Below, one piece after another: positions 1 to 64,000 of a stretch of 64,000 bases of DNA. The notes beneath the pieces were generated by a model. It was not told the DNA's origin, ran no database searches, and saw only the letters and a program-made list of their open reading frames with translations. Made by a program: the position numbers and the translations under genes. The DNA comes from Mizuhopecten yessoensis (Eukaryota): positions 182,686-246,685 of the forward strand of contig NW_018480028.1 in NCBI RefSeq assembly GCF_002113885.1. The letters are read 5' to 3'. The stretch's first letter is position 1. Every line of letters starts with the position of its first letter.

Positions 1-270
1 CAAAATCTGGTCTGTCAACTTAAAACAATACTAAATATATACAATGATGACAAAATCTGGTCTGTCAACTTAAAACAATACTTAATATATACAATGATGA
101 CAAAATCTGGTCTGTCAACTTAAAACAATACTAAATATATACAATGATGACAAAATCTGGTCTGTCAACTTGAAACAATACTTAATATATACAATGATGA
201 CAAAATCTGGTCTGTCAACTTAAAACAATACTAAATTTATACAATGATGACAAAATCTGGTCATCAACTT
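1..270. repeat. Minisatellite, 50-bp unit, ~5.4 copies (runs off the window start)
   Basis: CAAAATCTGGTCTGTCAACTTAAAACAATACTAAATATATACAATGATGA starts at 1, 51, 101, 151, 201, 251. Confidence 0.97.
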
Positions 271-1331
271 TGAACACAGCTCAATGTTATATAATGATAT
301 CCGAATATGGTAGAAGACCTGTCAACAAGTTAAAAATGAGGACAAAAATGACCTCACTGCATCCGCCGCACCCAGTTATCACGGTTTATCATGGGTTATT
401 GTGATACAGAGTGCTGGTCACAGCTTCCCCTACAACAGAGAGGATTGAAGAGCTCGGCACTCAAGACGTGTCAAAGTGATAAAAACACTCCACAGTACAA
501 ATATAGCAGGATGTGTATAAGACCACTTATACTCTGGGGTGTCTTTACATTATTTCGCTAGAATTTGTCAGATTAGTTCAGATATGCACTTTCATATTGC
601 AGTCTCTATGACACATTGTACAGTGTATTAGAGGATGTCCTGTCAGGGACTCGATACAATATAGCATTATTATATAGTTTGTCACTGGTCGGTTATTGGA
701 ATGGGGGGAGCGGGGAGGGCTTAGCAAAACAAAAGGAAAAGAAGAGTGTAATATATACGTTATATATAGAATGAATTTTTATTCGACTTAGAATGAAGAT
801 ATTTGAATTATGCATGAATTTATGTTTTTCGTATTTTCCCAAATTTACAATTATTCCATGAAATTTTCCCGTCTTTTTGCCAGGGTCCTCTTCTCAAAAT
901 AGAAAAGGGTTTGCATGATTGTATAAATAGCTGACTTTGATATGCAAAGTCACTAGACATAGATGTTGCTGCTCCAAATATCAAAATACCAGTTGATATA
1001 TATCATTTTACACTAAATGTACAGATTGAAAAAAGAAGACTTGGCATTAAGTAGTCTTGCTGACATTTTATCTGCCACATAAATTTGTCAGCTGTCAGAG
1101 AATGCAATACAGCTTAAAACCTTGACAAAAACATGTGAATTCTTAATGGGCTTGCTGAAGTATCAGGTTTGGACAATGAAAGATAAAAGCCATTCGTGTG
1201 CATCTTCACTGTATAATGAAGAAAAAAACAACAATTAATATTCAACAGGTTAGCAGCTTTGTTGGCTTATACATATCAAATGGTTCTCCTCCAAATTCGG
1301 GTTCATTAAAAAGCCTTAAGTGACCAGTATT

Positions 1332-1422
1332 TTAACTAGTTCACCCCTGAAATTTCATAATGAACTATTCTAACCTTTGAACTGGAAGGGTTCAAATGTG
1401 TCTTCAGAGGTGAAAGAGTTAA
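1332..1422 (+). mobile_element. 83-bp TTAA-flanked hairpin MITE (piggyBac-like termini), copy 1
   Basis: TTAA-CTAGTTCACCCCTGAA...TTCAGAGGTGAAAGAG-TTAA; same sequence as copies at 12350 and 59153. Confidence 0.85.
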
Positions 1423-1619
1423 TGTGAAATTGGCCAGTATTAAATTATTAATGCCATCCTCATGTTCAATAGATTTTGCAGAAAAGAGCCCTGAAAATCA
1501 GCTATTTCTATGATACATGATTTAAGTAAGATTTTGAGGACCCCACTCGATGCAGTACCCAGTTTATATAAATGTTATCCAGACTTGAAATAGTTGATCA
1601 TTTACAGTTTGGACTACAT

Positions 1620-2251
1620 TTAATACGACCGTCAAATTCGGTATGGCGTTGTCCGGCCGGCATAAACTTTGTTCGTCCGGCAATCTTCTCCTACTACATT
1701 TTTCGACCGATCTCTTTGAAACTTGGTATACATTATAATCATGATATGAAGTTGTGTCTCCTTTAAAAGAACTTTGATTCAACAATTTTTTTTTCAAAAG
1801 TTATTGCCCTTTGTTCATTTCAGTATTTGAATTNCTGGAATTATAACACTGAATTGACAGTTTGATACTTTGAAAATTTTGAGCCAGCCCTACCCCCAAG
1901 GGCTGTAGGGTGGGGCCCAAAGGATNCTTCATTTCAGTATTTGATTTTAGTCCGGAAATCTCCTCCTACATTTTGCAACGGATCTCTTTGAAACTTGGTA
2001 TACATGATAATCATGATATGAAGTTGTGTCTCCCTTAAAAGAATTTTGATTCTACGATTTTTGCAAAATTTATTGCCTTTTGTTCATTTCAGTATTTGAT
2101 TTTTTTGTCTGAAGATTTTCTCCTACATTTTTTATAGCATATCAGCTAACCACTCTTAGAATGATGCAGATCTTATTTCAATGTAAGAAAGTATATAACA
2201 CTATATGGCATTCGACAGGCGTATTTTGTTCCACCCCGCGGTACTCTTGTT
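1620..2251 (+). mobile_element. Non-autonomous Helentron/DINE-1-like element with internal tandem modules
   Basis: 5' T-run + AATACGACCGTC; imperfect inverted copy GACAGGCGTATT near the 3' end; 3' end ...CTCTTGTT as in the 17116 element; internal module (ATCTCTTTGAAACTTGGTATACAT...CATTTCAGTATTTGA) present about 2.5 times. Confidence 0.65.
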
Positions 2252-4805
2252 GATATAGTGATATATTACGATAACTATAAAAAAATAATCTTGAAACAGG
2301 TAGGTAACAATAATTTATCTTATATATTTTTACACACTGAACAAAATTCAGGAGAAAGTGTGGCTTACGCTTGTAGTTTGTACACAGTACAAATCTGAGT
2401 AATGAAAATAATGTATTAACAGTTAATCTACAGCCGACATCATTTCCGAATATAGTTTGAAGATAAATATGATATTGTTCTAACAAGATACTGCTTATAA
2501 AAAATTTAGGAAGTTTGACTGTTGAAAATATTCTGTGTATTGGAAATACTGCGCTCCCTTCATAATAGTAAGAGCCCTGTAGCACTCAGCTCTGTGAAAT
2601 TTCTGAAATAAATTTTTATTTAAATTCCTTGAATTTTCATTTTACAAAATGGTTACTGTGTTAGTCATTGATTACACTCATGTCATACTTTACGTTAGAT
2701 GACCTATTGCTATTGTCTTGTCATAAACTGAAAAAGATAAGGAAATGATACCACAGACTTCGAATGTGTTATGGTGTCACAATGGAGACTATAGAAAAAA
2801 TAAATCCAATATGGCGGGATAATGGACATAAAGAATGACCTTAAAAATATGTAATTTTTTTGCAGTATTCACAAAAACTTATTGATCTTACGGTTAGAAC
2901 ATCTTGAAGTTTTTATTTCATACAATCTTTTTTGAAATGCATCATAAAATTTCTTAACCGAGTTTCGATAAAATGGTAAATTCCTTGTTTAATAAATCTC
3001 ATATGAAGAATCATGTGTTAAATTTTAATTGATAAAGAATCTTTTGTTAAGTTTTTGTTTCCACTGCCCGTGGACTAGAGGGATTTCTGATATAAAGTTC
3101 TAATGCATGTCCTGGCAGTGGGGATCTTAAAATATCTTCACTTGTTCTCCCTGACTGTGTAACAGATTTACAGAAATAGCCAGGATTTCTATGGTGCAGT
3201 TTAAATGCACTCAATTCCATTAAAACACAGTGAAGTTTGCATTTAAGGAGAAGCTAGTTATTATTCTGCCATTTGCTGCACACAGGCATGTGAAGTTTGT
3301 TTATTAAGATTGCATGTTGAAGAGCTATATATGGCCAATTTCTGTCTGATTGTAGTGCCAGAAGGCGAAATTTCAACCAAGAAAAAACTCAAATTAATCT
3401 ATGTTTCTGGATGGAATCAAATATAAGATTTTTATTCGGCGAAGTTGAATTCTTAAATCGAATTGTACATGAGGTTCAAAGAGTGAGTGTAACATTTTAC
3501 ACAGCAATACTATATAGTTTACTGTTTGTTTCTGTTGCTGAAACCGAATGCATGTTCAAACCTTTTCAGCGGTGGAGAGAAAATACATATAAAAATGTAA
3601 GTGATTGAAGTCGTTTAGTTGTGTACAGATGTCCTTTGGTTCAGAGGCCAAGGCATAGAAACCTTACAGTTATTTCTTCATTGATCACATAACAAACAAA
3701 TTCTCTAACACAAATAACTTGTAACAATCGACAGGTTGAGAGTTCCTGCCAATAATGAGATTGACTTCTGTTTGAAAAAAAATGTATTATTACTTTGGTT
3801 GGAAGCTGATCCTCCGGAACAGGAAAATATCCTCACTACATGTATTAATACTAATTTTAGTGTGTAAAGTGAAGTTTCAACCTCGTACACCATCTAAAGG
3901 GAATTCCGTGCCAGGATTTATCTCCTCACTATAGTCACGACACTGCTGTGTTAATTAGTTAGAGGTTGTTCATTAGTTATAATGGGAAAGTCATTTTGGA
4001 AGATAGTTTTAGATTTATTGTGTAATATTATAATATAATATGGTTTTGATATGCTTCAATATCCTTATCAGCCTGCAACCTGATTTACTATAAGGTTAAA
4101 CCAGTGACAGACAGTTTCTCTGTGTGGTAGAATATAGATGTACTTTCAAATCCAAGGAGCCTCATATTTTACCTTGGGTTCAGAGTTTTAAAGTCAAATA
4201 CATGAATATATCCTCAACCTGACTTTTTCGTTTTCCCCATTAATCAAATGCTTATAGAAAGTGTGAAATACCTTGGTTTGACTACAAGCTATACAGCTGC
4301 CAAATTATGTTGAAAATTTGTTTAAAATTCTAGCACTTAATTATCCTAAGAATTTCTTTCACTGGCAGATTGTTTGGAGAGTTTTAATTTGAACTTCTTG
4401 AATTCTTGAGAAATAACCATCACACGTCTGTATATCTTCAAAATAGTAAATTTTTGTGGAACCTACATTGGGACCCAAGCTTTCACGGTATGTGTAGTGC
4501 TCGGTAAACTGTACATGTGGTTGTGTTTGAACAGTGGAATGGAATTTGTCTATTTTTGAAAATTCATAATTGTGAGATGCTTTCCTTTGGAAATGTAAGC
4601 TGTAATGTTGGTGTAGGAAATAGCATCACATCATCATGTACACTGCACAGAAAGTATTTATTAACTGGCCCACAACTTAGAAAGGTCATTATAACAGTGA
4701 CATAATTAATCCTAGAAAACAATTCCTTAAATGTTTAAGCTAATACCATGGTAACAGTATACAATTATGGAAATCAACCAATAGGAATTAACCAAAAAGT
4801 TCAAA

Positions 4806-5393
4806 TTTCTCGCCCAAAATAGCTGGTTTTCCGGAGATAAACTCTTGTTTTGACATTTGAATATAAGGGCAGGAAAACAAAAAGCCGTGATAATTGTTCC
4901 ATAATTGTACTGTAATTGTCGGTGATCCGGTGAGCATGTCGTAATTTAATTAATGGGATATTATTACAGTGTTATGTTACACCTATTTCTGTTGCCCACA
5001 AGTGGTTAGTGCATTGTCTGCGCTCGTATGCACATGCCAATTTTCACATGGAGGGCGTGTTGCAGTGTCGGTGCTTGGGAAACGACTTATAATCGCGTAA
5101 TGATGACTGGTGGTTGGGCCCAATTCAACTCTTGTTGGCAAAGAGTTTTTGGGCAAAAATATATATATTCATTGTACAATGAGGCAACTATGTGTTACAG
5201 CCTCACAAGATCTTTTGTAATTTGAATTAACTAAACGGAGGTTTTAAGCACGGTATGATTTGAAAACAATCTTATGCATAAAACTGGAAAAATTATGATT
5301 ACACTATCGAAAATGTTATGAATTTTCTTTATCGCCCAACACAAAAAAAATGGCAAAAAAAATGGAGAACAGCTTTAGCTTTGGGTGAGATAA
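4806..5393. mobile_element. Possible old ~590-bp TIR element
   Basis: TCTCGCCCAAAATAGCTGGTTTTCC at the left resembles the reverse complement of GGAGAACAGCTTTAGCTTTGGGTGAGA at the right; no clear TSD. Confidence 0.3.
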
Positions 5394-5756
5394 AACGTAC
5401 AACAAATGATGTCACTTATATATAATAACTTTATAGCAATTTTCCTGCTGTAATGCAGACAGTTTAATTGTCGGTAAGATCACAGATTATTTAGTCACAA
5501 AGGTGCTAAAATGTGGTAACTTACACAACAATGGTACATTTTGTTGTTTTGTACCCCCTTCAACTTTTATACATCCTGGAAGTCCCGTTTGAGCTACAGT
5601 TTTTTTTACAGAACTTGAAAATGACTTCTTAGTTCAGGACAAAATTGTCTGTTTGGGAATTATATAGGTCATTTAAGTTCTAGCCAACTCTGTTATGGGG
5701 TTATATGTAACCATTCTGAGGTATGTTGTTCGAGTTATTGTCAAGTTGGTTCTACT

Positions 5757-5945
5757 TTTTAGCTCACCTGGTCCGAAGGACTATGATGAGCTTATGCCAT
5801 ACCGCAGCGTCCGTTGTCCGTCATCCATCGTCCGTCATCCATCGTCCGTCCGTCAACTTTTCCTAAAATTTGCTACTAGTCATGAACGACTGAGCAGATT
5901 TTGACCAAATTTAGTCAGAAGCATCATTGGGGGAAGGGGAAATTC
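5757..5945 (+). mobile_element. 5' fragment of a Helentron/DINE-1-like element
   Basis: TTTTTAGCTCACCTG...GATGAGCT 5' hairpin, (CGTC/CCATC)n microsatellite, then a core-like GATTTTGACCAAATTT; 3' part absent. Confidence 0.7.
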
Positions 5946-6002
5946 ATAACAGTAGAACCAACTTTACAATACGTAATACAATTTAAAACAGTAGAACCAA
6001 CT

Positions 6003-6382
6003 GGTACCATATATCCTTAAGTTCCTTAATGTCGTAGTATATGGTACCATATATCCTTAAGTTCTCTAATGTCGTAGTATATGGTACAATATATCCTTAA
6101 GTTCTGTGTAATAGTATATGGTACCATATGTCCTTAAGTTCTCTAATGTTATTGTATATGGGGCCATATATCCTTAAGATCTCTAATGTCATAGTATATG
6201 GTACCATATATCCTTAAGTTCTCTAATGTCATAGTATATGGTACCATATGTCCTTAAGTTCTCTAATGTCATAGTACATGGTACCATATATTCTTAAGTT
6301 CTCTAATGTTATAGTATATGGTACCATATATCCTTAAGATCTCTAATGTCATAGTATATGGTACCATATATCCTTAAGTTCT
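6003..6382. repeat. Minisatellite, 40-bp unit, ~9.5 copies
   Basis: GGTACCATATATCCTTAAGTTCTCTAATGTCATAGTATAT; junction forms the palindrome ATATGGTACCATAT. Confidence 0.95.
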
Positions 6383-6882
6383 GTGAAACAATACGATTAA
6401 CTGCATAATATAATAAAGTAATGGAATCATGACACAAAGTCTAAGGCGTGTTTTTCTATTCTCAACAAAACTCCTTTAGAGAACAACCTCTGTCTGTATA
6501 CCTTGTATTGATTTGTGTTTTGTTGCAAACTTGAGAAAACTTTGTAACCCAATATACAATGTGTGTAGGTCCAGATTTAAGTCTGGTGGTGCCATGGATG
6601 GGAATATTAAACGGAGATGTCTGTTTGGAGGAGGTGTAGGAGTTCTGTGGACTGCTTACTGCTAGCTGAGATGTGCTGCTCCAATACTTTTATCCTTTTA
6701 TGTACTGTTTAAATCCAATATTACAGACAAATTGTCTAGACTGGGATGATATATATATATATATGATTGACCTAGACTAAAGTTGGATAACTGAGAAAGG
6801 TACCTTACCATATATCATATGTCTGTTTACAGGAACAGGTTGGGTTGGGGAGAGGGCTAACTTCTTAAGTTATAGACTGTGG

Positions 6883-7731
6883 ATCTGTAGATTGTCCTCA
6901 TGGGTATTGGTCTGTGGATTGTCCTCATGGGTATTGGTCTGTGGATTGTCCTCATGGGTATTGGTCTGTGGATTGTCCTCATGGGTATTGGTCTGTGGAT
7001 TGTCCTCATGGGTATTGGTCTGTGGATTGTCCTCATGGGTATTGGTCTGTGGATTGTCCTCATGGGTATTGGTCTGTGGATTGTCCTCATGGGTATTGGT
7101 CTGTGGATTGTCCTCATGGGTATTAGTCTGGGGATTGTCCTCATTGGTATTGGTCTGTAGATTGTCCTCATGGGTATTGGTCTGTGGATTGTCCTCATGG
7201 ATATTGGTCTGTGGATTGTCCTCATGGATATTGGTCTGTGGATTGTCCTCATGGGTATTGGTCTGTGGATTGTCCTTCTTGGTAATTAAGCATGTGGATT
7301 GTCCCTCAATGGTATTGGTCTGTGGATTGTCCTCTTTGGTATTGGTCTGTGGATTGTCCTCATGGGTATTGGTCTGTGGATTGTCTTCATGGGTATTGGT
7401 CTGGGGATTGTCTCAATGGGTATACTGGTCTGTGGATTGTCCTCATGGGTATTGGTCTGTGGATTGTCTCCACGGGTATTGGTTTGTGGATTGTCCTCTT
7501 TGGAATTGGGTTGTGGATTGTCCTCATGGGTATTGGTTTGTGGATTGTCCTCATGGGTATTGGTCTGTGGATTGTCCTTCTTGGAATTGGGTTGTGGATT
7601 GTCCTCATGGGTATTGGTTTGTGGATTGTCCTCATGGGTATTGGTCTGTGGATTGCCCTCATGGGTATTGTTGTGTGGATTGTCCTCATTTGTGTTGATC
7701 TGTGTATTGCCCTCATTGGTATTTGTCTGTA
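6883..7731. repeat. Minisatellite, 27-bp unit, ~31 copies
   Basis: GTCTGTGGATTGTCCTCATGGGTATTG; source of several repetitive ORFs in the track. Confidence 0.97.
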
Positions 7732-8480
7732 GAGACGATGCTAATGTTTATATAAATATCTTTACTGAACACAATGCCAACAATTGTTGTGAACAAAGAA
7801 AAGATTGGGTTTCAGTCTCGGAGATTAATGTCACTCTCAAACCTGTTTAATGTGTTGCAAGTTCCATTATCATGTCGAAGGTTTTTTGGTGAGGAAGACA
7901 TATAAATGAGAAACGCTACATGGGTTTGTAACACAGTTGTTGACACATGAAGGAGATGGGGAACAAACTCACCTTACTCAGGCTCCAAGATGACTCAGGA
8001 ATGATTTACTGACTATTTTCCATTTTGGAAAAATAGGAGCCAGTCTAATGGTAACCCAATAAAACATGGAATAAGATTTGAAATTGCAAAGATTCGCCCC
8101 AGTGGCTTTTAGATACGGATGCTGTGAACGTTCCTGTTGTTTCATGTAACCTTTGCATTAAATATCATTGATTTGACGATGGCTGGCTCTCAGATACCAT
8201 TCAGGATCCTTTGTTTCTAAGCTTCTCTCTGTGTGTGTTACATTTGGCCAGTTTTGAGCCATTCCGTAGCATATATAGCCATCGTAAAACTATTGGTTAT
8301 AAAGGTTCAGGAGTTATCTTGGATACAACTATAAACAATTATACTACTGCCCTTTATGGAGAAATGAGAAAGAAGTTGACCTTTTCCACTGAACAAAGCT
8401 GAGGATGACAACCGATAGTAATCATGTGCTTGAAGGAATGGCTTTGAATTCCATCTACACTTGTGTGGAGTGAATCAATC

Positions 8481-8566
8481 ATTGTAATTTGTAATCCTTA
8501 TTTACAGAACTGTTGTTAATTGTGATTTGTAATCCTTATTTACAGAACTGTTGTTAATTGTGATTT
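8481..8566. repeat. 38-bp direct duplication
   Basis: ATTGTGATTTGTAATCCTTATTTACAGAACTGTTGTTA x2.2. Confidence 0.85.
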
Positions 8567-9126
8567 GGCCAGCAGCTTGTTGTGATGAAGGACTGTTTGA
8601 ATATAAGTTTGTTCTATTTAATAACCATGGACCAGTTTTAAAGTAAAATGGGTCAAATTTGAACCCAATATCGTTTAGGAACTTGGTGATTTATTCAGTA
8701 TGATGGAGTTGAATGACAAATATTGTAAATAACACCAAAATTCATCAAATATTGATGGTTTGGACAAAAGAAAGTGCTAACATCAAAATAAAAATAAGGC
8801 ACTTGTGATCAAAGCACTTTACTACAGAATGTCAACTCTTTCTTGTTAAATGAAAAATGTCTGATAAAATTTGTATGTATTGGACCTCTTGCAATTGACT
8901 TAAAGCTGCGCCCTTCAAAAATCTTAATTGAAACCTTCAAACTTTCTCTATGTCAAATGTTAGCCCTTCAACAGTAAAATCCATTTTCACCCAATAGTAA
9001 ATTGGCCCTTCACATTGGTTTTCTATGTATATTATGTTGTCTACGAGTGTTCGTTGTTATGATAAATGCCCTCACTATTGAAATCTTAAAAATGCTGGTT
9101 TAAAAGGTGTACTTTATAAATATTTG

Positions 9127-9513
9127 ATGTCAGATTGACAGTGAAGGGGTCTGACAGTTTAATGTCGGATTGACAGTGAAGGGGTCCGACAGTTTAATGT
9201 TGGATTGACTGTGAAGGGGTCCGACAGTTTAATGTCGGATTGACAGTGAAGGGGTCCGACAGTTTAATGTCGGATTGCATTGACAGTGAAGGGGTCTGGC
9301 AGTTTAATGTCGGATTGACAGTGAAGGGGTCCAACAGTTTAATGTCGGATTGACAGTGAAGGGGTCCGACAGTTTAATGTCGGATTGACAGTGAAGGAGT
9401 CTGAGAGTTTAATGTCGGATTGACAGTGAAGGGGTCCGACAGTTTAATGTCGGATTGACTGTGAAGGGGTCCAACAGTTTAATGTCGGATTGACTGTGAA
9501 GGGGTCTGACAGT
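9127..9513. repeat. Minisatellite, 35-bp unit, ~11 copies
   Basis: ATGTCGGATTGACAGTGAAGGGGTCCGACAGTTTA. Confidence 0.96.
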
Positions 9514-10742
9514 CCAACAGTACAAAGTTATCATTAGACTGCTGTGATTATCTAAGGTCTGTTAGTGTTGATGTTTGGATGGTAGGGGGGGTCAAAATAT
9601 ACCTGGAGTGTATCACAATAATATTGCAATACAGATGTACAGAATGTATTGTATTACATATCCCAATATATTGTCATTTCATTTCTTATAGAAAAGATGC
9701 TCAATTTAAGAAAAAGGTGTTGCCAGAATTATACCAAACTTAATCATTTATAAAATGCATCTCACAGATTTATAATTTTCGTTAAACTAACGAATCAAAT
9801 ACAATGTTTATGAAACTTTAACTGATCCCAGTCACTGGTGATGGCCTGTGGACGGTTATCAGTAGTAGGAATTTGCAAAGTTAAAACAAATAACTGATGC
9901 ATACATTTTCTGATAAATATTGTAATACAGCGATATATTTCATTTCTGTATTGTAATTTGATTAGGATGTGACTGTGAATTGCACTGTAATGGTGTTCAT
10001 TGTGACAGTCCTACTGGGCTGACATTACAAGTACAGCTGTACTAGTGTTTTGAATATGATGAGACACATCATTCTGTTCTGATGTAATGTTGCGACTTAT
10101 ACGATAACTTATTGATGTATTCCACTTCTGAAGATCAATGAGATTTAGTATTTAAATTACTGGACCGTCCTGATTGTACTACTCATTTAATTTGCATGAG
10201 AGGTTATTGATCCCGGTCCTGACCTCATTTGATTATTTAAGACAGTGCTAACACAGCTCCAGGTCCAGACAGCAGGTGATGAGGTCACTGGCTGTTATAT
10301 ATAAACACAAAGATGGACACCAGCACAAAAGATTACATTTAGCACCTGAAGTGAACATTTGTAGTTTGCATCTGTCATTTCTGTGGATCTTTCTGTTAAA
10401 TCCTCCTCAAAATGACATAAACCTATGGTAACACCTACTTCGCATACAAAAAAATGGCACATTGAACCTCAAGGGTACAGGTAACTGAGCTCATTGAAGA
10501 CTTGTTAAATTCTTGTTAAATTCTCATCGGTAATGTTAACATATTTGTATTTAAATGTCATTTTACTTGCAAGGGCTTCGATTCCTTCTTTGATTTCAAA
10601 CTTTTCTAATCAGCTGAATTCCACAATATGTTCTGTAAACTCTGAATCAATCAGTACTGAACTGTATCTGATGTCATAAGGGCATCGCCTACAGTTAAAT
10701 ATATTTTTTTACAGATTAATATTTCTTTGTCCCCTTCACAAA

Positions 10743-10834
10743 GTAACTCATTCACCCCCTGAAGACACATTTGAACTCTTCCAATTCAAAGGTTGGAATA
10801 GTTCATAATGAAATTTCAGGGGTGAACGAGTTAG
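10743..10834 (-). mobile_element. 83-bp TTAA hairpin MITE, copy 2 (reverse orientation, TSDs decayed to GTAA/TTAG)
   Basis: CTCATTCACCCCCTGAAGACACATTTGAACTCTTCCAATTCAAAGGTTGGAATAGTTCATAATGAAATTTCAGGGGTGAACGAG. Confidence 0.85.
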
Positions 10835-12349
10835 AGTCTGTATTACCAAAGTGGTATATCATTCTGAAAGATAGCTATAGGTCACTGAATAATCAGATAG
10901 TGTTATATGATAGCTTTGTTTTTGTTCTAATATGATATGATAAAGAAATATATTGATAGCAGAATTGGTCAAACAAATCCAACTGGACGCCTTTTGGAAA
11001 ACTATAAAATCTGGAATGAAAAAAATAAAAAAATAAATATTAATTATAAGGAGCAATGAAGTTATGTTATTAAAACATAGAGTGCTTTTATGATTATTTT
11101 ATAAGAGCAGGTACGTTTATTACATCTCTTACGGTAACAGAACATTACATAAAACTTTTTAAACTAGGGTGTTTTACTCCGTCAGTATTTTTTTTTACGT
11201 TTGTCAATTGGTTAAGACTCTTTCTTAATAGGTTGTTTTCTCCCCATGAAACTTTTGAAAGGTCGGTGAGCATTTGTCTTGTTGGTGAAGATGTAAGGTT
11301 CTGTTGGTGAAGATGTAAGGTTCTGCTGGTGAAGAATCATCACCTGGTTGACTTCAATTTAAACCTGATGACATATTGCTTTCAGGCGACTGGTATCTGC
11401 TTTGAGTTTAAGTGTTAAGTGCAGAAATACTGCCAGTATGCTGGTGTGATGTTCTGTCAACACCAACCTGTTTTATATACCTTTATACCTGGTGTCTAGA
11501 CACAGGTGCTGCAGCTTCATCATTGGCTCTCCTGCTCCTCACAAGGTCATACCATTTAAATTAATAAAGAAACAGTCTATCATGTGTAGGTACAGTCAGT
11601 GTATATTGAAATTCTACCCAACGATGAAAAATGTATGTAGGAACTGAGGATTGCTGAGGTTCTGACCCCAAATTCTATACTTGATGGTAGAATTTCCATA
11701 CCCCCTATCCCTACATAAAGATTGACCCCCTTTTCCCCCTAGCTTTTACCCAGGAGTTTGGTAAAAAATGACACTGACATTTTAAATGCAACAATAAATG
11801 TAAAGTAGATTTTCTGAAGAATGTAAAACTGGGAGTGGGGGTGGGGAGGCTGTTCGTTTGGCTGACTGTGATTTCCACCAAATCGTCCTTAAGCTGATCA
11901 GTTTGTCAGTTTAATGACATCACTTTGAAATGACTTCATTTTCTTCAGATCATGAGCAGACACTTTAGACTCAAACAGTTATTTCTTTTTTCACCCTTTT
12001 GTATTAGGATTTAGAAGAATGTTACTAAGTTGCAATTTAAGGTTACAATGTGTGCCTGGGTTGAATTTTAATAGTGTAGTTTAACTCCGTGTCCCACATG
12101 GGAAACGTGTTTTTTTCATATGTACAGGTATGGAAAGACTACATCACCAGAATTACGTATCCCAGACCACTGCTAAAAGCTGTAACTATGAACTGGGAAT
12201 GTTTTTACCGGCATGATTAAGAATACGTTGATCAATCATTTCTGGAAAGAAACCCACACTTCAAGCAAGTTTTAAGTAAGAAAAATTTAAGCAGAATTCT
12301 CTAGTGTTTTGCCTGTAGTGGGACAGGAATCCTTAATACAATCACTTCA

Positions 12350-12440
12350 TTAACTCAATCACCCCTGAAAGTTCTTAATGAACTCTTCCAACCTTTGAAT
12401 TGGAAGAGTTCAAATGTGTCTTTAGGGGTAAATGAGTTAA
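12350..12440 (+). mobile_element. 83-bp TTAA hairpin MITE, copy 3
   Basis: TTAA-CTCAATCACCCCTGAA...TTTAGGGGTAAATGAG-TTAA. Confidence 0.88.
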
Positions 12441-12830
12441 TTAAGTACCATATCACTAAACACAGATAGAGCCTCAGTCAAAATGTTAGCCTTGCATTTA
12501 GATTTTCTTGTCCACATCACACAGCTGTTAAAGATTAATATCATTCTGCTATAAATGTCCTGATGTTTTCATCATAGAATGCAGAAATTCTAGCTTCAGA
12601 TGAGGTTTAAAAATTCTGCAGTGTTGACAGAAATCTGTGACAAGTATTATGACAGGTAGTTGTGATGTATCTCTTTTCTAACCATTAATATGTAGCTTTG
12701 CAGAATTGTTTAAAATGAGTTTATGCTGATACTTGGAATTAATAACTTTTGTAATCATCATGCCTCTCTTGTTGAAAATAAAGATGATTTATTATATGAA
12801 CAGTATGGTGTTGTTTCCAGTAGCTAAGTG

Positions 12831-13595
12831 ACCTTCATTCTCAGTAGAAATTCCAGCCAACTTAGTTCCTAACAGATAATCCAGCCACCTTCATTCTCAG
12901 TAGATAATCCAGACACCTTCATTCTAAGGAGCTAATCCAGACACCTTCATTCTCAGTAGATAATCCAGGCACCTTCATTCTCAGTAGATAATCCAGCCAC
13001 CTTAGTTCCTAACAGATAATCCATCCACCTTCATTCTCAGTAGCTAATACAGCCACCTTTATTCTCAGTAGATAATCCAATGGCCAGCCACCTTCATTCT
13101 CAAGAGCTAAACCAGACACCTTCATTCTCAGGAGCTAATCCAGACACCTTCATTCTCAGTAGATAATCAAATGGCCAGCCACCTTCATTCTCAAGAGCTA
13201 AACCAGACACCTTCATTCTCAGGAGCTAATCCAGACACCTTCATTCTCAGTAGATAATCCAGCCACCTTCATTCTCAGTAGATAATCCAGCCACCTTAGT
13301 TCCTAACAGATAATCCATCCACCTTCATTCTCAGTAGCTAATACAGCCACCTTTATTCTCAGTAGATAATCCAATGGCCAGCCACCTTCATTCTCAAGAG
13401 CTAATCCAGACACCTTCATTCTCAGGAGCTAATCCAGACACCTTCATTCTCAGTAGATAATCCAGCCACCTTCATTCTCAGTAGATAATCCAGACACCTT
13501 CATTCTCAGGAGCTAATCCAGACACCTTCATTCTCAGTAGATAATCCAGTCACCTTCATTCTCAGTAGATAATCCAGCCACCTTCATTTTTAGCA
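12831..13595. repeat. Minisatellite, 28-bp unit, ~27 copies; same family as 61950-63425
   Basis: CCAGCCACCTTCATTCTCAGTAGATAAT. Confidence 0.95.
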
Positions 13596-14124
13596 GATAT
13601 TCTTACCACCCACATTTCCATGAGATAATCTGTTAGCCAATTTCAATTTCATACACATGTACATAGAAAATACATTTTGTATCCCAAGATAGGCTGACAA
13701 CCAGATGATTTATTGATGCCTGGATAATGAAAGTAAATTATGGACAGATAGACTTGAAGCATACATTTAACAGGGAAAAATTTCACCTTGATTACAAAAT
13801 AAATTGAGGATCTACCTTATAATATTGTATCTTTTACCAATTGATTTCAGTTACTCTGCTTAAAGCTACTAAAATAACACAGAAAGCATTTAAAACGTAA
13901 TGAAGACACTGATGACTGGTATCTGTACTGTAGGGGGTGGCTGGAGGCTGTATTTATAACTTTGGTACATGTAGGTCAGGCTGCATCTAAGAACATTTAA
14001 ACGTGATCCAGTTGTGGAGCAGGTTTACATTTACTTTATGGTCGTAACATCGGAGGAGGCACCATCCTGGCGGGACCCGTCCAGGGACAAACATCACATG
14101 ATTCTGGGTGTGTTTGTTTATTTT

Positions 14125-14990
14125 AACACACACAGTACAGACCCGGACAAGGATGGTTAAATAGGGTAGGGGAGGCTACAGACATATAACACACACAGAC
14201 CCTGACAAGGATGGTAAAAAGGGGAGGGGAGGCTACAAACATATAACACACACAGACCCTGACAAGGATGGTTAAATAGGGAAGGGGAGGCTACAGACAT
14301 ATAACACAAACAGACCCTGACAAGGATGGTTAAATAAGGGAGGGGAGGCTACAGACATATAACACACACAGACCCTGACAAGGATGGTTAAATAGGAGAG
14401 GGGAGGCTACAGACATATAACACACACAGACCCTCACAAGGATGGTTAAATAGGGAAGGGGAGGCTACAGACATATACCACAAACAGACCCTGACAAGGA
14501 TGGTTAAATAAGGGAGGGGAGGCTACAGACATATAACACACACAGACCCTGACAAGGATGGTTAAATAGTGGAGGGGAGGCTACAGACATATAACACACA
14601 CAGACCCTCACAAGGATGGTTAAATAGGGAAGGGGAGGCTACAGACAAATAACGCACACAGACCCTGACAAGGATGGTTAAATAGGGGAGGGGAGGCTAC
14701 AAACATATAACACACACAGGCCCTGACAAGGATGGTTAAATAGGGAAGGGGAGGCGACAGACAAATAACACACACAGACCCTGACAAGGATGGTTAAATA
14801 GGGAAGGGGAGGCTACAGACATAACACACACAGACCCTGACAAGGATGGTTAAATAGGGGAGGGGAGGCTACAGACAAATAACACACACATCTCCTGACA
14901 AGGATGGTTAAATAGGGCTACAGACATATAACACACACACAGACCCTGAGAAGGATGGTTAAATAGGGCTACAAACATATAACACACACA
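14125..14990. repeat. Minisatellite, 58-bp unit, ~15 copies
   Basis: ACACACACAGACCCTGACAAGGATGGTTAAATAGGGAAGGGGAGGCTACAGACATATA. Confidence 0.96.
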
Positions 14991-15118
14991 CCCCCTGCTT
15001 TCTGAATTATGCTAAGCTCAGTAGTCTTTTGATGTACTGTGTATACTGAACCAAACATTATTGTCAGGTTGAGGGTTTGGTTTACACAGATTTTCTGATT
15101 ACTGATGTTAATTGTGTA

Positions 15119-15211
15119 TTAACCCATTCACCCCTAAAGTCACATTTGAACCTTACCAGATCAAAGACTGGACAAGTCCAGTTTAAATATGTAGGGCTGA
15201 ACATGAGTTAG
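15119..15211 (-). mobile_element. Degenerate copy of the TTAA hairpin MITE (copy 4)
   Basis: TTAACCCATTCACCCCTAAAGTCACATTTGAAC...GTAGGGCTGAACATGAGTTA. Confidence 0.65.
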
Positions 15212-16864
15212 AAGATATACAGAGGGACCTAGCTAGTTGAAGGTTTATACAGTGTAAATAGGAAACCTGTATAAACTATACCGTATACATTTTATGTAAA
15301 TTGAACCTGTATAATAAAAAAATCTGTATATTCTGGCATATAGAACCAGACTTTCACCTCCACCCACTCTAAGTATTTCTATGTAAGTCTGGAGTATCAA
15401 AAACAAATATTACTTGCAATTGCAATTTAGTATAGACAGTTGGAGATATCTTGGTGATCCAACCAAGGAAATCTGTGTTAGTCAGATTCACATTGCCTTT
15501 TATTTGTTATAGGTGTTTTCAGGTGGTTTTGTATTAAAGATTTACATTGCTTCATGTGATATCACACAATCAGGACTGCAAAAAATAGGCACTGTAAAAT
15601 CATCGCCTGGCCTCTCCGTTGTCTCTCTAGTTTTACCTGAAGGTGTTGTAATTTACCGGTATCATCTCTATCAAGAAATTGAAAATGGGTTGAAAAGAAA
15701 CATAAATTATGTCAAAAGTGCTGCATCCTTTTCTCTTTTAGATATAAATTTGATTCCTGTGTGTACCGACTTTACTCTGAGATTGAAGTGATCGTACTTT
15801 GTCAGTGTCGAGATAGCAGGACATGAGGAGACTTTCGGCCCAAAACTTGGCACTTTTCTAGAGAAATGGACCTCCTTAATTGGTCGTAAGTCAGCGATAG
15901 TGTTACATATACAGATGGGGAGGATTGAACATTTTTTAGAAGTAGGACAACTTGCTTGTTTCAAGTATTTCCCTTTTCGGTCGTTAGGCGCTCCCTATTA
16001 TAGGGTCGCTGTCAAGTTTTCAGTAATTAGGTGTCCGTGCTTGTGCAAGTCTTTGGTACAGGAAATCGTCATTAGGACAATGGGAGGGACCGTGATATAT
16101 ATAACATACTGTATCAATTTCACCTGTACTGTGTGTGAAGGAAATTTATAGTCGACAACTTCACTCACACAGATAATATATCATCTGATTTTGTGTTCTT
16201 ATCTTCTTCTTTTTTTAAATTTGGAAAGTATTATTGTTACCATGTGGTAACTGAAGATATTTGAAGTTTTATAAAAACAGCTTTTTATAAACCAGAATGT
16301 TTGACTAGTAGACTAGTCTTATCACGATTCTCCCGAATATCTGGATTTATCTGCCGAGTAATATCGCATAGTTTACACTATGTTACTTATACACTGTACA
16401 TACCAAACAGCCAGATATCAGACTACCAATTTATTGATCAAATAGAAAGTACTCATGCATAGGTTAATTTATTTCAATTTGATTTATTCAGTCAAAATGT
16501 GAAAAATACTTTAATTATGTTTTAAAAATAGAAACACAGCCCTGAATGTGATATACAGGAAATCAAGTCAACAGTCAAATATCAAAACCATTAATGTGAA
16601 ACAACTCAATTTTTATTTATGAAATTTACAAGATTAAATTAATCATAATTTATGTCTCCTGCAAATTTTGGATCTGTACGTCAAGGTCAAAACAAGATCA
16701 AAGGTTAACTGATCTTTGTTATGCTTATCCCATCCACAACACCTAAATTGGTCAATATTATGTAGGATTTAGCGAAATCTTAATTTATTTGCCAAGAATT
16801 ATTTTAATAGAACTGTCTCCACTAAAACTTATATTTTGACATCCTAAACATCAGCATTTCTTTG

Positions 16865-19095
16865 TGCTCACTACCTCAAGCATGACATCAGTGAGCTTAC
16901 TACCTAAACCTTGACATCTGTGAGCTTACTACCTAAAGCTTGACATCTGTGAGCTCACTACCTTCAGCTTGATATTTGTGAGCTCACTACAGAAAATTTG
17001 ACAATTGTTAGCTCACAAACTAAAGTTTGACAACAGTGGACTCACTACCTAAAACTTGACATCTGTGAGCTCACTACCTAAAGCTTGACATCTATGAGCT
17101 CACTACCTAAAGCTTTTTATTAGGTCACCTGAGCTTTAGCTCAAGTGACCTATTGCTATCCGTTTTCGTCCGTCGTCGTCCGTCGTCCGTCGTCCGTCGT
17201 CCGTCGTCCGTTAACATTTTACATTTCAAACTTAAAGTCAAGTTCTGCTGGGCCGATTGAACTGAAAGTTGGTAGGAATGATCGCCTCATGGTCCTGACA
17301 AAGTGTTGTTATTTTTCGGGTCGATCAGAAATCCAATATGGCCGCCACGGCCGCCATTTTGAAAACCTATTTCAAACTTAAAGTCAAGTTCTGCTGGACC
17401 GATTGAACTGAAAGTTGGTAGGAATGATCGCCTCATGGTCCTGACAAAGTGTTGTTATTTTTCGGGTCGATCAGAAATCCAATATGGCCGCCACGGCCAC
17501 CATTTTGAAAACCTATTTCAAACTTAAAGTCAAGTTCTGCTGGACCGATTGAACTGAAAGTTGGTAGGAATGATCGCCTCATGGTCCTGACAAAGTGTTG
17601 TTATTTTTTGGGTCGATCAGAAATCCAATATGGCCACCACGGCCGCCATTTTGAAAACCTATTTCAAACTTAAAGTCAAGTTCTGCTGGACCGATTGAAC
17701 TTAAAGTTTGTAGGAATGATCGACTCATGGTCCTGACAAAGTGTTGTTATTTTTCAGGTCAATCATAAATCCAATATGGCCGCCACGGCCACCATTTTGA
17801 AAACATATTTCAAACTTAAAGTCAAGTTCTGCTAGGCCGATTGAACTGAAACTTTGTAGGAATGATTGACTCATGGTCCTGACAAAGTGTTGTTATTTTT
17901 CAGGTCGATCAGAAATCCAATATGGCCACCACAGCTGCCATTTTGGTAAACTATTTCAAACTTAAAGTAAAGATCTACTTGGCCGATTGAACTGAAACTT
18001 TGTAGGAATGATCGAATCATGGTCCTGACAAAGTGTTGTTATTTTTCGGGTCAATCAGAAATACAATTTGGCTGCCATGGCCGCTATTTTGCTACTAAGT
18101 TCTAATAGGCCGATCTCACTTAAAATTGGTCTAGGAATGATCAGCTCATGGTCCTGACAAAGTTAAGTTAACATTATACTATTTTTTACTCAAATTGGTA
18201 CATATTTCAACAACAAAAATAAATACTGTAGACTCAGGTGACCGTTTAGGCCCATGGGCCTCTTGTTATTTGTGAACTCACTCCAGAAAATTTGACAATT
18301 GTAAGCTCACAAACTAAAGCTTGACAACAGTGGACTCACTACCTAAAACTAGACATCTGCAAGTTCACTACATAAAGCTTCTGTGAGCTCACTACCTAAA
18401 GCTTGACATCTGTGAGCTCACTACCTAAACCTTGACATCTGTGAGCTTACTACCTAAACCATGACATCTGTGAGCTTACTACCTAAAGCTTGACATCTGT
18501 GAGCTCACTACCTTCAGCTTGATATTTGTGAGCTCACTACAGAAAATTTGACAATTGTTAGCTCACAAACTAAAGTTTGACAACAGTGGACTCACTACCT
18601 AAAACTTGACATCTGTGAGCTCACAAACTAAAGCCTGACAACAGTGGACTCACTACCTAAAACTTGACATCTGCGAGTTCACTACATAAAGCTTCTGTGA
18701 GCTCACTACCTAAAGCTTGACATCTGTGAGCTCACTACCTTAAGCTTGATATTTGTGAGCTCACTACAAAAAGTTTGACATTTGTAAGCTCACTACCTAA
18801 AGGTTGACATCTGCGAGCTCACTACCTAAAGTTTGATATCTGTGAGCTCACTACCTAAAGCTTGACATCTATGAGCTCACTACCTAAAGCTTTTGTGAGC
18901 TCACTACCTATAGCTTGAGATCTTTGAGCTCACTACCTTAAGCTTGACGTTTGTTAGCTCACTTCCTTAAGCTTGACATCTGTGAGCTCACTACAGAAAG
19001 TTTGATATTTGTAAGCTCATTATCTAAAGCTTGACATCTGTGAGCTCACTACCTAAAGCTTGACATCTGTGAGCTTTCTACCCAAAGCTTGATGT
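16865..19095. repeat. Minisatellite, 29-bp unit, interrupted by a Helentron-like insertion
   Basis: GAGCTCACTACCTAAAGCTTGACATCTGT on both sides of 17116-18267. Confidence 0.95.
17116..18267 (+). mobile_element. Complete non-autonomous Helentron/DINE-1-like element carrying ~6.5 copies of a 146-bp repeat
   Basis: 5' hairpin TAGGTCACCTGAGC-TTTA-GCTCAAGTGACCTA; (CGT/CGTC)n microsatellite; 146-bp units starting 17225, 17371, 17517...; 3' subterminal inverted copy CTCAGGTGACC; 3' hairpin AGGCCCATGGGCCT (18248-18261) + CTTGTT; T-rich insertion site, no TSD. Confidence 0.88.
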
Positions 19096-19687
19096 CAATG
19101 GAGTTCTTTGGCTGTTCAAACAGTAGGAATCAATAGCTTGTGTACTGTTATAGCATAAGATAGCCAACTGCTGTGAGATCAAGGGTGACTAATTAACTCT
19201 TTTTTTCATATTTCGTCACTCATTGTTTAATATTATATGGTTTGATGTAAATGTTCACTCAACCGTGGTGTGACATGTGGAATCGTGTCTGATGATTATA
19301 TCTCACACTCAACAACCTCATTCTTCACGTATTCAAATCAATTGCTCTCCGTATCAAATATCATGTTGTCCTTGAGAAATCAATCAAAATGAATGGAACG
19401 AAAATTGCAGATGAAGACACAATTTTGTCTGCACTAAATTGAATTTATTGCGATGATTTTGATTAAACTTTGTACTCATCCAAACCATCTCATAAATCTT
19501 TGTACGAGTGACTGTAAGGTTGTGTTTTATTGATATTAGGAGAGTTATTTCCTTTTATTTTCTTTGCTGAAGAAAGCCTTTTCAAATCTACTTCCACAGT
19601 AATATACCGTATATATCCGGCAATAAACCCATGCTGGGTAATAAACCTGTCAATATATATATTGCAGTTAGGAAGAAATACCAACAA

Positions 19688-21282
19688 GATGATTTGTCCT
19701 GTAATAAGCCCCTCTCCCTACTTTCAGTCAGAGATGATTTGTCCTGTAATAAGCCCATCCCCCTACTTTCAGTCAGTGATGTTTGTCCTGTAATAAGCGC
19801 CTCCCCCTATGTTCAGTCAGAGATGATGTTTTGTCCTGTAATAAGCCCCTCCCCCTACTTTCAGTCACAGATGATTTGTCCTGTAATAAGCCCATCCCCC
19901 TAAGTTCAGTCAGAGATGATTTGTCCTGTTATAAGCCCCTCCCCCTACTTTCAGGCAGAGATGATTTGTCCTGTAATTAGCCCCTCCCCATACTTTCAGT
20001 CATAGATGATTTGTCCTGTAATAAGTCCCTCCCCTTACTTTCAGTCAGAGATGATTTGTCCTGTAATAAGCCCCTCCCCCTCCTATCAGTCAAGAGATGA
20101 TTTGTACTGTAATAAGCCCATCTCCCTACTATCAGTCAGAGATGATTTGTCCTGTAATTAGCCCCTCCCCATACTTTCAGTCATAGATGATTTGTCCTGT
20201 AATAAGTCCCTCCCCTTACTTTCAGTCAGAGATGATTTGTCCTGTAATAAGCCCACCCCCCTACTTTCAGTCAGAGATGTTTGTCCTGTAATAAGCCCCT
20301 CCCCCCATGTTCAGTCAGAGATGATGTGTTGTCCTCTAATAAGCCCCTCCCCCTACTTTCAGTCACAGATGATTTGTCCTGTAATAAGCCCATCCCCCTA
20401 CTATCAGGCAGAGATGATTTGTCCTGTAATAAGCCCCTCCGCCTACTATCAGTCAAGAGATGATTTGTACTGTAATAAGCCCATCTCCCTACTATCAGTC
20501 AGAGATGATTTGTCCTGTAATAAGCCCATCCCCCTACTATCAGTCAGAGATGATTTGTCCTGTAATGAGCCCCTCCCCCTACTATCAGTCAGAGATGATT
20601 TGTTCTGTAAAAAGCCCATCCCCCTACTTTCAGTCACAGATGATTTGTCCTGTAATAAGCCCCTCCCCCTACTTTCAGTCACAGATGATTTGTCCTGTAA
20701 TAAGCCCATCCCCCTACTTTCAGTCAGAGATGTTTGTCCTGTAATAAGCCCCTCCCCCTATTTTCAGTCAGAGATGATGTGTTGTCCTGTAATAAGCCCA
20801 TCCCCCTACTATCAGTCAGAGATGATTTGACCTGTAATAAGCCCCTCCCCCTACTTTCAGTCAGAGATGATTTGTCCTGTAATAAGCCCCTCCCCCTTTT
20901 TTCGGTCAGAGATGATTTGTCCTGTAATAAGCCCATCCCCCTACTATCAGTCAGAGAAGATTTGTCCTGTAAAAAGCCCCTCCCCCTACTTTCAGTCAGA
21001 GATGATTTGTCCTGTAATAAGCCCCTCCCCCTACTTTCAGTCAGAGATGATGTGTTGTCCTGTAATAAGCCTCTCCCCCTACCATCAGTCAGAGATGATT
21101 TGACCTGTAATAAGCCCCTCCCCCTACTTTCAGTCAGAGATGATTTGTCCTGTAATAAGCCCCTCCCCCTTTTTTCAGTCAGAGATGATTTGTCCTGTAA
21201 TAAGCCCCTCCCCCTACTATCAGTCAAGAGATGATTTGTCCTGTAATAAGCCCATCTCCCTACTTTCAGTCAGAGATGATGT
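19688..21282. repeat. Minisatellite, 45-bp unit, ~35 copies
   Basis: GATGATTTGTCCTGTAATAAGCCCCTCCCCCTACTTTCAGTCAGA. Confidence 0.97.
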
Positions 21283-22020
21283 GTTGGCCCTGTGGGCTTA
21301 TTGCAGAATAAATATGGTAAGATGTATTTATACAAAACTGTCCAAAACCTCTGTCCCAAGATCAGGCTGTGAACCTTGCCTGTGTAACGACTCTGTCATT
21401 TAAACCCCTCGTCAAAGAGTTATGTCCCTTGGTGTAATTATCTTGAATATTATTGCACATCTGCCTTCATGTTGTGTGAGTGTTTTTTAATTTCATGAAG
21501 TCCTATTACTGACATCAAACGCTGCATTTATGTGTTCCAATATCCTCTTCAAACAATAAATTCAGAAACGAGAGCAAGGTTTTATGAATGGCAAATATGA
21601 TGGCATAGCTAGGGGTCTTGAGGTCTGATGGAACAGCTCAAAAGCGAGGCAACAGTAAAATTTATTTTTAAATGACAATTACAGATTTATAGATAGTATA
21701 TTATGACGTGATGAGAGCATGTATTACAGTCTTGTGTAGCTAATCATGTCAATAAAAATGTCCCATGATCACAAATTTATACACTTCGAAAAAAACAAAA
21801 TATGTTAAACAAAAGTGAACAGCTTTTACTTAAAGGTGAACAACCACCAAATGCTAAAACACGTCAAATTTAGTTTCAAAATATTAGTAAAACATTATAA
21901 TTAGTTGTCATTTTTTTTTTTTTTAAAGTCTGTATTTGTGCATAATTTATTATTTGAAAACGACCCGTTTAATCGTATACCTTTGGAAGCACAGAGTATG
22001 TACGCAGTTACTTCCCTTTG

Positions 22021-22045
22021 GCTGTGACATCATTTGTGACGACCG
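22021..22045 (+). promoter_or_regulatory. Left subterminal motif of the Kolobok-like element, putative promoter element of the THAP gene
   Basis: GCTGTGACATCATTTGTGACGACCG, 21/25 identical to the reverse complement of 23352-23376; CRE-like core, adjacent CCGGAA; ~55 nt before the ATG at 22100. Confidence 0.45.
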
Positions 22046-22099
22046 GAAAGCGCGCCAGCTGTCAGGTCGGAGGCAGTCGTCCGGAAAACGTAAACAAAC

Positions 22100-22327
22100 A
22101 TGGTACACTGTGCTGAGCTGAACTTTAACAGTAATTCCATTAATGGAGAGAAAATCAGTATGTTCCTGTTCCCGAAGGACAAAAAGCTGCGGAAAACATG
22201 GACAATTAAGGTAAAGAGAAAGGGATTTTCTCCAACCTCACACACGAGATTCTGTCAAAACCATTTTGAACCAGGCAGCTTCGTGAGAGATCCACGATTG
22301 ATGTCGTCGATAGGCTTTGAACCATAA
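22100..22327 (+). pseudogene. Truncated THAP zinc-finger domain (N-terminus of a transposase)
   Basis: MVHCAELNF...MFLFPKDKKLRKTW...P...RFCQNHFEP has the THAP pattern (N-terminal Cys, FP, W, CxxHF); second Cys appears mutated (TTT/Phe); AVPTIF box and DDE domain missing. Confidence 0.85.
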
Positions 22328-22337
22328 GTTTTATACT

Positions 22338-22606
22338 GGTTGTGTGATCTGAGTATGTGAGGGTAAATGTGGTCTACAAGGTTGTGTGATCTGAGTATGT
22401 GAGGGTAAATGTGGTCTACAAGGTGTGTGATCTGAGTATGTGAGGGTAAATGTGGTCTACAAGGTGTGTGATCTGAGTATGCGAGAGTAAATGTGGTCTA
22501 CAAGGTGTGTGATCTGAGTATGTGAGGGTAAATGTGGTCTACAAGGTGTGTGATCTGAGTATGTGAGGATTTTTTTTGTCTACAGAAAGTTTGTGTGATC
22601 TGAATG
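22338..22606. repeat. Minisatellite, 41-42-bp unit, ~6.5 copies, inside the Kolobok-like element
   Basis: GGTGTGTGATCTGAGTATGTGAGGGTAAATGTGGTCTACAA. Confidence 0.93.
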
Positions 22607-23104
22607 TTTTAGTAAAAAGAATATGCAATGAATTGGTATAATTGTTGAAATTTTGAATAATTTAATTATTGTAACTACAAAGAGCTTCTCAATTTGAGTT
22701 TGCCCTGAATAAAGTCCAAAGTATTCCAAAACTTGTGTTTTGTCTGGGTTTTTTTTATAAAGAATAGAACCAAATATATCGGGGAAATTTATTTCTGTAC
22801 ATAATGCTGGCCTCCACAAACAAAGACTTGAAGTAAAACGTTAGCAGCATTCATGGCATGCAACTTCCTACACTTTTAATATAAACAATTGACTCAATAT
22901 AAAATTATCTCTAACGAGTCCGTATAGTTATATACAGTAGGCCTTCCATCACAGGGATATCAGATATTTAACATGCTCCAGACAAACAGAGCTGAAGATA
23001 CATGTTTTATATTTAAAAGTCGGCTTAAAAGTATATATAAAACCTAATTACAATTAAAGAAGTTATATTTTACGATAAATAGGTACCAAAGAGTTTAAAC
23101 AAAC

Positions 23105-23312
23105 CATTCTGGTGTAAGATCTGCATTGATGCAAGCCATACTGCCAGTTTCCTGACCCTGTTCGTCGTCACTAACATCCAACTCGGACGATTCAGATTCA
23201 CTTATAACCTCTAAATAGGTGCAGACTGGCTCATACAGGTATGGCTGAATGTCCAGTGTGAAAAGGAAACTTCTGGAATATCCTCGTTGTCAATAAAATC
23301 CACGGAATCCAT
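23105..23312 (-). pseudogene. First exon of a KolX / P2X7-ballast-like gene, one frameshift
   Basis: Manual translation: MDSVDFIDNEDIPEVSF / frameshift / TLDIQPYLYEPVCTYLEVISESESSELDVSDDEQGQETGSMACINADLTPEW, ending TG|GTTTGT (putative donor). IQPYxxEP + acidic tract + W matches my recollection of the N-terminus of 'P2X7-like' KolX proteins. Confidence 0.65.
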
Positions 23313-23351
23313 AGCCCCGGTACCAACTAGTTCAGTAGTTGTTGTGACAGA

Positions 23352-23376
23352 CGGTTGTCGCAAATGACGTCGCAGC
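23352..23376 (-). promoter_or_regulatory. Right subterminal motif of the Kolobok-like element, putative promoter element of the KolX-like gene
   Basis: Reverse complement GCTGCGACGTCATTTGCGACAACCG, preceded by CCGGAA; ~40 nt before the minus-strand ATG at 23312. Confidence 0.45.
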
Positions 23377-23689
23377 TCTTCCGGTTTAACGAACGATAAC
23401 TCGTGCTAACTTGTATTTGAGATTTTCAATACCGGTTACAAAATTTGCTGATTTTCGCAACTTTTGTGTTTTCAAAATATTTTTCATTTTACGGAAGGAA
23501 TATTTAATGAATAATGCCCCAAAAAATGCAAAATATGTGAAAATGAAATTGGGTTGTTATCACCTTTAATGAAGACGTGCACAGATTGACTGAAAGTGTT
23601 CATTATTTCTATTTATTTGGGGTAAAAAATAATACTTCAATGAATTTCCTAGTAATGTCTAATATTTATTTGAAAAGAAATAGAATCTC

Positions 23690-23775
23690 TTAGCCCTTTT
23701 ACCACTGTAGACCATAATGGACTCATCAATATCAATGCATGGTAGAGTCTACTAAAGCTACATAGGGGTGAAAGA
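23690..23775. mobile_element. Possible distant relative of the TTAA hairpin MITE
   Basis: TTAGCCCTTTTACCACT...AGGGGTGAAAG, similar length and termini, heavily diverged. Confidence 0.3.
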
Positions 23776-23881
23776 TTTTTTCCCAAAACTTATCCAATTT
23801 TAAGTGTCTGGGGGCTCAATATAGAAATCACGAAATCTGTCTGTCCTGAACCAAACAATCTAATGCCTACAGTAGATCCAG

Positions 23882-24268
23882 GTTAGACAAGTTCCACTGC
23901 ACACATGTAGGGACATCAGTGACGTTCTTCTTTAGACAAGTTTCACTACACACATGTAGGGACATTACAGTGAGGTTCCAGTTTAGACAAGTTTCACTGC
24001 ACATATGTAGGGACATCGGTGAGGTTCCTGTTTAGACAAGTTTCACTGCACACATGTAGGGACATCAGTGAGGTTCCTGTTTAGACAAGTTCCACTGCAC
24101 ATATGTAGGAACATCGGTGAGGTTCCTGTTTAGACAAGTTTCACTGCACACATGAAGGGACATCGGTGAGGTTCCTGTTTAGACAAGTTTCACTGCACAC
24201 AATAGGGACATTACAGTGAGGTTCCAGTTTAGACAAGTTTCACTGCACACATGTAGGGGCATCAGTGA
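23882..24268. repeat. Minisatellite, 49-51-bp unit, ~8 copies
   Basis: TTAGACAAGTTTCACTGCACACATGTAGGGACATCAGTGAGGTTCCTGT. Confidence 0.94.
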
Positions 24269-24856
24269 AGTTAACAAGACTTGATTATATAACTGAGGGA
24301 TGAGGACAGATATTGGAGCATAAAACGTTACCAGCATCTTGAGAGAAAATCGGCTATAGTACATTTCTTAATCACTGTTAATTGCTATTAAGAGGCAGTT
24401 ATGTTTTGCTGTGAGTCACCAGATTCTGTCAGTCCTCCGCAATGACACTGATTTATTTTCAACAATGGCCACCGATCACACAAAACACCAGTGAGAAACA
24501 AGAAGTTGTAGTGTCAATACACTTCTGATCTGGGCATGGGTGTTTAGAAATTAATCACAAATTATTGTATCCCACTTGGATTCAAATTAACCCTCATGGG
24601 CCTCTCTGTTAAATTGGAAATTTTTAATTTCTTTACACTACCTTAAAGATAATATACAAGTTCAAAATTAAATTTTAGGAATTCTTTTCTTCATTGAGAG
24701 TGTTGTATATCATAAAAAACAAGAAAAAGTAGATTTCATAGAAATGCATACATTATAAAATAAAAACATGGTGCCATTTTCCCACTGTTGAAAATGATAA
24801 AGAAAAAATGCATTTGAGAAATATAGTCGAGGGACTGAACCTGAAATTTGTGAATT

Positions 24857-25255
24857 CTGAGGAAATTCTATATATACACATGGTAATCAGGCTGTGTCCT
24901 CTGAGGAAATTCTATATATACACATGCACTTGGTAATCAGGCTGTGTCCTCTGAGGAAATTCTATATATACACATTTACTTGGTAATCAGACTGTGTCCT
25001 CTGGGGAAATTCTATATATACACATGGTAATCAGGCTGTGTCCTCTGGGGAAATTCTATATATACACATGTACTTGGTAATCAGGCTGTGTCCCCTGAGG
25101 AAATTCTATATATGCACATGTACTTGGTAATCAGGCTGTGTCCTCTGAGGAAATTCTATATATATACATGTACTTGGTAATCAGGCTGTGTCCTCTGAAG
25201 AAATTCTATATATACACATGTACTTGGTAATCAGGCTGTGTCCTCTGGGGAAATT
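24857..25255. repeat. Minisatellite, 50-bp unit, ~8 copies, running into an assembly gap
   Basis: TCTGAGGAAATTCTATATATACACATGTACTTGGTAATCAGGCTGTGTCC. Confidence 0.95.
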
Positions 25256-25507
25256 NNNNNNNNNNNNNNNNNNNNNNNNNNNNNNNNNNNNNNNNNNNNN
25301 NNNNNNNNNNNNNNNNNNNNNNNNNNNNNNNNNNNNNNNNNNNNNNNNNNNNNNNNNNNNNNNNNNNNNNNNNNNNNNNNNNNNNNNNNNNNNNNNNNNN
25401 NNNNNNNNNNNNNNNNNNNNNNNNNNNNNNNNNNNNNNNNNNNNNNNNNNNNNNNNNNNNNNNNNNNNNNNNNNNNNNNNNNNNNNNNNNNNNNNNNNNN
25501 NNNNNNN
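25256..25507. other. Assembly gap (N run)
   Basis: Run of N. Confidence 1.
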
Positions 25508-25725
25508 ATATCGTATATATCATGTATATCATGCAAATTACATGTATATCATGTATACCATGCACATTACATGTAGATCATATATATCATATTATGTATA
25601 TCATGTATCTCATATATATCATATATAACATGTATATCATATATATGATATATATGATATATATGATATACATGATATACATAATATGATATATATGATA
25701 TACATGTAATGTGCATGATATATAT
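25508..25725. repeat. AT-rich low-complexity island with a long inverted repeat
   Basis: (TATCATA)/(TATGATA) repeats; 25559-25627 is nearly the reverse complement of ~25649-25717. Confidence 0.85.
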
Positions 25726-25885
25726 NNNNNNNNNNNNNNNNNNNNNNNNNNNNNNNNNNNNNNNNNNNNNNNNNNNNNNNNNNNNNNNNNNNNNNNNNNN
25801 NNNNNNNNNNNNNNNNNNNNNNNNNNNNNNNNNNNNNNNNNNNNNNNNNNNNNNNNNNNNNNNNNNNNNNNNNNNNNNNNNNNNN
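25726..25885. other. Assembly gap (N run)
   Basis: Run of N. Confidence 1.
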
Positions 25886-26421
25886 CAAGATGTGATGATG
25901 GCTACTGAACAGAAAATATTTCTCACATTTAACCACTAAAAGTTGGAAAGTTGATAAAAACCAGCGATCAAATGATGAATAGCTGTACATGTATTCACCT
26001 ATAACTCATCTGAGAGATGTACTCTCCATCCCCACCCCAGGGATCGACTCACCGACCCCGGGGACACTTGTATTCAGCAAGTTTTCCTAGCCCTAGGAAA
26101 TCTTCTTAGGATACCTCCTTCTATCCCCCGGAACCGTTAGAAAATGAAATTTGTTGGCTTTGGGAAGAAGTAGGGATATCTATGTGTTGATAGTGTTGTA
26201 AATTGTAATACATGTAGAAACAAATATAAGGAAGATGTTAGTTGGGGCCGATAGGACAGTTCATATTAGTAAAGTCAGTGTTTAACACACAGAATCTGGA
26301 GTCGTTCAAAGTCGCTACTCAGTCAAGTAAGTACAGTAGTTTTCATTTTCACTGGTCCATGTGCAAATTCCGCAAACCCAATTTCGTTCATGATCAACAT
26401 TAAAAGTAATATGAAATTTTG

Positions 26422-26596
26422 ATTGCCTAGCCCTGGCTACCCTTATTGCCTAGCCCTGGCTACCCTTATTGCCTAGCCCTGGCTACCCTTATTGTCTAGC
26501 CCTGGCTACCCTTATTGTCTAGCCCTGGCTACCCTTATTGCCTAGCCCTGGCTACCCTTATTGCCTAGCCCTGGCTACCCTTATTGCCTAGCCCTG
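26422..26596. repeat. Minisatellite, 23-bp unit, ~7.5 copies
   Basis: ATTGCCTAGCCCTGGCTACCCTT. Confidence 0.96.
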
Positions 26597-27513
26597 CAAG
26601 CTGTATAACAATGAAATTATTATAATGAGAGTGTCTTCAATAATTAAATCTTCTGTTAACGAGGTAAGGTTTTATTTCGCAATGAAAACCAGTCCTTTCC
26701 ACTAATATCATGCTGAAAAAAAAGAAAATTTGTGTAAACCAGGACCTTAACAAAATGTTCCCCCTTGGAACCCCCCTCCTCCTCAATCTTAAAATCGATT
26801 ATAGTAGCTGATTGAGTGAATTAACTATCCCCTCTAGAGCCGAAGATCATGATGATGAACACCAAGAGAGAGGAATAATGGAATAAAAAAAACGGAGACA
26901 TTAATTATCTTTATGGAATAATTCGATTATCAGCTTTCATGTGCCTGGGATTACCCTTGAGGAGCCTCTATGAGTGATGATGGCACTAATCAAACCTTTA
27001 TGAGGCCCCTGCCGATAACTGATTAGTGGGGTCATTGCTATAAATAGTTGAGTCAGAACCATCAATGACCGACCTCTCTGTACACAAGCCAGTCTGGTCC
27101 TTCCTGTACTAAATATACTCATCATACCCTGGAACAGTCATGAGTTCACAGAAAAAAACAATCTGAAATTGCGACATTTTTCAAAATTTGTGACAAAAAT
27201 TTCATTGTAGAGTGACTGGAATTGTACCATTGCAGCTGTGCATTCCCCAAAATAAATTGCTGCACTAAATTCTTGTAATGGTGTAAACTTTTGTCCAGCA
27301 GTAAATTTTGGTTTTAAAGGGGGATTAAGCGCTCAGTTAGAGGACAATTACTTACGTCAGTCTTAAAACTCAAGTTTGAACCTTTGTGAGCCAAAGGAAT
27401 GAATGAGTTCGGCGAATCATGTGACAATGCATCACATGGTCGTTAAACAACGACTCTAGAAACCCTTGTATTAAACAAACTTTGATACCCAGTTTTTATT
27501 TCTGTACATTCAG

Positions 27514-27720
27514 GAGCTGTAACAGGAAGCATTTTACGCTGTGCCCATTTCAACAGAACCACACAAATACAGTACCCGGACATCACTGTGACCTTGACCT
27601 CTGATGGTATACCTGTCGTCAAAAACCATGTCACAGTCCAGTGTCAGGACGAAAACCATTTCTGTTACACAACCTGGAACAGGAACAAAACGACAGGACA
27701 GGTTACGTCGTTCAACCAAG
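27514..27720 (+). CDS. BMPR2: Internal coding exon (phase 1-1) of a TGF-beta family type II receptor, BMPR2/wit-like ectodomain, first half
   Basis: Acceptor TTTTTATTTCTGTACATTCAG| and donor CAAG|GTAAGA; 207 bp, stop-free: (G)AVTGSILRCAHFNRTTQIQYPDITVTLTSDGIPVVKNHVTVQCQDENHFCYTTWNRNKTTGQVTSFNQ(G). The C...CxxxxxxCYxxW...QG pattern and an exon end inside the Gly of QG resemble vertebrate BMPR2 exon 2; two N-glycosylation sequons. Orthology is inferred, not searched. Confidence 0.72.
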
Positions 27721-27809
27721 GTAAGAGACATTTAGTTATTGGGTATATATCAGACTACTGAAAAGCCTCTCTTCAGTGTTTCTTATGGTTCTTCTTTCTC
27801 AATTTCTTC

Positions 27810-30800
27810 TTCTTATAACGTGATGTCCAGGCTGTAACAGTTCTTATAACGTTATGTCCAGGCTGTAACAATTCTTATAACATGATGTCCAGGCTGTAAC
27901 ACTTCTTATAACGTGATGTCCAGGCTGTTACACTCCTTATAACGTGATGTCCTGCTGTAACAGTTCTTATAATGTGATGTCCTGCTGTAACACTTCTTAT
28001 AACGTGATGTCCAGGCTGTAACACTCCTTATAACGTGATGTCCTGCTGTAACACTTCTTATAACGTTATGTCCAGGCTGTAACACTCCTTATAACGTGAT
28101 GTCCAGGCTGTAACACTCCTTATAATGTGATGTCCTGCTGTAACAGTGCTTATAATGTTATGTCCAGGCTGTAACACTTTTTATAACGTGATGTCCTGCT
28201 GTAACAATTCTTATAACGTGATGTCCAGGCTGTTACACTCCTTATCACGTAATATCCAGGCTGTAACACTTCTTTTAACGTTATGTCCAGGCTGTAACAG
28301 TTCTTATAACGTGATGTCCAGGCTGTAACAATTCTTATAACGTGATGACCTGCTGTAACACTTCTTATAACGTGATGTCCTGCTGTAACTCTTCTTATAA
28401 CGTGATGTCCAGGCTGTAACACTCCTTATAACGTGATGTCCAGGCTGTTACACTCCTTATAACGTTATGTCCAGGCTGTAACAATTCTTATAACGTGATG
28501 ACCTGCTGTAACACTTCTTATAACGTGATGTCCAGGCTGTTACACTCCTTATCACGTAATATCCAGGCTGTAACGTAACACTTCTTATAACGTGTTGTCC
28601 AGGCTGTAACAGTTCTTATAACGTTATGTCCAGGCTGGAACAATTCTTATAACATGATGTCCAGGCTGTAACAGTTCTTATAACTTGATGTCCAGGCTGT
28701 AACAGTTCTTATAACGTGATGTCCTGCTGTAACAATTCTTATAACGGGATGTCCAGGCTGTAACAGTTCTTATAACTTGATGTCCAGGCTGTAACAGTTC
28801 TTATAACTTGATGTCCAGGCTGTAACAGTTCTTATAACGTTATGTCCAGGCTGTAACAATTCTTATAACGTGATGTCCTGCTGTAACACTTCTTATGACG
28901 TGATGTCCAGGCTGTTACACTCCTTATAACGTTATGTCCAGGCTGTAACAATTCTTATAACGTGATGTCCAGGCTGTAACACTTCTTATAACGTGATGTC
29001 CAGGATGTTACACTCCTTATAACGTGATGGCCAGGCTGTTACACTCCTTATCACGTAATATCCAGGCTGTAACAGTTCTTATATCGTGATGTCCAGGCTG
29101 TAACACTTCTTCTAACGTGATGTCCAGGCTGTTACACTCCTTATCACGTAATATCCAGGCTGTAACACTCCTTATAACATAATATCCAGGCTGTAACACT
29201 CCTTATCACGTAATATCCAGGCTGTAACACTCCTTATAACGTGATGTCCAGGCTGTAACCCTTCTTATAATGTGATGTCCTGCTGTAACACTTCTTATAA
29301 CGTGATGTCCAGGCTGTAACACTTCTTATAACGTGAGGTCCTGCTGTAACACTTATAACGTGATGTCCAGGCTGTAACAATTCTTATAACGTGATGTCCT
29401 GCTGTAACACTTCTTATAACGTGATGTCCTGCTGTAACACTTCTTATAACGTTATGTCCAGGCTGTAACAGTTCTTTTAACGTGATGTCCAGGCTGTAAC
29501 AGTTCTTATAAAATGATGTCCTGCTGTAACACTTCTTATAACGTGATGTCCAGGCTGTAACGGTTCTTATAACGTTATGTCCAGGCTGTAACAGTTCTTA
29601 TAACGTTATGTCCAATCTGTAACAATTCTTATAATGTGATGTCCAGGCTGTAACACTTCTTATAATGTGATATCCAGGCTGTAACACTTCTTATAACGTG
29701 ATGCCAGGCTGTAACAGTTCTTATAACGTGATGTTCTGCTGTAACACTTCTTATAACGTGATGTCCAGGCTGTAACAATTCTTATAATGTGATGTTCAGG
29801 CTGTAACACTTTCTTATAAAGTGATGTCCAGGCTGTAACAGTTCTTATAAAGTGATTTTCTGCTGTAACACTTCTTATAACGTGATGTCCAGGCTGTAAC
29901 AGTTCTTATAACGTGATGTTCAGGCTGTAACACTTCTTATAAAGTTATGTCCAGGCTGTAACACTCCTTATAACATAATATCCAGGCTGTAACACTTCTT
30001 ATGACGTGATGTCCAGGCTGTAACAGCTCTTATAGCGTGATGTCCAGGCTGTGACAGTTCTTATAACGTTATGTCCTGCTGTAACCCTTCTTATAACGTT
30101 ATGTCCTGCTGTAACCCTTCTTATAACGTGATGTCCAGGCTGTATAACGTTATGTCCAGGCTGTAACAGTTCTTAGTTAAGGCTGTAACTCTTCTTATAA
30201 AGTTATGTCCAGGCTGTAACACTTCTTACTTATAACATGATGTCCAGGCTGTAACACTTCTTATAACGTGATGTCCAGGCTGTAACAGTTCGTATAACGT
30301 GATGTCCAGGCTGTAACAGTTCTTATAGCGTGATGTCCAGGCTGTAACAGTTCTTATAACGTTATGTCCAGGCTGTAACAGTTCTTATAACGTTATGTCC
30401 TGCTGTAACACTTCTTATAACGTAATATCCAGGCTGTAACACTCCTTATCACGTTATGTCCAGGCTGTAACAGTTCTTATAACGTTATGTCCAGGCTGTA
30501 ACACTTCTTATAACGTGATGTCCAGGCTGTAACACTTCTTATAACGTGATGTCCAGGCTGTAACACTTCTTATAACGTGATGTCCAGGCTGTAACACTTC
30601 TTATAACGTGATGTCCAGGCTGTAACACTTCTTATAACGTGATGTCCAGGCTGTAACACTTCTTATAACGTGATGTCCAGGCTGTAACACTTCTTATAAC
30701 GTGATGTCCAGGCTGTAACACTTCTTATAACGTGATGTCCAGGCTGTAACACTTCTTATAACGTGATGTCCAGGCTGTAACACTTCTTATAACGTGATGT

Positions 30801-33015
30801 CCAGGCTGTAACACTTCTTATAACGTGATGTCCAGGCTGTAACAGTTCTTATAACGTGATGTCCAGGCTGTAACAGTTCTTATAACGTGATGTCCAGGCT
30901 GTAACAGTTCTTATAACGTTATGTCCAGGGTGTAACAGTTCTTATAACGTTATGTCCTGCTGTAACACTTCTTATAACGTAATATCCAGGCTGTAACACT
31001 CCTTATCACGTTATGTCCAGGCTGTAACAGTTCTTATAACGTTATGTCCAGGCTGTAACACTTCTTATAACGTGATGTCCAGGCTGTAACACTTCTTATA
31101 ACGTGATGTCCAGGCTGTAACACTTCTTATAACGTGATGTCCAGGCTGTAACACTTCTTATAACGTGATGTCCAGGCTGTAACACTTCTTATAACGTGAT
31201 GTCCAGGCTGTAACACTTCTTATAACGTGATGTCCAGGCTGTAACACTTCTTATAACGTGATGTCCAGGCTGTTACACTTCTTATAACGTGATGTCCAGG
31301 CTGTAACACTTCTTATAACGTGATGTCCAGGCTGTAACACTTCTTATAACGTGATGTCCAGGCTGTAACAGTTCTTATAATGTGATATCCAGGCTGTAAC
31401 ACTTCTTATAACGTTATGTCCAGGCTGTAACAGTTCTTATAACGTGATGTCCTTCTGTAACACTTCTTATAACGTGATGTCCAGGCTGTAACACTTCTTA
31501 CAACATTATGTCCAGGCTGTAACACTTCTTATAACGTGATGTCCAGGCTGCAACACTTCTTATAATGTGATGTCCTGCTGTAACACTTCTTATAACGTGA
31601 TGTCCTGCTGTAACACTTCTTATAACGTGATGTCCTGCTGTAACACTTCTTATAATGTGATGTCCTGCTGTAACACTTCTTATAACGTGATGTCCAGGCT
31701 GTAACACTTCTTATAACGTTATGTCCAGGCTGTAACACTTCTTATAACATAATGTCAAGGCTTTAACACTTCTTATAACGTTATGTCCAGGCTGTAACAG
31801 TTCTTATAACGTTATGTCCAGGCTGTAACCCTTCTTATAACGTGATGTCCAGGCTGTAACAGTTCTTATAACGTGATGTCCAGGCTGTAACACTTTCTTA
31901 TAACGTGTTGTCCAGGCTGTAACACTTCTTATAACGAGATGTACAGGCTGTTACACTCCTTATCACGTAATATCCAGGCTGTAACACTCCTGATAACATA
32001 ATATCCAGGCTGTAACACTCCTTAATTATCACGTAATATACAGGCTGTAACGTAACACTTCTTATAACATGATGTCCAGGCTGTAACACTTCTTATAACA
32101 TAATGTCAAGGCTTTAACACTTCATATAACGTTATGTCCAGGCTGTAACAGTTCTTATAACGTGATGTCCAGGCTGTAACAGTTCTTATAACGTGATGTC
32201 CAGGCTGTAACACTTCTTATAACATAATGTCCAGGCTGTAACACTTCTTATAATGTGATGTCCAGACTGTAACACTTCTTATAATGTGATGTCCTGCTGT
32301 AACACTTCTTATAACGTTATGTCCAGGCTGTTACACTCCTTATCACGTAATATCCAGGCTTTAACACTTCTTATAACGTTATGTCCTGGCTGTAACACTT
32401 TTTATAACGTAATGTCCAGGCTGTAACACTTCTTATAACGTGATGTCCAGGCTGTAACACTCCTTATAACGTGATGTCCTGCTGTAACACTTCTTATAAT
32501 GTGATGTCCTGCTGTAACACTCCTTATAACGTGATGTCCTGCTGTAACACTTCTTATAATGTGATGTCCTGCTGTAACACTCCTTATAACGTGATGTCCT
32601 GCTGTAACACTTCTTATAACGTTATGTCCAGGCTTTAACACTTCTTATAACATAATGTCAAGGCTTTAACACTTCTTATAACGTTATTTCCAGGCTGTAA
32701 CACTTCTTATAATGTTATGTCCTGCTGTAACCCTTCTTATAACGTGATGTCCAGGCTGTAACACTCCTTATAACGTGATGTCCAGGCTGTAACACTTCTT
32801 ATAATGTGATGTCCAGGCTGTTACACTCCTTATCACGTAATATCCAGGCTTTAACACTTCTTATAGCGTGATGTCCAGGCTGTTACACTCCTTATCACGT
32901 AATATCCAGGCTGTAACACTCCTTATAACATAATATCCAGGCTGTAACACTCCTTAATTATCACGTAATATCCAGGCTGTAACGTAACACTTCTTATAAC
33001 ATGATGTCCAGGCTG
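27810..33015. repeat. Large minisatellite, 31-bp unit (30-bp variant), ~5.2 kb, ~170 copies
   Basis: TTCTTATAACGTGATGTCCAGGCTGTAACAC with variant ...GTCCTGCTG... Confidence 0.98.
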
Positions 33016-33017
33016 CA

Positions 33018-33525
33018 AATGTTGTCTGCTTGTCACCCAGTTTTGTGTGGAGTTTGGGTATTTGTAATGTTGTCTTCTTGTCACCCAGATTTGTGTGAGT
33101 TTGGGTATTTGTAATGTTGTCTACTTGTCACCCAGTTTTGTGTGTGTTTGGGTATTTGTAGTGCTGTCTACTTGTCACCCAGTTTTATGTGAGTTTGGGT
33201 ATTTGTAATGCTGTCTACTTGTCACGTGCACCCAGTTTTGTGTTGAGTTTGGGTATTTGTATGGCTGTCTACTTGTCACCCAGTTTTGTGTGGAGTTTGG
33301 ATATTTGTAATGCTGTCTACTTGTCACTCAGTTATGTGTGGAGTTTGGGTATTTGTAATGTTGTCTACTTGTCACCCAGTTTTGTGTGGAGTTTGGGTAT
33401 TTGTAATGTTGTCTGCTTGTCACCCAGTTATGTGTGAGTTTGGGTATTTGTATGGCTGTCTACTTGTCACCCAGTTTTGTGTGAGTTTGGGTATTTGGGA
33501 CTGCTGCCTGCTTGTCACCCAGATT
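33018..33525. repeat. Minisatellite, 47-48-bp unit, ~10.5 copies, abutting the 31-bp array
   Basis: AATGTTGTCTACTTGTCACCCAGTTTTGTGTGGAGTTTGGGTATTTGT. Confidence 0.95.
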
Positions 33526-33821
33526 TTACTTCTGCAGTAACTAGTTCTCAAACACAGCTTATTTGACAAAGTACTTACTTGAGATTGCCGTTTAAGTAAA
33601 TAGGTCAAAGGTCAAAGTCGTCATTACTATAAATAGTGTTACGTTTGAATACTTCGGAAGGACCAATCAAGCTTGAACTTCTTACAGGACTTCGAAAGGG
33701 CTTGTTTGGAATACAAAGAAGGTAAAACTGTTTCATTGATATGAGTAGAAAATCTGTAACAAGAATTTCATTACCTTGGTTTTATTTTTCGGAATATATA
33801 TCAACTGCTAGCCACTTATCT

Positions 33822-33912
33822 TTAACTCATTCACCCCTGACGACACATTTGAACTCTTCCTATTCAATGGTTGGAATATTTCATTATGAATTTTCAGGGG
33901 TGAATGAGTTAA
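33822..33912 (-). mobile_element. 83-bp TTAA hairpin MITE, copy 5
   Basis: TTAA-CTCATTCACCCCTGA...TCAGGGGTGAATGAG-TTAA. Confidence 0.92.
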
Positions 33913-34438
33913 GCAATGGGTAACAATGAGTAGTTGCTCTCCTATACTGTGTTATTTAGAATCTAAGTAATAGGCTCAGACATCCACTTTATAAATTAAT
34001 TTACCATTGTAATGGCAAAAATGACAGAAATGGTTGCCGCAAACACATGAGTAATTTTGTCATGGTTTCTTAAAGGAAGTCTTGATGATGATAATAAATC
34101 TTTGACCTAAACTGAGTTAGTACAAATGATGTACCGTACTGCTCACAAGGTTGGAAGGATTTCGACTCAAGATTCTTTCATTACAGACAATATGTGTCCC
34201 CGTGGATGTATCTGAGCGATGTTGGGCAAAGTTCTTGTCGAAAAATGATGTGATTAGAGTTACGTGAGACTTATTGATGATGATAGAAGTCCACATTGCC
34301 TCGAGTTTGATTCTATAAACTAATACTGATGTCAGGTCAGCGCCCCCATGGCCCACATTCTTACACAATAGGTCGGTCTACCAATGTTTGATGTTACAGT
34401 ATTATAGAAGACTTAGTACTATTTACCGGTGTTATATT

Positions 34439-34954
34439 CTGGTCTCCTTGTAAATGTGCCTGCCTCAGTGTGTGCTTGTGATACCCTGGTCTCCTTGTAA
34501 ATGTGCCTGCCTCAGTGTGTGCTTGTAATACCCTGGTCTCCTTGTAAATGTGCCTTCCTCAGTGTGTGCTTGTGATACCCTGGTCTCCTTGTAAATATGC
34601 CTTCCTCAGTGTAAGCTTGTGATACCCAGGTCTCCGTGTAAATTTGTCTGCCTCAGTGTGTGTGCTTGTGATACCCAGGTCTCCTTGTAAATGTGCCTGC
34701 CTCAGTGTGTGCTTGTGATACCCAGGTCTCCTTGTAAATTTGTCTGCCTCAGTGTGTGCTTGTGATACCCTGGTCTCCTTAAGCTTGTAAATGTGCCTGC
34801 CTCAATGTGTGCTTGTGATACCCAGCTGGTCTCCTTGCAAATCTGCCTGCCTCAGTGTGTGCTTGTGATACCCTGGTCTCCTTAAGCTTGTAAATATGCC
34901 TGCCTCAGTGTGTGCTTGTGATACCCTGGTCTCCTAGCAAATCTGCGTGCCTCA
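34439..34954. repeat. Minisatellite, 47-bp unit, ~10.5 copies
   Basis: CTGGTCTCCTTGTAAATGTGCCTGCCTCAGTGTGTGCTTGTGATACC. Confidence 0.95.
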
Positions 34955-35639
34955 ACAGAACAGGGCCACTCGGAACTGTGAACACTTGAGGGCTGCACTA
35001 ATTAGCCCAGAACAATGTGGTGTCAGGGGTGTGACTTATATAGGCTCAAACTACAAAACACTGAATACAGTAGATATCCACAATGTTTGATGGTACCTAC
35101 TACAGTAGGAAACACCATACTGTAGTATTACAGTCATTGATTGGAAGGGGTTTTGTATCATGATAAAACTTTATATTAAAAACATGAAAGAAGTCAATTG
35201 AAATAAATTTGCTTGGAAATGTTCCATCACAGAATTACTTACCAAGGATACTAGTACCCATTTGTGTAACTAGAAGGAATGAAACAATATCAGAATAAAG
35301 TTATCTGACTAACAGTTATAGTAAATTACATCATTGTTCTAGAAATAAATATACATATGACATTTACGCTGCATTATGAATAATCCTCTGTGTTATTTCA
35401 TGACCAAGTAACATTATACATACTTACGTGCTTGTATAAACTGATTGAACTTGAGGATGTGGAATTGATTGATGAATACCATATTTTCCCCAGTAAGTTA
35501 GTCATGTGCTGACTAACAGGATTTAAACTTATAAAAGTTAATATCTTATAAGGAAAAACGGAAACATTAATTTGCTTTACAACAATTGAGAAACAAATTT
35601 TATCAACTTTTATTAATCAGTCTTGTTGGCCTGGAGTGA

Positions 35640-35869
35640 TTGGTTTTGACGGTTTTATGTCCGCTATTACGCCTTTAATATCTGGCCTTTCAGCAGACGA
35701 CTTGGAGTGAAGTACACCTTGGGTTTTATAATGGGTGGTAACCATAATACTTGAATAAAATTTTCTGGTCGGGCAGATGATCACATACCTTTTCACAGAT
35801 ATTGGGGAGTTAAACCCTGGCCATCTTGGTGAAAGGCTAGTGTATTATAAGTTATGTACTTCACAGCCC
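35640..35869 (-). mobile_element. Possible decayed tRNA-derived SINE
   Basis: Reverse strand GCCTTTCACCAAGATGGCCAGGGTTTAACTCCCC resembles a tRNA anticodon arm + B-box; A-box not recognisable. Confidence 0.3.
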
Positions 35870-35980
35870 AACCTCCCAATACCCAACCAAGTCAATGTTA
35901 TCAGTAATGTACTTCACCGCCCAACCTCCCAATACCCAACCAAGTCAATGTTATCAGTAATCATGGATATATTCATCCAG

Positions 35981-36177
35981 GACTGTGAAATCTGATATTT
36001 TTCGACGGACCCAAATTTCGGGGTTTTCCAACAAAAGACCGACCATTTCGTGGGTACATGAATTTGTGGATTTATATCAAACTTGTAATTGCTTTGTGGA
36101 CCAATGAATTTGTGGATAAATATTACCCATGAAATCAACGAAATTAAAAATCCATGAAAGTTAATGATTTCACAGTA
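35981..36177. mobile_element. ~200-bp MITE with CTGTGAAATC TIRs (TA target, Tc1/mariner-like)
   Basis: ACTGTGAAATC...GATTTCACAGTA; internal ATGAATTTGTGGAT and GAAATCAACGAA shared with 49687-49906. Confidence 0.75.
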
Positions 36178-38400
36178 ACTTGATGGGTAATGCTAGGATT
36201 TCCCGGTATTTGTAGAGTAGTGGTGATTGGCCAAACATATTGTTTTTCCATATTTTTTCACTTTAAATCCAAAACAGAGTTTCTTGATACTTTTATTTTC
36301 AGGTAAAAGCTGTAATAACTAATTCCTATTGGCTTAAAAACTGTCAGTAACATTTCACATTTCTCCAGAGTTTTTTTCATCACCAGAGCAAGAATTATGA
36401 ATACATTTTGAAAAATCCATATGAAGATGAACAGGACCATTGAAATGTGACAAATTAACGGTTCAGATAAAGCAAATTGAACAGATGCTGTTTTCTCTTC
36501 ACATTGACTACGGTGAAGAGGCTGATTGTACAGGCAATACCCATCGGTGTGCATGCATGCTTATGGTATAATAAAGTTATCATGTGACAAATGGCCAGAT
36601 AGAAACAGAGATGATAAGGAACCGCAAGTGGGTTAGTGATAAATCTCACACTTGAGCAGACGTTGGCAAGCACTCCACCGCACAAACGTAGCATACGCCA
36701 TGCTGGGCGCAATTTGCTAAACATGTCGACTTTCAATTTTTTTACTTCATTTTTCATATACATGTACTAGTAGATTTCTCATATTTCATAATACATGTGT
36801 ATTCATGTTTCTTTTTTAATTTCTGAATTTTTCTGGTTTTTCTTAAGTATGTGTTACATAAGTATAAGTGAGGAAATATATTTCATTAGTTTTTTGGATT
36901 TCCTTAAAATAGTGGGAAAGCAAATTGTAGAGAATTATTTGTTATACCTCGGCAGTGTACTGGCCTCATATTGTTATTTGAAGACCAGTGCCAGAGAAAT
37001 ATTAGTAGTTTGAAAATTCTAGAAACGTTAGTCAAACTGTGAATGAGTAGATTCTCTACATTAACATTATGCTATTTCATTTTTCTCTCTTGTATATCAT
37101 TTATCCTATCATTAGTCTTGTGTCAGTTTTGATTTTATGTGTTTCTCAGGTACTACTTCTGATATAAATGATCTTGTTGTGATCATAACCTTTCTAGAAG
37201 AAAACAGATATAGTGCTCGAGGGGGTTTTAACCCACTTTTATCGACGTTATTGCTTTCTGTCGGACAATGCATCCCCAAAATGACAGAGAAATGAGTAGG
37301 TAGCCCTTGACCAGCTTTTGACCATTATTATTACAACAGATTATTTTGTTGACCAAGTTATTACCTTTGTCTTGTCTTGTGAGACTTGGCCTTGGGTGCC
37401 CGATGTTTTTAGGAGGCTATATCTGATCAGTGTCATTAAGATGTATAGCAAATCTGTCGGCTTGTCAGAAATAGATATGGCCACTAATGGGTATAGAAAT
37501 CTAAAACGTTTGGTCAGATTGTTTCATTTCATAGTTTCCGTCAGAAATTTGTCATCGTTTCATCCTGAACATTTCTTTCTTTTTTGAAATACATAATTTC
37601 ATTGCAGAAACATAATTTAAGATGTTATTTTAAATATAACATAAATTCATTTCAAAACGTGTTATGCCTGCCTTCTGAAATATGACAATAATTTGATTTG
37701 AAATATGATATCTCATTTTATAACATGATGTCAATCTGATATGTGACGTGATTTCAGTCTCAAAAGTAACATACTTTCGTTAGATATGCCATCATCTTTA
37801 ACATGTTATGGCCTCATCTTTAACATGTTATGGCCTCAGTTCTCCTAAAACAGAAAAGTGGGACTGTCTGATAGATGTTAAAGTAGAAAGTCAGGTTATC
37901 TGGTGATGGAGCGCTATCAAAGAAGCTTACCTCTTCTCCTCCTCATTAACAGACCTTATTTGACCTTGCTCAAAGGTCACTCCATCTTCGTCCTAATTGA
38001 CCCAGGGATCAGTGTTTTAGAGGGGTGGAGAGAAATAGAATTGTGACTGCCTGTCAGATGAAAACGTTAACAAAGCCAGGGTTATCAATATAACATGAAC
38101 CGACTGTTTTCTGGAAGAAAATATATTGGATTTTTTCTAATAAATGTCTGTGACAACTTTCATTATGAGTCGTTAAATCGCAGGTCCATAAATATTCAGT
38201 AAAACTGCCAACTAATGGTGACCTTGGCCTTCTATCCTTAACATATTAGTGGCCTTGACCTTGTCACTCAAATTTCCAATAGTTAATAAGAACAAGAGTG
38301 TTGGTACTATTAAGTATTTAGGTGCAAGTAACATTGATAAGAAATCATGTCAGTATCACAAATAACCATCTGAAGAAGACCTGTGATGAATTTATAAGTC

Positions 38401-39008
38401 TTAAGGATCCCTGTCCTACTGCAATGTGGTTTTCCCTATATACAATAACCTCCCCTTAACGATCCCTGTCCTACTGCAATGAGGTTTTTCCTATATACAG
38501 TTACCTCCCCTTAAGGATCCCTGTCCAACTGCACTGTGTTTTTCCTATATACAGTTACCTCCCCTTAAGGATCCCTGTCCCACTGCACTGTGTTTTTCCT
38601 ATATACAATTACCTCCCCTTAAGGATCCCTGTCCTACTGCAATGAGGTTTTCCCTATATACAGTTACCTCCCCTTAAGGATCCCTGTCCCACTGCACTGT
38701 GTTTTTCCTATAAACAGTTACCTCCCCTTAAGGATCCCTGTCTCACTGCACTGTGTTTTTCCTATATACAGTTACCTCCCCTTAAGGATCCCGGTCCCAC
38801 TGCAATGAGGTTTTCCCTATATACAGTTACCTCCTCTTAAGGATACCTGTCCCACTGCAATGAGGTTTTCCCTATATACAGTTACCTCCCCTTACGGATC
38901 CCTGTCCCACTGCAATGAGGTTTTCCCTATATACAGTTACCTCCCCTTAAGGATCCCTGTCCCACTGCAATGAGGTTTTCCCTATATACAGTATAACCTT
39001 CCCTTAAC
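38401..39008. repeat. Minisatellite, 54-55-bp unit, ~11 copies
   Basis: TTAAGGATCCCTGTCCCACTGCAATGAGGTTTTCCCTATATACAGTTACCTCCCC. Confidence 0.96.
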
Positions 39009-39056
39009 TTCTATCTGGAGATAACTGTAGCACATTTTGGCGAGGGCACTTCAGTT

Positions 39057-39146
39057 GACCAGGTACGTAGCTCAATCGGTTAGACGAGCCAGATGTCCAT
39101 GGTTCGAGTCTCAGTCTAGCTCCGCTGAATTATTCTACACTCAGAA
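39057..39146 (+). mobile_element. tRNA-derived SINE head / tRNA pseudogene
   Basis: A-box-like TAGCTCAATCGG (39068-79), B-box-like GGTTCGAGTC (39101-10); anticodon arm shortened; similar to 44397-44493. Confidence 0.6.
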
Positions 39147-39305
39147 CACTATTAATTGTTGATCATATTTTATTTATTTCATCTTTATTATTTCTCATAA
39201 CAGTCCTACAATGTATGGTGTTCTTTTCCGAAGTGATTGATCAAATCTACAGTCATGTCTGAAAAAACAGTTACCAACACTGAGTTAGTTTTTGGCAGTG
39301 GTATG

Positions 39306-40496
39306 GGGATCCTTAAGATTGTCTCAACCATTGCATTGGACGTCTGACACCTGTACGGAGATCCTTAAGATTGTCTCGACCATTGCGTTGGACGTCTGAC
39401 ACCTGTACAGGGATCCTTAAGATTGTCTTGACCATTGTGTTGGACATCTGACACCTGTACGGGGATCCTTAAGATTGTCTCCACCATTGCGTTGGACCTC
39501 TGACACCTGTACAGGGATCCTTAAGATTGTGTTGACCATTGCGTTGGACGTCTGACACCTGTAAGGGGATCCTTAAGATTGTCTCGACCATTGCGTTGGA
39601 AGTCTGACACCTGTACGGGGATCCTTAAGATTGTCTTGACCATTGTGTTGGACATCTGACACCTGTACGGGGATCCTTAAGATTGTCTCGACCATAGCGT
39701 TGGACGTCTGACACCTGTACAGGGATCCTTAAGATTGTCTCGACCATTGCGTTGGATGTCTGACACCTGTACGGGGATCCTTAAGATTGTCTTGACCATT
39801 GTGTTGGACATCTGACACCTGTACGGGGATCCTTAAGATTGTCTCGACCATAGCGTTGGACGTCTGACACCTGTACAGGGATCCTTAAGATTGTCTCGAC
39901 CATTGCGTTGGATGTCTGACACCTGTACGGGGATCCTTAAGATTGTCTCGACCATTGTGTTGGACGTCTGACACCTGTACGGGGATCCTTAAGATTGTCT
40001 CGACCATTGCGTTGGACGTCTGACACCTGTACGGGGATCCTTAAGATTGTCTCGACCATTGCGTTGGACGTCTGACACATGTACGAGGATCCTTCAGATT
40101 GTCTCGACCATTGCGTTGGATGTCTGACACCTGTACGGGGATCCTTAAGATTATCTCGACCATTGCGTTGGACGTCTGACACCTGTACAGGGATTCTTAA
40201 GTTTGTCTTGACCATTGGGTTGGACGTCTGACACCTGTACGGGGATCCTTAAGATTGTCTTGACCATTGCGTTGGACTTCTGACACCTGTACGGGGATCC
40301 TTAAGATTGTCTCCACCATAGCGCTGGACGTCTGACACCTGTACGGGGATCCTTAAGATTGTATCGACCATTGCGTTGGCCGTCTGCCACCTGTACGGGG
40401 ATCCTGAAGATTGTCTCCACCATAGCGCTGGACGTCTGACACCTGTACGGGGATCCTTAAGATTGTCTCCACCATAGCGTTGGACGTCTGACACCT
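39306..40496. repeat. Minisatellite, 52-bp unit, ~23 copies
   Basis: GGGGATCCTTAAGATTGTCTCGACCATTGCGTTGGACGTCTGACACCTGTAC. Confidence 0.97.
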
Positions 40497-43400
40497 AGTG
40501 TGGCACTAATAGAAGGCCATGTGTGAATACAAAATGAACAGTTGTTCCCGTGGATAAAACAAGATATGGGTCGGAGACTTTCGTTTTGACATCATTCATG
40601 TTCAATATCCATCTAAATATCAAACACACTGTAATTTGGGGTGTCGACAGTTATCTACGGGTAGAGACTCTTTTGTATGAAAACATTTCCTGAGAAATAT
40701 CATCAACTGCAGACAAAGCCTTCAGACATTGCTAACACATTAGTTATTTGTGTGACTTACAGAACTGACCACTTTAGAGTTGACCACCTCCACTGACCAC
40801 TAAGGAACGAGAGACCTCCACTGACCACTAAAATCAGCCCACATCCACTGACCTTGGTTTCTTAATGGTTTGTTCTGGCTCTAAGCTGGTTCCATTTCCA
40901 AACCAGTGTGAATAAAAGTGACCGTTGGTCAAACATATTGATCATCTTGGACAAAAGAATCTTTCTAGAATTTGTCACTGACATTCAGAGCTAAACATCA
41001 GACGAGACACACATAAAGCAATGGAATCTACAAGATTAGATCTCTATTTAGTTCAAATAAATATGATCCATCTGAACTGGGAAAATGTGTGGCCTTATTT
41101 TGTAGAAATGGAATGAAGTCTATTGACGTTGCACGGAAATTCCTCGGATTCAATTATATGTTAGACATGATGGTCAGGCCGAGGCATCCTAATGGAGAGA
41201 GTGGAACATCTACTTATTCTGGCCGACTTGATTCTGTCAGTATATTTGGATGGAATATACGATGATGGAATTTTTCTTTTTGGGTTTTGAACATGAAATT
41301 GTCAAAGATCTGTGAGGCTTGGCATTGGGAACAGAAGGCTATGTTAACTAGTGGTATATTGCGGTGTTCTGATGATCCGTCTGTAAAGTACACATTGCTG
41401 GTAAGGTCAAAGAATCCTTTTGAGTATGTCCGAGGACCTGTCAAACGTTCTGTTAGCCTGGATGCATTACTGTCAGTGTCTGCGAATATTAATTGAGATA
41501 TTTGTAGAGTTGGTGTTAAGGGTGATGGATTTTCGTTTGTGTCAGAGTTGTCCTAATCTTTTTCACTTCTGCGAGAGTCCAGCCACGAGTCCAGCCATGA
41601 GCTTCACCGTGTCCAGTGTGTGGTGATTGACCGTCTGAATGATCTCCTGACCCGTCTGTCTATATCACAAGCGACTCGCTGACCAATTTCTAGTTGTCGT
41701 TGTTATTATTGGCATGGCACCTGACTGACCAACTACTTTGGTCTTCCCTAATAAAAAAAGGCAATTACACCAAAATAATTCTGTGTATTACATAAAGCTG
41801 ATTTTTTTTAACAACATTCAAGGTCACATTGGTCAAACGTTACAACTTAAAATGACGTCTTCTACAGAACTATTAGGCTTCATGAAATGATATAGATATA
41901 CAGAATGTAGGTTGCTATGCTACAGTATCAATTGTGTTGAAATAGATGACCTTGACCCCTATGATATATGTAGCCTACAGCTTAAAGACTATCATCCCTA
42001 CATTGTCCAGAGACACGGTTGTGTGGTTGTGTCCGTGCTCGGTTGATTAATTGTCCGGAGGTCCAGTATAAGGCCACCAGACGACTATAATCACCTTTGT
42101 CCGGCAGCATTGTGTTCAGGCAGCACTTATCCTGAATCTGGCTCTATCTTAATGACTGACCATTACCTACCGGAGATAAAAAAAACATGTATCCGAGCCT
42201 GATTCTGATCCTCGAGCCTGATTCTGAACCAGGGATGTAGCCCAATAGTCTGATCATTGAGGTTTTGCCCAATAGTCTGATCATTGCGAAAATGTTGCGT
42301 GACCAATATAGGTAATCATAGTCATTGCTTTAGATAGGGTGTTTCAGATTTCAAATGTAATTTGAGTTTAGAAGGTTGTTTTTGTATAATAAAAATTTAA
42401 TTTTCAACAATTATTTTGAGAGAAAAAAAAATTGAAGTTGGACCAATTCAGTGCATTTTCATCAAATCTGAATATGACAAAATCTTGAAATGAACCATTT
42501 TGGAAACTTGTGTGATATAACAGTATGGAAGAAATTTTGGCAGTGATATTATAAAATTTAAATTTAAAACCCTTTCTTCAAATAGTGTCAGTTTTACATT
42601 GTATGTAATGTACTCAAAATTAGCTCAAAAGGTGAAAAGTCTGGCGATTTTTTGTTTATATTGACCTGATAAAGTAACAGAGAGTGACTTGGTAATCCTG
42701 TGTGATTGATGGTGACAAGGTTACAGTGCCTATCTTCGGATCCCGTATGTTCGTCGGTCAGCAGTCTCATTATCCACGTCATACTTATCTTCTATCTGGT
42801 GACAGTAAAGTCTGACCATTTCCTGTTAGTATTGTCCGTATACGTACAGGTCAGCCAAAAATAGAACTCATTTACCCAGAATTACGAGGTACAGCTTTCA
42901 TTGGATTAGAAAAATGAATTAGCTGTAACAGTAGAAACTGTTGTTTAATTAAAGAAAATCAACTGATAATATACATATATATATATCTTTGAAGCAATTG
43001 GTTTGGGGAGTTGACATAGGAATGTGTTAAAAAATAGTATCTAATATATGATGTAAAATAGTCTTCAGATCAAATCTTACTTTCCTTAAAAAAGGCAAAA
43101 CGCCATTTTCCCTGTAGTCTTCAATTCAAACTGATTTATACCTGGACCTACAGTTGAGAAGGTGTCTCGGTGGTCGTTTGTGTATGGTACTAGATCACAA
43201 AGAGTTTTAAAGAGAAGATATAAATAACAGTGTTTAAGAATTTTAGATTTTAGCACCAATGATACTGGTATCAGGTGCCGACGAGTCTGGAGCGGATGAT
43301 TAAGTAAAGGTGTGCTGATCAATGATTTAAACAGCAGTATATATAGACCTCCGATGTTGATCAGGCTGTTTATTACACGGGAGGCTGAAACCTCCTGGAA

Positions 43401-43916
43401 CTGGCAACGCTTGATTGCGTCGTCCGTAATAAAATCATTATGATTTGAAAAAGACTGACTTCATCAGAATGAAAATTCACCATTACCACTTTTGTTTGTT
43501 TGGACCAACCCGGGACAAGTGAAATATAAACATGAAATATAAACAGTAAACACTAGATAATGCAGCCATTGTGTTCCCAAGTAGTGTATGCATGTGTGTT
43601 TTGGGAGGCTGCGATATGTTGGTGTTTGTCTCCTTGTGATAGCGCGGAACTGATGCCGACCACTGCTAGCGAATTAAAAGCTGAGTCAAACAGGTTTCAC
43701 TGTAGATCTGAGCTAGTTCAAAGATATTTTAGACTCTAAAAGATCAATTCCACAATTTGTCTTTTTACATATTTTCATGAAATATGACACATCAGTATTC
43801 ATGACATTAATCTCGTGAGACAAAATGAAGTTTAGACTCATATGTTTAAGGTCAAGGTCACAAGTACAGAATATTTACTTGACGATTGAAGAATTTCAAT
43901 CAAATTTCGTAAAACT

Positions 43917-44121
43917 CCTGCCATATCTCCCAATAACATAGCCTGCCATATCTCTCAATAACATAGCCTGCCATATCTCCCAATAACATAGCCTGCCATA
44001 TCTCCCAATAACATAGCCTGTCATATCTCCCAATAACATAGCCTGCCATATCTCCCAATAACATAGCCTGCCATATCTCCCAATAGCATAGCCTGCCATA
44101 TCCCCAAATAGCATAGCCTGC
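43917..44121. repeat. Minisatellite, 25-bp unit, ~8 copies
   Basis: CCTGCCATATCTCCCAATAACATAG. Confidence 0.96.
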
Positions 44122-44396
44122 ACTGCTTGTTTAAACACACACAATGTATGTATTGCACCTTCCAACACTAACACATGTTGTACGGCGATCTTCCTATCAA
44201 TCGGACTCCCACAATGATGCGGGTGAATTTAAGGACCCCCGTAACACTGCCAAAAAAATGAAGCTTTGCATTCAAAACTTATTTTTCCAGCATGTCTATA
44301 CCTTTGATAAATCATTGTTAAAAGAAAAGTATACCTTGCCAGACTTCAATGAAAACATAATGGTTATGAAATAAACAAAATATAATCAACAAACAT

Positions 44397-44493
44397 TCTC
44401 TGGGTGTAAAATATTTTGTGGGGCCAGACCTGGATTCGAACCCTTGATTTCAGATTGGTATAACATTGTTGAATCAAATTGAGCTACCTGGAC
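44397..44493 (-). mobile_element. tRNA-derived SINE head, same family as 39057-39146
   Basis: Reverse strand GTCCAGGTAGCTCAATTTG...GGGTTCGAATCCAGGTCTGGCCCCACAAAATATTTTACACCCAG. Confidence 0.6.
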
Positions 44494-44692
44494 AACGGAA
44501 TTGTATGGTAATATTGTCCACATTTGCAGTCTCTGTACTATGACTAGTAATGACTAGTAAGGCTGCATAGAGCACAGTGTTGCTTTGGTTGAATTTTTAT
44601 TTAGTCATTGTCAAAAAATCAATTTATAAAGGATACTTGGAACCGACATTGGATACTACGGATACCCGGAGGGGCTATAAAACTAGTGCTGT

Positions 44693-47600
44693 ACATCTTT
44701 GTAGATTTCTGTGACAGTACAAACTGACCCGTAGCTCCCACACATATTTGTAGATTTCTGTGACAGTACAAACTGCCCCGTAGCTACCACACATATTTGT
44801 AGATTTCTGTGACAGTACAAACTGCCCCGTAGCTACCACACATATTTGTAGATTTCTGTGACAGTACAAACTGCCCCGTAGCTACCACACATATTTGTAG
44901 ATTCCTGTGACAGTACAAACTGACCCGTAGCTACCCCACATCTTTGTAGATTTCTGTGACAGTACAAACTGACCCGTAGCTCCCACACATATTTGTAGAT
45001 TTCTGTGACAGTACAAACTGCCCCGTAGCTACCACACATATTTGTAGATTTCTGTGACAGTACAAACTGACCGTAGCTACCACACATATTTGTAGATTTC
45101 TGTGACAGTACAAACTGACCCGTAGATACCACACATATTTGTAGATTTCTGTGACAGTACAAACTGACCCGTAGATACCACACATATTTGTAGATTTCTG
45201 TGACAGTACAAACTGACCCGTAGCTCCCACACATATTTGTAGATTTCTGTGACAGTACAAACTGCCCCGTAGCTACCACACATATTTGTAGATTCCTGTG
45301 ACAGTACAAACTGACCCGTAGCTACCACCCATCTTTGTAGATTTCTGTGACAGTCCAAACTGACCCGTAGCTACCACACATATTTGTAGATTCCTGTGAC
45401 AGTACAAACTGACCCGTAGCTACCCCACATCTTTGTAGATTTCTGTGACAGTACCAGCTAACCCGTAGCTACCACACATCTTTGTAGGTTTCTGTGACAG
45501 TACAAACTGACCCGTAGATACCACACATATTTGTAGATTTCTGTGACAGTACAAACTGACCCGTAGATACCACACATATTTGTAGATTTCTGTGACAGTA
45601 CAAACTGACCCGTAGCTACCCCACATCTTTGTAGATTTCTGTGACAGTACAAGCTAACCCATAGCTACCACACATCTTTGTAAATTTCTGTGACAGTACA
45701 AGCTAACCCATAGCTACCACACATCTTTTTAGATTTCTGTAACAGTACAAACTGACCCATAGCTACCACACATCTTTGTAGATTTCTGTAACAGTACAAG
45801 CTAACCCGTAGCTACCACAAGCTACCACACAGCTTTGTAGATTTCTGTGACAGTACCAGCTAACCCGTAGCTATCACACATCTTTGTAGATTTCTGCGAC
45901 AGTACAAGCTAACCCGTAGCTACCACACAACTTTGTAGATTTCTGTAACAGTACCAGCTAACCTGTGACAGTACAAACCGACCCGTAGCTACCACACATC
46001 TTTGTAGATTTCTGTGACAGACATCTTTGTAGATTTCTGTGACAGTACAAGCTACCCCATAGCTACCACACATCTTTGTAAATTTCTGTGACAGTACAAG
46101 CTAACCCGTAGCTACCACGCAACTTTGTAGATTTCTGTAACAGTACCAGCTAACCCATAGCTACCACACATCTTCGTAGATTTCTGTCACGGTACAAACT
46201 AACCCGTAGCCACCACACATCTTGGTAGATTTCTGTAACAGTACAAGCTAACCAATATCTACCACACATCTTTGTAGATTTCTGTAACAGTACCAGCTAC
46301 CCCGTAGTTCCCACACATCTTTGTAGATTTCTGTAACGGTACAAGCTAACCCGTAGCTACCACACATCTTTGTAGATTTCTGTGACAGTAGCTACCACAC
46401 ATCTTTGTAAATTTCTGTGACAGTACAAGCTAACCCATAGCTACCACACATCTTTGTAGATTTCTGTAACAGAACCAGCTAACCCATAGCTACCACACAT
46501 CTTTGTAGATTTCTGTAACGGAACAAGCTAACCCGTAGCTACCACACATCTTTGTAGATTTCTATGACAGTACCAGCTAACCCGTAGCTATCACACATCT
46601 TTGTAGATTTCTGTGACAGTACAACCTAACCCGTAGCTACCACACATCTTTGTAGATTTCTGTAACGGAACAAGCTAACCCGTAGCTACCACACATCTTT
46701 GTAGATTTCTGTCACGGAACAAACTAACCCGTAGCTACCACACATCTTGGTAGATTTCTGTAACAGTACAAGCTAACCAATAGCTACCACACATCTTTGT
46801 AGATTTCTGTGACCGTACCAGCTAACCCATAGCTACCACACATCTTTGTAGATTTCTGTCACGGCACAAACTAACCCGTAGCTACCACACATCTTGGTAG
46901 ATTTCTGTAACAGTACAAGCTAATCAATAGCTACCACACATCTTTGTAGATTTCTGTAACGGTACAAGCTAACCCGTAGCTACCACACATCTTTGTAGAT
47001 TTCTGTAACGGAACAAGCTAACCCGTAGCTACCACACATCTTTGTAGATTTCTATGACAGTACCAGCTAACCCGTAGCTATCACACATCTTTGTAGATTT
47101 CTGCGACAGTACAAGCTAACCCGTAGCTACCACACAACTTTGTAGATTTCTGTAACAGAACCAGCTAACCCATAGCTACCACACATCTTTGTAGATTTCT
47201 GTCACGGAACAAACTAACCCGTAGCTACCACACATCTTGGTAGATTTCTGTAACAGTCCAAGCTAACCAACAGCTACCACACATCTTTGTAGATTTCTGT
47301 AACAGTACAAACTGACCCGTAGCTACCACACATCTTGGTAGATTTCTGTAACAGTCCAAGCTAACCAACAGCTACCACACATCTTTGTAGATTTCTGTAA
47401 CAGAACCAGCTAACCCATAGCTACCACACATCTTTGTAGATTTCTGTGACAGTAGCTACCACACATCTTTGTAAATTTCTGTGACAGTACAAGCTAACCC
47501 ATAGCTACCCCACATCTTTGTAAATTTCTGTGACAGTACAAGCTAACCCGTAGCTACCGCACAACTTTGTAGATTTCTGTAACAGTACCAGCTAACCCAT

Positions 47601-48848
47601 AGCTACCACACATCTTTGTAGATTTCTGTCACGGGACAAACTAACCCGTAGCTACCACACATCTTGGTAGATTTCTGTAACAGTACAAGCTAACCAATAG
47701 CTACCACACATCTTTGTAGATTTCTGTAACAGTACAAACTAACCCGTAGCTACCACACATCTTTGTAGATTTCTGTAACAGTACAAGCTAACCCATAGCT
47801 ACCACACATCTTTGTAGATTTCTGTCACGGTACAAACTAACCCGTAGCTACCACACATCTTGGTAGATTTCTGTAACAGTACAAGCTAACCAATAGCTAC
47901 CACACATCTTTGTAGATTTCTGTAACAGTACAAGCTAGCCCGTAGCTACCACAAGCTACCACACATCTTTGTAGATTTCTGTGACAGTAAAAATTAACCA
48001 ATAGCTACCACACATCTTTGTAGATTTCTGTCACGGCACAAACTAACCCGTAGCTACCACACATCTCGGTAGATTTCTGTAACAGTACAAGCTAACCAAT
48101 AGCTTCCACACATCTTTGTAGATTTCTGTAACAGTACCCGCTAACCCATACTTACCACACATCTTTGTAGATTTCTGTAACAGTACCAGCTAACCCATAC
48201 TTACCACACAGCTTTGTAGATTTCTGTGACAGTACAAATTAACCAATAGCTACCACACATCTTTGTTGATTTCTGTAACAGTACCAGCTAACCCGTGGCT
48301 ACCACACATCTTTGTAGATTTCTGTGACAGTACCAGCTAACCCATAGCTACCACACATCTTTGTAGATTTCTGTAACAGTACCAGCTAACCCATACTTAC
48401 CACACATCTTTGTAGATTTCTGTGACAGTACAAATTAACCAATAGCTACCACACATCTTTGTAGATTTCTGTAACAGGACCAGCTAACCCATACTTACCA
48501 CACATCTTTGTAGATTTCTGTAACAGGACCAGCTAACCCGTAGCTACCACACATCTTTGTAGATTTCTGTAACAGGACCAGCTAACCCATACTTACCACA
48601 CATCTTTGTAGATTTCTGTAACTGTACCAGCTAACCCGTAGCTACCACACATCTTTGTAGATTTCTTTAACAGTACCAGCTAACCCGTAGCTACCACACA
48701 TCTTTGTAGATTTCTCTGACAGTACCAGCTAACCCGTAGCTATCACACATCTTTGTAGATTTCTGTGACACTACAAGCTAACCCATAGCGACCACACATC
48801 TTTGTAAATTTCTGTGACAGTACAAGCTAACCCGTAGCTACCACACAT
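44693..48848. repeat. Large minisatellite, 49-bp unit, ~4.2 kb, ~85 copies
   Basis: ACATCTTTGTAGATTTCTGTGACAGTACAAGCTAACCCGTAGCTACCAC. Confidence 0.98.
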
Positions 48849-49686
48849 GCCTTAATGGAAGTCAGGCAATCAATGAAATAAAAACAGTATAAAACCACCT
48901 GGATTTTTCCTGCAAGCTATGTACAATATTAATCGCATGGAAAGTTCATACCAATTATCTGGTCCACCAAGGTATATGATAAAGGCATTTACCTTGCTTG
49001 CTGATCAAACCCAGGGCTTGTTTGCACAACCCTTAATTACCTAATTGCAAATTTTTATTTATTTCTCCTTATACAGAAAAAAAAATTATGGTAATGCAAA
49101 TAAAGCCTTTCAATGTATGGGGAAATTCCATTGTTTCCTGTCTATTAGTTGGAAGAAAGAAATAGATGACCAACTTAGTATTAGAACAGTCGACCTTGAG
49201 GCCTAGAACGTAATTAAACTGTTCCAGTCAACATTGTGGTGCAACGACTATAGGAAAGCCTTACAATGAGTCATCTGATTAAATCTGAAAAAATCTGCAA
49301 AAAAGCATTCATGGTAAATTTAGTCAATGGTGTTGACAAAAAAAGTCCAGAGACGAGGAAAGTATTTTAAGCTACCTGATTGAATTCGGCTTATTTTTTT
49401 ATGTACTTTAACCTTAAAGACAATTCTGATGACGTGGCCTCAAGCTCGGTAAAATAGATTCTATAATAACTGTATGAGTGACAATGTTTTCTCATCTAAA
49501 TCATTGATTATGTAATAAACAGCTTAAAACTGTATTAACTGTAGGCTAACACTTCATTGCTACTATCAAAAGCTACAGCTACTGTGCTGATTAGAGTCAT
49601 TATCTTCTACAGAATTATTGTTTTTTGTAGAATAGAATTTAATAGAGATTAGTTATGCTTATCATGTTAAAAATTCATATATGATA

Positions 49687-49906
49687 TACTGTGAAATCAG
49701 AAATTTTGGTGGGGCACAAATTACAGGGTTTCCCAAATACCATTTTCTGAATACCTGAATTCCTGGATTTCGAGTTCCGACTCATTCGGATAATAGCTTT
49801 ATGTCAGACATCTAACTATTTCTTGGACCTATGAATTTGTGGATGAAGAGAACACCCACGAAATCAACGAATCAAAAACACCACAAAAATTAGTAATTTC
49901 ACAGTA
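49687..49906. mobile_element. ~220-bp MITE with CTGTGAAAT TIRs and TA flanks
   Basis: TA-CTGTGAAATC...AATTTCACAG-TA; related to 35981-36177. Confidence 0.75.
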
Positions 49907-50903
49907 TTTAAATTAGAAAACATTGCGAAGTATAAGGCTGTTGTGTCCTCAGATTGTCGCCAAAGATATTTCTTTGTCGACACAGCTGTATTCCCAAGCC
50001 GACAGACTCTTGATGTTTCTCCTGTAGGTTGGCTCCACCCTATACCCGCGGGGGTCATTTCTGTTGATCAACGTCAAAGGATGGGAAAGTTTGTTTCGAT
50101 CTGATTCAACATCTCCAAAACATCCAGACAGGGATTGGAAAGCCTTTGTTTTCTCTCCATTAGTGGTGGTTGTTGAAGTTACAATGTGGTATATAGACAC
50201 AAGTCGATGAATGGCCATTTTGTTTGTCACTTGCAAAGGTGACTTTAAGGGATTATTGTATACTGGGAAATGTTTGCCTTTTTTGCCCTCCGCAATGAGA
50301 GTGAATTCATTATCACTACAAACATTTGTAAATAACATCATATACACAAAAATGGACTGTGAAGGGCAAAATTAAAACTAGACAATCAAGGATTTTCTGT
50401 TGCAATAACGAAGGGGAAAAGAGATATAAATGAGGGTCCACCTTAAATGTCTGCACACGAAACAGAGCATACAAATACATGTAGGTTTTTACTTGTCTTG
50501 TTGGTTCTGGAAATTGTTTCGTCTAGAAGACAGTCACTCCACAGGGGATCAATTGAAACTTTACCTTCTCTGGAATAAAACTTCGCCAAAAATAAATAAA
50601 ACCAGGAATATTTCATTTCCCAAAACCCACAGGACTTTGGTTGGCAATGCCAAAATTAAATTAGGAGAGAAGTGTTAGTCTTCTATCAAATTCTGTTACT
50701 GGATAATATCTCTGAGGTTATCTGATTGTTTTATTTGTTCATTATATATAATAGTTCATAGTCTTTTTAAATTTAATCAGATTTGAAAAGAGAATCAACA
50801 GGTTGTGGAGAATAGGACATTTGAATAAAATCACTTGTTATGGTATGTACCAGAACTTCTCTTGTGAGTCCATCCTCAATGATGTTATAACACATTACAC
50901 GTA

Positions 50904-52552
50904 GGACCACCCTCTCTAACTGTGATCTACACCAGAACCTGTCTTGTGAGACGTCCCTCTCTAACTGTGATCTACACCAGACCCTGTCTTGTGAGACCAC
51001 CCTCTCTAACTGTGATCTACACCAGACCCTGTCTTGTGAGACCACCCTCTCTAATGGTGATCTATACCAGAACCTGTCTTGTGTGACCACCCTCTCTAAT
51101 TGTGATTTACACCAGAACCTGTCTTGTGAGACCACCCACTCTAACTGTGATCTACACCAGAACCTGTCTTATAGGACCACCCTCTCTAATTGTGATCTAC
51201 ACCAGAACCTGTCTTGTTAGTCCTCCGTCGCTAACCGTGATCTACACCATAACCTTTCTTGTGTGACCACCCTCTCTAACTGTGATCTACACCAGACCCT
51301 GTCTTGTGAGACCACCCTCTCTAACTGTGATCTACACCAGACCCTGTCTTGTGAGACCACCCTCTCTAATGGTGATCTATACCAGAACCTGTCTTGTGTA
51401 CATGTGACCACCCTCTCTAATTGTGATTTACACCAGAACCTGTCTTGTGAGACCACCCATTCTAACTGTGATCTACACCAGAACCTGTCGTGTGTGACCA
51501 CCCTCTCTAACTGTGATCTACACCAGACCCTGTCTTGTGAGACCCCCCTCTCTAATTTTGATCTACACCAGAACCTGTCTTGTGAGACCACCCATTCTAA
51601 CTGTGATCTACACCAGAACCTGTCTTATAGGACCACCCTCTCTAATTGTGATCTACACCATAACCTTTATTGTGTGACCACCCTCTCTAATTGTGATCTA
51701 TAGCAGAACCTGTCTTGTGTGACCACCCTCTCTAATTGTGATTTACACCAGAACCTGTCTTGTGAGACCACCCTCTCTAACTGTGATCTACACCAGAACC
51801 TGTCTTATAGGACCACCCTCTCTAATTGTGATCTACACCAGAACCTGTCTTGTTAGTCCTCCGTCGCTAACCGTGATCTACACCATAACCTTTCTTGTGT
51901 GACCACCCTCTCTAACTGTGATCTACACCAGACCCTGTCTTGTGAGACCCCCCTCTCTAATTTTGATCTACACCAGAACCTGTCTTGTGAGTCCTCCCTC
52001 TCTAATTGTGATCTATACCAGAACCTGCCTTGTGAGACCACCCTCTCTAACTGTGATCTACACCAGACCCTGTCTTGTGAGACCACCCTCTCTAATCGTG
52101 ATCTACACCATAACCTTTCTTGTGTGACAACCCTCTCTAATTGTGATCTACACCAGAACCTGTCTGGTGAGACCACCCTCTCTAGCTGTGATCTACACCA
52201 GAACCTGTCTTGTTTACATGTGACCACCCTCTCTAATTGTTATCTATTCCAGAACCTGTCTTTTGAGACCACCCTCTCTAATTGTGATCTACACCATAAC
52301 CTTTATTGTGTGACCACCCTCTCTAATTGTGATCTATACCAGAACCTGTCTTGTGAGACCACCCATTCTAACTGTGATCTACACCAGAACCTGTCTTGTG
52401 AGACCACCCTCTCTAATTGTGATCTACACCATAACCTTTCTTGTGTGACCACCCTCTCTAATTGTGATCTACACCAGAACCTGTCTTGTGTGACCACCCT
52501 CTCTAATTGTGATCTATACCAGAACCTGTCTTGTGTGACCACCCTCTCTAAT
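50904..52552. repeat. Minisatellite, 45-bp unit, ~36 copies
   Basis: GACCACCCTCTCTAACTGTGATCTACACCAGAACCTGTCTTGTGA. Confidence 0.97.
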
Positions 52553-52912
52553 TTTTACATGATTACTCTGTTATTCTGTGAATACACCCCCTCTCATATA
52601 AATTTTGTAGGAAGTTGTGTAAGATGACTTATTATGATGTCATAAAATTATCAACACCACTGGTTTTCATATCACATGATCAGGTCTCGATAACCACAGT
52701 ACAACTTCAACAACATCTTGTAAAAGCATGTTTTTTGCAATATTCACGAAAGATATGAAATTGGTTTCAATTTCATACGAGATTTATGAAACTTATCAAT
52801 TGTTTTTTTATTTGGTCTTGCAAGAGGTCTGCTTAAATGAAATATTCTTAAAAGCGTTTCATAGAAATAGAAACTGTAGTAAGATCCTGGCTGTAAGTGC
52901 AGTGTATCCGTG

Positions 52913-55738
52913 ACTGGTACAAATAGAATCCTATCCTGCCGACACCGTTACTGATACAAATAGAATCCTATCCTGCCGACTCCCGTTACTGGTACAAATA
53001 GAATCCTATCCTGCCGACTCCCATTACTGGTACCAATAGAATCCTATCCTGCCGACTCCTGTTACTGGTACAAATCGAATCCTATCCTGCCGACCCCGTT
53101 ACTGGTACAAATAGAATCCTGTAATGCAGACTCCCATTACTGGTACCAATAGAATCCTATCCTGCCGGCTCCTGTTACTGGTACAAATAGAATCCTATCC
53201 TGCCGACTCCCGTTACTGGTACAAATAGAATCCTATCCTGCCGACCCCGTTACTGGTACAAATAGAATCCTGTACTGCAGACTCCCATTACTGGTACCAA
53301 TAGAATCCTATCCTGCCGACTCCCGTTACTGGTCCAAATAGAGTCCTATCCTGCCGACTCCCGTTACTGGTCCAAATAGAGTCCTATCCTGCCGACTCCC
53401 GTTACTGGTCCAAATAGAATCCTATCCTGCCGACTCCCGTTACTGGTCCGAATAGAATCCTATCCTGCCGACTCCCGTTACTGGTAAAAATAGAATCCTA
53501 TCCTGCCGACTCCCGTTACTGACTCCTGTTACTGGTACAAATAGAATCCTATCCTGCCGACCCCCGTTACTGGTACCAATAGAATCCTATCCTGCCGACT
53601 CCTGTTACTGGTTCAAATAGAATCCTATCCTGCCGACTCCCGTTACTGGTATAAATGGAATCCTATCCTGCAGACTCCCGTTACTGGTATAAATAGAATC
53701 CTATCCTGCCGACTCCTGTTACTGGTAAAAATAGAATCCTATCCTGCCGACTCCAGTTACTGGTACAAATAGAATCCTATCCTGCCGACCCCCGTTACTG
53801 GTACCAATAGAATCCTATCCTGCCGCCTCCTGTTACTGGTACAAATAGAATCCTATCCTGCCGACTCCTGTTACTGGTACAAATAGAATCCTGTACTGCT
53901 GACTCCCGTTACTGGTACAAATAGAATCCTGTACTGCAGACTCCCATTCCTGGTACCAATAGAATCCTATCCTGCCGACTCCCGTTACTGACTCCTGTTA
54001 CTGGTACAAATAGAATCCTATCCTGCCGACTCCAGTTACTGGTACAAATAGAATCCTATCCTGCCGACCCCGTTACTGGTACAAATAGAATCCTGTAATG
54101 CAGACTCCCATTACTGGTACCAATAGAATCCTATCCTGCCGACTCCTGTTACTGGTTCAAATAGAATCCTATCCTGCCGACTCCCGTTACTGGTCCAAAT
54201 AGAATCCTATCCTGCCGACTCCCGTTACTGGTAAAAATAGAATCCTATCCTGCCGACTCCAGTTACTGGTACAAATAGAATCCTATCCTGCCGACCCCGT
54301 TACTTGTACAAATAGAATCCTGTACTGCAGACTCCCATTACTGGTACAAATAGAATCCTATCCTGCCGACCCCGGTACTGGTACCAATAGAATCCTGTAC
54401 TGCAGACTCCCATTACTGGTACAAATAGAATCCTATCCTGCCGACTCCAGTTACTGGTACAAATAGAATCCTATCCTGCCGACCCCGTTACTTGTACAAA
54501 TAGAATCCTGTACTGCAGACTCCCATTACTGGTACCAATAGAACCCTATCCTGCCGACTCCCGTTACTGGTACCAATAGAATCCTATCCTGCCGCCTCCT
54601 GTTACTGGTACAAATAGAATCCTATCCTGCCGACTCCAGTTACTGGTACAAATAGAATCCTATCCTGCCGACCCCCGTTACTGGTACCAATAGAATCCTA
54701 TCCTGCCGCCTCCTGTTACTGGTACAAATAGAATCCTATCCTGCCGACTCCTGTTACTGGTACAAATAGAATCCTGTACTGCTGACTCCCGTTACTGGTA
54801 CAAATAGAATCCTGTACTGCAGACGCCCATTACTGGTACCAATAGAATCCTATCCTGCCGACTCCTGTTACTGGTTCAAATAGAATCCTATCCTGCCGAC
54901 TCCCGTTACTGACTCCTGTTACTGGTACAAATAGAATCCTATCCTGCCGACTCCCGTTAGTGGTACAAATAGAATCCTATCCTGCCGACCCCGGTACTGG
55001 TACCAATAGAATCCTGTACTGCAGACTCCCATTACTGGTACCAATAGAACCCTATCCTGCCGACTCCCGTTACTGGTACCAATAGAACCCTATCCTGTTG
55101 ACTCCCGTTACTGGTATAAATAGAATCCTATCCTGCCGACTCCCGTTACTGACTCCTGTTACTGGTACAAATAGAATCCTATCCTGCCGACTCCTGTTAC
55201 TGGTAAAAATAGAATCCTATCCTGCCGACTCCCGTTACTGACTCCTGTTACTGGTACAAATAGAATCCTATCCTGCCGACCCCGGTACTGGTACCAATAG
55301 AATCCTGTACTGCAGACTCCCATTACTGGTACAAATAGAATCCTATCCTGCCGACCCCCGTTACTGGTACCAATAGAATCCTATCCTGCCGCCTCCTGTT
55401 ACTGGTACAAATAGAATCCTATCCTGCCGACTCCCGTTACTGGTACAAAAAGAATCCTATCCTGCCGACTCCCGTTACTGGTATAAATAGAATCCTATCC
55501 TGCAGACTCCCGTTACTGGTATAAATAGAATCCTATCCTGCAGACTCCCATTACTGGTACAAATAGAATCCTATCCTGCCGACTCCCGTTACTGGTACCA
55601 ATAGAATCCTATCCTGCCGACTCCTGTTACTGGTACAAATAGAATCCTATCCTGTCGACTCCCGTTACTGGTACAAATAGAATCCTGTACTGCCGACTCC
55701 CGTTACTGGTACAAATAGAATCCTATCCTGCCGACTCG
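52913..55738. repeat. Large minisatellite, 38-bp unit, ~2.8 kb, ~74 copies
   Basis: ACTGGTACAAATAGAATCCTATCCTGCCGACTCCCGTT. Confidence 0.98.
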
Positions 55739-56463
55739 AATAGGAAGTTTCATCTTCTTGATTTATGCTGTTAGCGTATAAACAAAATGACAATCTGATG
55801 AAATGTTAGGATTATGTTGACCAGGGAAAAAGAAAACTTATTGGCAGGGTTTTTGAGAAAAAATCTCAAATGTCAAAAAGGTTGTGTGAAATGAAGCTTG
55901 AGTAAATGTTTGGTACATTTGTTCCATATTGTTTAAGATTAAAGAGGAGATACACGTCCTATCCAGCTGGTATGGAATCAAAGGGTTTACTGTACACACA
56001 GTAAGACATGTGATTTTTCTAAACAATTTTTTCATGTTTTGATTTTTAGTTATAGTGTATTATTGTAACAACACTTCTAAGATGTCAGTATTTAGACGAC
56101 ACAGTTGGAATCGGTGCCAAACACATTGATTTAATGTAAAGCAAATTTCAGCTGTGAAAATTTCAGAAGACTTTTGGGATAAGCTTGCTATTGTAAGATG
56201 TCTGTGAGACAAAGATGTATAGGTCTTTTTCTGTATTTATTTTTAAATTTCAGATATTTTGATGATGTTTATTATTGGCAAAATTGAATATATTTTCATT
56301 GATTTTGAAAATGATATTTGAAATCGTTGTCACTTTAGGATGTCCAAACAGTAAATGTAAATATTCAACAGGTGTTTTTTTTACTTTGATTAATTATTAT
56401 ACAGTAGGACCTGTCTAAAAAGGGCACACAACGGAGATTAAAAATAGTCAATGTATACAGAAT

Positions 56464-56572
56464 TCAGTATGTAGAAAGCAGTATACAGAAAGTCAGTATG
56501 TAGAAAGTCAGTATACAGAAAGTCAGTATGTAGAAAGCAGTATACAGAAAGTCAGTATGTAGAAAGTCAGTA
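56464..56572. repeat. Short tandem repeat, 14-15-bp unit
   Basis: CAGTATGTAGAAAG(T)/CAGTATACAGAAAGT alternating. Confidence 0.9.
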
Positions 56573-56634
56573 TTTGGAGTATTCTTATGATGATAATTAC
56601 TTACAGGTGGTCCTTCCAGATTGACAAGTGGTCT

Positions 56635-56725
56635 TTAACTCATTCACCCCTAAAGACACATTTGAACTCTCCCAATTCAAAGGCTGGAATAGTTCATTAT
56701 GAAATTTCAGGGGTGAATGAGTTAA
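56635..56725 (-). mobile_element. 83-bp TTAA hairpin MITE, copy 6
   Basis: TTAA-CTCATTCACCCCTAAA...TTCAGGGGTGAATGAG-TTAA. Confidence 0.92.
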
Positions 56726-58712
56726 CCCAGGTGGTAAAGTTGAAGAAAACCATATTCACAGGTGTTTCTTCTTGATGCATCTTTATTTAAGCATTGAGCT
56801 GCTTTCAGTTGGCATTCATGGGCAATATGAATGACAACTGGACAAAAGGCAAATTCAATGAAGCCTTTATAATAAAGCCTAAATGAATGCCAACTGAATT
56901 TGGTAGGGTTATATAGTGGCAATGCCATACGATGGCAAATATAAGCAGATGGTCCTTCTTGACAAGTGGTCTTTTTACAAAGGTTGTTTTCCTAGATATA
57001 ATATAATAGACAACATTTGTTTAAAGTATATGAAGTATGATTTTGGGGATTGGATCTGGAATCTTCAGATTTTGGGAAGATTGCAATTTGCGAATCTAAA
57101 ATACTTATCCCATCATTCCATCAAAAGATTATGTTTTTTTCTGAATACCATTAAAAAGGCTAGAAACCACTTTCTTTGCAAAGCTGTAATCCATTTGATT
57201 TTTATAAACATTTATAAACAGTAAAGAGAAATTTGGTAAAATAGCAGTATATTCAACGAGAAATCGTGCTGGTTTTCAGTCGACATGCAAGCATGTATGT
57301 TTGGAAAATGGCTGAGAATCATTGTATAGCTATAACTGATATTGTTCCCATTTAAGGAATGTGAACAGGCAGTATAATTTTGTCTATAGATCTGTTAGGC
57401 TTCTGACGTGGGAGCAGATTAAAGTCACAGCTATAATGCAGGTTTACACAACTAGCCGAGAGAGAAAAAACATTTTCACAGACTTGTTAAAAAAACGTTT
57501 AAACAGCAGATAAAAGCTCCATTCAACATGGACCTGTTCTGTATACATCTGTCAATGAGAAAACAGCCAAAGTACCTCACATTACAGTCATTAATTTCAG
57601 ATCTACCAAAATTACATTATCACAGAGGGCCTTATCAGTTAGACACATTTCAAAAGCTATCCTGTAAACTGCATCACAGGGTTGGAGGGAGACAGGCGTT
57701 TCTGTTTAGCACTGTTTACACGAGGATGTTCCCTCCCTTATGTTGGGGCCTCCTGAGGTTCGTGGTCAGGTTCCCCACACAATACTCTCTCTGTCCATCC
57801 CCATCCAGTTCCGCTGTCAGCTGTCAACTTTTTCCAACAGAATGACAGAAATCTGGCAAAAAAATGAACAAATCATTTCTGGTGGGAGATTATTTAGTTT
57901 CCAGATTAAGATGGAAAATAATAGAAAAATTTGTGTTATTCAACAGTTCTAAATATACTTTCAACATGTTAAGAAATTTCATGTGAAAAAAAGCTTGTGA
58001 TTTTAGTGTATCTTATATGATATATCATGTGTATGATTCTGTATTGGTGGGATTTGTGTATGAATAAAATAACATTGCTACAAAAATGACTAGGAGATCG
58101 TTTCATCCTTGCATTAATCAGCAGCTCTTTGCAGACACCTTAACATTCAAACGTTCATAAAGAAATATTGTGAATATCTGTGTAATCTTTAGATGAGAAA
58201 GTGAACTTTCTTTAAAACTTAACAAAATTTATTATTTTCATTGTTTTGTTATTGTCAGGGTAATTAATTAGGACGGAAGATAACAAAAAATAGCAAATAT
58301 CAAAAATATCGGTAAAAGGAATCTTTGGGATAAATAATTATGTTGAAATGAAATAAATGTCTTGACTTTAAAAATACAAAACAGAAGACGTGTACAGTTT
58401 CTGTATGTTTTTGTGATGATGTTTCAGCTGAGTTGGCAGCTCCAAGTGTTTAGTGTCAAAAGTATTTAAATATCTGCCGTTTCTAGCTCCTTAGGCATGG
58501 TATAGATTGTAGGAATGTCACGTTAGAATTTCACTTATATCATGGCTTGGTTTACACATGTTGTGTGTATTTAGTGTAAATCTGCTGTTTGTGTACATTC
58601 TAGTGTGGAGTTACTTCATGGCTTGCTTTTCACATGTTGTTATGTGGATTTATTGGTAATCTGCTGACTTTATGCTGACTGGCTTGAGTTTTGTCCCATT
58701 CTGTAGCATGCT

Positions 58713-59023
58713 GTCCCATTCCGACTCCATCCTGTCCCATTCTGACTCCATCCCGCCCCATTCCGACTCCATCCCGCCCCATTCCGACTCCATCCCGTCC
58801 CATCCGACTCCATCTCGTCCCATTCCGACTCCATCCTGTCCCATTCCGACTCCATCCCGTCCCATTCTGACTCCATCTCGTCCCATTCCGACTCCATCCC
58901 ATCCCATTCTGACTCCAACCCGCCCCATTCCGACTCCATCAAATCCCATTCCGACTCCATCCCATCCCATTCTGACTCCACCCCGTCTCATTTTGACTCC
59001 ATCCCGTCCCATTCCGACTCCAT
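58713..59023. repeat. Minisatellite, 21-bp C-rich unit, ~15 copies
   Basis: GTCCCATTCCGACTCCATCCC. Confidence 0.96.
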
Positions 59024-59152
59024 TTGGGAATTTGCTTTGCCAAACTGTAATTTCTTGAATTAAAACTTGTGGAAAACAAGTTGGGAAGGTCCTTAATGTT
59101 GCTTAAAATAAAAATATGATTTATTGTATTGGAAAACAAGCTGAAAAGTTCC

Positions 59153-59243
59153 TTAACTCATTCACCCCTGAAATTTCAGAATGAACTATTCCAACCTTTG
59201 AATTGGAAGAGTTCAAATGTGTCTTCAGGGGTGAATGAGTTAA
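59153..59243 (+). mobile_element. 83-bp TTAA hairpin MITE, copy 7 (perfect 16-bp TIR)
   Basis: TTAA-CTCATTCACCCCTGAA...TTCAGGGGTGAATGAG-TTAA; empty-site paralogue 60 bp upstream. Confidence 0.95.
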
Positions 59244-59638
59244 TGTTGCTTGTAATGTATGTGATTAGTCTCAAGCTGGTTTGAGGACAGCTGATTGTAT
59301 CTCACTTATAGAAATCAGGAGTATTGAGAAACACTTTAGTCCAGAGTAATAGCAAAATTGGTAACTGTGAAGTTTTCAAAACAATCCATATTTAGATGAC
59401 AGCATTATTATATTTCTTGTAATTATATTTGATAATCAATATGGTCAATAAAAAAATCAGTGAAATATTGAATGGATAAGTTGACATGTTTCATGAAGTA
59501 CAGAACTAGTGCTATTGTATTTAAATGTTCCATATCCCGGGGGGCCGGCACCCTGATATGACATGAGTTGGTTAAATTAATACAATATCAAATTCTGTTA
59601 CAGTTTATATAAAAAAAGATTTGTTTTACCTTGCTTGA

Positions 59639-60020
59639 AGAGCTTATTACCGCCCTTATAGAGCTAATTACCTCCCCTGTAGAGCTTATAATCTCTGTGG
59701 TAGAGCTTATTACCGCCCCTGTATAATGTATTGCCTTCCCTGTAGAACTTATTTCTTCCCTTCTAGAGCTTATTTCCTCCCCTGTAGAACTTATTTCTTC
59801 CCTTCTAGAGCTTATTTCCTCCCCTGTAGAACTTATTTCTTCCCTTCTAGAGCATATAACCACCCTTCTAGAGCTTATTACCTCCCATTTAGAACTTATT
59901 TCTTCCCTTCTAGAGCTTATTACCTCCCCTGTAGAGCTTATTTCTTCTCTTCTAGAGCTTATTACCTCACTTGTAGAGCTTATTACCTCCCCTGCACAGT
60001 TTATTATCTTCCCTGAAGAG
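59639..60020. repeat. Minisatellite, 21-bp unit (partly 42-bp dimer), ~18 copies
   Basis: TAGAGCTTATTACCTCCCCTG / TAGAACTTATTTCTTCCCTTC. Confidence 0.93.
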
Positions 60021-60834
60021 TTCTGACTTTTGATACAGAATTACATGAAGATTAAGGTCTAGTATGATGTGATTGTCATAGTTTCCTCTCTGAGTCTTAT
60101 TTGTGCCGGAATGTTTGTTTTATTGTGCTATTGTGTTACCACAAATTGTGTTGATAATTGAACAAGTATGTCAGGCCAAAGCTTTGGATGTCAGAGGTGA
60201 TAAACTATAGAGGACAGAGCATATTTATACCACGTGAGTCCACTTAACTCTCCAAATCCTCGTTACTGCTCACTACCATTAACTGTGACCAAACAAAAAC
60301 AGATGTCTGACAAAAAAATGTGGAATAGTTAATATTGTCACGAAGTTTTATTTGATAGTGTCAAATCTTATTTACATCTGCATATATTTTCAAATGTTTC
60401 TTTTAAACCCATTCACCCCTTAAAAAAATCATAAAGAAATTAAATATTACCATGATTAATTAATCACATTAAACCTTCAAAAATAACTTTTTCAATGCCA
60501 AGAGTTTGTAATTGAAATTTTTTACAAGAATTTGAGTTTTTGTAAAATATCAAAATATCATCTGTATAAAACTTGGTTTACGATAAACGTCAATCATCTT
60601 TGATTTCATATCGGATCAAATGTTTGACTGTGTCATCCGAAAATCATGATCAGTCTGGGTAATTTAGTAAAAACTGACAGGCTTTATATCTTTAGAATAA
60701 TATCTATAATGTGACTATAGGAGAACCTAAACGAGATACAACAAATCATAAATTTATTTAGCTTGTCTACCAAGTCAGATACATACACATTTCCATGGCA
60801 ACAGACAGCAGCAGATTTGTGTCCTTGGTTAATA

Positions 60835-61757
60835 GGGCCAGGATTTGTCAGGAGTATACCCAGACATTTATGACTGGAGTAGATTCCTGGGCCAGGATTT
60901 GTCATGAGTGTACCCAGACATTTATGACTGGAGTAGATTTCTGGGTCAGGATTTGTCATGAGAGTACCCAGACATTTATGACTGGAGTAGATTCCTGTGC
61001 CAGGATTTGTCATGAGAGTACCCAGACATTTATGACCGGAGTAGATTACTGGGACAGGATTTGTCATGAGAGTACCCAGACATTTATGACTGAGTAGATT
61101 CCTGGGCCAGGATTTGCCATGAGTGTACCCAGACATTTATGACTGGAGTAGATTCCTTGGTCAGGATTTGTCATGAGTGTACCCAGACATTTATGACTGG
61201 AGTAGATTTCTGGGTCAGGATTTGTCATGAGAGTACCCAGACATTTATGACCGGAGTAGATTACTGGGCCAGGATTTGTCATGAGAGTACCCAGCCATTT
61301 ATGACTGAGTAGATTCCTGGGCCAGGATTTGTCATGAGAGTACCCAGACATTTATGACCGGAGTAGATTACTGGGCCAGGATTTGTCATGAGAGTACCCA
61401 GACATTTATGACTGAGTAGATTCCTGGGCCAGGATTTGTCATGAGTGTACCCAGACATTTATGACTGGAGTAGATTCCTTGGTCAGGATTTGTCATGAGT
61501 GTACCCAGACATTTATGACTGGAGTAGATTCCTTGGTCAGGATTTGTCATGAGTGTACCCAGACATTTATGACTGGAGTAGATTCCTTGGTCAGGATTTG
61601 TCATGAGTGTACCCAGACATTTATGACTGGAGTAGATTCCTGGACCAGGATTTGTCATGAGAGTACCCAGCCATTTATGACTGAGTAGATTCCTGGGCCA
61701 GGATTTGTCATGAGAGTACCCAGACATTTATGACTGGAGTAGATTCCTGGGTCAGGA
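60835..61757. repeat. Minisatellite, 53-54-bp unit, ~17 copies
   Basis: GGGCCAGGATTTGTCATGAGAGTACCCAGACATTTATGACTGGAGTAGATTCCT. Confidence 0.97.
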
Positions 61758-61949
61758 TAGTCAATACTTTACATCGCCTATAGCAGATCCTCTTTACCAT
61801 TAATTCCTTTTTCTCACCTCTCTTCTGTGTCCCTTCCCCATCTTCATTGTCACCTTACAAAGTTCCCCTAGTTTTCCCCTCCCTCCTCTCTGATTTGTTG
61901 TATCTTTCCCTTGTTTTCTCCTAACTTTCTGCCTTGGGTTATTTCTCAA

Positions 61950-63425
61950 CCTAATAATCCAGCCATCATCTCTCCCATTAGATAATTAGACCATATTGTC
62001 CACAGTAGATAATTCAGTCAGCTTTAACACTTGTAGATAATCCAACTACCTTTGTTCCAAGTAGATAATCCAGTCACCTTTGATCCAGCCACCTTTATTC
62101 TCAGTAAATAATCCAGTCACCTTTGTTTTCAGTAGATGATCCAGCCACCTTTGTTCCCAGTTAATAATCCAGCAACCTTATTTCCCAGTAAATAATCCAA
62201 CCATCCTTGTTCCTAGTAAATAATCCAGTCACCTTTGTTCTCAGTAAATAATCCAGCCACCTTTGTTTTCAGTAGATGATCCAGCCACCTTTGTTCCCAG
62301 TAAATAATCCAACCATCCTTGTTAGGGCCCCGTATCGGAGATACGGGTGCCCTATAGTAATCACTCTGTCTGTCTGTCCGTCCACAAATTTTGTTCCTGG
62401 CTGATAACTTTGGTATTAATTGACCGATGTACATGAAACTTGGTCAAGATATTCAGTTCACAAAAATACACATTGAGGTAAAAAGTCAAGGTCAAAGGTC
62501 ATGGTCATAAGGTTCAAAGGTCAAGGTCAAATTTTACTGATGAACATTTTGTTATGATAATATGAAGCAAAGTTGATCAGAATTAAACAATGAGTCAACT
62601 GACCAAAGGTCAAGGTCATTGGATCAAAGGTCAAGGTTAGATTTTGTATCATTTCACTGGTGAACATTTTGCTATGACACTTTGAAGCAATGTTGCTCAG
62701 AATTAAACAAGGAGTCAATTGACCAAAGGTCAACGTCACTGGGTTAAAGGTGAAGGTTGAATTTTGTACCTTTTCCCTGATGAAAATTTTGTTATGACAT
62801 TATGAAGCAATGTTATTCAGAACTTTACACAGAGTCAACTGACCTTAGGTCCAGGTTACGAGGTGCAAAGGGTCAAGGTCAAATAGTCCAACCACCTTCT
62901 TTCTCAGTAAATAATCCAAATAATCCAACCATCCTTGTTCCTAGTAAATAATCCAACCACCTTCTTTCTCAGTAAATAATCCAACTACCTTCTTTCTCAG
63001 TAAATAATCCAACCACCTTCTTTCTCAGGAAATAATCTAACCACCTTCTTTCTCAGTAAATAATCCAAATAATCCAACCACCATCTTTCTCAGTAATTAA
63101 TCCAACCACCTTCTTTCTCAGTAAATAATCCAACCACATTTCTCAGTAAATAATCCAACCACCTTCTTTCTCAGTAAATAATCCGACCACCTTCTTTCTC
63201 AGTAAATAATTCAACCACCTTCTTTCTCAGTAAATAATCCAACCACCTTCTTTCTCAGGAGATAATACAAATAATCCAACCACCATCTTTCTCAGTAAAT
63301 AATCCAACCACCTTCTTTCTCAGTAAATAATCCAACCACCTTCTTTCTCAATAAATAACCCAACCACCTTCTTTCTCAGTAAATAATCCGAATAATCCAA
63401 CCACAATCTTTTTCAGTAAATAACC
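61950..63425. repeat. Minisatellite, 28-bp unit, interrupted by a Helentron-like insertion; same family as 12831-13595
   Basis: CCAACCACCTTCTTTCTCAGTAAATAAT and CCAGCCACCTTTGTT...CAGTAAATAAT variants. Confidence 0.93.
62322..62883 (+). mobile_element. 3'-truncated Helentron/DINE-1-like element with ~3 copies of a 120-bp internal repeat
   Basis: 5' hairpin TAGGGCCCCGTATC-GGA-GATACGGGTGCCCTA; (CTGT)n/GTCC microsatellite; core ATGAAACTTGGT; 120-bp period (62581, 62701, 62821) rich in AGGTCA. Confidence 0.8.
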
Positions 63426-64000
63426 CAGCCCCAGAAAATATTCAAGCTTCCTTTATTATGTCAGTGTTTAGCTGTTTGTACCTGGGTAAATAGGACCTTT
63501 TGTGTAGGACAACCAGGAGTGTGGTGGTACAATTGACAAGGATAGGTATCATGATTTTAGAGGTAACATTTTGAAATAGCTCAAATCATATGTATATATG
63601 GTGGTGGTTTTTTTGTATTCCTTGATGTAAGCAGAAGATGTCTAGCAGGGAAATTGGAATGAAGGGAAAGGATTAAGGTATTCTGTATATATCCTCTAAA
63701 ATATAGGCATGTATTGAGTAATATATTATAGCCCCAGACACCAGACTCATCAATTAAAATCGTAAAGAACAGATGACACAAAATCAATGGCTCTGATGCA
63801 TGGTAGGTAGATTAGGGTACATAATCTCAACTATATAGGCCGAGGTATCCTATCAACAGTAACAGATGTCAACAGTGTGTATTGAAATGACACATACCTG
63901 TACTGTATAGCTCATTTACTGTGAATATTCTGCTTGTTAAGTATTATTATTCATTTACTCATTAAGAATAGTTCCTCCCTTGCGATGTTCTCGCTAAAAA

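What the first reader, a model, noticed from the sequence alone, without database searches (positions are those of the whole stretch)
21830..23569. Two-gene Kolobok-type transposon relic: THAP transposase stub facing a P2X7-ballast-like (KolX) stub
Seen: TTAA on both sides, imperfect TIRs with AG...CT ends, a THAP ORF starting 266 bp inside the left end, and a frameshifted minus-strand exon starting 253 bp inside the right end (IQPYLYEP + acidic tract + PEW|GT) that the ORF track misses. Known: Kolobok elements have TTAA TSDs, RR...YY ends, a THAP-containing transposase and a convergent second gene, KolX, related to the P2X7 cytoplasmic ballast domain and of unknown function. Inference: this is a deletion derivative of a possibly uncatalogued invertebrate Kolobok family, sitting in the intron upstream of the receptor exon.
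Basis: partly seen in the sequence, partly recalled or inferred. Interest (0 to 1): 0.8.

Follow-up and report, generated by a model that had tools for sequence, protein, structure and literature searches.

The report
Dead Kolobok-type transposon copy in scallop
This is a broken, non-autonomous copy of a multi-copy cut-and-paste DNA transposon of scallops whose ends and THAP gene fit the known Kolobok superfamily; the proposed link of its second small gene to the P2X7 "ballast" (KolX) protein could not be shown.

Summary
A 1,732-bp element (21834-23565) lies between two TTAA. It has short imperfect inverted ends (AGGTGA..., ...TCACCT), a THAP ORF starting 266 bp inside the left end, and a frameshifted minus-strand ORF starting 253 bp inside the right end.

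Independent data show a real transposon family. In three DNA runs, depth jumps from single-copy to roughly 8-50x at the two TTAA sites. A second copy in Mizuhopecten yessoensis (L001, 3.66 kb, 93-94% identical arms) has different flanks but is again TTAA-bounded. A Pecten maximus relative (L002) keeps TTAA|AGGTGAAT upstream of a 71%-identical THAP gene.

TTAA duplication, AG...CT termini and a THAP gene fit Kolobok and not piggyBac.

This copy is dead:
- The second zinc-binding Cys of THAP is changed to Phe.
- THAP is cut off before its AVPTIF box.
- The second ORF carries a 2-bp insertion that other copies lack.
- The interior is replaced by filler that includes a 41-bp minisatellite.

Two points are not shown:
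- No DDE transposase or ballast domain occurs in any accessible copy.
- The "KolX" stub has no detectable relative. It ends in PEW, where KolX alignments start PxWCxC, but the splice donor is weak and a stop follows two codons later.

Verdict: an ordinary new member of a known kind. The scan noted similar Kolobok relics elsewhere in this genome.

The parts
21830..21833 (.). Left TTAA target-site duplication
   Evidence: Sequence. Homology to copy L001 starts exactly here. Another-copy contig aligns from 21831, and flank unitigs end at 21856/21857.
21834..21847 (+). Left terminal inverted repeat, AGGTGA-ACAACC.. (5'-AG terminus)
   Evidence: Conserved in L001 as AAGTGAACAACC and in P. maximus L002 as AGGTGAATAAC.
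22021..22045 (+). Left subterminal 25-nt motif. It holds a CRE-like core TGACATCA, which reads TGACGTCA in the other copies. It lies 55 bp upstream of the THAP ATG.
   Evidence: Inverted repeat I2, 84% complementary. 22029 A>G in all multi-copy contigs and in L001.
22100..22327 (+). THAP ORF stub, 75 aa. Cys9 is changed to Phe, and the ORF is truncated after ..GFEP, before the AVPTIF box.
   Evidence: Pfam THAP E = 3.2e-9, model positions 10-61 of 87. It is 93% identical to the 125-aa M. yessoensis protein P0001, which covers the whole model. 22125 T>G (Phe to Cys) in all other copies.
22324..23090 (.). Interior not shared with copy L001, read as filler or replacement DNA. It holds no coding potential.
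   Evidence: BLAST homology to L001 stops at 22323 and resumes at 23091. Depth is only about 3x single copy at 22613-23016. No Pfam hit for the longest open frame in the interior, 22583-22840(-), the only one scanned. The other open frames listed are short and mostly minisatellite-derived.
22341..22568 (.). 41-bp minisatellite, 5.5 copies, 97% matches, starting 17 bp after the left breakpoint
   Evidence: Tandem Repeats Finder.
23104..23312 (-). Second ORF, the putative KolX-like first exon. It runs from the ATG at 23312 through a +2-nt frameshift near 23260-23261 to ..LDIQPYLYEP.., an acidic tract and ..TPEW. It is followed by a weak donor GTTTGT and by TAA two codons later.
   Evidence: Translations. 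It is intact as a 71-codon ORF in L001. The 2 nt are absent from the other copies. No family or relative was found.
23352..23376 (-). Right subterminal 25-nt motif, the mirror image of 22021-22045, 40 bp upstream of the minus-strand ATG
   Evidence: 23356 T>C and 23372 G>A in other copies make the two motifs 24/25 identical and give a perfect TGACGTCA.
23551..23565 (-). Right terminal inverted repeat (reverse complement AGGTGATAACAACC..; 3'-CT terminus)
   Evidence: L001 has ..TTTTTATCACCT|TTAA.
23566..23569 (.). Right TTAA target-site duplication
   Evidence: Sequence. A unitig into the right flank starts at 23544. L001 homology ends 6 nt later.

Best explanation
The stretch is one old, inactive, non-autonomous copy of a moderately repeated cut-and-paste DNA transposon family of pectinid scallops. 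The window is most likely Mizuhopecten yessoensis. The family is best classified in the Kolobok superfamily.

Shown:
- It inserted at a TTAA and duplicated it.
- It carries about 14-bp imperfect terminal inverted repeats with AG...CT ends.
- It carries a near-identical 25-nt inverted subterminal motif with a CRE-like TGACGTCA core about 190 bp inside each end.
- It has two inward-reading ORFs that start 40-55 bp behind those motifs.
- The left ORF is a THAP zinc-finger DNA-binding domain.
- This copy carries a Cys-to-Phe change at a zinc ligand, a truncation of THAP before the AVPTIF box, a 2-nt insertion in the right ORF, and replacement of the interior by 767 bp of non-coding filler with a 41-bp minisatellite.

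Inferred:
- The THAP ORF is the N-terminal DNA-binding part of a Kolobok DDD/E transposase that full-length family members carry or carried.
- That transposase recognises the terminal and/or subterminal repeats and moved such deletion derivatives in trans.
- The interior was lost by abortive gap repair after an excision.
- The subterminal motifs serve as promoters and/or transposase-binding sites.

Open: whether the right ORF is the first exon of a KolX (P2X7-ballast-like) gene. I put this at about 45%.
For: Boundaries, TTAA duplication and copy number:
- Depth steps at both TTAA sites, and the flank unitigs break there, in three DNA runs.
- The second copy L001 has other flanks, is TTAA-bounded on both sides, and has arms 93.0% and 94.5% identical.
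- The P. maximus locus L002 has TTAA|AGGTGAATAAC 213 bp upstream of a THAP gene that is 71% identical at protein level.
- Other copies with shorter left arms were seen as joints 21856>22079 and 21884>22029.

THAP.

Damage specific to this copy: 22125 T>G and the 2 nt at 23260-23261 absent in the other copies.

Low-level RNA from other family members, with strand bias matching the two ORF orientations.

Literature:
- Kolobok makes TTAA duplications and has 5'-RR..YY-3' termini, unlike piggyBac (PMC9587614).
- Kolobok transposases carry DDE + THAP + H2CH. All full-length Xenopus Kolobok ends start AG next to TTAA, and T2-MITE ends read AGGRR (PMC6004289).
- Kolobok occurs in molluscs, and KolobokP families are catalogued in both scallop species.
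Against: - No DDD/E transposase, H2CH finger or ballast domain was found in any of the three accessible loci. Superfamily assignment therefore rests on ends, target site and THAP only.
- Only two short annotated THAP proteins related to the stub were found. Those searches could not see proteins longer than 219 aa.
- The right ORF has no detectable homologue. Its donor is weak, and an in-frame stop follows two codons after the Trp.
- No empty site was seen, so mobility is inferred from copies, not observed.
Confidence: 0.75

Rival explanations
1. The second (minus-strand) ORF is not a KolX exon. It is either a complete small acidic ORF of about 71 codons ending at the TAA two codons after the Trp, or non-coding sequence that happens to be open. 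Under this reading the family is a THAP-carrying Kolobok-type element without a ballast gene.
For: - No Pfam hit.
- Only one hit among 1.84 billion representative proteins, a 3,245-aa low-complexity protein, and none by word search.
- No C.C..C...CC motif in any frame of the window, L001 or L002.
- The donor ATG|GTTYGT has a pyrimidine at +3, and a stop follows.
- The window-L001 homology ends 13 nt after the Trp codon in both copies.
- No splice joint was seen in RNA reads.
Against: - The ORF is intact in L001 and in the multi-copy contigs.
- It sits symmetrically to the THAP gene behind the same 25-nt motif.
- It ends in P-E-W, exactly where the published KolX/P2X7 ballast alignment begins (P-x-W-C-x-C-G-x-C; Fig. 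S6 of PMC9587614).
- ZCD/KolX proteins have variable N-termini without homologues (PMC7016195), so the lack of hits is expected.
- The searches would miss N-termini below about 50-60% identity.
Confidence: 0.45
2. It is a non-autonomous piggyBac-superfamily element. piggyBac also duplicates TTAA, and a few piggyBac families carry a KolX-C-like gene.
For: - TTAA duplication.
- PMC9587614 reports KolX-like proteins in a few piggyBac families.
Against: - The termini are AG...CT (AA...CT in L001), not the CCC...GGG of piggyBac. PMC9587614 uses exactly this to separate the two superfamilies.
- A THAP domain is a stated Kolobok transposase feature (PMC6004289).
- No piggyBac transposase domain occurs in any locus.
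Confidence: 0.04
3. The THAP ORF is not a transposase remnant. It is a stand-alone THAP-only protein carried by the element, a KP-like DNA-binding repressor or a captured host gene. The L001-like 125-aa form would then be the functional product.
For: - Both annotated relatives are short THAP-only proteins with complete C2CH and AVPTIF motifs (P0001 125 aa, P0003 192 aa).
- No catalytic domain was found downstream in L001 or L002.
- The association of the THAP gene with the left end is conserved between two scallop genera.
Against: - The searches could not see proteins longer than 219 aa, so full-length transposases are not excluded.
- The regions after the THAP domain in P0001 and P0003 are unrelated to each other, as expected for read-through into junk.
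- The copy in the window is clearly decayed.
Confidence: 0.12

Closest known systems
Kolobok superfamily, Kol0 lineage (e.g. Kolobok-1_XT; transposase + KolX), Kapitonov & Jurka 2007; Kojima & Bao 2022 (PMC9587614)
   Same: TTAA target-site duplication, 5'-RR...YY-3' (AG...CT) termini, a THAP-domain ORF at one end and a second gene in the same element. The second ORF ends P-E-W, where KolX ballast alignments begin P-x-W-C-x-C.
   Different: No DDD/E/H2CH transposase and no ballast (Zn-Cys) domain is present in this copy or in the two related loci that could be fetched. The KolX assignment is positional only. The paper lists Kol0 hosts as vertebrates, annelids, cnidarians and sponges, not molluscs.
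Xenopus XKol elements and T2-MITEs (Kolobok; PMC6004289)
   Same: TTAA flanks. TIRs start AG or AGG (compare XKol A3, AGGACATGTCAACCCC, with AGGTGATAACAACCC here). The families consist mostly of internally deleted non-autonomous copies. The transposase carries a THAP domain with C2CH and AVPTIF.
   Different: The T2-MITE signature is AGGRR, whereas here it is AGGTG (AAGTG in L001). The Xenopus full-length elements are 6.8-13.9 kb with intact transposase; here only 1.7-kb and 3.7-kb derivatives were seen.
KolobokP families of the same scallops (KolobokP-1/2_MiYe, _PeMa; PMC9587614)
   Same: Same superfamily candidate, same host species and a 4-bp duplication.
   Different: KolobokP has 450/660-bp long terminal direct repeats and a His-Me nuclease. 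This element has no direct terminal repeats and different termini.
piggyBac superfamily
   Same: TTAA-specific insertion.
   Different: piggyBac ends are CCC...GGG and its transposase has no THAP domain. Tested here and not met.
P-element KP repressor (THAP-only internal deletion derivative). The comparison is from general knowledge.
   Same: An internally deleted transposon copy that still encodes only the THAP DNA-binding N-terminus (the L001 form).
   Different: Different superfamily (8-bp duplication). No evidence here of repressor activity, and the window copy has lost a zinc ligand.

Membership tests
Kolobok superfamily | [quoted passage not shown] | tested here: met
   TTAA on both sides in the window and in the independent copy L001. 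TTAA at the left end in P. maximus L002. The repeat boundary from read depth and unitig ends coincides with it.
Kolobok superfamily | Termini 5'-RR ... YY-3' (AG in the Xenopus elements) | tested here: met
   AG...CT in the window, AA...CT in L001 and AG at the L002 left end. The criterion is from PMC9587614 and PMC6004289.
Kolobok superfamily | DDD/E transposase with C/DxxH signature and H2CH zinc finger | tested here: not met
   Absent from this copy, L001 and L002: no Pfam domain other than THAP in the larger open frames scanned (>=50 aa), and the window interior's other short frames look non-coding by eye. As a family-level feature it remains untested, because no autonomous copy could be fetched and the protein searches were length-limited.
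Kolobok superfamily | THAP DNA-binding domain in the transposase | tested here: inconclusive
   The THAP domain is present (Pfam E = 3e-9 for the stub and 1e-15 to 3e-17 for relatives). Its continuity with a transposase was not shown.
Kol0 lineage (KolX-encoding Kolobok) | Second protein KolX with cytoplasmic-ballast fold (7 conserved Cys, P2RX7_C) | tested here: inconclusive
   A second ORF exists and ends P-E-W, where the KolX alignment starts. However, no Cys motif or Pfam match was found in any locus, and no homologue of the stub.
piggyBac superfamily | TTAA duplication plus CCC...GGG termini and DDE_Tnp_1_7 transposase | tested here: not met
   TTAA is met, but the termini are AG...CT and no such domain is present.
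KolobokP lineage | [quoted passage not shown] | tested here: not met
   The two arms are related only as short inverted repeats. No nuclease ORF was found.

The most novel reading that the evidence does not exclude
The family may be more than decaying debris. It could be a two-gene, non-autonomous Kolobok derivative that persists in Pectinidae. In this reading a THAP-only protein (the 125-aa L001 form) and a small acidic partner are each driven by a near-perfect inverted 25-nt CRE-containing subterminal motif. The THAP-only product would act as a KP-like repressor or competitor at Kolobok ends. A more modest alternative is that it is the first Kol0/KolX lineage documented in molluscs, with an intron placed exactly at the start of the ballast domain.
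Probability: 0.12. Interest if true: 0.5.

Novelty: new member of a known kind. Interest (0 to 1): 0.2.

Why it matters
In itself it matters little. It is one decayed non-autonomous DNA transposon copy in a repeat-rich, apparently non-coding stretch of a scallop genome.

It has two small uses:
- It shows that two GenBank/RefSeq 'THAP domain-containing protein' models in M. yessoensis and P. maximus are transposon ORFs.
- If full-length relatives prove to carry a KolX gene, the family would extend the Kol0 lineage to bivalves. Kol0 is the proposed source of the vertebrate P2X7 ballast domain. Such relatives would also give an exon boundary right at the start of that domain, which bears on how a KolX exon could be captured by a host gene.

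Tried and rejected
1. KolX identity by sequence. None of the following gave a meaningful hit:
- Pfam on both reading-frame pieces of the exon, searched separately by reference and never joined, and on the intact L001 ORF.
- phmmer of the 52-aa in-frame piece against 1.84 billion representatives. The one hit is a 3,245-aa low-complexity protein, rejected as compositional.
- Word search with the 91-aa L001 ORF.

2. Search for ballast or DDE coding remnants. Regex for C.C..C...CC, WC.C..C and PY.[FY]EP in six frames of the window, L001 and L002 found only the stub itself. Pfam on 82 open frames from L001, L002 and the window interior found only THAP.

3. More copies:
- Exact-protein look-up of the THAP stub: none.
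- Metagenome scans by protein and by the TIR pattern: none.
- The scan's own index by sequence: blank, which per the operators means nothing.
- The P. maximus locus has a left end but no recognisable right end or second ORF within 14 kb.

4. piggyBac and KolobokP membership: rejected on termini and architecture.

5. Host-gene context. The candidate 'receptor exon' at 27486-27758 has no Pfam or PDB match. No open frame of at least 58 aa in the 64-kb window other than THAP hits Pfam.

6. Rfam and tRNA scans of 21700-24100: nothing.

7. The supplements of PMC9587614 and PMC7016195 hold only the ballast-domain parts of KolX/ZCD proteins. The N-terminal 'PYxFEP + acidic' resemblance, which I also recall from memory, could therefore not be tested.

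Full report
**What is there**

The sequence shows TTAA at 21830-21833 and at 23566-23569. The 1,732 bp between them begin AGGTGAACAACC. At the other end, reverse-complemented, they read AGGTGATAACAACC. This is a short imperfect terminal inverted repeat with AG...CT termini.

An ATG at 22100, 266 bp inside the left end, opens a 75-codon ORF. It matches Pfam THAP (E = 3.2e-9, model positions 10-61 of 87).

On the minus strand an ATG at 23312, 253 bp inside the right end, opens a frame that breaks near 23260. It continues in another frame through ..LDIQPYLYEP.., an acidic/Ser-rich tract and ..TPEW, ending at 23104.

A 25-nt motif at 22021-22045 recurs inverted at 23352-23376 (84% complementary). 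The two motifs lie 188 and 189 bp from the respective ends, and 55 and 40 bp upstream of the two ATGs.

The middle holds a 41-bp x 5.5 minisatellite (22341-22568) and AT-rich sequence without credible ORFs.

**Is it a real mobile element?**

Three lines of evidence say yes.

(i) Contigs of three DNA runs from three studies of the same organism were laid on 21300-24300.
- Summed depth is 5-19 in the left flank and rises to 40-750 in the bin that contains 21834. It stays high up to the bin that contains 23565.
- The unique-flank unitigs end at 21856/21857 and one starts at 23544. For 31-mers this puts the start of shared sequence within a few bases of each TTAA.
- A multi-copy contig (depth 38 against 5 for single copy) aligns from 21831.
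- All three runs carry the insertion, and no empty-site joint was reported.

(ii) A word search with the THAP stub found a 125-aa GenBank protein of Mizuhopecten yessoensis (P0001, 93% identity).
- Its locus L001 holds a second copy of 3,664 bp (L001 9730-13393), flanked by TTAA on both sides in unrelated flanking DNA.
- It aligns to the window from exactly 21830 to 22323 (93.0%) and from 23091 to 23575 (94.5%), and nowhere in between.

(iii) A Pecten maximus protein (P0003, 71% identity) lies in locus L002. There TTAA|AGGTGAATAAC stands 213 bp upstream of its ATG, and the upstream region including the subterminal motif is about 78% identical.

The family is therefore older than, or has moved between, two scallop genera. 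The window is most likely M. yessoensis; this is inferred from the 93-94% paralogue, since the run organism is coded.

**State of this copy**

Relative to L001 and to the multi-copy contigs, the window copy differs as follows.
- 22125 G>T turns the second zinc-binding Cys of the C2CH THAP finger into Phe.
- It lacks everything after ..GFEP. L001 and P0003 go on through the AVPTIF-type box (..GAIPTPF / ..GAIPTIF) and match the whole Pfam model.
- It has two extra nucleotides at 23260-23261 that break the minus-strand ORF. That ORF is an uninterrupted 71 codons in L001.
- 22029 G>A spoils a TGACGTCA core in the left motif.

With the other copies' letters at 22029, 23356 and 23372, the two 25-nt motifs are 24/25 identical and both contain a perfect palindromic TGACGTCA.

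The interior 22324-23090 is absent from L001 and is present at only about 3x single-copy depth. I read it as filler acquired when the interior was lost.

RNA reads of one run cover both ORF regions at very low depth. Their strand bias fits the two orientations, and they carry the letters of other copies, not of this one.

The pieces of the frameshifted exon were searched separately by reference.

**Classification**

Kojima & Bao 2022 (PMC9587614) state that Kolobok makes TTAA duplications and that its termini, unlike piggyBac's, are 5'-RR..YY-3'. They state that the Kol0 lineage encodes a transposase plus KolX, and that KolX is homologous to the P2X7 cytoplasmic ballast. They also note that a few piggyBac families carry a KolX-C-like protein.

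Hikosaka et al. 2018 (PMC6004289) state that Kolobok transposases usually carry DDE, THAP and H2CH motifs. They report that all full-length Xenopus Kolobok ends start AG next to TTAA (for example AGGACATGTCAACCCC), and that T2-MITEs have AGGRR.

The element here meets the target-site, terminus and THAP criteria and fails the piggyBac terminus criterion. It lacks the long terminal direct repeats of the KolobokP families already catalogued in both scallops.

The catalytic transposase could not be examined. None of the three loci has any Pfam domain besides THAP. The protein word searches were blind to proteins over 219 aa. No tool here searches the scallop assemblies by DNA. Kolobok is therefore the best-supported assignment (about 0.75), not a proven one.

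**The KolX question**

In favour:
- The second ORF mirrors the THAP gene behind the same motif.
- It is intact in other copies.
- It ends P-E-W, and the published ballast alignment starts P-x-W-C-x-C-G-x-C (Fig. S6).
- ZCD/KolX proteins are reported to have the domain at the C-terminus behind variable N-termini without homologues (PMC7016195).

Against:
- No Pfam hit.
- No relative among 1.84 billion representatives, apart from one compositional hit.
- No word-search hit.
- No Cys-motif exon in the window, L001 or L002.
- The would-be donor ATG|GTTTGT (GTTCGT in L001) has a pyrimidine at +3, and a TAA follows two codons after the Trp.
- No splice joint was seen.

The negative searches are weak evidence. 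A 52-residue, partly low-complexity query needs roughly 45 bits to pass in a library of that size. I put KolX-exon at about 45% and 'complete small ORF or non-coding' at about 45%.

**Mechanism (committed)**

- The transposase of a full-length family member binds the ends, through its THAP domain and/or other parts, at the TIR and perhaps at the 25-nt motif.
- It cuts the element out and inserts it at TTAA, which is duplicated.
- Deletion derivatives that keep about 490 bp of each arm are moved in trans.
- This copy has since decayed and is inert.
- The 25-nt motifs with their CRE core most likely also act as promoters for the two inward genes.

Only the structural facts are shown. Binding, trans-mobilisation and promoter activity are inferred.

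**Context and verdict**

Its C..HFCYTTW..NQG pattern reminds me of a TGF-beta type-II receptor ectodomain, but it has no Pfam or PDB match. 'Intronic' therefore remains unverified.

The scan's index lists other first-reader notes of Kolobok relics and a ballast-like gene elsewhere in this genome. I could not reach those sequences, so they are leads only.

Overall this is an ordinary, decayed member of a known transposon superfamily. Interest is low (0.2).

Noticed in passing
window 23689-23774: An ~85-bp unit just right of the element has a summed contig depth of about 2e5, against 5-19 for single-copy flanks, in three DNA runs. 'Goes back 85' joints show it is tandem elsewhere. It is abundant on both strands in an RNA run. 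It has no Rfam or tRNA match, and only one copy occurs in the window plus L001 and L002. It is probably a major satellite or SINE-like repeat of this scallop.
   Followed up: partly
window 27486-27758 (+): This open frame has a Cys pattern (C..HFCYTTW..NQG) resembling, from memory, half of a TGF-beta/activin type-II receptor ectodomain. It has no Pfam or PDB match.
   Followed up: partly
L001 10001-10378 and L002 10001-13873: The GenBank proteins 'THAP domain-containing protein 2' (M. yessoensis, 125 aa) and 'THAP domain-containing protein 1-like' (P. maximus, 192 aa, 2 exons) are ORFs of TTAA-flanked transposon relics. Their tails after the THAP domain are unrelated to each other.
   Followed up: yes
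window 22341-22568 and 23877-23998: A 41-bp x 5.5 minisatellite lies inside the element's filler, and a 49-bp x 2.4 tandem repeat lies just downstream. The whole window is rich in such arrays (e.g. 6857-7850, 20192-21234, 50773-52627), which produce long spurious ORFs.
   Followed up: no
window 21856-22079 and 21884-22029 (joints in other copies): Contigs of other family members skip 222 or 144 nt within the left arm, and the outermost ~170 bp have about twice the depth of the THAP region. This suggests that shorter MITE-like derivatives of the same family exist.
   Followed up: no
L002 22141-23184: A tandem array in the P. maximus locus repeats TT[TC]AAGGTGA at 145- and 290-bp intervals (hits at 22175, 22320, 22610, 22900 and 23045). 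It resembles the element's terminal hexamer, probably by chance.
   Followed up: no
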